Below are positions 1-64,000 of a stretch of 64,000 nucleotides of DNA, piece after piece. The stretch comes from Mobula hypostoma. Its lineage: Eukaryota. The notes under the pieces were generated by a model, which was given only the letters and a program-made list of their open reading frames with translations, made no database searches and had not been told where the DNA came from. Where the stretch lies: assembly GCF_963921235.1 (NCBI RefSeq), contig NC_086108.1:29824001-29888000 (forward strand). Reading direction: 5' to 3'. The translations under genes were made by a program, and so were the position numbers. The first letter of the stretch is position 1; every line of letters starts with the position of its first letter.

Positions 1-1366
1 AACTGGTAGGGTTGGGGTCACTAGTGCAGAAAATTTCTTGACATCAGATGCCCTCAGCTTGCTGCCAGCATTTTAGTTCCTGATCTTGCAAAGAGCAATA
101 CATGCATTTCCATATTCTGTCATTTTAAAAGTAATTCAAGTGTTTAATGTTACCAATGCCAATAAAATTCTCCTAATATGTTTGTTTTCCTGGAATATTT
201 AATTTTAATATTGCTTCTCCCTCCGAAGAAATGTTAAAAAACAATACAGAAGCTGGGTTTGTGTTATTGACCACCTGATTAGGCTGCGTCTAAACGTGCT
301 GGTAGCTGTAGGAAGACCAATTTTACTCTCATTTGTTCATTTGGAAGGAACACTATAAAATGGCCAAATCAAGGAAAACACCCAATTCCTCTGGGGCAGT
401 AGTTTGAGCACTGATTTGCTGATGCCAAGCTTTGCTTTAAAAAAGAGTCTTTGACTTGAAAAATAAATCTTTGGAATGTAGGTTGACGTTGCATAATTCC
501 TGGAACAAGTTTGCTGAAGGACGTATTTGATATGCTTGAAGTTCAAAGAGGGGAATACTAACATGTTTTATTTCATTGATGTTGGGGGAGTGGGAACAGG
601 AATAATGTGGGGTTGAGGTAGATTAGCCTTATTAAGTTTTCCAATCTTTTGCTGCATTTCCAGCCTCATTGCCCCATGCACTTTATAGTGGGCTGCATTA
701 AGTTGGACACTGAAAGTGTTCTTCTTCAACTATTAATCTGGGGTACTTGCAAATGGGGGTTGGATTCATTGTGCTGACTGAAAATTGTGATTGCCCCAGC
801 ATTGCCCTGGAGTGTCAACTCAACTCTGTCCTTGGGCATTGAAAGTGGCTCTGGAACCCACAGTCTTTTGTCTCAAGGCAAGTTTCATACCAGTGAGGCT
901 TGGCTAAGACCTACATTTAAGAAGCAGCACTAGGTCAGTGACATTTCCAATAAGATCTTTCTGGAGTTACTGATCATTATTATATTGTGTTGTCTGTTCT
1001 GTACACTTTCTACAAAGAACAACCTTCATTGACTTAGTAATTCTGAACTTGGATCAACAGGTGCACTTTCACCACTGCTGTAAAGGTTTTAATGCAATAC
1101 TAATGATTCTTTTGCAATACAAGGCTAAAAACCACTATTTAAAAATTTTCAAATTTCCTAAATGCTGCAAACCCCCCATGTTATTCCACTTAAAATATGT
1201 TTCATCTGATTGTCCCAAATATCTTGCAAGGAATAGATCTGAAGTAATGTACTTTTGGAATTGATGCATTGAACACAGGTGATCATGAGTAATTATTAGG
1301 ATCAGCAAAAAAATGTCAGATGCCTAATTTAACTTGCCAATGTTGATCATTGAAAAACTAAAAAGA

Positions 1367-1736
1367 ATGCAGAACATTTCATTCACAATGGCCATTGATT
1401 GACCACGGCACAAAACGACTGTGTTGCGCCATTGGCTTTTGAGACCACCTGATGAAGGAAGCTATTGATATAAAACTAGAGAAAAAGAATTTTAACAAAG
1501 GTGAAGGTCTTGTTCCAAGTAAGAACTGGAATTCGAACGTAAATGAGTTGGGACAGCAGAAACCTGATTGGATGAGGACTAACCAATTGGGGGGATGGAT
1601 GCCAAGGGTGTATAAATGGCATCAGTCTAGACATGCCTAGGCTTCATCCCTGATGAAGACAGCAGAGTCTGTCATCAAAACATCGGTTCAAATTGATACC
1701 TGTACCTGGCTAGAAGCCCAATAAGAGTTTATTCAT
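1367..1736 (+). mobile_element. Penelope-like retroelement 3' fragment (end of GIY-YIG domain plus pseudo-LTR with hammerhead remnant)
   Basis: Peptide EHFIHNGH...LMKEAIDIKLEKKNFNKGEG is typical of a PLE endonuclease C-terminus. CTGATGA lies at 1650. An exact 11-bp TSD AACTAAAAAGA flanks it at 1356-1366 and 1737-1747. Confidence 0.8.
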
Positions 1737-4225
1737 AACTAAAAAGACCTTCAATGAAATCTCAATCAAAGGTTTTTTCAATGGCCCCTTGTAAGAGCTT
1801 CTCAGAGATATTAATTGCACCTCTGCAATAGCACAGTTTTGTATTGCTTTGACATGCTTTTCCTCCACCAATATTTCCCTAATCCAAAGCCTCCTTTTGC
1901 ATCTTAAGTGGAGATTGCTTTTAAATGGGATATCATTCTCAGGAAATTGCAGCTGGGTGATTAAGGAATTTTGTCCTCATTTGCATGGGTCATCCCATTT
2001 GCATGAAAACCAACAACATATTTAATGAAATAAAGATTTAAGCGACCACAATAACTTGTATCTGGAGCAGCAACCAACCAGCTAGATGAACTCTAGGGGG
2101 TCAAGCAGCATCTGTGGGAGAAGATGGAGGGAGGTGAGGAGAAAGGAGGGAAAATTTAATTAAATATTGGAAGGATCTGTAATGTTCATAAATTAACCAT
2201 TACCCCAACATTTTCTCTTAATGCAGTTCATTGCTGATCGAGTATTCTTGCACTCATTCACAGCTGTAGGCCAGAGATTTTTGAGAAATTAAACAGCAGA
2301 GGGAACATTCTTTAAAAGGAACCCATTCTAGAGTGCTTGCTTCTGAATCTTTTTTTCATAGCATTAGAAGTAAAAACTTGTTAAAACTGTATACTGCTTT
2401 TGTGATATCACAGATTGACTACTTTGCTATTGTTAGTTCCTTCAATAAATTCTGAGCTATTTGATTATTTTTGGAGCATGTAAATACCTGTATTAAGTTT
2501 TTTTTATTTTCATACTCTAGAAATGCTTCTGTAAGTTCTCAGACAACACACCAGGAAAGACAATGTTATTGACTGGTTGGGCAACTTGATGAGACAACTG
2601 TACCTGGCTGTCAATCATTGGTTCAGACTGAATCCTGACAGCAGCTACTTGTCAACCCATGTTACAGTTTGTTGGGTAGTTGTCAGCAAGTGCTGAGGCT
2701 ATCTAGGTTGGGAGATACTGAAGTCCTGTTTTGCTTAACAAGGTTTCTTTTAAACACAAAACCATGGAGTACAGTCTTTACAGATTTAATGCACTTCACA
2801 GTATTGAGGGGGAAACATGGTTTCCAAACTTTAACAATTATGTGATATGCTTGCTTTGACAGAGTTATGCTCGAGCAAGGTCTTGTATTGTGAGCCAAGG
2901 TTTAGTGAAAATCCCCAGGTAGTTACATCACTGAAACTTTCTGTGTAAGTGCCGGCTGTTTTAAGAGAAAAATCCCAAGTGTAACGTGCAACCATTAGTG
3001 AATATTAAAGCATTAATCTTAGTTCAGAATTGTAGTTTTCCACTCAAACCACCCACATTGGAAAAAGCAGGTTTTTATATATAAAAAAAATGTAGCTGGA
3101 TGAGATTTGAGACAAATAAAATACCTCCAGGTTTTTGGTGAGGTGCCAATTGGAAATTGGGTTCGTTCCTTGAACTGATGAAAAAAAAGTCTGCTTGAAG
3201 TCTTGAAATGGATGAGGTAAACTTTCTAACCAAACTTTTTTAACCGTTTTGCTAACGGTAAGAAGGGGCAATAAAATATTTAAATAGGCTGGGGAGCATC
3301 TGTTGAAGGTTTTTGACCTACAATGTCAAATATTTCTCTTTCCATCGATGCTAACAATTTGTTTGTATTTCAACTTTCCAGTTTTTTTTTATTTTCATCA
3401 GACACTTGAACAACATTGTTGCAATAGGTTAAAGCACTAAATACTTCAATATATTAGAAAGGTTGTAAAATACTGCATGCTATCCAAATACAGTAGTCCT
3501 TTGCAGTTTAGATTTCACATTGTCTAATAGAAAAATAAGACATTTTAATAAGTGGATGCAAAATGGGTTTGCCGTTTAGAAAGGCAGGAGTGAATTGTGT
3601 AGCTGAGGATGTCTTTCATTTATTTCAATGGTCATATACAATGTATTGTGTGGAATGCTATTTGACCCAACAGTCCATGGCATGGAGTACTTTTAAGCCA
3701 CGAGTGAATATTATTATGCTAGCCTGTCACATTCTTCCGATCTGACTGCTTTGTATTGCTGAAGGCAGATGAGTTTGTGCCAAATTTCAGCAGATGTTTT
3801 TTATTAAATTACTGCTATTGTAATTCTTCCAGACAGCAAGAGTATGCATCTGCCACAAAACTCTAGCTTTCCACATGGACAGTTGGAATTCTTTTGGCCC
3901 GTTTTTTTTCTTGAATTAATTTAGTAATCACATGGAATGCAAGCAAGACTTTCTCCCGTGATGAAGAACAGCCATTGTTTTTTAGCTTTGGTCCTGCTGA
4001 AATCTGAGCTACCTAGTGTATACTATGATGTGACCTAAACATTTGGTTGTAATACGGATTTTGCTGGATAATGGTTTAGGATTGTAATTGCTAATGGGGT
4101 GTTGCAGAGAAGAAAATTGTCCGTGTAGTTAAAGCATTTGTGATTTATTTTCCTGTAGTGTTTTATTTTTGCTGGACTGTCTGAATTAATACCGCAGTTG
4201 GAAATCATTAGCAGGCACTTGGGAA

Positions 4226-4672
4226 CACACAGAAAATGCTGGAGGATCTCAGCAGGCCTAGGCAGCATCTATGGAAAAGAGTACAGTTGACTTTTTAGGC
4301 CAAGACCCTTCAGCTGGACTGGAGAGAAAAAGATGAGGAGTAGATTTAAAAAGTTGGGGGAGGGGAGAGAGAAATACAAGGTGATATGTGAAACCGGGAG
4401 GGGGAGGGGCAAAGTGAAGTGCTGGGAAGTTGATTGAAAGAGATAAAGGGCTGGAGAAGGGGGAATCTAATAGGAGAGGACAGAAAGCCGTGGAAGAAAG
4501 AAAAGTGGGGAGGAACAGCAGAGGGAGGTGATGGGCAGGCAAGGTGATAAGGGGACACTTCACCTGTGAGACTGTTGGGGTCATATACTGTGTCCCCTGC
4601 TCCCAGTGCGGCCTCAGGTATTGGGGAGACACGATACCAATTGGGAGACCACTTCGCTGAGCACCTGCACTC
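4226..4672 (-). mobile_element. Penelope-like fragment with inverted arrangement (minus-strand 3' end 4226-4552, plus-strand GIY-YIG piece 4553-4672)
   Basis: 4226-4552 matches 5970-6170 and 9645-9790. 4556-4672 on + reads HFTCETVGVIYCVPCSQCGL..GETRYQLGDHFAEHLHS. Confidence 0.8.
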
Positions 4673-5927
4673 TGATAAATGCCCGAGCCATGTCTGCGGT
4701 CATCATTGATGCTTGGGGGGCAACCTCTGGCCACCTGGTTTTACAGTCCACCATGGTAAGGAGAGGCCACGGGAGGGAAGAAAGAGGACCGACAAGGTCA
4801 CATTGACATGGACAAACTGTCATCCAGGGATCTCAAAAGGTGCCAATGGCGCCTGGATATGATGGTCAATTTCTTGCCCACTGGCACTCCCCACAGGTTA
4901 CACTCTAATCATTTCTAAGTCCATGCCACACAAACTTCAGTGCAATCAGTTTCTACGAGGCCTTCTGTTTCGGATGCGAGAGGCCATGTATGGAGTTAAA
5001 AACAATCTGTCTCCAGTTTGTAGGCAGAATGAAGTGAGACAATACACAGGAGAGAATCCCCAGCTTCCCTGAACTTAATGTCAGCCAACCGCAGGTCTGT
5101 GACTGCATTTCAGTAAGCCTGGACCTCTGGGTCAGTAGCTTAGTCGGCTGCATAGTCAACCCCTATGTGTATGGCCTAATGACTGGCCGTGAGAGACAAT
5201 CAACCACAGCATTATTTTTTTCCCTTGATATGCTGTATATCAGTTGTGAGCTCCTGATATGTAGGCTGTGCGGACAAAAGGTCTGATATTTTGGCCATTG
5301 TGCGCACGAGGGGTTTATGGTCAACAAACGTTGTGACATGGTGACCCTCTAGAAGAAAATGAAAATGGTGGATAGCCAGACTGAGACCATGAATCTCACG
5401 ATAAAATGTGCTACACTTCCTTTTGGGGGCACGGCGCTGCTGGCTGAAGAAGGTGAACGGCTGCCACGTGCCTCCAAACAACTATTCATACACAGCACCA
5501 ACAGCATAGACTGAGGCATCAATAATAATAGGTATGGGTGCATTGGGAAGCGGGTGAGCCAGTAGGGTCGCATTAGAAAGAGTGGATTTCAGATCAACAA
5601 ATGCCCTGGTCATGTCCGCTGACTGGTCAAGCACATGATTAGGGTATTGCCTTTAAATGCACTATACAGTGGGAGTATAAGTACAGTAGCTCACAAATGA
5701 AGCGGTGACAGAAATTCACCATACCTTATAAACTCATGTAGTTTTTTTAGTAGTGCGGGGCAGAAGGAAATCCATAATAGCAGCTACTTTTGTTGGGAGG
5801 GGTTTTGCACCTTCTGCGGAAATGCGGTGGCCAAGAACGTCATTGGCTGACAACCGAAACTGGCATTTAGCAGGACTAATAATCAACCGTAATGTTGTAA
5901 GTGCTCAAAGTGTGCAGAGGTGAGATA
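4673..5927 (-). mobile_element. Gypsy LTR retrotransposon, 3' part of pol (end of RT, RNase H, integrase), decayed and 3'-truncated
   Basis: Motifs WQPFTFFS...REIHGLSLAIHHFHFLLEG..VTTFVDHKPL, SIHGLSHP and DLVGPL...LTMVDCKTRWPEV. Confidence 0.9.
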
Positions 5928-8900
5928 TATAAACAAGAAAAGATCTGTAGAAGCTGGGAGTCAAAGTAATACACACAAAATGCTGGAGGAACTCAGCAGG
6001 CCAGGCAGCATCTATGGAAATGTGTAAACAGTTGGCGTTTTAGGCCGTGACCCTTCATTAGGACTTGAAGAAAGAGATGAGAAGTCAGAGTAAGAAGGTG
6101 GGTGGAGAGGGGAGGAAGAAGTGCAATGTAGTAGGCGATAGGTGAAACCATGAGAGGAGGAGGGGTGAAGGGATATTTCTGATCGCGTCCAAGTTATCCT
6201 GAAGTGGGAGGGTGAGGAGCCAGAGGTTGTGGTACAAATAGGTACCAATGACAAAGGTAGGAAAAGGGAAGAGGTACTGAAAGGAGAATATAGGGGGCTG
6301 AGAAGAAGGACCACAAAGGTAGTAATCTCGGGATTACTGCCTGTGCCTCCCGACAGTGAGAGTAGGAAAGGAAAGAGGTGGAGAATAAATGTGTGGCTGA
6401 GGGATTGGAGCAGGGGGCAGGGATTCAAGTTTCTGGATCATTGGGACCTTTTTTGGGGTAGGTGTGACCTGTACAAAAAGGACGGGTTGCAGTTGAATCC
6501 TAGGGGGATCAATATCCTGGCGGGGAGATTTGCGAAGGCTGCTGGGGAGACTTTAAACTAGAATGGTTGAGGGGTGGGAATCAGATTGAAGAGACTAGCA
6601 GAGAGGAGGTTAGTTCACAAATAGAGAAAACTGGTAGACAGTGTATGAAGGAGGATAGGCAGGTGACAGACAAGAGGAGTGCTCAGACCGAAGATGCAGG
6701 GGAGAAGGAAGAAAAAAGTAATAAAGTTGTTTGCACCATTAGGGATAAACAGAGAATAAGAGGTGGAGAGTTTCTTAAATGCATCTATTTCAATGCTAGG
6801 AGCATTGTAAGAAAGGTGGATGAGCTTAGAGCATGGATTGATACCTGGAAATATGATGTTGTAGCTATTAGAGAAACATGGTTGCAGGAGGGGTGTGATT
6901 GGCAACTAAATATTCCTGGATTTCGTTGCTGCCGGTGTGATAGAATTGGAGGGGCAAGAGGGGGAGGTGTTGCATTGCTTGTCAGAGAAAATATTACAGC
7001 GGTGCTTTGGCAGGATAGATTAGAGAGCTCATCTAGGGAGGCTATTTGGGTGAAATTGAGGAATGGGAAAGGTGTAGTAACACTTATAGGGGTGTATTAT
7101 AGACCACCTAATGGGGAGCGAGAATTGGAGGAGCAAATTTGTAAGGAGATAGCAGATATTTGTAGTAAGCACAAGGTGTGACTGTGGCAGATTTTAAGTT
7201 TCCACACATAGACTGGGAAGTCCATTCTGTAAAAGGGTTGGATGGTTTGGAGTTTGTAAAATGTGTGCAGGATAGTTTTTTGCGGCAATACATAGAGGTA
7301 CCAACTAGAGAAGGGGCAGTGTTGGATCTCCTATTAGGGAATGAGATAGGTCAGGTGACGGAGGTATGTGTTGGGGAGCACTTCGGGTCCAGTGATCACA
7401 ATGCCATTAGTTTCAATATAGTTATGGAGAAGGATAAGACTGGACCCAGGGTTGAGATTTTTTGATTGGAGAAAGGCTAACTTTGAGGAGATGTGAAAGG
7501 ATTTAGAAGGAGTGGATTGGGACAATTTGTTTTATGGGAAGGATGTAATAGAGAAATGGATGTAATTTAAAGGTGAAATTTTGAGGGTACAGAATCTTTA
7601 TGTTCCTGTTAGGTTGAAAGGAAAGGTTAAAATAGCCATGGTTTTCAAGGGACATTGGAAACTTGATTCAGAAAAAGAGAGAGATCTACAATAAATATAG
7701 GCAGCATGGAGTAAATGAGGTGCTCGAGGAGTATAAAGAATATAAAAAGAATCTTAAGAAAGAAATTAGAAAAAACTAAAAGAAGATACGAGGCTGCTTT
7801 AGCAAGTAAGGTGAAAATAAATCCAAAGGGTTTCTACAGTTATATTAATAGCAAAAGGATAGTGAGGGATAAAATTGGTCCCTTAGAGAATCAGAGTGGA
7901 TGGCTATGTGCGGAGCCAAAAGAGATGGGGTAGATTTTGAACTGTTTCTTTTCTTCGGTATTCACTAAGGAGAAGAATATTGAATTGTGTAAGGTAAGGG
8001 AAACAAGTAGGGTAGTTATGGAAACTATGATGATTAAAGAAGAGGAAGTACTGGCACTTTTAAAAAATATAAAAGTGGATAAGTCTCCAGGTCCTGACAG
8101 GATATCCCCTTGGACCTTGAGTGAAGTTAGTGTAGAAATAGCAGGGGCAATGACAGAAATATTCAAATGTTATTAGAAACGGGGATGGTGCCGTAGGATT
8201 GGCGTGTTGCTCATATGGTTCCATTGTTTACAAAGGGTTCTAAGAGTAAACCTAGCAATTATCGGCCTGTGAATTTGACATCAGTGGTGGGTAAATTAGT
8301 GGAATATATTCTTAGAGATGGTATATATAATTATCTGGATAGAGTGTCTGATTAGGAACAGTCAACATGGATTTGTGCGTGGAAGGTCATGTTTGACAAA
8401 TCTTATTGAATTTTTTGAAGAGTTTACTAGGAAAATTGACGAGGGTAAAGCGGTGGATGTTGTCTATATGGACTTCAGTAAGGCCTTTGACAAGGTTCCA
8501 CATGGAAGGTTAGCTAGGAAGGTTCAATCGTTGGGTATTAATATTGAAGTAGTAAAATGGATTCAACAGTGTGGCTGGATGGGAGATGCCAGAGAGTAGT
8601 GGTGGATAACTGTTTGTCAGGTTGGAGGCCGGTGACTAGTGGTGTGCCTCAGGGATCTGTACTGGGTCCAATGTTGTTTGTCATATATATTAATGATCTG
8701 GATGATGGGGTGGTAAATTGGATTAGTAAGTATGCAGATGATACTAAGCTAGGTGGTGTTGTGGATAATGAAGTAGGTTTTCAAAGCTTGCAGAGATTTA
8801 GGCCAGTTAGAAGAGTGGGCTAAAAGATGGCAGATGGAGTTTAATGCTGATGAGTGTGAGGTGCTACATTTTGGTAGGACTAATCAAAATAGGACGTACG

Positions 8901-11900
8901 TGGTAAATGGTAGGGCATTGAGGAATGCAGTAGAACAGAGTGATTAGGAATAATGGTGCATAGTTCCCTGAAGGTGGAATCTCATGTGGATAGGGTGGTG
9001 AAGAAAGCTTTTGGTACGCTGGCCTTTATAAATCAGAGCATTGAGTATAGGAGTTGGGATGTAATGTTAAAATTGTACAAGGCATTGGTGAGGCCAAATT
9101 TGGAGTATTGTGTATAGTTCTGGTCACCGAATTATAGGAAAGATGTCAACAAAATAGAGAGAGTACAGAGGAGATTTACTAGAATGTTACCTGGGTTTCA
9201 GCACCTAAGTTACAGAGAAAGGTTGAACAAGTTAGGTCTATATTCTTTGGAGCGTAGAAGGTTGAGGGGGGACGATAGAGGTATTTAAAATTATGAGGGG
9301 AATAGATAGAGTTGACGTGGATAGGCTTTTTCCATTGAGAGTAGGGGAGATTCAAACAAGAGGACATGAGTTGAGAGTTAAGAGGCAAAAGTTTAGGGGT
9401 AACACAAGGGGGAACTTCTTTACTCAGAGAGTGGTAGCTGTGTGGAACGAGCTTCCAGTAGAAGTGGTAGAGGCAGGTTCGATTTTGTCATTTAAAATAA
9501 ATTGGATAGGTATATGGACAGGAAAGGAATGGAGGGTTATGGGCTGAGTGCAGGTAGATGGGACTAGGTGAGAGTAAGCGTTTGGCACAGGCTAGAAGGG
9601 CCGAGATGGCCTATTTCCATGCTGTGATTGTTATATGGTTATATAAGTAAAGAGCTGAGAAGTCGATTGGGGAAAGAGATAAAGGCTGGAGAAGAAGGAA
9701 TCTGTTAGGAGAGGACAGAAGGCCATGGAAGAAAGGAAAGGGGGAGGAGTACCTGAGGGAGGTGATGGTCAGGTAAAGAGGTAAGGTGAGAGGGAAATTG
9801 GAATGGGGAATGGTGATGGGGGGGCGGGGGGAGGAGGGGTTGCAATTCCTGAAAGTTCGAGAAATTGATGTTCATGCCATCAGGTAGGAGGCTACCCAGA
9901 CAGAATATAAGGTGCTGCTCCTCCAGTCTGAATGTCGCCTCACAAGGACAGTAGGGGAGACCATGGACTGACATGTTGGAATGAGAATGGGAAGTAGAAT
10001 TTAAACAGGTGGCCACTGGGAAATCCCACTTTTTCTGGCGAATGGAGCCTAGGTGCTCAGTGAAGTGATCTCCCAATCTACGTTGGGTCTCAACAATATA
10101 TAGGAGGCCACACTGGGAACAATGGATACTGTAGACCCCAACAGACTCACAGGTGAAGTGTTGCCTCACCTGGAAGGACTGTCTCGGGCCTTGAATGGTA
10201 GTGAGGGAGGATTTGTAGGGGCAGTTGTGGCACTTGTCCCTCCCCACTGATCTCCCTCCTGGTACATCTTTGCATGCAGAACAAGTGGACAAGAGAGTCA
10301 CATAGGGAGCGATTGCTGCAGAAAGTGGGAGGGGGAGGGAAACATGTTCTTGATGGTGAGATCCCATTGGAGATGCTATAACTTATGGAGAATTATGTGC
10401 TGGATGCAGATGCTGGTGGGGTGGTAGGTGAGGAGCTCTATCCCTGGTGGTATGGCAGATGGATGGGGTGAGGGCAGACATGCGTGCAATGAAAGAGATG
10501 CGGATGAGGGCAGCATTGATGGTGGAGGAAGGGAAATCCTTTTCTTTAAAGAAGGAGACCTCATTATTTCTGGAATGAAAAGCCTCATCCTGAAAGCAGA
10601 TGCAGCAGAGATGGAAGAATTAAGAGAAGGGATGGCATTTTTACAAGTAAATGGGTGGAAGAGGTATAGGCCAGGTGGCTGTGAGAGTCAGTGGGTTTGT
10701 AAAACATATCAGCGGATAACCTGTCTCCAGAGATAGAGACAGAGATTGAGAGAGGGAAGGGGAGGGGTTGGAAATGGATCAGGTAAATTTGAGGGCAGGA
10801 TGGAAGTTGGAGGCAAACTTAAGAAGTCACTGAACTTGGCATGGGTGCAGGAAACAATACCAATGCAGTCATCAATGTAGCATAGGAAAAGTCGGGGAAT
10901 GATACCAGTGTAGGCTTGGAACATAGACTGTTCCTTGTAGCCAACAAAAAGGCAGGCATAGCTGGGACCCATGTGAATGCCTATGGCTACACCTTTTGTT
11001 TGAGGGAAGTGGGACCAGCTGAATGGTGGAGGGGAACTGGTTAGGTCTGGTGTCCAGACCTTCCTGATGGGGGATGGAGGTGTATAGGGACTGGACATCC
11101 ATAGTGAAAATGAGATGGCCAGGGCCAGGGAACCTGAAATCATTGAAAAAATCAAGAGCATGTGAAGTGTCACAGATGTAGATAGGAGAGCACTGAACCG
11201 GGGGGATAAAACAGAGTCAAGGTATGCAAATATAAGTTTGGTGGAGCAAGAACAAGCAGAAACAATGGGCCTACCTGGACAGGAAGGTTTGTGGATCTTG
11301 GGAAGGAGGTATAAATGGGAAGTGTAGGGTAAGGGAACCATAAGGTTGGTGGCAGTGGATGGGAGATCCCCAAATTTAATAAGGTCAGGGGTGACAATGG
11401 CCTGGTGCTCCTTAGTTGGCTCCTGTTCAAGGTGTAAGAGGAGGTGTCTGAAAGTTGTTGCCCGGCCTCAGCAAGGTAGAGGTCAGTCTGCCGGACTACT
11501 GCAGCAACTCCCCCATCTGCGGGTTTGATGCTAAGATTAGGATTAATGCAAAGAGAGAGGAGAGCAGTGCATTCAGAAGGAGTGAGGTTAGAATTGGAGG
11601 GAGGAGTGGCAAAGCCGAAATAGTTGATATCTCATCGCCAGTTAGCAGTGAAAAGATCCAGAGAAGACAGAGTGAATGTCCAGGAAGAGGATGAGGGTTG
11701 AAGATGGGAGATTGATGCAGGTTGGAGAGTCCTTGCCAAAGAAATAGGCACGGAGACAGAGTTGGAAGAAGAGCTCAGTGTCATGGCGGGCATGGAAATC
11801 ACTGATGTGTGGGTGCAGGGGGACAAAGGAAAGGCCCCTACTGAGGACAGAAAATTCTGCCTCAGAGAGGGGAAGGTCAGAGGGAATTGTGAAGAGTTAG

Positions 11901-12101
11901 GATCAGAGGGCAGAAGGGGGCTGGTGTGTCTGAGGATGGGAGGATTGGGTTGTTCAGGGAAAGTGGGGTGGGAGGAAGATAGTCTCCAAGGACATGAGCT
12001 GACATTGGGACCTGAGAGGCACGGGATTGCAGAGTGGAGGTGGGTAGGGGACACTGGGGTTGCAGCAGCAATGTGTAAAGTCCCGGTCTGGTGGTGCTAT
12101 C
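5928..12101 (-). mobile_element. Long Penelope-like element (RT plus GIY-YIG), frameshifted, interrupted by a CR1 at 6171-9644
   Basis: Motifs LYLLPKIHKP..PGRPIVSAC, MDVQSLYTSIPH, QTKGVAIG..MGPSYACLF, YIDDC and the GIY-YIG motif VYSIHCSQCGLLYI.ETQRRLGDHFTEH. It is flanked by the direct repeat GGTGAGATA (5919-5927, 12102-12110). Confidence 0.9.
6171..9644 (+). mobile_element. CR1-clade LINE, 5'-truncated in the ORF1 esterase; full ORF2 (APE endonuclease plus RT) with stops and frameshifts
   Basis: ORF1 motifs VQIGTND and KKDGLQLN. ORF2 motifs [58 protein letters not shown] and YADDTK. It ends in a GTTATATG repeat tail. Confidence 0.97.
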
Positions 12102-13754
12102 GGTGAGATACGTGTCCATATTTGGATGCTCTGGTGACAAGTATGTCATCCAGTAAACAGAAAGAAAATCTGTCTTTTAATACGGGGTGCATCGGCCATT
12201 GGAAGGTCTGTGCACAGAAACTCAGAGCCCAAATGGAGTTAGCACAGCCATTTTGGGAATGTCCACTGAGCACACATGCCCTGATCGTAGCTACTAACTA
12301 GATTGACTTTGGAAAAGCTAACTTTCTGGCTAAACATGCCAAAAAGTCTTGGACGTAAGGGACCAGGTAACGATCAGGAGTGGTGTCCTCGTTAAGGTGT
12401 GAGTAATCGTCACATGGGCAACAACCACCATTGGATGTGGGGACGACAAGGAGGGGCGACTCCCAAGGTTTATTGGACTGGCATACAATGCCGAATCTTT
12501 CCATGTTGCCAAACTCAGCCTTCGTGGTTGCCAGTTTTTTTGGGTCCAGTCTGTGCGTGCAGGCATGGACTGGCATGCCAGTTGTGGGAAGATGGTGCTC
12601 AACCCCATGTTTTGTGACTGTGGTGGAGAATGTGCGCTTGGTGAGGTTTGGAAATTCACCCAGCAGTCAAGTGAACTCACATGCAGTGGTGCATGTGCTT
12701 GACAGAGTTGTGGGGAACTTACTGGGGGAACAGGGTAATGACCCAAAGTCCTTGATAGCCACAAGCTAGGAATTTTTAAGATTGACTGGGCACACAGGAA
12801 ATCTGTGCCGAGCAGAGGTCTAGCCACTTGAGCCAGGACAAAGTCTCATGTTTAACATCGCTGACTGAACCAGAGTGCCAATCCTCGTGTCTGGTAAATC
12901 TGGATCCTGCCGCTGTTGGCCGCCTCCAGAGAGGTTATGTCACTCTTTGCCTTCTCATCAATTGGCGACGCTGGCAGCACACTCACTTGAGCACCTGTGT
13001 CACAAGGAAGAATTGCCCTGAAAGAGTGTCCATAATGAACAGTAGACCGCCCTGGCAGCTGGAACCTACGATGGTCACAGACCTCTGATGTCCCGATGTG
13101 CTGGCATTGTCAAAGCTGCGAGGCGATTGGCACTTCTTCAAGTTCGTATCAAAGTGAGCATGGTTAAAACACAGACCAGGCATAGTCTGTTTACAGCATT
13201 AGTTAGTCTGTTTCATGTGCTCATGTTGAGGGCCTTGATGTCTCGGCTTATCAGGACAGGGAAAAGAGGAGCTGCCTAGCTGAGACTATCAGCCTTTTTA
13301 GCAAGCTCCCTATAGTCCTTCCCAGATATATTCGCGAGGGCTATGTGACCTTAATCAGGCATTTGCTGCATGAAGAGTTCTTTAAAAATAAAACAAGAAT
13401 GATAATTTCCCAGGGGAGACGGCATGTGGCCCATTAGCTCTGATGGCTTAGCATCGCTGAGGCTGGGCAAGGAGAGCAACTGTTTGGAGTGCTCAGACTC
13501 CCACAGTCCAAAAGTCTGTGAAAGGTTAATTTATTGTGTTCAGATGTGTGTTCTGGTAGACTCATCACTCTCGTGACCTTGGAGTTTCCAAGCTACACGA
13601 CCACATTTGGTGTCGTCATTGGCTATCTTTCCCAGCATGAATTGGGCTTCAGCTTAAACAAGCCAAGCTCCTAAAACTGCAGTTTTTCAAAGAGACTGCA
13701 TTGGCCGACTTGTTCAATAACTCTGGAATCATTCTAGAGCATCGGGGTCACTAA
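12102..13754 (-). mobile_element. Gypsy LTR retrotransposon, 5' part (PBS, gag, protease, RT), same element as 4673-5927
   Basis: Gag ANAVSLK..AEAQF and CFNHAHF..KKC; protease region LFIMDTLSGQFFL and PLLGTDFL; RT PWESPLLVVP, TTPDRY and Y.DDILV. The PBS TAGTGACCCCGATG on minus at about 13740-13753 resembles the tRNA-Trp PBS TGGTGACCCCGACG. Confidence 0.9.
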
Positions 13755-13959
13755 TGTATGTTTTCACAAAAAAAATGACATGAGTTGTTTCATGTTTCAG
13801 AAAAAACTGTAATAACTCATTTATGGAATTCCAAAAACTGTACGCAAAGCATGGTAAAAGTCCTTTGCATAATTATGCCATCACATCAGACCAGCCTCTC
13901 AAAGTGAGCCCCAACTCAATGTTGGTGTTTGAGAATTATGTATGTTTCCACCTATTACA
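13755..13959 (-). repeat. Putative 5' LTR (about 205 bp) of the Gypsy element
   Basis: TGTA...TACA termini directly next to the PBS; no second LTR copy was found to confirm the boundary. Confidence 0.6.
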
Positions 13960-14029
13960 TTTTTCTGCAGGTTTCATGGGCTGAACTGTCACCTGCAATG
14001 TTGAAAAATGTTGTGCCTTGCAGTTCGGA

Positions 14030-14520
14030 AACCTTCAGAATGCAGAGTATGTCCTTCACCTCAAAATGGTCCACCCCTCTCCATTCCCTGCCTGTTCATG
14101 TGCCAGTCTAAATGCCTCTTAAATATTGCTATTGTATCTGCTTCCACCACTTCCTCGGTAATGCATTCCTGGCACCTACCACTCTGTATTTTTAAAAAGA
14201 AAACTTGCCTCATAAATCTCTAAACTTCCCCCTTAAATTCCGACTCTAATAACTTGTCACAAGTTAAGAACCTTAAATCTCTGCTGTTTAGTATTTGACA
14301 TTTCTACCCTGGGGAAGGAAAGATTATTCCTATCCACCCTATGTATGCCATTTGTAATTTTATATGTTTCAAGAAGCTATTGATATTCCAACAGTCTAAG
14401 TTTGTCCAATTTCCTTCATTTAGTTAATGCTCTGCACTCCAGGCAACTTACTGGTGAATCTCTTCTGCACCTCTGCAAAGCTTCCACATCCTTCCTATAA
14501 TGCCATGACCAGATCTATAG
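14030..14520 (-). mobile_element. CR1 LINE 3' fragment
   Basis: Reverse-complement similarity to the CR1 3' ends at 9100-9640 and 63400-63928. Confidence 0.7.
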
Positions 14521-15229
14521 AACTACATTCATAGAGTGAATGTTGCAGCACTGTATTAAAATTCCCCTGGGCTGTTCTTTCTCTTGAAGTTTTGTTTTCG
14601 GAAGAATTCCAGGAGCACAGTCAACTGACACAATGATACATTTTGTGATTTGTCATCGGTTTATATATTTTTGGACTTCTAATCCAATGGGTGAGAAAAT
14701 TTGCCACATCAAAGCCATATTTATAACTCTGCATTTCTAAAAAATGAAATATGTTTGGGAGCAGATATGCCAGCTCCTGAATCTAAAACATGCCATCTGA
14801 ATTGCTCTTATCTATGAATTAGGTACCAAGTATGATTTGGTACCATTAAAGGACAATATGTGATAATGCTTTATGCCAAAGTTTTGAATTCCTATTGTAG
14901 CACGTGACTTGTGACTTAATCCTATGTTTCATAATTGATAAGTCAATAAATCAAGTAACTGAGAGATTCAGAGTTGAGCTTTAAGGAGAGTGGGAAAACA
15001 GAGAATAAAGTTAATTACTAAGAAGGCTAGTGAAACACTGATTTTTTTTGTGTGCAAAGAGTGGAACACTTGTCCGTAACTTGCAGAGTGGTTTTGGATC
15101 TGAACTCTTGTCAAATATAAAGAGTCAATAGGATCAAATGGACAGATTGTAACACCCAGAACAGTGGGCTGAACTTCCATCTCCTTGATCTGTACCATCT
15201 TTACCAAATGTGTTTACACATACTGTGGC

Positions 15230-15950
15230 AAATGCTCAGCAAGATGCTTAACAGAGCAATAAACAGCAAGATAGAGACTAATTGCATTTGAGGATGTCAC
15301 AATAGATTAAAACCTTGATCAAAGATTGTGTTGAAGGACAGAAGTCTGGGGAGGGAGCCACAGATTCAAGCCTTGTAGCCAAAATAGTAGCATTTTAACT
15401 CTGGTCATGAATTGTAGAATGGGTTGGAGCACTTGAAAGATGGTAATTGCTGTAAGAGATGAGATGTGGGGGCATGATGAGACTGTGAAGAAAGGTTAAG
15501 ACTAAGAGATTTGAAATTGAAACATCATTTAAACCAAGGTAGGTCAGCACTGAGGTGATGGATTAAAGGCAAGGCACAGCCTGCAGAGCTTTGGATGAGC
15601 TTGTGTTTGTAAAAGTACAACCAGCAGGAGCTGATAGAGATGCATTAGAATGGTAAAGATATGGACAGTGTCAGCAGTTAAGGCAGAGTGGGCAATGGAA
15701 AGAAAGAGAAAGTAGCCAGTTCGAGTGATCTTTTGCTCAAATTGAATAATGAAAAGCTTGAACCTGTTTTACTGAGAGATGGTCATTTTGTGACAAAAGC
15801 CAAAGCTTATAATTTCATGTTCAAGGTATCTTGAGCAATGTTTCCAAATGCACAACTAAATGTCATTTGGAGACTTAGATAAGTTAGAGGTCAGATCAGT
15901 ATAGATGAGAAAGATGTAGTACTTTTGCATGATGGAAGTAACAACATAAA
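15230..15950 (-). mobile_element. Highly decayed L2-like LINE remnant
   Basis: Purine-rich tract resembling the antisense strand of old elasmobranch L2 3' regions; no clean peptide motif. Confidence 0.35.
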
Positions 15951-16054
15951 AAAAAAAGTTGGTGAAGACCAAAGCTAACTCTCGGGGAATAATTAAATGC
16001 ATGAGTTGGAGACAAGGAAGGAAGCCATTGCTGCTAGTTCTTTTAATTATAATA

Positions 16055-18360
16055 AGATCATAAGACATAGGAGCATAACTAGACCACTCTGCCCATCGAG
16101 TCTGCTCCACCATTCCATCATCTTTGATTTATTATCCCTCTCAACCCTGTTATACCCAATGGCTAAAAAAAATTCCTTCTCATCTCTGTTCTGTGGACAT
16201 CCGTCTATTCTGAGGCTGGGCCCTTTGGTCCTAGATTCCACCACTATAATAAACATCCTCTCCATATCCACTCCATCTAGGCCTTTCAGAATCCTATAGG
16301 TTTTGATAAGATCCCCATCATTCTTCTGAACTCCAGTGAGTACAGGCCCAGAACCATTAAACGCTCCTCATACATTAACCCTTTCATTCCTTAATCATTC
16401 CTGTGAACCTCCTCTGGACTCCCTCCAATGCCAGCACATCTTTTCTTAGATAAGGGCCCTAAACTGCTCACAGTACTCCACGTGTGGTCTGACCAGTGCC
16501 TTATAAAGCCTAGCATCACGTCCTTGCTTTTGTATTCTAGTTCTCTTGAAATGAATGCTAACATTGCATTTGCCTTCCTCACCACCGACTCAACTTGCAA
16601 GTTAACCTTCAAAGAATCCTGCACAAGGACTCCTAAATCCCTTTGCACCTCTAATATTTGAATTTTCTCCTTGTTTAGAAAATAGTCTCTGCCTTTATTC
16701 CTTCTAGCAAAAGTACATGACCATACACTTCTGTACACTATATTCCACCTGGCACCACTTTGCCATTCTCCCAATCTGTCCAGATTGTTCACCAGATTCC
16801 CTGCTTCCTGACACTACATGCCCTCCACTTGTCTTCATATCATCTGCAAACTTGGCCATAAAGCTATCATTTCTAGCATGAAAATTGTTGATATATAATA
16901 TGAAAAGAAGCGGTCCCAATACTGAACCCTGCAGAACACCAGCTGCCAACCAGTTTAGGCTTGCTTTATTTCGTATACTCTGGGCATAGAAATATAAATC
17001 CTTCAGTCCTATATTAATCACCCTTTTCAATTTTGCTCCCACATGACACCAGCTCAACCAACTGACTGAAATTTTGTCCTTTCATCTGCCTGTCCTTCTT
17101 CAGTCTCACTACAAATTGCATCTATTTGTATTTCAACCACCCCATCCTTAGTCCTATCACTCCTGTTCCCATCCCCCCACCAACTTAGTTTAAACCTTCC
17201 CCAATAGCTCTAGCTAAACAGCCTGCAAGGATATTTGTCTACCTCAGGTTTAGGTGTAACCCATCCTTTTTGTACAGGTCATACATTCCCCAGAAGAGAT
17301 CCCAACGATCTGGAAATCTGAAACCATGCCCCCTCCATCACTTCCTCAGCCACTCGGTCATCTGTACTGGCATCCTATTCCTGCCCTGTCTAGCACGTAG
17401 TACTGCGAGTAATCCAGAGATTACTTCCTTGAAGATCCTGCTCGTCAGCCTCCCCTAACTTCCTGCTCTCTCTGCTCAGAACCTCTTCCCCTTTTCTACC
17501 TATGTCATTGGTGCCAATGTGTACCATGACCTCTGGCTGCTCACCCTCCCCCCTGAGAATCTTCTGTTGCCACTCTGAAACATCCTGGGCCCTAGCACCA
17601 AGGAGGCAACACATTATCCTGGTTTCTCTTTTTCAGCCTTAGAATCTGCTGTCTGTCCCTCCAACTATCGAGTCTCCTATCACTACCACTCTGTCTGACT
17701 TTAACTTTCCCTGTTGAGTCTCAGAGCTGGCCACAGTACTACTGTGCCCTGATGGGTCATCCCCTCTAGCGGTATCCAAAGGGGTCTACCTGGTGCTGAG
17801 GGGAATGGCCACAGGTAAACCCTGCACTGACTGCTTCCTCCCATTACTTCTCCTAGCTGTCAATCTATTGAAGCAGCCAGTCACTAGCATTGGAATTCTT
17901 ATTCAATGCACTCAGGGTGTGATCACCTCAGTTAAAGTCTCATCTGTGAAGTTTTCATTCTCCCAGATGGTTCTAAGTACATCCAGCTCCGGCTCCAGCT
18001 CCAGTTCTTTGACCGTGTCAGTCAGGAGCTGCAGTTAGATGCCCACCCCGTAGATTTAGTCATCAGGGTACCCTGAAATCCCACATCTCACAGTTGGAGC
18101 ATTCTGCTGTTTGATCTACCATCTTGTCAACACTTGTTTTACCTCTATTTTCAACTTAAGTTCTAACCTGCATCTGTTCTCTCCCAAGCCTGACCATCCT
18201 AATACTGGCCCACTCCAAACTATGGCCGCTTTGCTTATACCTTGCTTCTTTTTATTGGACCCTGACAAGTTACTTAACCCAAGCAATCTCCCATTCTGCA
18301 AACAAGTCCCAACAGGCTCCCTGATGGCTAAATCTGCAGGATGGGCACGTAACGGCAGCT
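16055..18360 (-). mobile_element. CR1 LINE with ORF1, 3' end and a large internal deletion in ORF2
   Basis: ORF1 GARAQDV..GEGEQPEVMVHIGTNDIG. The ORF at 16704-17057 fuses the endonuclease start YFYAQSIRNK directly to RT GVLQGSVLGPLLF..FADD. The tail repeat is at about 16055. Confidence 0.9.
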
Positions 18361-19617
18361 CCTGACTGACGTATCTGGCTTCAGCAAATCCAGAGCATAA
18401 CCCTGCTTCAAAAGTGATGGTCATGGTCATCTTCTGGAACCAGATGTGAGCCTGGACACTTGCCACAAAACCACTCCCATCAATTTAACACCTCCATGGT
18501 AACAGATTGCTTTACCACTGTGGCCACGATAGTGTTTTTCTGAATATTAACATATTCAGCCACAATTTACCAGAGAAGGTTTTCCCCCCACTTTTCTCGT
18601 GTTCTTTCACTAGTACTTGCCCCAGAATGCACTTTGGTCATTTGATTATCACAGGAGCCTGCTGTGTGCAAGGTTGGCTACTGCAGCTACCTTAGAAGCT
18701 GCTAAGCTGGTTGTAATGAGCCTTGAGACATTCTACTTTTGAAAGAGTGAGTGAGTGTTTTTGCTCTCTCTGCCTGTGTCTGCATTCTTCACTTAATTAA
18801 GCAATGCCCTTTGTAACTTGACTGTATACCAAAGGTTTGCTCAATAAAATATCCTGTTCCAATACATGAATCCCACATTGTACGTTGAACTCTGAAGGTT
18901 TATAATCTAACCATTTTTATTGCTTTTCTAATTAACAAAGCAGCACAAAGTTCACACAAATCCATGTCATTATCTTTCATTAAATTTGAAAAGTGAGATG
19001 TTTCATATTCTAAACAAGAACAGGGATCGACCATTTTGGAAGAAATTCCACAATGGAATCCTAAGCATGTTTTTCATGTCCATTGGTTTCCATAGCCTTT
19101 AGAAGCAAAAAAAAATTCTGAATGACACCTCACCACCTGTAAATGTTCTCCATTTCATCATTGCCTAACGAAGGGCACTTCTGTGGTTGCTCTAAACTTA
19201 ACTCTTTCCTGAAGTGTGTAAATTCTACAGGAAGAGATGAATACTCACATGGAAAAATGCTTTGAGGTTTATTCGCACATTGTGCAGTGAATTAGATCTG
19301 CCTTCAAGAAATTTTACATTAGTATTACCTAGAAATTATACATACATTTTACACTCCCCACCACCAATAGTTAATTACTCATAGCAAATCTTCTGGAGTG
19401 AAATGCAACAGTAACAATTTCCAGGTCACTGAACAGGCAAATCCTGGCAACAATTACCCTTGCATATAGAAATATTTCTTTATTCAGTGCTTATAGCATT
19501 TTACTGTACATAGACTTGGACCTCGGAAATCAAGTTCTCCACAGTTTTTCTCCATAAAAGGCCACGTTGACCACACCCTAGACATTGTCTTGCCCTCACC
19601 AAAACATCCAGATGGTG

Positions 19618-19824
19618 TACACAAGAGATTTTGGAGATGCTGGAAAATTCAGAGCAACAAATGCAAAATGTTGAAGGAATTCAGCGGGTTAGGCAGCATC
19701 TATGAGGAGGAATAAACAGTTGCTGTTTCGGGTGAGATCATGCATCAGGGCCGGAAAGGAAGTGGGATGGCGGAAGCCAGAATAAAGAGGTGGGGGGAGG
19801 GGAAGGAGTACAAGCTGGCAAGTT
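19618..19824 (-). mobile_element. Short Penelope-like 3' fragment with hammerhead remnant
   Basis: Same family as 5930-6170; imperfect TSD CAGATGGTG / CAAATGGTG (19609-19617, 19825-19833). Confidence 0.75.
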
Positions 19825-19878
19825 CAAATGGTGATTGCCCATTGATTTTTCTTTTGAGTGGAAGTATGACGCTCTTAA

Positions 19879-20004
19879 CTACTACTACTACGTCGACTCA
19901 GGCCTAGGGGGCTGGCGTTGGGCACGATGACAGACTCTCCATTTCTCCCTCTCCCTCATCAGTGTGTTCAGTTCATCTACATTAGCCGCGCCGCTGTCTT
20001 CTAG
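19879..20004 (-). mobile_element. RTE/RTEX-like LINE extreme 3' fragment with (TAG)n tail
   Basis: Minus strand reads LEDSGAANVDELNTLMREREKWR...ST* followed by TAG repeats; TSD CGCTCTTAA / CGCTTTTAA (19870-19878, 20005-20013). Confidence 0.6.
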
Positions 20005-20280
20005 CGCTTTTAAAGCACATCTTAAATGAATAAAAATAATAAGCAATTATATTAGGTTAGTTCTGACAAATGTCTATACTATAGCTGGGAGATCTTGTAT
20101 AGAGTGAGGCCAGGTTTGCTGTTTATTTATAACGTTCTCAGGGAATATCATACTTGAGGAATACTTTGCTAAATCTTTACAGTTTGTTGTATTTGTACAA
20201 ATCAGCAGGGTGCTAGTGAGAGTGGAGAGCTCTATTTGCTCAGTAAGGTAGGTACATTTTTAAGTAAGTTCTATGCTTTA

Positions 20281-21002
20281 AAGGCTGATTTATACTTGTG
20301 CATACTAGCTTACGCCGTAGCCTACGCAAGTGGGCTACGCTGTTGTGAGCATTTATACTTGTGCATTGGTGTGTCTGCATCGCTCTGCAATTCATTGCCA
20401 AAACGCTAGTTGGCGGTAGGGTTTCTATGCCACTGCGTTGAGTTTCTTCGTGTTGAAACTCAACACGAAGGAACTCAAACTTCAAACAATGGCGACTGAA
20501 ACTGAAGGAGGGTGAATTTTCTGTGCTTGTCCGGCCACTGAGAAACATGGACGAGGAAATGCATTTCAAATATTTTCGGATGTCAGCAGGTAGATTTGAC
20601 GATTTGGTTCATCATCTCCAACCATTTATTTTGCATCAGTGTACACACAGTATACTCAGAGACTGACAATCACCATTCGAGTTTTAGCTTCAGGTGGAAG
20701 TCAACAGTTTGGCGTCAAGCACAGTCCTCCATAATTTCGGAGGTCTGTAAACCATTATGGATTGCAGCCAGAGTTCCTTCCCTGCCCTTCAGTCACCAAT
20801 GGGAAGCTATTGCAGTGTAGAAGGAAACGCGATGCTACCAAGCGGACCAATCACAGTTGTTGTGGTCTGCGTCGCCGCAATGTGTAGTTACATTTTTGGG
20901 AAGGTGGGCTATGGTGTAGGGTACAGCGTATGGCATGGTGTAGGGTATGCAGCTACGCCGTACCTACGGCGTCAATTTGACGCACAAGTATAAATTGGCC
21001 TT
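20281..21002 (+). mobile_element. Non-autonomous PIF/Harbinger DNA transposon
   Basis: 21-bp TIRs AAGGCTGATTTATACTTGTGC / GCACAAGTATAAATTGGCCTT (19/21 match) with TA/TWA flanks. Transposase remnants [24 protein letters not shown] and SIISEVCKPLW lie at 20538-20760. Confidence 0.85.
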
Positions 21003-21039
21003 TAGTCTCAACTCGTATCAGTTGCCACAGTAAATTATA

Positions 21040-21340
21040 GGTGTCACGGTGGTGTAGAGGCTAGCACAACACTATTACAGCTCGGGGCATTGGAATTCAG
21101 AGTTCAATCCCATTGTTGTCTCAAGGAATCTCTGTACATTCTTCCCATGGAATGCCTTGGTTTTCTCTGGGTCCTCCAGTTTCATCCTGCAGTCCAAAGA
21201 TGTACCGGGTAGGTTGACTGGTCATTGTAAATTGTTCTGTGTTTAGGTAGGTTAGGTTTAAATTGGGGTTGTCAGGGATTGCTGGGTGGTGCTGCTCGAA
21301 AGGCCAAAAGGGCCTATTCCGTACTCTCTCTATAGATTAA
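21040..21340 (+). mobile_element. tRNA-derived V-domain SINE (HE1-like)
   Basis: A-box-like GGTGGTGTAGAGG and B-box GTTCAATCC; V-domain-like GGTTTTCTCTGGGTCCTCCAGTTTC..CAGTCCAAAGATGT..GTAAATTG; LINE-like 3' tail. Confidence 0.75.
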
Positions 21341-23496
21341 GAAAACAAGGTAAACTTTTTTTTGTGGGGGGTGGGGGGCAGAAGTTACCTATTCCCTTTT
21401 CTGGTATTAGTGAGGTGTTTTAATTGTGGTGGTGGGTCAGAAGTAAAATAAAGCTGGAAGTAGAAATGCATTTATGACTTGATTTCACTTTTTTTAAAAA
21501 GGCAATTTTTGAGGAATGCTTTACATTCAGTACTATTTTCTCCACTTTAGGGCTGAGTAGATAATTATAATGTTAAAGTTCTTTTTATGTTCAACTTGAC
21601 TGGGCCAATACCTGTACAACATATGGTTTTATTTAACATTGGTAGCTACCACAGGATCTATCGGTTCCTTTGTTTGAAAACCTCTCTACCTGCCCCTTGC
21701 AACCCCTTGAACCTAAAGACTGGTTTCCTGGAATCTCCTCATTCACAGAAAAATGCAATTCTCAACCCTTGATGAGAATCACTAGATTAGCCACATTTGG
21801 AAGTGTTGGTTAGATATACTTTGGTAATGTATGTGCAATTTGAGATATCTGAGTAATAACAAAGCTGTAATACTTTAATCTCAGTAGCTATGCACTACTC
21901 TTAAGAAATGGTGACGAGCATGAGAAGCTTCATTGTTGGAATTAACTATATATACAGTGGATAGTGAGAAATTCTTTGACTTGTAGCAGGCACATCTAAA
22001 GCCAAAGGGCATAGGCTTAATGTGAGGAGCGTTAGGGTTAGAAGCTATTAGAGCGTATCTGAGGAGTGGGGTGGGGAGAAACATCACTACAGGGTGGTTG
22101 CAATCGTAGGAGGTGGAAGCAGCCAGTCTCTAGCATTGAATTCTTGTCTACATGAGCACTCTAATAGCAAGGGTAAAGATCAAGTCCTGTTAAATGAGAT
22201 ACATTATAGGTGTGTTCTTGATGCTTGGCATGGGCATAGAGGCTAACGGACCTGTTTCTGCAATCTGATTCTATGAGTGTGATGGGCAGAATACTGCTGT
22301 ATCTCTGGTAGTTCCAGGTGATTGTGATTTTAGTAGTAGTCATCCCTGCTGCTGCAGTTGACCCCATAATAGTGGCACATGGCATATACCATGACCTCTC
22401 CATATTAAACAATTGCTATGAATCCTGTGGACTTCTCTGCATTCTATAGGCTGTTTAGCTTACTCAAATGACTATGTATGCACACTACCAGTTTCATTGT
22501 ATATTGTAGTATTGCTTATGCCGATCTGGGAGACTCAAAGATATTGAGTCCATTCCTGTGTTAGTTTAATACTTTTAAGTTGGTTTCAGCAATGGTAGGC
22601 CTTACTTCAAGGAATACATTCAGATCCTTAATCTTCCTCACTACTGTCTTGGGCTTCACGCAATGAGATTGTGTGGTCCATATGAATCCTTGAGTACGTT
22701 GACCAATTGAAGGAGACTTTTGGAACTGTTGTCTTCAATATCCCAGTTCTTCACTTGAAACTTGACTGGTGCTGTAATCACTCAAACTTTGTCATATAAT
22801 CTGAATTCCGTCACTATTTTTAGTGTATCATGATGTTTGCTTTGCTTCAACTGCCTTTCTCCCACCTTCCCTTCTAAATTTGGCTGTTTTAGACAGTGCT
22901 AGGAATTCTGGGCATCACTATTTCTTCAGGAACATATCCTGTTACAGAGAATGGTATTGATCTCTGATTCTGAAGAATCTGTCCTCTGACGACATCTGAC
23001 CAACCATGAATGACTTGAAGCTTTCATAGCACATACATTGTCTCTTGGCCAACTTTGATAGGTGACGAGATGTAAAAAGATATTTAATCTGGTTTTGTTT
23101 CCAGAAATAGTTTAATTTGAACAGTGACCAATATTGTGTACCATTGTTTCATAGCAATCACTATTGTGAAAGTGTATCCAAATTCTAGTTCAATGATCGT
23201 GAATAGGCCATGTTCTTGTTAGTGCACATGCTTTTGCAAATAGTCTTTGCACATGTGCTAACATGGCTTTGAAGGACATTAGAACACTTTGGTTGTTATA
23301 TCTTAGGAAACGTGGACTTGTTGACGATCCCTTTCGGGTCTTAGTCTATGAACAGCCAAACAGATAAGACTATAGGCTTTTGTATTAACAATACCCAAGT
23401 GCAGTAATGGTATTATTAAATTCTATGTTCGTGACTAAATCTCTATAGTCCCAATTGGCACAGCACTGGTTTGTGGACAGCTTGCTACAGAGTTAG

Positions 23497-25805
23497 TCAT
23501 AGCACACAACAACACAGAAACAGGCCACTCAGCCCATCTAGTCCACTAATCTGCACCTGGACCATAGCCCTCCATACCCCTCCCATCTGTGTACTTATCC
23601 AAACTTCTCTTAAGTGTTGAAACTGAACTGCATCTCCACATTCTCACCACCCACACACAAAGTTCCCCTCATATTTCCCTTAAACATTAGACTTTTCACC
23701 CTTAACCCATGACCTCTTGTTCTAGTCTCACCTAACCTTAGTGGAAAAAGCCTACTTTCATTTACCCTATCTATACTCCTCAATTTTGTATACCTCTATC
23801 AAATCTCTCCTCATTCTCCAGCACTCAAGATAAAGAAGTCCTAACATATTCAACCATCCCTTTAACTCAGATCCTCAAGTCCCGGTATCCTTGTAAATTT
23901 TCTCTGCATTCTTTCAATCATATAGCTTTCTTGTAGGTACATGATCAGAACTGCATACAGTACTCCAAATAAGGCCTCACCAATGTCTTCTACAACTTCA
24001 ACAAAACCTCCCTACTCCTGTACTCAGTAGATTGATTTATGAAGGCCAATGTGCCAAATACATTCTTTACGACCCTATCTATATGTGACACCACTGTCAA
24101 GGAATTATGGACCTGTATTCCCAGATCACTCAGTTCCATCACACTTCTCCATGTTAGTCCTTCAAAAGTGCAACACCTCACACTTGTCTGCCTTAAATTC
24201 CATCAGCCGTACCTCAGCCCACTTTTCCAGCAAATACAGGTCCTGCTGCAAGCTTTGATAGCCTTTCCACTAAGCCCCCGATCTTGGTGTCATCTGCAAA
24301 CTTGCTGATCCAGTTTACCACATTATCATCCAGGTCATTGATATAGATGACAAACATCAAAGGACGCAGCACCAATCCCTATAGCACACTACGAGTCACA
24401 GGCCTTCAGTCAGAGAGGAAGCACCTACTACCACTCTCTGGCTTCTCCAACAAAGCCAATGTTGAATGCAATTTACTACCTCATCCTGAATGCCAAGTGA
24501 CCGAACCTTCTTGACCATCTGCTCAAGCAAGACCTTATCAAAGGCCGTGCTAAAGCCCATGTAGACACCATTTTCTGCCTTTCCTTCATCAATATGCCTG
24601 GTAACTTCAAAAAATTATATTATATTGGTTAGACATGACTTGCCACATACAAAGCTATGCTGACTATTTCTAATAAGTCCCCTTCTGTCCAAATACTTAC
24701 ATATCCAATCCCTTAGAATACCTTCCATTGACTTAGCCACTACCCATGTCAAGCTCACTAGCCTATAATTTCACGAATTATTCTTAGAGCCTTTCTTATA
24801 CAACAAAAAAAATCAGCTATTCTCTAAACCTCCAGCACTTTACCCATGGCTAAGCACATTTTAAATAGGGACCATGCAATTTCTACACTAGTCTCCCACA
24901 AGATCAGAGAGAATACTGGGGTTTTATCTACCTTAATTTTCCTCAAGACAGCTAGCACCTCTTTTGTAATCTGTATATGGTGCATGACCTCACTGCTGTT
25001 TTGCCTCACTTCTACAGACTTGTGTCCAACTACTGATTAAATACAGATGTAAAAAATCTATTTAAGATCTCCCCCAACTCTTTCGGCTCCATGTGTAGAT
25101 TACCGTGCTGATCTTCGAGCAGACCAATTTTGTCCCTTGTTTTTCTTTGTTCTTAATATATATGTAGAAGCCCTTGAGATGCTTTTTCACACATTATCTT
25201 CAAGAGCAACCTTTTGCCTTCTTTTAGCCCTCCTGATTTCCTTCAGTGTCTCTTGCATTTTTTTTATACTCCTTAATTATCTCATTTCTTCCTTGCTGTC
25301 TACACCTGCTATACACTTTCTTCTTCTTAAACAGGGCCCACATCACTCAAAAACCAAGACTCCCTAAATCAGTTAGCCTTGCCTTTTATTCTGGTAGGAA
25401 CATACAAACTGTGTTATCTCAAAATTTCACTTTTGAACACCTCCCAAGAACCCAGCACGCCTTTGCCAGAAAACAGCCTATCCCAAACTATTATTAGCAA
25501 ATCTTTTGTGATACCATCAAAATTGGCCTTCCTCCAATTTAGAATCTCAACCTGAGGACCAGCTGTATCCTTTTCCATAATTATCTTGAACCTGATGTAA
25601 TTATGATCACTAGATCTAAAGTGTTCCCCTATACACAATTCTGTCCCCTGCCCTGTCTCGTTTCCCTAATAAGAGATCCAATGTCATACTCTCTCTAGTT
25701 GGAACCTCTAAAAATTCAGTGAAGAAACTTTCACGAGCACATTAGACAAACCCCGTCCCATCCAGCCATTTTACAGTATGGGAGTCTCAGTCAATGTGTG
25801 GAAAG
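23497..25805 (-). mobile_element. CR1 LINE, 5'-truncated, decayed ORF2
   Basis: Motifs GEHFRSSDHN, EILNWRKANF, KIKVDK and DLGIQVHNSL, plus a CR1-type 3' end. Confidence 0.92.
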
Positions 25806-25843
25806 TTTTAACTTTGCTTTAATATCAGATCCTTGTGTATCCA

Positions 25844-25981
25844 AAAACACAAGAAATGCTTCGGTGATGGAAATCCAGGGCAACACACACAAAATGCTGG
25901 AGGAACTCAGCAGGTCAGGTGGTATTTATGGAAAGGAATAAACAGTTGACGTTTAGGGCTGGGACCCTTCATTGGGACTCA
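25844..25981 (-). mobile_element. Short Penelope-like 3' fragment with hammerhead remnant
   Basis: Family hallmark CACAAAATGCTGGAGGAACTCAGCAGG; TSD TTGTGTATCCA / TTGTGCATCCA (25833-25843, 25982-25992). Confidence 0.8.
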
Positions 25982-26689
25982 TTGTGCATCCATTTTACTT
26001 TTGCCACCACTGTTAAAGAAAGACTATCATCCTCAACCATCTGTAGACTGTATCTTGCATCTTATCTAATTGTGATTCTTTATTGCGATCAGGATGTATT
26101 CATCTGTGGCATTTGGTTTGGATATTGAATTTTAGTGATCTAAATAGTGCTTCATTGTGGGTGTCGTGCATTGCTTGTGTAATCATTGTGCTTGAATGTG
26201 ATGGGCTTTGCCAATCCAAACAATTGGAACTTTGATCCCCACTTTGGTTCCCAAATACATTTTTTGGTAACTTCTCTCACACATGACTAAGTTAATACAA
26301 CTACTTCCTGACCATCATGTGGCTTGTAACTTCCCCAACATTACTGAAGGCATCACAAGTGAACTTTAATGAGTGCATAAAGAGAGCTTGCAGACCTTTT
26401 GCCCCTTGGCCCACCACCACAGTCTATCTTTCATCAGTTGATGCAGAATTTTGTACTATTACGAGATGTAGCTGAAGCTTTGGAGGGGATCATATTGGAC
26501 TGTGACTGAGAAGGTCAAAGGTAATATCTTCAGCCTTTAACGGGATGTAGATAATTTTGTGTCCACTTTCAAGCCCAATTAAATCCACTTCTTTCTGTAC
26601 AATAACACATTTACTCTTAGTTTAATACTGTGGTCAGGAAGCATCTTGAATACATCAATATTCAGGATCTTAATTGACAGGCAATTTAT

Positions 26690-27055
26690 TATGTAGGGAT
26701 GATCCTGATTTTCCAGTCTCCGGTTATTTTCATTCTCTCACACTTCCATTCTGAGTCTGTTCTTCTATCCTTCTCCAGCATGGCAGCATCTTGTCCTCCA
26801 TACTGGCACAATATGGCCATTGGTACCTGATATTGAATTTAACAAACTCAAGTAGCCTATCATAGTCATTCTACCGTCTCTACATTTCACTCTCTCTGCT
26901 TCACTCTCTTGTTTTGTTCATTTTCCAGTTCTGATGGAAGGTCCTTGACTTGAGATATTGACTCTTGACTATTTCTCTCCCACAGACCAGGCAGCACCTA
27001 AGGACTTGCATAACTTTGTTTTTTGTTTTGAATTTCCAGTGTCTGCATTTTTTCC
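26690..27055 (+). mobile_element. Older Penelope-like 3' fragment
   Basis: Diverged similarity to the PLE 3' end, including CTGATGGAAGG near 26930 and the TTTCCAGTGTCTGCA tail. Confidence 0.5.
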
Positions 27056-28409
27056 ACTGCAGTTGCACAGGCTTTTCCTCTGTGGTTTTAAGCTATGTGT
27101 TTTCTCCTTATTGGCATTCTGCTTGGCTGACATTATTCTGGCTTGCAATCCAATGTCTAGCTTCACAGACTGAGGCTATGTGGCCTTTCATGCTGTTGAA
27201 GAATTTCCTGCTCTAATGTGGCATGCTAGTGATTTGATTACCAAGACATCATTTGCAGCTTTGCTGCCAACCTCACGTTGCTAAACTTACTTTAATGACT
27301 TGGGTTTAGTATTGGAGTTCCTGTCTTATTTTTTTGCTTTCATATGCACTAATGCTGACATTGTGAACTGGCCAAAATTCCTAGTATTTAAGGGAGGCAC
27401 TTCCATTGATGTGGTTTTACACAAATGTAAAACCTTATCATTATTAGCATGAATTTGCACACATTTTAAACTGCACATGAGTGCATCCTATAGCACTCTA
27501 TAGTCAAGAAGATATCAAGTTAGAGCAAGGCAAATACTTCAGCTTTATTATTTTATAGTCTCAGCTGATCACTTTCTGATTCTTTCCATTTTTTTCTGAA
27601 TTTGTAGTTCCTTTCCATCTCCTTGCTTCTGCAATAAGCTCTTGCCTTATGAAAGGAGCCATCTCTTGCACTGCACCAGGAAGTCTACCAAAATGCTGTT
27701 TGGGTTTGAACTTATCTGCTTATTGAATTGCTTTCTTGTGTTCTTGCGGGTCTTCATTTTGAGCGCTCTCCTTTCTGCCCATGTCTTCAATATTAGAATA
27801 TATACTGATAATAAATTTACTTTGAAATTTGATCATTATCCTGGAGAACTTCACCATTCTTCAACAAGAAAACTGAAGGACTTAAAATCATGATTGCAAA
27901 TGCCGGTGCTCCCAATTACATCCAGCTTGTTTAAGCAGACACAGGGGGTTGTATTTGTTCATGCACTACCCTTTCTCCTACGTTTCATGTCCGCACCGGT
28001 GTTCCATCCTTTCATATCCTCACTGTGACTAACCATGAGTTCATAGATTTCCCTGGAAACCATAATGAAGAGTCATGGATATGAACAGTAGTTCTGTTTA
28101 ACTCCTACCCACCCTGCCACACTTGCTGAGTGTTTCCAGCAGTTTATTTGTTGCAAATATCATGAATCTGCTGCGTTTTTTGCTTTACCAGCATATGTTG
28201 TCACCCGATATTCATTATTTGATGTAGCGTGAGTTTTTATTCTTCCAATCTCAATGCCAGTGTTAAGCCTCCCCCCCCCGCCCCCAATTTAGATTTGTTG
28301 TATGTTATGAAATAATATGTTGGTGCTGCAAAATAACATGTGAGAAACTTGAACTCAAAGGTTTAGCTGAGATTCCCTTAGGACTATACACTCTAAAAAG
28401 GAAACCAGA

Positions 28410-29165
28410 GGTCCATGAGCCAGTTTTCAATGGGGAATCAGAGATGGAGAGGGACAGCAGGTGAAAATTCCTTGTGTTATCATTTCAGATGATTTGTCCT
28501 GGGTCGAGCATGTAAGTTCCATTATGAAGAAAGCACAGAGGGAGCCCCTACTTAGAGGTTTCAGAAGATTTGGCCTGACATCTAAAACTTCAAAAGATGT
28601 GAGGTGGAGAGTACATTGACTGGCTGCATCACGGCCTGGTATGAAAACACTAATGCACTTGAACGTAAAATCTTACAACAGTAGTAGAACTGACCCAGTC
28701 CATCATGGGTAAAGCCCTCCCCACCACTGAGCACATCTACAAGGAGTACTGTCACAGGCATCCATCATCAGGGACCCCCAGGTCAGTCTTTCGTCTCACT
28801 GCTGCCATTAGAAAAAAGGTGCAGGGGCCTCAGGACCACACCACCAGGTTCAGGAACAATTATTACTCTCAATCATCATGCTCTTGAAGCAGAGGGAAAA
28901 CTTCACTCAACTTCACTCGTACCATCACTCAATTGTTCCCACAACCTATGGACTTACTTTCAAGGACACTTTATCTTGTGTCTCAGTATTTATTGTCATA
29001 TTTTTTTCTTTTGTTTTTGCACATTGCTTGTTGTCTATCCTGTTGGATGTGGTCGTTCATAGATTCTATTGTGTTCCTTGGATTTACTGAGTATGCCTGC
29101 AAGGAAATGAATCTCACGGTTGTATATGGTGATGTATGTATATGTTGATAATAAATTTAATTTGA
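28410..29165 (+). mobile_element. Rex1/Babar-like LINE 3' fragment
   Basis: Motifs KFL.VIISDDLSW, ESTLTGCITAWY and IMGKALPTTEHIY, plus a family-type 3' UTR ending GATAATAAATT. Confidence 0.75.
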
Positions 29166-30539
29166 TACATGCATTGATACATCAAGACATGGTCAGAAAG
29201 ATTGTGCAGTGAATCTATCGTTGTTTACTGCAAGCATAATCTAGAGATTCCTCCTTTTCCTATAGCTATCTGGCTTTCATTAAATGCATTTCCCCCTCAA
29301 ATTTTTCCCAGCTAATTAGCTATCTTTCCGAATTCATATTAATTTCCTCCTTGACCATCTTGGATGTCCTTTGGTTAACCCTTAGGTTCATCACAGGGTC
29401 ATGTATAAGTCCATCTGTTTATCCCAGTGGGTGTAACTTGGCAATTGCATCTTTTTAATAGTAAAATGAATTTCAATGTAGATAACTGATCTATTACACT
29501 CTGGCAAGAAAATTAGATTGTCAAAGTAATAAATTCAATGAGGAAAGAAATATTGGAGCACATATAAATCCTTAATAAAATATTTTTAAAAAAGCATTCT
29601 GCACCCTTTTCTGTGCCTCTTTATTTCATATAGAGGTGTCAGGAATCATACACAGCCCACCAAGCAGGGTTCAGTGTTGTACAGTCTCTAACCTTTCCCA
29701 CTCTACCCCTTCGAATGAATTATTGGATTTGCTTTTCCTTTTCTATGCTTTAATTGATCCACTTTCAATTTATAGATTTATACATTCAGATTTCCTTGAT
29801 ACTCCGTCCCTTTGCATTCTTGCATTGAGTGATTCTTGGTGACCTCATTATTCTTGACTAAATGCTAGACCCCTTGATTTTATGTCTTGAAATGGAAATA
29901 ATATACCCACTCTGCGTAAATCTGCTTTCACTCTGGGGGCAGGGAACTCACTTCAACATGACAGTTAATAAGTATACAAGCAGTTGAATAAATGCGTTCA
30001 ATAACTTGTATGGTATATATGACATAACTGTGCCTTGCGTTTCCAAAATCTGAATTTATCTAAGGGCCAAGGTTCTTAATGAAGGAACACTAATTATTAC
30101 TGGATTGAGAAAATGTATTCAGGCCAATATGGACCATTTCCACTTAACTCCCACTGCAATTAAATACTCATTCTTGTTCAGGGATGACAACATGCTGCCA
30201 AGCACAAGTAACAGCTGTCATATATTTGTTCAAAGATTATTCTGTTGCGCAACTCTGGTAGTGCAGGTTATTTCCCTTTCCCTCCAGTTGAACTGTGACG
30301 TTGGAAGGTCTGAGATTAAGGAGAGAATTATGAACTTAATCAGGGAGCATACCCAGATCAACCTAGCACAATATTGACCCTTTGCCCTTTGGAGATATAA
30401 ACGTTGCTTCCAAGGCACTGTTTGATTGTACATTGAACTAAAATTTGATGCGTGAATGCATATTTATTAACTAGCTAAAGCAAAATCTGTGACATGTGAT
30501 AGGCCAGATCAGTTTATGCTAATCCCAGCCCACAATGTT

Positions 30540-32072
30540 TGTAAATCAAAGCCCTCTCCAATAGTATGGGGATAGCCCAATGGTGAATCCATATTGCTTT
30601 GTGAACTCAACTTTTCCATTACCATACCTTGATTTACAGAAATGCCAGGTTCTATTAATGGAATTCTGATGCTATTATGAGATACATAAATTTGTATATT
30701 CTAATGACTGGAAAGTGAGTAATGGTTCAGAACTGAGTAGCTTTCTTGGTCCTTGGAAGCTGCATCTCTGAGTCCTTGGGTAATACTTTAAATCTTGCTT
30801 GACACCCTTTAAGTTTTTCCTCATAGAATTGCTCTAACGGTTAGTCATCCATGTCTCTTGTCAAAGAAGTATGGAAAGTCTCAAATCTATAAGCAACACT
30901 TTTGAAAATGTGAATTTTCTCACATGATAAGCTACAGCTTTAATGGGATCTCAGTTGTTCTCATACTGTGTACTTTTTTTGCATTTTGTAATTGGACAAA
31001 AATTTCAGTACGCTACATCTCTATCTAGCTTGATTTTTTTTCTATATTTATGATTTTTGTGCATCTCTAGAAATATTTCTGCTTGCATCATTTTTGGCTG
31101 GATCCAGCAAATGGAACATCTGCTGGTGAGATATTATTTCAGTTTCTCCAATGACACTTTTATTAGCTGTGTTTGGTCTTTTCTGGCCCTACCTGAACCA
31201 TTAATCGCGAGTGTATGCTATATTAGCGATACTTGTGAGCCGTCCCCCACGCCCCCTTAGGTGTGCTGATTGTTAACACAAATGTTGCATCTCATTGTAT
31301 ATTTCAATATATATGTGATAAAATAAATCTGGATCCCTGTCTGACTCCTCGCTATACTTGTTTTTGATGTCATATTTACAAGGTTTATTTTTGCACTGAG
31401 CTTTACAATTTCCTGCAATTACGATAATATATGTGTGAGATCTGCTTCTAAAACTGGTTTATATTTGGACGAGGTTGCATCTCAGAAGCATTGGGTAATA
31501 TTTTAAGTCTTCTTAGACACCACTAAGTTTTTTTTCTTATAGAATTGCTCTAAGGGATAGGCATCTGTTTCTTTTGTCAAGGAGGTTTGGAAATTCTCAC
31601 ATCTATTTGCAATGGCTAATAGCTTTTCTCTGGCATATTTTGTTTCTGCTTTGGAGGCAATTGCTATCAGTTTGCCATTTGTACAGGAAATGTTCCCATG
31701 CCTTGAAGTGCCTACTTAAAATGTATATTTTTTCCTATTATAGTATGATAGGCTTGTCTCCATATGCAATGCTTCCTTGTTGAAATGTGTTTCATAGAAT
31801 TGCGATCATGGTAATCTTTCAGTAGCTTTGATGTACGTTAGAATGCAAAGAGTGAAAGATTCATCTGTTGGATTAGTTCGAAACTACCACCTCATAGAAG
31901 TGTCATCTACTCCACTGGTCTAAATTCCATTTGCCCTATTGTTCCTTTTGTATCTTCTAAGTGAAGTTTTCCACAAACAATGTATTGGCTTGCTCCAAGA
32001 TGAAAAGGAGAAAGTTGCCAAATGATACGATAAATGTAGTAGTGAGGATTCTTTATCAAACTTGTTCTGATA
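30540..32072 (-). mobile_element. Second ancient Gypsy pol relic with a duplicated RNase H segment
   Basis: RT FDKESSLL/TTF..SFG (about 32000-32070); RNase H NGKLIAIASKAETKYA.EKLLAIA..CENFQ..ETD.YPLEQFYKK (about 31513-31700); integrase EFTKQYGFTIGLSPYY (30549-30608). Confidence 0.65.
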
Positions 32073-32390
32073 GCAACACCCACAAAAGGCTGGAGAAACT
32101 CAGCAAGTCAGGCAGCATCTACAGAAATGAAGCCAAGGTTTCAGGCCAAGACCCTTATTCAGGAATGAGAAGGAAGGGGGGAGATGCCAGAATTAAAAGG
32201 TGGGGGGGAGGCTAGCTAGAAGGTGATAGGTGAAGCAAGGTAGATGGGAAAGGTCAAGAGCTGGAGAGGAAGGTATCTGATAGGAGAGGAGGTGGGCCCT
32301 TGGAGAATGGGAAAGAGGAGGGGAACCAGGGAAAATGATAGGCAGGTGAGAAGAGGTAAAAAATCTGAGTGGGGAATGGGTGGGGGTGGT
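32073..32390 (-). mobile_element. Penelope-like 3' fragment with hammerhead remnant
   Basis: Same family as 4226-4552 and 47529-48137. Confidence 0.8.
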
Positions 32391-32669
32391 TCTGGTCCCC
32401 GTGTCATCAGCAGGGTTGACTGAAAATTTGCAGCTCTGGCGCTAGTGTGAGTTTATTAGAATTGGAGTGTTTTTTATATTTTGGTTTTAATCTAATACTA
32501 GTTTTTTTCTGTCGAAGGAGTTCATCAATCTGCATTTTTAAAGTCTTATACTAAAGCCCTTTCTGCCTCTTAGTTCCTTTTGGGCTTGTATTAATTTCTG
32601 TTGGGACTAGATCATGTGAGAATGTGGTACATATGTGGCATACGGGGTATTTTCCCCAAGTTGGGTGAG

Positions 32670-32882
32670 ACTAGAATTAGAGATCAGGTTTAGGGTGATG
32701 GTGACATATTTAAGGGGAATCTTGTGTGAGAAGGAGCAAGCAGCCAGTGGTAGACACAGGTTCAATTGTAGCATTTTAGAGATGTTTGAATAGGCATATG
32801 GATGAGAAGGGTATGGAGGCAGAGAAGGTTTGCACAGATTAGAAGGACTGAAGGACCTGTTTCTGTGTTTTAGTACTCTGAT
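32670..32882 (+). mobile_element. Old CR1 3' end fragment
   Basis: Ends in the CR1-type tail GAAGGACCTGTTTCTGTG. Confidence 0.55.
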
Positions 32883-33383
32883 TTGATTACTGGCTAGACT
32901 AGGAGGGGGTTGAGGAAGTGGGGTGAGAGGAGTGAGTGGGGAGATACAGTACTGGCACTGTAATAAATAAATAATCTGGGAGCAAGGGATATTGGCAATG
33001 GAGAGGGTGGAGTGCCACAGGAGGACTCTGGTACAGGTGGCATAGAAGGAGTGCCGGGGTAGGGGTGGCATGGGCACAGACACACCCAGCCCTGAGACAC
33101 TAGGCAAAGTCATTTGATTCCAAACGACTGGTTTATTGATCAATACAGAATATCTCTCTGATGCTTCTTGCTCCCTCCCTCTCCCTTTCCCTTTTCCATA
33201 ATTCCCCTCTCCCTACCTCCTTCCCACTCATTCCAAAATAGAGATCCAGATCAGAATTAGGATCATCATCATTACTTATGCATGAAATTTGTTATTTTTT
33301 TGTACAAATATTTGTAGCAGCAGAAATACAGTACTATACATAAAATTATTACAGTACTGTGCAGATGTCTTAAGCAATCTAGC

Positions 33384-33401
33384 TATATATATATATATAT
33401 A
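33384..33401. repeat. (TA)n microsatellite
   Basis: Nine TA units read directly. Confidence 0.9.
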
Positions 33402-33787
33402 CACAGTACAGTAATATCTGAGATCTTTAAAGTTTCCAACTATCCAGACCCAGAATAGTGGGTCCTTCTATTTTTGTGACATAAAGCTAGTAGTTAACTT
33501 TCCCCACCTGCATCCATTTTGATTTGGGTTACGATTGGTTGTGGAATTTTAATTGCTCCATTCCCTGCTGGTACAACTTTTTGTTTTGTTTTTCAAAGCC
33601 AGGATCACACAGTATGAGTATGATGACATTGCATTTTGTTCATGTTGGCTCTCTGCATGAGCAGCACAGGAGTCTGACTCTGCCACTGCTTTCCTATGAC
33701 TCATCGAATTTACACCTTTCCAATATCTATCCAGCTCCCTTTTGAATACCAACAATGAATGAACCTTACACATTACCCTAATTTTCT

Positions 33788-34183
33788 TAACTTACTGCCC
33801 GTTATGCCCCTGGCGTTTAGGGCAGCAATGAAAGTTCTCCATCTTTGTCTGTCCTTGGTTGCACACAGATATAGAAGAATTCTTCAGCGGATTCTCGCTG
33901 TCAATCGTTGACATTTTGTGTGTGTTGCTAGGATTCTTCATTGCTGTTTCTGTAACAACTTTTTTTTTTGGACCATTCAGGTTTGTTAGCCCTGAGCTGA
34001 ACTCCCAAACCTGAAGGACCAGTGGACGACACTAGTCTGGCCTCTACCCTTTGACCTGTTTGGCATGGATGACCCTACCAAGTGTAAAAACACAAGGCCC
34101 TGACTCCAGCCAATATAGCTCTCCAGGTCATTGAAGCAAACAAGGCTCCAAACCCTACGACAAGATTGTGGTCCTCTAGGAGG
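33788..34183 (-). mobile_element. Short non-autonomous RTE-derived element (BovB/Expander-type 5' leader fused to an RTE 3' tail)
   Basis: Minus strand has AATGACC..GAGCTAT..GGTAGGGTCATCCATGCCAAACAGGTCAAAGGGTAGAGGCCAGAC, then GGCTAACAA..GTTACAGAAAC and a TAAG-type tail. TSD ACCCTAATTTTCT / ACCCCAATTGTCT (33775-33787, 34184-34196). Confidence 0.7.
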
Positions 34184-34244
34184 ACCCCAATTGTCTATAC
34201 ACACAAAAATTGCTCATTGTCTAAAGTGTTTCCTGGTGTCACTT

Positions 34245-35115
34245 TCCAAAATCAAATTTATTATCATTAACATATGGTGTGAAATTTGCGCTAAACTGCC
34301 GTGCTATACAAAGACAAAATTGTTATAAATTACACAATAAATAATGGAGGTGAAAAGGAAGAACGAGGCCATGTCCATGGGTTCATGGACTGTTTAGAAA
34401 TCTGATGGCAAAAGGAAAGAAGCTGTTTCTGAATCATTGAGTTTAGCCCTTCAGGCACCAGTACCTCCTCCCTGATGGCAGTAATGAGAAGTGGATATGT
34501 CCCGGATAGTGAAGGTCTTTAATGATGCATGCCGCCTTGAGACCCTGCCTCTTGAAGATGTCCTTGATGGTGGCAGGATTGTGCCCATGATGGAACTGGC
34601 GAAGTCTACAACTCCTTGCCATCATGTACATTAGAGTCTCCATTATAGGTGGTGAGGCAACCGGTCAGAATGCTCTCCACAGTATATCTAGAAATTTGGA
34701 ACAATCTTTTGATATACCAATGAAGTATAGACGCTTGTGTGCTGCTTTTGTGGTGCATTTGCACTAATGTGTTGGGCCCAGGATAGATTCTTCAATGTTG
34801 ACACCCCGGAACATAAAGCTGCTCGCCCTTTTCACTGCCGACCCCTCAGTGAGGACTGATGTGTGTCTCCTGACTTCACCTTCCAAAAGTCCACAATTTA
34901 GTGATCTTGCAGATACTGAGTGTGAGGTTTTTTTTTGCTGCAACACCACTCAACCAGCTGATCTATCTCACTCCTGTACTCTGTTTTGTCACCATCTGAG
35001 ACTTTACCAACAACAGTGGTGTCATTTGTGAATGTAGATGGTGTATGAGCTGTGCTTGGCCGAGCAGTGATGAGCGTAGAAAGAGTCAGCACTCATTCTT
35101 GTGTTGTTTGTCAGC
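34245..35115 (-). mobile_element. Rex1/Babar-like LINE 3' fragment
   Basis: Motifs F.NDTTVVG.VSDGD.TEYRSEIDQLVEWC and IIKDLHYPGH.HFSLLPSGRRY. Confidence 0.8.
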
Positions 35116-36549
35116 AATCAACTTGGTTCCTTTGCAATCACATTCATTGCACATGCACCACTCCTAACTAGAACAACAACAGCTTTTCTCTATCCCATTG
35201 GTTAATGTCAATCAGTATTTCAGATGCATTTATCACATCCCTTTGTATCATTATCCTTTCCCAAGGGGAACAACCCTAGCTTCACCAATCTATAGTGTAA
35301 CAGAATTTTCAGACGGATATGAAATTGTGAATCCTTTCTGCAGCATCGTTGTCCCCTTAATGTTTTGCATAAAAGAGTGGTGTCCAGAAACAGGTACAAT
35401 ATTCCAAATGCAATCAAACCAATGTTTCATAAATGAGTATCTTGACTGTTCCTCAAGCCCTAGTAAGACTTTCTACTGTTCTTCAATATATCCTGCTCCT
35501 TTGTACTAATACTTGTGGCTTATAATGCTTGTTCTTCCAGCTGAATCTTTGTGAACATATTTGTTAGGCCCTATAATATGTTGTGCATCTGTGATGTAAC
35601 TTTTAAATCTACTTTGAGTTGCTTCAGGTGCACTGAATCTGTTACAAATGAGGCAAAGTGAAATAGTAAATAAACTTTGTACCAGGTTGGATTAGAGTTA
35701 CCAGCCCCAATTTGTAATTTGCACTAGATGCAGGGGTCTGGACTTACTGGTCTGTGAATCTGTGATGGTGGTGAAGATCGCCATCAGTGAGCTGCTCATT
35801 GATCTGAGTAGCTGGACTGGTGTCGGCAGTGGAGTTGGCCAAGGTGTTGAAGGGGTCGGCCGAGGTGCCAAAAGGGCTGGTCAGGATATCGGAGGAGTCC
35901 ATTGGGATATCAGAGGAACCCGCCGACGTGTCAAAGGAGCTGGTTTGGATTTGGAGGAGATCTGGCTGCAGACCGTGTTACTACCTGCTACTCAGAAGCA
36001 TCGGAGTTGGTACAGTATAACCATGGGAGATTGTCTTAGACATTCTCCTTGCGATTGCAAGGATCAGTTGTACACTGATAATGTAAGATCTGCAGGCCTG
36101 TTGCCTTGGTCTGGTGGAGGGGCAGTTGACCTAGGAGCAGTGTAGCCTCAGTTGTAGCGAGAACTAGGCCTCAACCCTCGGCCTTGCCTGCTGCTACAGA
36201 CCAGGTGAGAGACGTGGAAACGCTACAGTGTGGTTGAGCTTGGCCAGGGCCCAGCCTCTCATGCTGTCCTCCTGGGTTTGAGCGGTGGAATGACAGGCTG
36301 GTCTGCATGTGTCTGTACCCTGCCGGGAGACTGTACTGTTGATTGCTGGACATTGTTGCTCAGGGTCTTAGACTATATATGTTTTTTCTGAGTGAATATG
36401 CTCTTTTGCTCAACATTTTGAATTATGTTACTTGCTATTTTTGAATGTTTGCTTGCTATTTTGAATGTTTTGCACCTTGGACCCAGAGGAACACTGTTTC
36501 CATGATGTATCTATGTATAGTTTGAATGATAATTGAATTTGATTTGGTT

Positions 36550-36770
36550 TAGTGAATCTGTGGAATTCATTGCCACAGATGACTGCAAAGGCCAAGTCAT
36601 TGGGTATATTTAAAGCAGAGGTTGAAAGGCCTTTGATTAGTAAGGGCATCAAAGATTATGGGGAGAAGGCAGGAGCATGGGGTTGAGAAAGCCATGATCA
36701 ATTGGTGAAGCAAAGCTGATGGGCCAAATGGCCTAATTCTGTTCCTATATCTTATGGCCTTATGGTTTAT
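36550..36770 (+). mobile_element. CR1 3' end fragment
   Basis: GTGAATCTGTGGAATTCATTGCCACAG...CTTATGG tail, similar to the 16055 and 50178 ends. Confidence 0.8.
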
Positions 36771-37311
36771 GTGGTAACTGCCCTGGGCATTGCAATACAG
36801 AAATGCTCTGTTTCTTCTTCCCCTGACTGTCAAATCCCATATAGTGTCTCACTGAAAGTGGGAAATTCTCAGTTTTCCAAGACTTGAGGGTTATTTAAGT
36901 GGTGGACTTCCAGCGATTTGAACGGGAGCTGCTGACAAAATTCTCACATGATCTAGCATGTACAGCTTGATCTCCAGATGAGCCTCTTCCTGTGTAGCAT
37001 ATGTTCTCCATGTTTGTTTCACCAATGTTACACTGTAATATTGGTAACGTGTGAAAAATCAAGAGAGGAGTGATAGTTGGGCAAAGTCCAGGTACCTTGC
37101 CTCTGAAGCAAAGTGTTCTGTTTACAAGTAATAGCTCGTCAGATAACAGGAAATGTTATTTAACAGCTTCAAGTAATTTTTCATACCACCATGCTTTTAA
37201 CCAGACCATGAGAGAATACCAGCCACAGGTCTAAAGAGAAAATTGCTTTCAAATTGCAGTGTAGTGATTTTTTTGTTTTGTCTTGATGCTTTTTGGTCTT
37301 TCTAATCTGCA

Positions 37312-37660
37312 TCCCAAGGATGGTGGGGTGGAGACATATCTCTACCAAAGGAAGTGTAAGGTTCTCCTTCCCTCAATTAGCTTGTACATTTCCCTTGGAC
37401 GAGGTGTAGCTCCTGCTTACCTTGGTCGTATGAGCAGCTGGTGCATATCGCAAGTCCAGGTTATGCAACTGCTGACTCCAGGCAGACAATCTCTGAAGAG
37501 TATTGATAATGGCTGGGGTCACCCATCTTGTAAAGGTACTGCCCAGAAGAAAGCGATGGCAAACCACTTCTGCAGAAAAATTTGCCAAGAACAATCATGA
37601 TCGTTGAAAGACGATGATTGCCTACGTCATACAACAGAGCATATAATGAACGGACGAAAG
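37312..37660 (+). mobile_element. Short RTE/BovB-related non-autonomous element
   Basis: Contains ATGGCAAACCACTTC..TTGCCAAGAA, resembling the BovB/Bov-A motif; short-repeat tail; TSD AATCTGCA(T/G)CC (37304-37314, 37661-37671). Confidence 0.6.
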
Positions 37661-38461
37661 AATCTGCAGCCATAAATATCTTTTTTGTTGCCTAGCAGTT
37701 AAGAATTAGCTTTGTATTACAGCCTGAATAAATGTGCATGTCAGAAATTTGCCTCGGGTTCTTAAGGTGGTACTTGCATAGATCCATGCTTCACCTCAAA
37801 TTGTTTATTTTAAAAGTGATATTTTTATTAGAGCAGATTTGATTTGAACTGATGCTGTTAACTTGCATTTGAATGAGGTGTTCATACCACTACTAGTGTG
37901 CACATTTACAGCAGGAAGTTGTATAGAATTTTGAAACATGAGGATCTGGTTTTCCCACAAATTGACTGAAGATTGTTCATATCAGCCAAATTGCCTGATT
38001 TTGGTGCTGAAATGCTACTTTACTGAGCTTAGAGAGTCTTTATATACAACAATATGACTTGAGTTAGGAAATCTGTTTTTTTTTGGATTCAAACAATTCA
38101 CATTTTGTTTATTTAATTCTGGATGTTGATGGAGAAGCTTGAATTTTTAAAATCTACTTCCTGCTGGGCTCATTCTTGAACAAGAATGAAATGTGCATTT
38201 GTGCAATGTCTCACAAACCAGCTTCTTTTAACATATTAAAAAATCCCTGCAATGTTTGATTTGTTTATTATACAGTAATTTAGATGGACACAAATGATAT
38301 GATTTAGAGTTCAGTTTTTTAACATGTCTAGAAATGTTAAAATCAAATTTTGGAGACCTACAAGTGTTTTATCTAAATTGTTCACGCCTTGAAGTCTAAC
38401 ACTGTAGATGTAGTGCTATCCGTTGTCTTTTTCCTTTAAAATATAATGGTAACAACAATAA

Positions 38462-38682
38462 TTCATTAAGTAGAAAGTGGTGAGTGCGTGGAGCGGTCTG
38501 CTGGCGACGGTGGTGGAGGCGTATACAATAGGGTATTTTAAGGGACTCCTGGATAGGTACATGGAGTTTAGAAAAATAGAGGGCTATGGGTAACCCTAGG
38601 TAATTTCTCAGGTAAGGACATGTTTGGCACAGCTTTGTGGGCTGAAGGGCCTGTATTGTGCTGTAGGCTTTCTACGTTTCTT
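38462..38682 (+). mobile_element. CR1 3' end fragment
   Basis: GTGGTGAGTGCGTGG..GGATAGGTACATGG..GAAGGGCCTGTATTGTGCTGTAG tail. Confidence 0.75.
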
Positions 38683-39524
38683 TTAACAGATCTGGTACTT
38701 TGTCTTCAATGAAAACCTACAGCAGCAAAATTGGGATAAGTTCAAATTTCGCACTTGGAAACTTGACCATTTTTTGTTCACAAGGAAAATACAAGTTAAT
38801 TCCTGTGAATGAGCTGATTTTGAGGGTCAGTCCATGTGAACATCATTCTTGAATGATAATATGTTCTGCAATGGTCTTCCCTACAGCAGAGTGCTACCAA
38901 TTGTGACAGGCTGACCCCTGAGATAGAAGGTTTCCATTTCATGTCTTAATACAAATATTGGACTAATAATTTGAGTATTAAAGATTCAAAAGATTTGAAA
39001 TACATTTACGATTGAAGTATGTATACAGAATGCAACTCTGAGATCTGTCCTCCAGCAGGCAGCAACAAAACAAAAACACTGGAACCATTCAAGAAAACAG
39101 CAAACAACCAACGTGCAAAAAAAGAACAAATTGTGCAAATGGCTAAAAGCAAGCTGACACCATATAGAGCATCAAATGTCAAACCAAGAATCCAGTACTA
39201 TTCTGTTTAGTTCAGTTCAGCATTGTGCTGCTAGCACACTGCAGGCCATATCTTTGACCTGCTTCATTTTTTGGCGATACGTCTTTAAATCACTTGAGCA
39301 AAAGTGGAGGTGTTTGGATTATTTGGCCTTCCAAGACCCTATGGCACTATTTAATGAACAGCAGGAATGTGTATAGTAGTTGCCATTGAAAGTTTGTATG
39401 GTTGTCATCACATCGCTCTATTAGTGAAGCTCTAAAATAGGCAACAAATTCAAGAGTACTTTGTTCACGACATCATTTGGCATTTGTCAAACTCTCGTGT
39501 TAATTCTTCCTGTGTCTCTAGGGT

Positions 39525-39660
39525 CACTTGTGCGGTTTCCGGGTCCTTTAAAAGAATAGAACTGCTGTACCCTGCCACGCATGTCGAAAAAGGCGACTAA
39601 GGAGGGTTGGGCATAAGGTTAGCAACCTTATCCTGTAAAAATAATTATTGCTACAGAAAC
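39525..39660 (+). ncRNA. Structured 5' leader of the RTE element (candidate self-cleaving ribozyme)
   Basis: Several nested stems are visible by eye at the exact 5' end of the element; function is inferred only. Confidence 0.4.
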
Positions 39661-42600
39661 ATTAGCAGCATCAAAACCAAGCCAGTCAGTCTTGGGAGAG
39701 GTAGGGCCTCTTTTGGAGAGCCGTATGACGTGGAGAAGTGAAAGCCAAAAGGAAGCTCCTTCACCGAGAAACCTACTGTCAACCAAGAAGACCTCTAGAA
39801 TGTGAGGACCATGTGTGAAGCTGGGAAAACTCTACAAGTGGCAAAAGAATTTCAGAACAATAAATTAGATATTTTGGGACTCTGAAACTAGATGGACAAA
39901 GTAAGGGCAAGTACAACTCACTTCAGGGGAAACTATCATCTATTCAGGACACATGGAAGAGATTGCACCACACACTGAGGGAGTAGGATTAATGTTATCA
40001 AAACAAGCAAAGGGATCACTTTTGGCTTGGGAAACATCAGGACCCAGGATCGTGTCTGCACCCTTTCACACCAGTAATAGGAGAACAAAGCTAAACATTG
40101 TGTTAGCCTATGCCCCTACAAATGACAAGGATACCATTGTCAAGGAAGATTTCTACAACAGACTGCAAGTACTCCTGGAGAAGATGAAAAGAAGAGACAT
40201 CACCATCCTCATGGGAGATCTTAATGCTAAAATTGGAAATGACAACACAGGATTTGAAGAAATAATGGGGCAGCATAGACTTGGAGACAAACATGAAAAT
40301 GGAGAGCTACTTATAGACTTCTGTGCATTCAACAAAATGGTAACTGGTGGCAGCATATTCCCTCACAAGTGGATCCACAAGGCAACATGGATTTCACTGG
40401 ATCATTGAACAGGAAACCAGATAGACCATATCTGCATTAGTAACAAGTTCAGAAGATCTATGCAGGATATCAGAGTCCTTAGAGGTGTGGACGTGGCATC
40501 AGATCATCATCTTGTTATTGGTAAGCTTCAGCTCAAACTTAAAAGGAACTATGCTGCCACAAGAAAAATGAAAAGCTATGCAACACAATTTCTGAAGGAC
40601 TGAGGAAAAGACAACAATTCAACTTAGTATTGCAGAACAGATTCCAAGCCTTGGAGAACCTAAATGAAGAATCAAGTGTGGAGGGGATCTGGGAACAAGC
40701 CAAAGATGTCTGGACTGGTACATGTGAAGAAGTTCTAAGTAAGAAAGACCACCAACACAAACCATGGATTTCTGCTGAAACACTCAGAAAAATAGAGCAA
40801 AGAAAAGCAAAAAAGGATGCACTTGACAAGAGCATCAAAGACTGTTGCACAGAAAAACTACACGGAAGCAAATAAGAAAGTGAAAGCAAGCATCAGAATG
40901 GACAAAAGAAACTATATTGTAGACCTAACAAAAGAAACAGAGCAGGAAGCATCAAAAGGAAACATGAAAGGACTGTATGACACAACCAAGAAACTCTCTG
41001 GCAAATTTCAACCAGTGGAAAGACCAACTAAGGATAAAGAAGGACAAGTTCTGACAGGAGTTGAGGACCAGACCTAAAGATGGGCTGAACACTTTAAACA
41101 GCTTCTAAACAGAGCATCATCACCAGAACCACCTGTCATCCCACAAGTAGAGAATGACCTAGAGATAGACCGTGGCACTCCTACCAAAGAGGAGATCAGA
41201 ATGGCAATCAAGCTCCTAAAGGATGGTAAAGCTGCAGGACTTCATGGTATATTTCCAGAGACACTCGAGCAGTATATACATATCTATTGAAATGATGCAC
41301 AACATCATAAAAAAGGTCTGGGAAGCAGAAGAAGTACCCAAGGACTGGAGAACAGGACATCTAGTTAAAATCCCTAAGAAAGGAGATCTCCAGGAATGCA
41401 AAAACTACAGAGGGATAATGTTGCTTTCAGTGCCAGGGAAAATTCTGAGCAGAATCTTTGAGAGAGATTGAAAAATGTAGTGGATGAGAAGCTTAGAGAT
41501 GAACAAGCAGGATTTCAACAAAACAGGTCCTGAACTGATCAGATTACAACTCTTAGGATTATCATCGAACAGTCGCTGGAATGGAACACATCACTGTACA
41601 TTAATTTTGTAGATTATGAAAAAGCATTTGACAGCCTGGACAGGGAGAAATTTTTGAAATTAATGAGGCATTTTGGGATTCCAGAGAAGTTAACTAACTT
41701 GGTAAAGAAGATCTATGAAGACATGGAATGCAGAGTAATCCATATAGATCAGTTGTAAGATACTTTCAAGGTGAACACTGGGGTACGACAGGGGTGCTTA
41801 CGGTCCCCCTTTCTCTTCCTGCCAGCGGTGGGCTGGATTATGAAGCAAACAACAGATGGCAAGAAGAATGGAATACAGTGGACATTGTTCAGACAGCGAG
41901 ATGGTCTTGACTTTGCTGATGATTTGGCACTACTGTCACACAGCCATGCCCAGATGCAAGAGAAAACAGATCTTCTAGACTCCACATCACAGAAAATAAG
42001 GCTACACATCCATGTAGGGAAAACAAAATTACTAAAAGTAAATGCAGGAAACAACACAGTTATCCTGAGAAATGCTCCTCTAGAAGAAGTTGAGTCATTT
42101 GTCTACCTGGGAAGCATTATCAACAAGGAAGGAGGTACAGATGAGGATGTAAAGACCAGGATCCAAAAAGCCAGAGGAGCCTTCATAATACTATGTCCAG
42201 TTTGGATGGCAAAAAAACTAAGGTTAAGAGCCAAACTGAGAATCTTCAACTCAAATGTCAAATCTGTTCTCCTATATGGCTCTGAAACTTGGAGACTGAC
42301 ATCAGAAATAATCGAAAAAATCCAGCCCTTCATCAACAAATGCTTGCGTCAGATTTTGGGGCTAACATGGACAGATTATGTGAACAATACAGAATTATGG
42401 CAAAGGACCAACCCGACACCAATGGAGGCAGAGATCAAGAGAAAGAAGTGGTGCTAGATAGGACACACGTTGAGGAAACCCCCAAATAGTATCACCAGAC
42501 AAGCTCTCACATGGAATCCTCAGGGCAAGCGAAATTGAGGTAGGCCCAAGTCCACATGGAGGAGGGGAGTGTTCACCGACACCAGGAGAGTGAGAATGCC

Positions 42601-42696
42601 ATGGTCACAGCTTGAGAGATATGCACAAGATAGGTTGATCTGTAAAGAGGTTGTTGATGGCCTATTCTCACTAGTGAGTTGAAAGGCAGAAGAAGA
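39525..42696 (+). mobile_element. Full-length RTE-clade LINE (Perere-3/SR3-like); single APE-RT ORF at about 39725-42680, disrupted
   Basis: Motifs NVRTM, APHTEGVGLMLSK, AYAPTN, LMGDLNAKIG, HKATWIS.DH, NQIDH, ASDHHL, PKKGDL.EC.NYRGI, GVRQGC, DFADD and VLLYGSETW; (AGA)n tail; 12-bp TSD TGTCTCTAGGGT / TGTTTCTAGGGT (39513-39524, 42697-42708). Confidence 0.95.
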
Positions 42697-44183
42697 TGTT
42701 TCTAGGGTGGATGCTCATGCTTCTCAACAGGTGACTTCCATTTCAATTGCAAAATGTCTTTCTATTTTTATAGGTATGCCTTCAGTTTACGTTGCATTTA
42801 AAAATTGAGCTTGATGTTCAATTTATCCTTATTTCTGACATATCCCTTTTACACTATCTCCCAGATACAAGTAAACATTGGATCATGAACAGCTAAATGT
42901 GTGCCAACTGATCTAGGCATTAACCCTTCCTGATAGTCCCATCTATAGATCAAAATCTTTCAAATAGGTGTCTGCTGCTCTGAAAAACTTGTAGTGATTC
43001 ATTCTGTGCAAAATCATAAACTGATCTTCAGTCCATCTATGTAACTATATACACAACACACGTTTTCTTCTGTTTCACCTTGAGCGATTCCTTTCTTGAG
43101 CTTTTATCCATGTTGATACCACCTTTTTCTAGTAAAGGCCCTTACAGGGGTACTTCATGAAACTTCCTGCTCAGGGATCATTACTAAACCTACTTAGATC
43201 GCTTCAGCCTTCCAACACCCATGCACAGGATCTGTCTAACTTTATGAAACAAATTTAATTGACTTTTATTTTTGACTCCAGAAGCTGTCAGCGTAATTTG
43301 GTTTTGAATTTGCTGAGAATGACATACTTGGAAACCTTGGATAAAGGGCTTACATTTAAATACTGCACTTTACTGTTCCTTTTCAGGATACACTAAGTAT
43401 ATTGCATAAAATGAAATATCTTGAAGTATAGTTGTTGTAACGCAAGAACCTCAGCAACTAATATATGCCAACTCACACTAGTCTTTCCCTCTCAAGCACT
43501 GTAGTAATGACTGAATTCCATTAGTGTTGTTTGAGTTAAATATTGGCATTTCCTCTGCAGGGAAATATAGCCTGTGTCACAGCAACAGAAAACTATGGTT
43601 GTCATTACATTTCTCTAAGGTGTCCTTAAGCATGGCATTATCCAACAATGCAAAATTGCCCTAGTGTTTCACTAATGTAAGCTAGATTGTTTCATTACTT
43701 CAATCTAATTAATGAGTTAGGGTACAAATGCCCATTTCCAGTTGAGGTTGTGCAACATTTGTGTCAGTGGCATCCTTAGTCATGCTAATGCATTTGAGAT
43801 CCAAAAATGGTCATTAAAAATCCAGAATTGAAATAGTAATAGCTGAATGTATGCTAGGTGGGATGTTGTTAAAACATAATGTTTAGTTTTGAGTAAATAT
43901 GTGTCAATGCATGAAGAATGTTGAGCCTCTGGGAAAAGATAAAGACATTTTCTCTTTTCCCATACATGACTGAGCAACTTAGGCTTTTAATTAAAATTTG
44001 TGAAGGTTGCTAAGAAATAAACTAGGCATGTTTTTCTGCCATTCAGTAAGATCATTTCTGAACCTTGTAATTCAAGGCAAATTTTTAAAATATCTCTGAA
44101 ACTGTTTATCTCAGTCCTGACTATACTCACATCTGAACGGCCATAGGATTCAAGGTTTGCAGGATGTTTGCATCCGTCTAAAA

Positions 44184-44270
44184 CGGGGGTTCCCAACCTT
44201 TCTATGGACCTTTGCTATGGACCTCTACCATTAACAGAGAGGCCTGTGGACCTCGGGTGAGGATCCCCTG
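44184..44270. mobile_element. 87-bp hAT (Charlie-like) MITE
   Basis: Imperfect TIRs CGGGGGTTCCCAACC / GGTGAGGATCCCCTG; 8-bp TSD GTCTAAAA / GTCCAAAA. Confidence 0.75.
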
Positions 44271-47204
44271 GTCCAAAAGTCCAATTCCTTGGATTCTTAA
44301 TACCTTGGCCTCCACTAAGCATCCTTTCTTCAAATATCAGTATAGATATTGATGTCTTGTTGGGTTTCTCCATTCTTCTCAACTCCAAAGAACATGATCC
44401 AATCTTGGTTGAACGTTTGCTGGCCATTTCCCTCCTCCTATGTTTCAAGAACAGTATATAAATGCAGCGACATTTTGGAGAATATCAAGTAGAATTCAGT
44501 TATGAAGAATCATAGGGTTACAGGTACAGACTTGTCCAAACTGATCGAGATGCCTATCAAAGTGGCCCACATCCCTATAAATGTTTGCCATCCATGTACC
44601 CGTCCCAGTCTCTTTTGAAAGATATTGAAAATATCAGATACAACGTCCAGTGGCACATTTTGATAGCATTTTTCTTGATGTAATAGCCAGTGCTTGGGTG
44701 AAGTTGTCCTTTTATTCAAAATGAAATCATATCCCTTTGAGAGAATGGATTAACATACTGGGTCTTTTGGAAAGCTCCCAGACATGACTAACTGGCCTCA
44801 CCTATGCTGCAAAATTCCAATTCCAAAACTGTTGTATGGTGAATAATTTTAAAGTGTGACTAATATTAATGTTGCAGCTATTATGTACGATATGTTCCTA
44901 CAGAACAAAATGCAGAGACCTTGCTACCAAATGGAGTCCAGGGCAGTTTTTACCAAGGCCTTTTCAATTCTATGAACAATTTACAACAATAAGCATAAGT
45001 CAAAAAAACCTGCAGTCATTTTGCCTGGGGCGAGTCATAGTTTAGAAGTACATTGTAATATTTGTCTTACTGTGATTGCCTGATTAAGTAAATATAGATT
45101 TAAATGAGCTTGTTTTTGTACAGTGCCCCCTCCTCCTCAGAAGGGATATTTGTCAACCAAGTGCACACTTGAAAATTTTGCATTTAAATTAATATTTGAC
45201 ATTAAAGTTGCCAGGAACTTTGGGAACTGTTCTGTTTTCTTTTCTGTGGCATTTACATGCAGCAGTGATCACTTTGTGTATAACGTCAAACTGATTACTT
45301 TGAATAATTGAAAATAGAAATAAGTCTCTGGTTTGGCTTTCTGGTCAAACAACTGCTAAACGATGACAGAATTTGCAACTTTTGATATTGAAAAGTGACC
45401 CTGACTTTTCAGAGTAAGTTGTTTAAGCCTTTCTAGGTACATAATATAAATAACTTGGCTTGAATGGCCATCCACACCTCTTGCTAGTTTTTGTGTATTG
45501 AAGTATATTTTTGAAGCATGTGACCAATGGTTAAATGTTTAACTAACTATGTCAATTAGCTAAGTATGGTTGGCTTGACTTTTGAAGTGGCTTTTAATGT
45601 TGCAGTACCATAATGAGAAGAAAGACAAGTCCAATAAGTTGTGATTAGCAGTGAATAGGAATGAAATAATATAATATAGAAAGCAGATACCCTCAGTTAA
45701 GGGAAATGGATAAAGGTGAAAATGTGCAGGATTGAGGACGGAGGGAACAGAACTTTTGGGTAGTTCTTCGAAAGAATTTGTATGGGCCTGACTGACGTAA
45801 ATACCTAAAGGTTTCACTTTGTGTAAGCAATAATCATTGGAACTTGTGAAAGACATTTGTGAAACTGAAGCAGTTTTCTTCGCACTGTATATTTTAACAC
45901 AAATATTCTCAAATCATGAACTGCATCGGCTAGAGAAGAAGCGGTCTTCCTGTTATGGCTGCAAGATTCACAATGTGGAATTGTCCAGTGTTGTCACATC
46001 CTTGTGTTTCTTGTGGCTTTAGATCTGCACTGTGAAACTTGCCCACTTCAAATAACAAAATACCATTTCAATTGTCCCGTACTAGCCACATTGTTATCCC
46101 TTCCATTGGGGCCATTGTTGAATCCTGAACCAATGCCTTGCCAAATTAATCAGCCAAGTTCTGATGAGGTGATGCAAACAGGCAAAATATCAGCTATCAT
46201 ATTGGCAAGTGGCAGAATAAGCTTACAGTCTACTCCCGACCCTGAGTAGCTGTAATCATAGTAGTATTTAAAATTAAATTGCATTTTCTAAAATTAATTT
46301 TAAAAAACTGCCTTCTCTAAATACAGTTTGTTCAATAAAGCAAGCCCACCCAATGTAAAGGAAACCAGACCCTGAATAGAAATTGAAATGGCCACAGTGA
46401 AACACTTTTTACATATAAATCTTTGATCCAATAATATGAACAAAAATTTTGGTAGGCTTGCTGTTATTAAATGACCAAAAAATTCAATCAACATCTCTCT
46501 GGCTGTAAAAATAAATATTAAATTAAGTACTGTAACTAGTTAGAAACTGTGAAATTGCTGGGAGGATAAGGTTTTTTTAACGTGTAGCTGTTAAGTCCCT
46601 CAGTCCATGACCTTGTTTTACTGTCAACATTATTCATGTTATCATTATCAACAAATTACAATACACCACCTGCATGATATTGCAAATTAAAGTCAGTACA
46701 CTTGTTGGATTTGGCAAGGGTCAGGCTAATAGATCATTCAAATACACTCCTTAATGGGCTTGCATTCATCTCCTTTGTCTGTTCTTGGGCATTGGTAGTT
46801 TTTGTGTGCAGAGAGCTGACGCCTAGTTTTATTCTGCTTTGAATTAATACTTGGGGTAAATTTCAACTTTTTCCCTGTGGCCTTGTATAAAGTTGAACTT
46901 TAATTTGATTCAGACTCTTTTTAAAAGTTTCCATACTGGTGGTATGTATTTTTCTGTCAAAGGGCGATGATGAAGTGCTGTATCAGGGATTTCCATATGC
47001 CAAGTCATTCTAAGTGGTGGTGTTCTGACACCTGCTTCCTGGGGAGGAGCAGAAGCAAATTAATCATATGATTTGTCTCCAAGTGAAAGTCCAGTTTTGG
47101 TTGGTTAATTGGTTGGCATGGAGTTTGATGGATAATCACTCTTAATGTCAGCAATTCCATCTGGAACATGCAACTCAGCAGAATGCTTGCATCAATCACA
47201 ACAT

Positions 47205-47528
47205 TGCTTAGTAGGCTGTGGGTTTGATTCCCAATCTGGAGAATGATTACATAATTTAGGCTGGTAGTACTAAAAGTTGGTTGCTTGCACCATAAAGCAT
47301 CCATCTTTCCTGTGTTAACATATCTTCAACTGTTCATTTATTGGTGCATTTTTGTGCAATTTTTCCTCTAGTTCAAGAATCAATTCCATATCTATACACT
47401 TATGCAGATGTGTAGATGATGTAAAATATTCCATAAATCTTGTTTAGAGAAGGGGATATTATTCCATGGTGAAAAACCAAATACTTGAACTAGTGTGCTT
47501 TTTCTCACTAAAACATATTATCTGGTCA
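47205..47528 (+). mobile_element. Ancient Deu-domain SINE (SacSINE-like), split by a PLE insertion and continuing at 48138-48170
   Basis: B-box-like GGTTTGATTCCC, ACATAATTTAGGCTG, GATGTAAAATATTCCAT and CACTAAAACATATTATCTGGTCA..TTATTACATTG resemble the Deu-SINE body. Confidence 0.55.
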
Positions 47529-48137
47529 CACAAAATGCTAGAGGAACTCAGCAGATCAGGCAGCATCTGTGGAAATGAATAGTCAACATTTTGGGCCAAG
47601 ATGCTTCTTAACGACCGAGAAGGAAGGGGGAAGATAGCAGAATAAAAAGGTGGTGGGGAGGGGAAGGAGGCTAGCTGGAAGATTACAGGTAAAGCCAAGT
47701 GGGTGGGGAAAAGTCAGGGGCTGGAGAAGAAGGAATCTGATGGGAGAGGAGAGTGAACCAAGGGAGAAAGGGAAGGAGGAATGGACTTAGGGGGAAGTGA
47801 CAGGCAGGTGAGATGAGGTAAAATGTCAGAGTGGGGAATACAGGTGGGGGGGTAGATAATTGTTTACCAGAAGGAGAATTCAATATTCATGCCATCAGAT
47901 TGGAGGCCTTCCAGGCGGAATTTTTAGGTGTTGCTCCTCCACCCTGAGGGTGACCTCATCTTGGCACAAGAGGAGGACATGGACCAACACGCCAGAATGG
48001 GAATTAAAATGTTTGGCCACTGGGAAGCCCCCACTTGTGACTGGTGGGGTGCGGATGTGCCCATTGAAGCGATCCTCCGATTTACGATGTTTCTCAACAA
48101 TGTAGAGGAGGCCGCATCGGGAACACTGGCACGATAG
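47529..48137 (-). mobile_element. Penelope-like 3' fragment including part of GIY-YIG
   Basis: Matches 9645-10130; TSD ATTATCTGGTCA / ATTATCTAGTCA (47517-47528, 48138-48149). Confidence 0.85.
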
Positions 48138-48299
48138 ATTATCTAGTCATTATTACATTGTTTCTTGGCCTTGGGACTATTAACTCTGTGCTGACTATAA
48201 AGCATCTTATTTTCCATATCCTGCATTTATTCAATTGATTCTCTCTAGATTCCCTTAACTCTTACCCCGTCTAAGTTTCCACCTGCATAAGCACTGGAT

Positions 48300-48470
48300 A
48301 ACTTGGAGTGGCCAGTTACTGCAGCAGCCTGCATGATTTTGGATGTGGTTAGAAACTGGAAGTCCTGGAGGAAGCCCACACTGTCACGGGGTGAAAGGGA
48401 AAATTCCATACAAACTGTACCTAGGACTAGGATTGAACCATATAGCAGCTTCTACCAGCTGTGGCACTGT
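48300..48470 (-). mobile_element. Decayed V-domain SINE
   Basis: Antisense V-domain TTTGGATGTGGTTAGAAACTGGA..GAGGAAGCCCAC and antisense B-box GGATTGAACC. Confidence 0.6.
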
Positions 48471-50177
48471 GAACTTCTCAGGAATGAAATGCGTTTGGTC
48501 AAGTTGTATACTGTTCTCTAGAAAAGTATATACTTTCGAGAAAATGTTCACTAGATTTTGTTTCACCTGGAATGGCAGGTTTGTCACATGAGGAGCAATT
48601 AATCAGATTTGAACTGTCTTTAGTATTTGGAACTATAGGGATCTCTCTGAAAGGTGAAAACTGTCCAGTCCTGTACATACACAACAAATGTGGAGCTGAA
48701 ACATACCCTGCCTAGAGTGTAGAATAAGGGCCACTCTCTCGATAGGGGTCAAACACTTTGGACAAATTAAATCATTTACCCAGATGATGGTGAAAATTTT
48801 GGAATTCCCTGCCCAAGCGGGTGATGCAATCTCAAGTATATTCAGGGTTGTACGTTTTAAGTATTAAAGACACTGAGTTTAATGTAAGAAAGTTGTGCTG
48901 AGGTTAAATGGTGGTGCTCTTATTGAATAGTGGGGCAGACATGACTAAATGGCTTCATTTTTCTATTTATTTGAATGTATGGGGAGAAGGTATGACTAAT
49001 GAAGCCAGACTAAATATTGAGATTTCCCCCCCCCCCCTTTTCTCCTTTGGTCTTCTTTCACTCTTATTGTCATTGAAGTATGTGGTCTTGCAGATCATAT
49101 GAAATCTTGAATTTCTCTTAAGGCTCAACTGGAAAAGCTGAGGTTGTCATCTTGCGCCAAAGGTGGTTGAAGGGCAACTTGAAAGAGGTGTATGAAAGCA
49201 CAGCAGATTCCAATAGAGGAGGATTGGTCTGGTGAAGATTTGCAACTTTGAGCTAAAGATAAGGGTATGTGAAGAAAAGGTTTTCTTCCTGAGTTGGGTA
49301 ACTATGATCAAAAGGTTATTCCATGAAAGGTAAATGAAATGGTTAGAGCTTTCACAGGTGAATAGAATACTCACTTGAGAGTTTCAGGGGTGATGGGCAG
49401 TTGAAATGGCTGAATTGCTGTTAGGAACTGGCATAGATTCTGAGTTCAGTGGGCTGCTTCTGTAATATGTGCAGTTCTCCATAATTTCAGTGACTACAAG
49501 ATGGTAGTTTAAAGCTAAAATTCACCTCTTAAACAATTATAAATGCAACTAATGATAAACTGGTGGAGAGCTGCAAGTGCCTATGACCTATAGTTGTACA
49601 GTTTCAACAAGTGAAACTAAAGATTCATGATTGTTTAATATCTTTGCCTGTACACAAGTGTAAAGGAGGACAATTGTTACTCCAGATCTGATGCAATACA
49701 AAACAAAATATAAAGAAAATAATAATGATAAACACTAAATATAAATGCAGAAGATAGCTAGCTTATTTGTAGTTTGATTAAAAGTCCATAATGTGACACT
49801 AGGCTGTACACAAGTTGACTGACAGGAAGTAATAAAGTAGGGGTGGTTGAGGGTGTGGAGGGGTCTTCAAGGATGTAAAATGTTTGCAGAACTTGGCTCA
49901 TCCAGTTGGAATTCTTCCCAGATGTAATGTCTTAAATTTTTGGGCGAATGTGTATTCTCCCAGTGGAAATTTAATTGGTTACAGTATTATCAAGTTGCTT
50001 GGTTACAGATGATTTTATTTATTGAATAATGCTAATTGTTTGTAATAGCCACAAGCTACTTAAAACACAATTATTCAGTTATAATTGACATTTCTGTTCA
50101 GCGATACCATAAAATATGGTGAATGGAGGGGTGAGATGGTATAAAATTTTCTTCTTTATCAGTATAATTTCCTGTAG

Positions 50178-51990
50178 ACCATAAGCAATTGGAGTGGACT
50201 TAGACCATCCTGCTTGTCGACTCTGCCCCACCATTTCATTACAGCTGATTCATTTTCCCTCTCAATTCCATTCTCCTGCCTTCTCCCCATGACACTTCAT
50301 GTCCTGACTAATCAAGAACCTATCAACCTCTGACTTAAATACACCCTTGACTTGTAGACTTGGCTTCTACAGCTGCCTGTGACAGTGAATTCCACAGGTT
50401 CACCACCAACTGGCTAACGAAATTACTCTGTTCTAAATGAATATCCCTCTATTCAGAGGCTGTGCTCTCAGATCCTGGAATTCTCCCACTATAGGAAACA
50501 TTCTCTCCATCTAAGCCTTTCAACATTCAACAGGTGTCAATAAGATCTCCCTTCATTCTTCTAAATTCCAGTGAGTTCAAGCCCAGTGTCACCAAACACT
50601 CCCCATACAATAACCTTTTCATTCCTGGAATCATTTGCATAAACCTCCTCTGAACCCTCTCCAATTTCAACACATCCTTTCTGCTTATAATACTCCAAGT
50701 GAAGCCTCTCTAGTGTCTTATACTCAGCATTTATTCCTTGTTTTTATATTCCTGTGTTCGTGAAATGAATGCTAACATTGCATTTATCTTCCTCACCACT
50801 GACTCAACCTGCAAGTCAACCTTTAGGGAGCCCTGTATGAAGACTCTCAAGTCCCTCTGCACCTTGGATATTTTAATTTTTTTGCCTGTTTAGAAAATAG
50901 GCTCTGCTTTAGTTCCTTCTACCAAAGTGCATGACCATATACTTCTTGACACTGTTCTATCTATCACTTCTTTGCCCTCTGTCTAAGCCCTTCTGCAGCC
51001 TCCCTACTTCTTCAGCACTACCTGTCCATCTACCTGTCTTTGTATCACTTGCAAACTTGGACACAAAGGAATCAATTTCATTATCCAAGTCATTGACACA
51101 TAATGTAAAAAGCAGTGCACATACATACCCCGATGTAACACTACTGTTCACCAGCAGCCAACCAGAAAAGGCTCCCTTTATTTCTATTCTTTGCCTATGA
51201 GCCAATCCTCTATGCTAGTATCTTTCCTGCAATGTCTCTTATCTTGTTAAGCAGTCTTATATGCAACAACTTGTCAAAGGCCTTCTGAAAATCCAAATAC
51301 ATAATATCCACAGATTCTCCTTTGTCTATTCTACTTGTTATTTTCTCAAAGAATTCCAACAGATTTGTCTATTATTTCCTTCCCTTGGCCCAATTCCCTT
51401 TTTTGAAGTGGAGTGACATTTGCAATTTTCTAGTCCCCTAGAACCATGCAAATATCTAGTGATTCTTGAAAGATCACCACTAATGCCTCCACAATCTCTT
51501 CAGCTACCCCTTTCAGAACCCTCGGTGTTCTCTTTCAGTCCATCTGGTCCAGGTGTCTTATCTACCTTTAGCCTCCCAAGCACCTTATCCCAAGTAATAA
51601 CAATTGCACTCACATCTGCCCCCTGACACTCTCAAACTTCTGGCACACTGCTAGTGTCTTCCACAGTGAAGATGGATGCAAAATACACATTAAGTTCATC
51701 CATCATTTTTTTTGTCCCCCATTACTACCTCTTCAGCGCCATTTTCCACTGGTCCAATATCTACTCTCAACTTCTTTTAATCTTTATATAGCTGAAAAAG
51801 ATTTTGGTATCCTCCTTTATATTATTGGCTAGCTTACCTTCATATTTCATCCTTTCTCTCCTTATAGCTTTTTTAATTGCCTTCTGCTGGTTTTAGGAGC
51901 TTCCCAATCCTCTACCTTCCCACTAATTTTTGCTCTATTATATGCCCTCTCTTTAACTTTAAGTTGTTTTGATATGTCAGCCATGGTTGT
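50178..51990 (-). mobile_element. CR1 LINE, 5'-truncated, decayed
   Basis: Motifs IKGAFSGWLLV and VSKFASDTK, plus a CR1 3' tail; same subfamily as 60070-62305. Confidence 0.9.
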
Positions 51991-52249
51991 TTAAAGCCAA
52001 GACATTCTCCCAATAAGCTTTACTAAATATTTTTCAGCCTCTCTTTCCCTCCCAGCAAATAAACCTTGTGTTCTTAGGCAAAGCCTATATAAAAGAACAG
52101 TATCTTCACTTCATAGAGTTGGGAATAACTTTGAGTGTCCTTGCAATCCCCACTCCAGTCAAATTTTGGTGAAAGTGGCCCACGATAGCAACTGGAAAGT
52201 TTCATTTGGGTCACCTGGAAAGAAAGCATCATCATCTGAAATATTGAAT

Positions 52250-53030
52250 GTGACAATTAGATTCATTATCATTGTTTATAGCTGCAGTACAGTACAAAAA
52301 CAAACTACTGTATTGAAAGTTACAAAATACTACAAAAAAAGTGTCCATAGATCATTTGGAAATCAGATGATGGGGAAGAAGCTGTTCCTGAATCATTGAA
52401 TGTGAGTGTTCAGGCTCATATACCTGGTAGTAATGAGAAGGCAGCAAATTCCCCTGATGCGAGTCCTTGCAGATGGATGTTGCCTTGGGAATCTGCTCTT
52501 CAAGATGTCTTCTCTTGGGGTGGGTAGTGCCCATGATGGAAATAACTATATAACCCTTTACAGCCTCTTATGATGCTGTGTATCGGAGGCATCATTCCAG
52601 GCTATGAAGCAACCAGTCAGAATGCTCTCCACTGGATATAAAAATTTGCATATCTTTGATGAACTAAATCTTAAATTTCTAAAGTAGGACTACTGGCCTG
52701 CCTTCATGAATGCATCACTATGTTAGGTCCAAGCTAGATCTTTTGAGACATTGACCCCCAGAAATTTGAAGCTGCTCTACTGACCTCTCAGTGAGTACTG
52801 AGGTGTGTTCTCTTGATTTCCCCTTCCTGAAGTCCACAATCGATGTCTTTATCCTACTGATACTGAATGTAAGGATGCTGTTATAATACCACTCAACCAG
52901 CCAATTTATTTCACTCCTGCACGCCTCCTTGATGGCAGCGATAATGGTGCTATCTGCAAATTTAATTGATATCACTGGAGCTGTGCGTAGACACACAGTC
53001 GTGGCTGCACGTAACATCCGTGAGGTATGA
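52250..53030 (-). mobile_element. Rex1/Babar-like LINE 3' fragment
   Basis: Motifs IKFADST, RSEINWLVEWY and IVDFRKGKS.EHT.V. Confidence 0.8.
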
Positions 53031-53509
53031 TTGATTGTCATCAAGTAGATGTTAGTACCAATCTGTACTGACTGGGATCTAGCGACAATGAGAACCTCCT
53101 GGGTTTTAGGGAAATCAAAACTTGTCTAACTCTTTCCGGGAGAGAAAATCTGCCATTCTAATTTGGTATCAAAAGAAATCCCCTTATCCTAAAACGAAAC
53201 TAATTTTAAGTGTAATAATCATGTCGCTCCCTTTATTACTGAAACATCCTGGTGAATCACTTGCAACAAACAAATCTGTACTGTTCAGTGATGCCCCAGT
53301 ATCTCATTGGCAATTGTTTAAAAGGGGAGGCCACCGAGCCTTGCAAATGATTTTTTTTTGTTAGATGAAGGATGCTGATTTGTCAAGAGCATTTTATGGG
53401 GCTAGAGGTAGCGACGAAATGTTGCATTACTAGGCAACTTTGGATCCCACTTCCCATTCTTTCAAAAATCCACCCCAGGTTTTTACGCCTTGGTGAGGTT
53501 TGTTTTAAT

Positions 53510-54230
53510 AAACGCCAAGACACGCACGCAAGGCGCTCATTTGAATGGGGCAATGACATCACCGCTAGTAGATGAAAAAGTTTTTCCCACCTCCTTTTGA
53601 AGAAGGGAGTTGAGCGTGAAGTAATCCAGGCAGCGGGGCTGAGCAGCCCGAGCCTCGGCAACAGAGGCGGCGGCGGCTGTCAGTCACCCGTCAGACGACG
53701 CCCGGGCGGCAGCTGTCAATCTGCCGCTCCTGGCTGGGAGGCAGCTGTCAACCTGTCAAGCAGCCGCGCTGCCAGGCAACTGCAACACCCCGGCGCCGAG
53801 GGATCCCTCCGCACCCACTCCATCCATCACGCACTTCACTCTAGCACCATGTTTCTGTAGCTATTATTTTGCTCCCTAACAGAACGCAACACCCGCTCCC
53901 TCAAAAGATAGGTGTTTATTTTTTTGGGAAGCCGTCTCCAATGATCTCCCCGTTACCTGTGGAATTGCTGCCAGCCGCCGCCTCCACTTGGACCCCTGAT
54001 GCGGGCGCTCACGGTATGTTCGACCGTAAGCGTTCCGCGGTGCGCAACATTCAGCAGAGCTTGGTGCTGGAACTGCTCGGCGAACCGAACGTGGCCCTGC
54101 AGAACTATCAAGCCAGGTCCCCGGAGGAAAGCAGCTCGCCGGTACGTGTCTTTCTGGGCGGTGGGCTGGAGGGACAACGGGGCATGGTTCATTGTGCTGA
54201 GGTGCTGCTGAGCGCACTGAAGCAACGTTC
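53510..54230 (+). promoter_or_regulatory. CpG island / promoter and 5' UTR of the RalGDS-family exon
   Basis: Sharp local rise in GC and CpG in an otherwise CpG-depleted window; it does not look like a repeat and it contains four CTGTCA motifs and the coding exon. Confidence 0.8.
53941..54141 (+). CDS. RGL1: First coding exon (67 aa, phase-0 donor) of a RalGDS-family Ral GEF, probably an alternative first exon of RGL1
   Basis: ATG at 53941 lies in the CpG island and reads MISPLPVELLPAAAS...MFDRKRSAVRNIQQSLVLELLGEPNVALQNYQARSPEESSSP, followed by a CCG|GTACGT donor at 54142. From memory it resembles RalGDS-family N-termini (RALGDS ...RSVWDAVRLEV...VVLHSFTQLDP, RGL2 LRLLL...VVLSSFRSRDPEE, fish Rgl1 ...VALQ..QPRSPE). 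The next exon (SS.QDWGEE) was not found in the window. The paralogue assignment is uncertain. Confidence 0.55.
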
Positions 54231-56913
54231 ACTGGGTGTTTTCCCCCCTCTTTCTCTTCACGATTGTTTATTGCAAGTCACAAAAGTCAGCATTGCGTGA
54301 TATTTCAAGAGTCTGAAATTGGCATTTCAATTGTTTTTTTCCATAAGGGGCCCGGGGTAGTGTTAAGGCGTTGGTGTTTCTATAATAATGTGGCTACATG
54401 TATCCATAACCTCCAGTGTAATTTTTGCCTCCCTTTAGAGATTTTGATTGTAATAGATGATATGGAAATTGGGGCTTATTCGGGTGGTTACTAAATGGAC
54501 AAACTCTGCCTGTTAATTAACCTTTGCTTTTAGGGCACGGGGCAATCAGTGCTGATATTATTATATTGTTTTTTTTCCGCGTGGGATGCTCGCTTTGTCA
54601 AAATGAAAGGACCGAACAGTCCGTATTTGCTTTTGAAAAGGTCTTGTAAATACTTAAAGCAGGACTTTCGTCAGTTCTGCGTTGCAGCAACCGAGGGGGC
54701 TATTGTGCTGCCTTGTATCTTTACTGTAGCGCTTTGGGATAGTAAACTCGGTAATAATTTTAGTTGGGGATTGTCCGCACAGCAAAGTCTTCATAAACTT
54801 GGCCATTTCTCGGATGTTAGGAAGAGCAAGTGTTTCCGCTTGCGGCAACATGCGACGGGTTATAAAACGCTAACTAGTCACATGTTGTGAATGTTAACGT
54901 TGTCAGCATTCCGGGATGAATGGAGAATCTCCGCAGCTCACAGGTCACAGGACGAAACCAAACGTGCTGGCCAGTAATCGGCTGAATTTCAAACGGAACG
55001 TAGTAACGAAATAAAGAACTGCAATAGTTGAGGTCCCGACAGCAGATTCCTTAGAGTTCTTGGTTTGCTGAGAGCTGGTTGAGAGACAAAGAAAGAAAAA
55101 TCTGGGAAATAACCTCCTTGCCTGAGATTTGAAGGGGAGCCGCAGTATTTGCAATATCAACAGTGCGTTGCTGACCGGTTTTCCTCGATCTTGATCCTTG
55201 CACTCTGAATGCCAATCAGAAAACTACCCCAATCATTAGATAGGTAAAGCGCATACTTTGTGCGACGTCATTCGAGTGTTATAAATTATAAACAATTTTA
55301 TTGGCGACGTGTAGATAGCTATTGGAACGGTTTGGGGTTCCATCTTTGATTAAAAACATTCTGCTTTAGACTGTTATGGTTAAGCTGTATTCTAGGGCTA
55401 CATATTATCCTGTCCTTTGAGGGGAAATGGGTGCAATTCCAGAACAGATTTAAGGCTTTTGTGCTTCTTGGGAGTGTGTTGAGGGTAGGGAAATGGTGAG
55501 AAAGTGATGGGAGAAGAGGAACTCCTCCATTGTTATTCAGCTATTGTGGAAGTTCAGTGAAGCCAGTCTAAATCTCCTCTTTGTGTTCACAGTGGCTGCT
55601 TTATGTTGGGGTAACAATAGTCAAATGAAGAGACTCCAGGTAACCCATTTCACAGTGGGGTCTTGTTACAGTCACTGTTTTGTCCACTGAGAAATGAGAT
55701 GGAGCTTGGAGGTATGGACCATGTGGAAGTTGCTTCATCAATTCTACTAACCTTCCATGAAAGATAGGCTGTGTATTTCGTAAATGGGTTGAACACTTGT
55801 GCAAAATGTGAGTTTAGAAAATCAACACATCAGAGGAGCATAATATTTGCTTTATTTTCTATGTTAATGCAACATGAATTTGAAATTCAGCTCCTATAGT
55901 AGATATTAGTGTCTCTAGCCTGTTTAACCTAGTGTGAATATTGTTGATTTCTGTTATCTAGGCTGGTTAGTAGACTTGATATGAATTATTGTTAGTACTA
56001 ATCAGTTTTGAATGATGTTCTGCAACTTGTGGGCAGACTAGGATAGCATGACGGACAAATAGAACCATCGTAAAGGAAAGATATTAATCTGCTCAGCAGT
56101 CTTAAAAACATGCCATTTATACACCGCTGAAAATTGTGGTTTCGTGATTACCCATGGGAACTCCTGGACTTCATTAGTGTTGGTGTGAAATTTTCCTTTT
56201 TTTCCTTGACTGTGACAATGATTTGAAGGATTTTTTAAATGTCCTGAGGGCACTATTGAGGAATGTGCCATCTTTGTCCAAATGGTGGCATCCTAGTGTC
56301 ATTATTTCTGAGTGTTTTCTCTGCACCCTTGTACGTTTTCATTCTTTATCCCTAACAATTGCAAGAAACAAACATGTTATTGATTATTTCAATGACTCTT
56401 GAAACAGAACTGTGTGTGTGTTTTTCTCCCCCATGATGGCCACCACTTGTGTCTATAAGCATGCAAACTGCAGTGTAGAGATCTCAATAAGCTGACTCTG
56501 GTAAGGTTCACAAGGCAATATGCAAGATTGTTATCTTCAATATGAAAATGGATATTATTTTATATATATTTTACATATTTAGATACTGTTAGGAGTTCAA
56601 CTGTTAAGTTTTGGGTAACAAGTTTACCTGGGGAGATGAAGGAAGTTCAATTGGGTCCAGTCAGCAGAACATTAATTTACATTCTATTGATGCCCCAGCT
56701 GAGTTACTGAACAGATTTCACTGGATGTCTCTTCTGTTGTTGCCTTGGCTTGCTTCCATTTCGACCATTTTTTTGCTCCATTTGAGACCTTGGCCTGGAT
56801 ATCATTGAAACGCTTTGAAACTATCATTATCATACACAATTAGAGTAACACTTTGAAGAGTTTTCGAGGCAAGACTGTAGTTCGTATACCGCTTGGATGT
56901 AAACAACCTAGGT

Positions 56914-56993
56914 CATGAGTTCCCAACCTAGGGTCCACTGACTCCTTAGTTAATGATAAGGGTCCCTGGCATAAAAAAGATTGGAAACCCTTG
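56914..56993. mobile_element. 80-bp hAT MITE, same family as 44184-44270 in the opposite orientation
   Basis: TIRs CATGAGTTCCCAACC / GATTGGAAACCCTTG; imperfect 8-bp TSD ACCTAGGT / ATCTATGT. Confidence 0.65.
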
Positions 56994-57174
56994 ATCTATG
57001 TTAGCAGTCTAGTATCTTGGTATATAAGAAAATACTACCTCTAGATATCTCATAGACAGTACATTTTTGTATATCTCTACAGTCTTTTGGATGTGAATCC
57101 AAGATATTTTCCTTGCACGCAGTTCCATGGAGCTTGAAGCAATCTCCATTTGCAACCAATAACTAAAACACACT

Positions 57175-57320
57175 CTCATTGTTTATGGGAGCTCGCTGTG
57201 CTTGAGTTGGCAGCTGCATTCACAAGGACAACTCCAAAAGCACTTAATTTACTCAGTACAATTATTTACACCAATCTTAAAGGATGCCAGCTATATGTGT
57301 GTTTGACTTTATCTTTCTCT
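57175..57320 (+). mobile_element. Deu-SINE 3' remnant
   Basis: GTTTATGGGAGCTCGCTGTGC..TTGGCAGCTGC..CAAAAGCACTTAATT; similar remnants at about 18640-18790 (+) and 43370-43560 (-). Confidence 0.5.
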
Positions 57321-58850
57321 TTCTAAAAGTAAGACAATGGATGTTGAAAAATTCAATTTTAATAAACTAATCAAAAAAGTCAAGTAACAATAATTTTTAC
57401 TTTGCACTGAAAGATGCGTTTAACTGTTCAGTACAAAGAGATAGCTTTGGTTATCACATTCATTGAAAACACCTTTTCCTATTTTAGCTGATGCTTGTAA
57501 CATTTTGGTCATTGATTTTTGCTAAATTTCCTGCCCCTTGATTTTTAAGCCAGGAGTGGTAAATGGTGAGTTTATGAGGTCATTGTCAATTGCATTCACC
57601 AACTGCTACTATCTTATCCAAGGATATGGAAAAGAGCAAAGGAGTTTGTTTGCTTCCTTAACTTTGCAACTAGGTTAAAGGTTGTATACTCAAATGTGCC
57701 TTTTGTGGCGACTGAACATTTTAGCTGTGGAGAGTTATTGTCTTCTGGAGTTGTGTTTTGTAATTTGCTGAAAGGCTCCAGAAGTCCATCTGTGCCCTAA
57801 TGACTTCGCTAAATAGTAAAGAGTAAAGTTGCCTCCTCCACATCTAAAGTCTTCTGTGTCTCCCAGTCTCCTAAGTATTGCCTAGCTAGTTCAGTATCTC
57901 AATTCCAGAGAAAGTCCTGCTTTTGCAAGCTTGTTTGTATAAAACTGTCCCTTTTTGTTGAAGGGGCTATGGGTGGGAAAAGAAGGATGCATTGGTAAAT
58001 GCACAAGAGATTCAGGAGATGGTTACCTTGAATTGAGGGTTTTAGCTAACAGGAGTAATAGAATCAGCTAGGTTTCGCATAACAGAATGGTTGGGGGTGG
58101 AATAGTGACCATTTGAGATGAGAAAAAAATTGAGGGGCATAGATAATCACTGTATTTTTCCAGAAAGCCATGGAATCTAAAGCCAGAGGGTGTAGGTTTA
58201 AGGTGAAAGGTGAGAAGAGAGATCTGAGGGCCACGCTTTCCTACATAGAGGGAGGTGAGTATATGCAATGAACTGCCTGATGTTAGAGGCAAAATTATTT
58301 CTAACTATTAACATTTGAGCAGATACTTGGATAGGAAGGGTGCTGAGGTATAGGGGCCTCACGATCAGCATTGATGGACATTTTGGCCATCATGGACATG
58401 TTAGGCCATGCATTCCATTTCTATGCTGCTGACCTGACCACAACTACTGCTGACATGTTTAGTTACTTAGTTTTATTTTTAATCTAAAAGAAATAGTTCC
58501 CTGTTCCTAAGCATTATGAAGAAATGGATGATTCATCCAAGCTGTTTTCCATCTTCCTTGAAATGCTTTCTCATTTTTGTTTTGCTTAGTTAGGATTTAT
58601 CCTCAACAAAGATCCAAACATTTTGTGCATGCAGAAGGCTGCTGGTACTCTATAGAGGAAAGAACTGAAGTACATAAAATAAACAACAAAGCAAGTTGAA
58701 CAGTACACTACAGCACAGAAACAAGCTCTTCGGCAGAGCCTGTCCAACTAAGTTAGTAATCAAATGACCATCTAAACTAATCCCTTCTGCCTTCGTAATG
58801 TCCACATAATTCCATTTGCCTCACAACCATGTGCCTATCCACAACACCTC

Positions 58851-61800
58851 CGTTCCAGTGGCAGGAGCAGGCCACAGCGATGAGGTTTCTCGCAGCTCAG
58901 CGGCGCTTGTTTAAAAGGAGAGCTTTGCAGGTGCTCGGGCTTATTCTGACTGCCCAATTAACAGCAGGAGCAGGCCACAGCGACGGACTTTCTCGCAGGT
59001 CGGTGACATTTGTTTACAAGTACAGAATGGACAAGTGGGGCGGCCATTGTTGGGAGTAGGACAGTGGTGAGAGAAGGAGAGTCGGGTTTTGGCTCAAAAG
59101 AGGTCAGCAATGCTTGGAAGAGGTGTTGGCTCTGGGTAAGCCTCTGTTAAGGTTCCCTTTTCTCTCTCTCCGAGTGTAGTAAATGGCTGTTGTGTGTTCT
59201 TCATGCTGGATGTTGAATCCTGGGAGACCCAGAGTCTCCCAGGGAACTACATCTGCGTGGTGCATCCAGCTGCAGCTCCTTGAAGACCGTGTTAGGGATC
59301 TGGAGCAGCAGCTGGATGACCTTCGGCTGGTGCGGGAGAGTGAAGAGATCATTGATCAGAGTCACAGGGAAGTAGTCACCACTGAGTTACAGGAGGAGAG
59401 TAGCTGGGTGACCAGCAGGAGAAATGGATACATGAATAGGCAGATAGCACAGTGGCTATTTCTCTCAATAATAAGTATACTGCTTTGGATACTGTAGTCA
59501 GGGATGACCTCCCAGGAGAATGCCACAGAGACTGGATGCTGGCACTGAGTGTGGGTCCATGATGCAGAAGGGAAAGAGGGAGAAGAGTGGAGTGGTAGTG
59601 ATAAAGGACTCGATAGTCAGGGGAACAGACAGAAGATTCTGTGGACGTGAATGGGACACCCGAATGTATGTTGCCTCCCTGGTACCAGGGTCAGAGACGT
59701 CTCAGATCGTGTCCACAGCATTTTGGAGAGGGAGAGAGAGCAGCCAGATGTATTGGTACCAATGACATAGGAAGGAAAAGCAAAGAGGTCCTGAAAAGAG
59801 AATTTATAGAGCTAGGTAGAAAGCTGAGAAACAGGACCTCTGAGGTAGTAATTTCTGGATTGCTACCTGTGCCATGTGCCAGTGGGTGTAGAAATAGGAT
59901 AATTTGACAGATTAATGCATGGTTGAGAAGTTGGTGCAGGTTCTTGGATAATTGGATCTCTTCTGGGGGAGGTGTGCGCTGTTCAAAAGTGATGGTTTAC
60001 ACTATTCTCGCAGGCAGGTTTGTTAGAGCTGTTGGGGGGGGAGGGGTGGATTGAAGCTAATTTGGCTGGGTGATGGGAACCAGAGTGAAGGGTCTCAGGA
60101 TAGGACAAATGGTAAAAAAAAAAGTGAAGATAGCATGCAATCAGACTGTCAGAAAGGGCAGGCAAATGATAGGACAAAATTGCAGCCAGCAGGGTGAGTA
60201 TCAGTGTTTTACAGATGCAGAATCAAAAAGGGTAGCAAATACAGTACTCAAAGTGTTATATCTCAATGGCTGGAATATAAGAAATTAGGTGGATGATCTT
60301 GTTTCACTTTTATAGATGGTCGGGTATGATGTTGTGGCCATCACTGAATTGTGGCTGAAGGATGGTTATAGTTGGGAGCAGAATGTCCAAGGTTACACGT
60401 TGTATCGAAGGGATAAGAAGATAGTCAGAGGGGATGGCATGGTTCTGATGGAAAATAATGGCATCAAATCAGTAGAAAGATGTGATATAGGATTAGAAGA
60501 TGTTGAATCCTTTGTGGGTTGAGTTAAGAAACTGCAAAGGTAAAAGGACACTGATGCAGTTATATATACAGGCCTCCCAACAACAGCTGGGATGTGGACC
60601 ACAGATTAAAATGGGAAATGGAAAAGGCACGTCAAAAGGACAATGTCATGATAGTCATGGGAGATTTCAACATACACGTCGATTGGGAAAATCAGGTTGG
60701 TAATAGATCTTGAGAGTGAACTTGTTGAATGCCTATGAGATGGCCTTTTGAGCAGTTTGTCATTGAGCCTACTAGGGGATCAGCTGTACTGGATTAGGTG
60801 TTATATAACGAACTGGAGGTGATCAGGGAGATTAAGGTAAAAGAACCCTTAGGAGGCAGTGATCATAATGTGATTGAGTTCAATTTGAAATTTGATAAGG
60901 AGAAAGTAAAGTCTGACGTAGCAGTATTTTAGTGAAGTAAAGGAAATTACAGTGAGAGAGGAGTTGGCCAAAGTAAATTGGAAGGAGATGCTGACAGGGA
61001 TGACAGCAGAGCAGCAATGGTGTGAGTTTCTGGGAAAAAATGAGGAAGGTACAGGATAGATATATTCCAAAGACAAGTATTCAAATGGCAAAGTAGTACA
61101 ACCGTGGCTGATACGGGAAGTCAAAGCTAATGTAAAAGCGAAAGAAAGGACAATACAACAGAGCAAAAATTAGTGGGAGATACTGGATTGGGGAGCTTTT
61201 AAAGACCTACAGAAAGCAATTAAAGAGTCATTAGGAGGGAAAAGATTAAATATGAAAGCAAGCTAACAAAAAATATCAAAGTGGATAGTAAAAACTTTTT
61301 CAAGTATGTATAACATAAAAGAGAGATGATAGGACCGCCAGAAAATGAGGCCAGAGAAATAATAACCGGGGCTAAGGAGATGGCAGGTAAACTAAATGAG
61401 TATTTTGCATTAGTCTTCACTGTGAAGACACTAGCAGTGTGCCAGATGTTGAAGGGTGTGAAGGAAGAGAAGTGAATGCAGTTACTATTACTAGGGAGAA
61501 GGTGCTCAAAAAGCTGAAAGACCTAAGAGTACGTAAGTCACCCGGGCCAGATGAACTACACCCTAGGGTTCTGAAAAAGGTAGCAGTAGAGATTGTGGAG
61601 GTATTAGAAATGATCTTTCAAACATCATTAGACTCTGGCATGTGCCAGAGAACTGGAAAATTGTAAATGTCACTGCACTCTTCAAGAAAGGAGGAAAGCA
61701 GCAGAAAGGAAATTATAGACCTTTTAACCTGACCTCATGGGTTGGGAAAATGTTGGAGTCAGTTATCAAGAATGAGGTTATTGGAGTCGGTTGTTGTTAT

Positions 61801-62305
61801 GGAGTACTTGGTGACAGGACAAGATGGGAAAATCTTGCCTGAGTGACCTGTTGAAATTCTTTGAGGAGATTGCATGTAGGATAGATAAAGGGGATGCAGT
61901 GAATGTTGTATACAGTATTTGGACTTTCAGAAGGCCTTTGACAAAGTGCCACAGATGAGCCTGCTTATCAAGTTAAGAGCCCATCGTATTACAAGAAAGT
62001 TCCTGGCATGGTTAGAGCATTGGCTGATTGGTAGGAGGCAGTGAGTGGGAATAAAAGGATCCTTTTCTGGTTGGCTGCCAGTGACTAGTGGTGTTCTGCA
62101 AGGGCCAGTGTTGGGATCACTTCTTGTTATGCTGTTTATCAATGATTCAGATGATGGAATAGATGACTTTATTGCTAAGTTTGCAGATGATACGAAAATT
62201 GGTGGAGGGGCAGGTAGTGTTGAGGAAACAGGTAGGCTGCAGAAGGACAGACAGATTAGGAGAATGGGCAAGAAAATTGCAAATGAAATACAATGTTGGA
62301 AAACA
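58851..62305 (+). mobile_element. CR1 LINE with intact-looking 5' UTR and ORF1; ORF2 decayed and cut late in RT
   Basis: ORF1 CSSC..C(I)QLQLLEDRVRDLEQQL, DSIVRGTDRRFCG and IGTNDIG; ORF2 LYLNG.NIRN, KSPGPDELHPRVLK, GVLQGPVLG and FADDTKIGG. Confidence 0.92.
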
Positions 62306-63928
62306 TAGGGCTTCTACAGATATGTTAAGAGCAAAAGGATAGCAAGGACAAAATTGGTCCTCTGGAGGATCAGAGGGGTAATCTATGCATGGACCTGAAA
62401 GAGATGGAGGAGATCTTTTAATGGATTTTTTTCTCATCTGTATTTACCTGAGAAATGGACACAATCTGTAGATGTGGGGCAATGCACGTGGGGTCATAGA
62501 CACTATACAGATTACAGCAGAGTGTTTACTGACTTGAGGTGGATAAATGCCTAGTCAGTTGTTTAAGAAAGACACTTAGGAATATGCCAGGAAATTATAG
62601 GCTAGTGAGCCTGACGTTAGTAGTGGAAAAGTTTTTGGAAGTTATTCTAAGGGATCACATTTATCAGTATTTGGATAGGCAGGGACTGATTAAGGATAGT
62701 CAATCTGACCGCATGATGACCGATCTTAGAGTTTTAAGAGGAAGTTACCAGGAGGGTTGATGAGGGCAAGGCAGTGGATGTTGTCTACATGGAACTTAGC
62801 AAGCCCTTTGGCAAATTCCCTCATAGGAGGTTGGTAAAGATGGTTCAATCACTTGGCATTCAAGATAAGGTAGCAAATTGAATGAAGTACTGGCTTCACG
62901 GGAGAAGCCAGAGAGTGGTTGTAGACGATTGCCTGTCTGACTGGAGGCTTGTGGCAAGTGGTGTGTCGCAGAGATCAGTCCATTGTTTTTTGTCATCTAT
63001 ATCAATGACCTGGATGATAATGTGACAACTGGATCAGCAAATTTGAGGAGGACACCAAGATTGGCTGTGTAGTGGACAGAGAAGAATACTGTCAGGGCTT
63101 GCAGCAGGATCTGGATAAACTTAAAACATGCGCTGAGAAATGGTAGATGGAGTTTAATTTAGACAAGTGTGAGGTGTTGCACTTTGGGAGGACCAATCAG
63201 GGTACTGTAGGGCTTAAACGATGAGTGGTAGGGCACAGCGTAGTGTGGTAAAACAAAGGGATTTGAGAATGCAGATCCATAAATCATTGAAAATTGCATC
63301 ATAGGTAGATAAGCGTTGTAAAGAAATCTTTCGACATATGGCCCTTCATAAATCAATATAATTACAGGAGTTGGGATGTTATGTTGAAATTGTATCAGAT
63401 GTTGGTGAGGCCTAATTTGAAATATTGTGTCCAGTTTTGGTCATGTACCTACAGGAAAGAGTGCAGAGAAAATTTACAAGGATGTAGCCAGGACTTGAGA
63501 ACCTGAGTTATAGAGGAAGGTTGAATAGGGTTAGGACTTTTAGTCCCTAGAATGTAGAATATTGAGGGGAGATTTGATAGATACAAAATTATGCAGGGTA
63601 TAGATAGGTAAATGCAAGCAGGCTTTTTCCACTGAGGTTGGGTGAGCCTACAACTAGAGTCATGGGTTGGGGGTGAAAGGTGAGAAGTTTAAGGGGGACA
63701 TGAAGGGAAATGTCAGTCGGGGGTAGTGAGCATAGGGAATGAGCTGCTGATACAAATAGTGGATGTAGGGCTGCTTTCAACATTTAAGAGAAATTTGGAT
63801 GGGGTACATGGATAAGAGGGGTTTGGAGGGCTATGGCCTGGATGCAGGATGATGGGACTAGGCAGATTAATGGTTTGGCACAGATTAGATGGGTCAAAGT
63901 GCCTGTTTCTGTGCTGTAGTGTTCTATG
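62306..63928 (+). mobile_element. Second CR1 (subfamily of 6171-9644), 5'-truncated, abutting the previous one
   Basis: Restarts upstream of RT (GFYRYVKSKR, PGNYRLVSLT) and runs to a CR1 tail at 63928. Confidence 0.9.
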
Positions 63929-64000
63929 ACACCACCCCAGGCAAAGCATTCCAGGCATCCATCACTCTTTGGTTTAAAAAAAAATACCCTGTACATCTTT

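Follow-up and report, generated by a model that had tools for sequence, protein, structure and literature searches.

What occupies the exact 5′ end of the RTE-type LINE present in the window, i.e., the whole 64,000-nt stretch of DNA analyzed here? The original prediction placed there a candidate self-cleaving ribozyme of unassigned class, and every sequence that it quoted was found where it had been located. The host element is a decayed RTE-type LINE of 3.17 kb flanked on both sides by copies of a 12-bp TSD that agree at 11 of 12 bases (Table 1). Since the upstream copy ends at position 39524, the element begins at 39525, in agreement with the start proposed initially. Although its ORF is badly broken by many stops and frameshifts, RT and DUF6451 remnants were still detected by Pfam, which confirms the RTE-type identity. 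The RNA module at the TSD-defined start is 83 bases long, with approximately 25 near-invariant bases. The window copy departs from the commonest base of its family at five positions of the module, two of them in PK1 and one at the start of the P5 loop; this copy of the module is thus decayed, like the LINE copy as a whole, which is probably inactive.

Table 1. Positions, within the window, of the element's boundaries and of the parts of its 5′ module
Feature	Position	Strand	Remark
5′ TSD tgtYtctagggt	39513-39524	+	identical to 42697-42708 at 11/12 bases
Complete 5′ RNA module (predicted double pseudoknot)	39525-39607	+	same sequence family as the published "LP" head
Element's first base	39525	+	6 nt upstream of the invariant U; G or T in 15/16 other copies
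PK1 5′ strand	39526-39530	+	ACUUG in the window copy, ACCCG in most copies; partner 39540-39544
Single U, loop 1 of first pseudoknot	39531	+	near-invariant, at least 90% conserved
P1 5′ strand, 7 bp, begins with G	39532-39538	+	two-sided changes at 7/7 pairs
PK1 3′ strand CGGGU	39540-39544	+	partner 39526-39530
Variable linker	39545-39552	+	contains the CCUUU of the original prediction
AGAAUA, loop 3 of first pseudoknot	39553-39558	+	conserved; in 7/9 viral matches though absent from the search pattern
P1 3′ strand	39559-39565	+	pairs with 39532-39538
P3 5′ strand UGU	39566-39568	+	partner 39579-39581 (GCA)
P4 5′ strand, within P3 loop	39569-39576	+	partner 39601-39607, second pseudoknot
P3 3′ strand GCA	39579-39581	+	partner 39566-39568
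P5 hairpin GUCG-loop-CGAC + UAA	39583-39600	+	first loop base A in the window copy, U in 16/16 others
RTE leader	39600-39661	+	73-87% identity to leader of twister-headed sister copies
Broken RTE ORF	39725-42690	+	RT and DUF6451 by Pfam; endonuclease-like part by eye
3′ TSD	42697-42708	+	after GAA-repeat tail ((GAA)n remnant)

A DNA search of the 3.48-Gb genome returned 40 scored matches, 18 of which belong to the family of the window LINE, and in 17 of these 18, counting the window copy, the module is present and begins at the same point. For boundary analysis, 17 further family copies were retrieved at full length. An unambiguous TSD was present in the window copy and six others, and in all seven exactly one base (G in four, T in two, C in one) lies between the TSD and ACCCGTG; four of the remaining copies have a compatible but ambiguous TSD and seven have no usable one. 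Twelve of the other 22 genome matches were also retrieved. What they have in common with the window element is the leader from 39600 on only, and a twister-like head stands in place of the module, as matched by the twister-P1 model in 3 of the 12 loci at scores below gathering. One RTE leader is thus joined to two different heads within one genome, and the proposal that the module sits in a ribozyme slot was borne out. The twister-headed loci (L019 to L030) are short RTE-derived copies starting at that head, with approximately 60 to 125 nt of leader in common with the window element and no ORF similarity to it within 1.5 kb. Five other loci (L257, L264, L265, L269, and L271) are internally deleted, two-ended copies of the window RTE family with differing junctions, four of them with clear TSDs, indicating that the family spawns bipartite derivatives. 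In the one RNA-seq run analyzed, the contig stops before the motif. A search of this genome for HDV families, intended as a positive control, found nothing.

The shared leader and slot are what would be expected if the module were a so far undescribed kind of self-cleaving ribozyme, one that releases the LINE RNA from a co-transcript by cutting immediately upstream of PK1 and that can be exchanged for twister or HDV-like heads. The sharp 5′ ends, with a single base between TSD and ACCCG, point the same way, as do precedents in RTE and Ingi elements, which use 5′ ribozymes according to the available text of PMC6765202, PMC8501958, and PMC5786205. As will be seen, we nevertheless consider such a ribozyme unlikely, if a serious contender.

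We then examined the fold. Comparison of homologs predicts two tandem stacked pseudoknots, PK1 with the 7-bp P1 followed by the 3-bp P3 with P4, and a P5 hairpin (GUCG-UAARAGG-CGAC-UAA) inserted in the last loop. The module initially described is therefore real, although its start had been set at 39532, thus leaving out the PK1 5′ strand; likewise, the P1, P4, and P5 stems had been recognized while PK1 and P3 had been overlooked. Covariation was assessed in an alignment of 24 hand-picked representatives from 161 parsed copies; since the aligned sequences are related by descent, the control comparisons are not probabilities. P1 (GCGGUUU/GAACUGC) was 84.5% paired with both sides changed at 7/7 pairs, compared to at most 47.4% when the entire structure was slid. 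P3, which had not been predicted beforehand, was revealed by RNAalifold immediately 3′ of P1 and was 90.3% paired versus 58.8% in shuffles, with 24 two-sided changes. For PK1, 82 of 88 cells were paired versus 65.5 in partner swaps, a figure inflated by per-sequence register optimization, and 78% were paired in the unadjusted alignment; the outer PK1 pairs are missing in L046 and L051. P4 (ACCCU/AGGGU) was also backed by partner swaps (107 paired versus 90.9) and is weak in L045, L049, and L163. The P5 stem was 95.8% paired, but AGAAUA and the outer P5 pairs were preset by the search pattern. Conversely, the loop-loop pairing CCUUU/AAAGG suggested at first did not hold, being paired in 58.8% of cases, i.e., at shuffle level, with zero covariation and a CCYY partner in just 1 of 22 family representatives. 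In an H-type pseudoknot, a 7-bp stem would be expected to be crossed by a single U, as here. The window copy alone folds no better than shuffles (z of +1.24, +0.23, −1.34, and +0.10 for four stretches), and the evidence for the fold is thus comparative. Inspected by eye, scallop copies outside the model set, taken from the available supplement of PMC4758252, also show these helices; they have AGAAU as a variant, and their 5′ ends are ragged by up to 3 nt. Taken together, the compensatory pairs and the RNA-virus copies described below show that the function acts at the RNA level.

No Rfam family matches the module. A scan over 39300-40000 gave no match at E ≤ 10, and seven homolog loci gave just one unrelated opposite-strand match (E 4.5); hatchet, twister-sister, hammerhead, hairpin, and glmS had no covariance match in either set. 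As first noted, the twister core is absent from the module, which does not match the Rfam twister model although that model weakly matches the sister copies. The resemblance to HDV P4-J4/2 or pistol P1 initially perceived in the hairpin did not withstand comparison of strand order. HDV-like ribozymes have a 7-bp helix, a 3-bp helix, and CUAA before the last strand, nested in the order P1-P2-P3-L3-P3′-P1′-P4-J4/2-P2′. In the module, P3 comes after P1′, and an HDV descriptor (run without a positive control) gave no fit in nine sequences. Moreover, an element headed by an HDV-like ribozyme would start at G1 of the 7-bp P1, while the elements observed start 7 nt before that G; a cut between the conserved U and G, where HDV-like ribozymes cleave, is also excluded since copies retain 6 nt upstream. 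In pistol ribozymes, the pairing partner of the hairpin loop covaries with it and precedes a GCG. The module loop is invariant without a conserved partner, there were no pistol fits in seven of nine sequences and unshared fits in two, and Rfam gave no pistol match. Identity with the Nin-DC SINE domain was rejected since the sequence given as Lottia_Nin in the supplement differs from the module, and five motif strings of HRIMA were unmatched in one supplement.

Nonetheless, the module resembles the HDV-like ribozymes of R2, RTE, L1Tc, and Ingi (available text of PMC11331408 and PMC6765202) in its double pseudoknot, in its helices of 7 bp (with an initial G) and 3 bp, in a linker that is long and variable, and in CUAA preceding the last strand, but its pseudoknots are tandem rather than nested and its 3-bp helix lies after P1, not within it. 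This double pseudoknot with conserved A and G residues, whose linker can be extended like HDV J1/2, argues for catalysis. The twister T-variants of Perere-3 occupy the same RTE 5′ slot adjoining the TSD (available text of PMC8501958), whereas the module has neither twister core nor twister fold and has just the downstream leader in common with the twister-headed copies of this genome.

To determine the distribution of the module, a wider sequence pattern was used and recovered at least 122 metagenome stretches, in which at least 121 copies were parsed from at least 119 loci. These copies belong to many repeat families, most of which are non-coding elements of approximately 300 nt, and homologs head other RTE and I/Nimb-type elements as well as short non-coding derivatives. 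A GACGTTA-like tail, which we take to be I/Nimb-like, was present in 31 of 81 copies with enough sequence among the matches listed. Because most metagenome copies are short and non-coding, retroelement domains were found by Pfam in only L094, L100, and L190 out of 47 downstream-ORF proteins, among the matches listed. L190 is a two-ORF element with a zinc knuckle in ORF1 (weak, E 0.012) and an APE endonuclease, and L189 and L078 have RTE-like leaders by eye.

The linker of the first pseudoknot is approximately 0 to 20 nt in most homologs and approximately 55 to 140 nt in two families. Short-linker geometry fits 57 copies among the matches listed, and no upstream sequence is common to any two of them; of the other 64 listed, 26 reach the score once a long linker is allowed, some perhaps by chance. 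Apparently truncated families were rejected as truncated since they have long linkers instead. In the families of L061, L079, L101, L105, and L115, the linker (approximately 55 to 140 nt) is simple U-rich or TAAG-repeat sequence and the pairings are kept. In four multi-copy families (n = 28, 12, 8, and 8 among the matches listed), conservation starts 6 nt before the invariant U. The sharp 5′ ends anticipated for this element thus recur at the same distance in five families. The identity of the first base depends on the family (A, G, C, or G/T), and the implied cut site is therefore unconserved. For a ribozyme, the strictly terminal position of the module (0/57 copies with a conserved upstream part, among the matches listed) is favorable, while a cut site without a conserved base or pairing is not.

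The viral copies were initially searched for with an 18-base hairpin pattern that did not require AGAAUA. This pattern returned nine viral loci, seven of which had AGAAUA upstream. Four distinct contigs carry RNA-virus domains, i.e., a tetravirus-type capsid, a totivirus-type RdRP, a nodavirus capsid, and a tombus-type RdRP, and the distance from a stop codon to the motif start is 9, 22, 4, and 72 nt, respectively. From motif end to contig end there are 27 to 119 nt, although contig ends may differ from genome ends. An unclassified 6.1-kb contig contains two tandem motif copies 99 nt after an ORF, and in a 212-kb AT-rich DNA-virus contig the motif lies between two genes. Relaxed viral patterns gave only the known loci and chance matches, and a phage search gave no match to the module. 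Two viral contigs (L039 and L043) have the P5 hairpin and a P4-like pairing without AGAAUA (23.7 bits), which may represent a partial module or chance.

Since ORFs adjoin the module in LINEs and viruses alike (in the large DNA virus, L046, an ORF lies downstream of it), it could promote translation independently of a cap, resembling an IRES at LINE 5′ ends and acting as a 3′ enhancer or readthrough signal in viruses; HDV-like heads are likewise thought to help translation (available text of PMC6765202). We regard this as very unlikely, since non-coding derivatives keep the module with intact pairing, the fixed 5′ boundary would be left unexplained, and the distance from stop codon to motif ranges from 4 to 119 nt, unlike a readthrough signal.

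The function that we tentatively place first, though at a little short of an even chance, is suggested by analogy with viral xrRNAs: the module may set and protect the LINE 5′ end by stalling a 5′-to-3′ exoribonuclease (Xrn1/Xrn2). The element would be co-transcribed from a host promoter or intron; decapping, cleavage, or debranching would open the RNA, and the nuclease would degrade the flank and stop at the base of PK1, leaving a unit-length protected RNA that could serve reverse transcription. A stall of this kind in viruses would yield a 3′ subgenomic RNA. As a functional class, xrRNAs block Xrn1 without proteins and have a 15- to 16-nt ring around the 5′ strand, and in the module the P5 loop docked on AGAAUA could close a loop of approximately 15 nt. 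In plant-virus xrRNAs, Xrn1 stops at the base of the first helix. The module has at least one pseudoknot with its 5′ boundary at the first helix, as seen in the four metagenome families and in 7/7 clear-TSD copies of this genome, and its viral locations are 3′ UTRs or intergenic sites (4/4 classified RNA-virus contigs, the unclassified contig, and the DNA-virus site). The known xrRNAs, i.e., flavivirus classes 1 and 2, plant-virus class 3, and coremin, are also compact pseudoknotted RNAs at the start of viral 3′ UTRs (available text of PMC8374639, PMC12397905, and PMC10520033), sometimes in tandem and with a 5′ boundary at the first-helix base. Their sites are 3′ UTRs and intergenic regions, where they often follow one another (PMC8374639 and PMC12397905, available text), and the viral motif is similarly placed just past stop codons and is tandem in the fifth contig. 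Unlike them, the module has no three-way junction, consists of two tandem pseudoknots, and resides mainly in host retrotransposons. The coremin type was rejected, as its first hairpin (GUC-YGAD/YGNNAD-GAC) is absent from the module.

Several observations speak for an exonuclease block. The approximately 300-nt non-coding derivatives retain the fold, indicating that coding is not needed and that the role concerns making or protecting the 5′ end, and both the compensatory changes and the RNA-virus copies point to the RNA level. In linear RNA viruses, a cut would detach the 3′-terminal 100 to 190 nt from the coding RNA, which is difficult to reconcile with a ribozyme; the viral 3′-UTR copies and the would-be scissile site, unconserved in base and pairing, thus favor stalling. 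In addition, the 5′ ribozyme fold of R2 has been proposed as a shield against 5′-3′ exonucleases (available text of PMC11331408). Against stalling, the module occupies a slot otherwise held by twister and HDV-like ribozymes, its near-invariant bases would suit a catalytic core just as well, AGAAUA would lie alongside PK1 in the direction of the 5′ end, and no known xrRNA class is matched, whether by Rfam or by the coremin loop rule. Viral ribozymes, mostly found in 5′ UTRs, exceptionally occur in 3′ UTRs (available text of PMC13725137). Furthermore, just four RNA-virus contigs could be classified, with ends that may not be genome ends, and the lack of a conserved upstream head in intact copies (0/57 among the matches listed) suits cleavage equally.

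An internal promoter would likewise give sharp 5′ ends, and this function has been put forward in print. Matetovici et al. (2016; PMC4758252, available text) described a head of approximately 70 bp common to two Nimb LINEs, a turtle RTE, and mollusc SINEs and named it LINE promoter; the bearers of this "LP" head are the mollusc LP-SINEs, Nimb-17_LMi, I-3_DR, and RTE-9_CPB. By eye, the module belongs to this 5′-terminal sequence of approximately 70 nt of Nimb/RTE LINEs and short derivatives in both sequence and geometry: the "Nimb-17 homology" rows and Pan_3 of the supplement have AGAAU and CG-UAAGAGG-CGACUAA at the 5′ end. The available text proposes a promoter and gives no structure, viral copies, or twister swap. 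Should the head mark a transcription start, the RNA fold would have a second job, e.g., binding LINE proteins or stabilizing the RNA. The same text notes poly(A) signals in LP-SINEs and cites the 77-bp head of ingi/L1Tc, which is both promoter and ribozyme. We find this account improbable: a promoter acting as DNA would account for neither the compensatory changes in the stems nor the presence of the module in RNA viruses, and the available text reports no promoter test.

Novelty thus seems to lie in the fold and the viral copies, neither of which we saw in print, and not in the sequence, published in 2016. Searches of the openly available literature on the motif, LINE ribozymes, xrRNAs in retrotransposons, and LP-SINEs listed no description of the fold, so that one elsewhere is possible. 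The RTE 5′-UTR domain of Kojima 2018 (available text) is different and internal. The module is a real structured RNA of wide occurrence, whose sequence is known and whose fold and distribution are apparently undescribed.

Quite possibly, though at somewhat less than even odds, the module founds a new xrRNA class in animal genomes, one that is passed around as a unit among RTE LINEs, I/Nimb LINEs, and unrelated RNA viruses and takes the place of self-cleaving ribozymes as the 5′-end device. It would then be a host-genome xrRNA, such as the cellular xrRNA anticipated in the available text of a review (PMC8374639), and give retrotransposons, in addition to promoters and ribozymes, a third means of fixing where they start, explaining the precise and stable 5′ ends of promoterless LINEs and SINE-like derivatives without cutting. 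If instead the module cleaves, it would be a new small-ribozyme class across animals, an outcome that we consider doubtful. The so far unexplained "LP" head gains a testable function, with an RNA device exchanged between LINE clades and RNA viruses, and the module becomes a candidate 5′ stabilizing part for RNA-template gene insertion.

The search of genome contigs gave 23 pattern matches, five of them above 40 bits with the model, and a bacterial occurrence was rejected. L184 sits in a eukaryote-like contig end and was found in 0/120 relatives, L189 and L190 are both retroelements, and of the remaining two, L179 and L186, the latter has a retroposon-like tail. Eukaryote-like repeat DNA makes up L184:1-550 and L189 within bacterial MAG contigs, which are likely chimeric assemblies. 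In a symbiont scaffold (NZ_JRAA01000003.1, 515929-521973), the module-headed two-ORF LINE of L190 follows bacterial DsrE and DUF6394 genes, representing host contamination, misassembly, or a real insertion. Elsewhere in the window, 6169-7178 (+) contains what is left of a GDSL-lipase-like ORF1 and, after it, an endonuclease domain, an arrangement typical for the 5′ part of CR1/L2-type LINEs, and a further reverse-transcriptase remnant lies at 16707-17081 (−).
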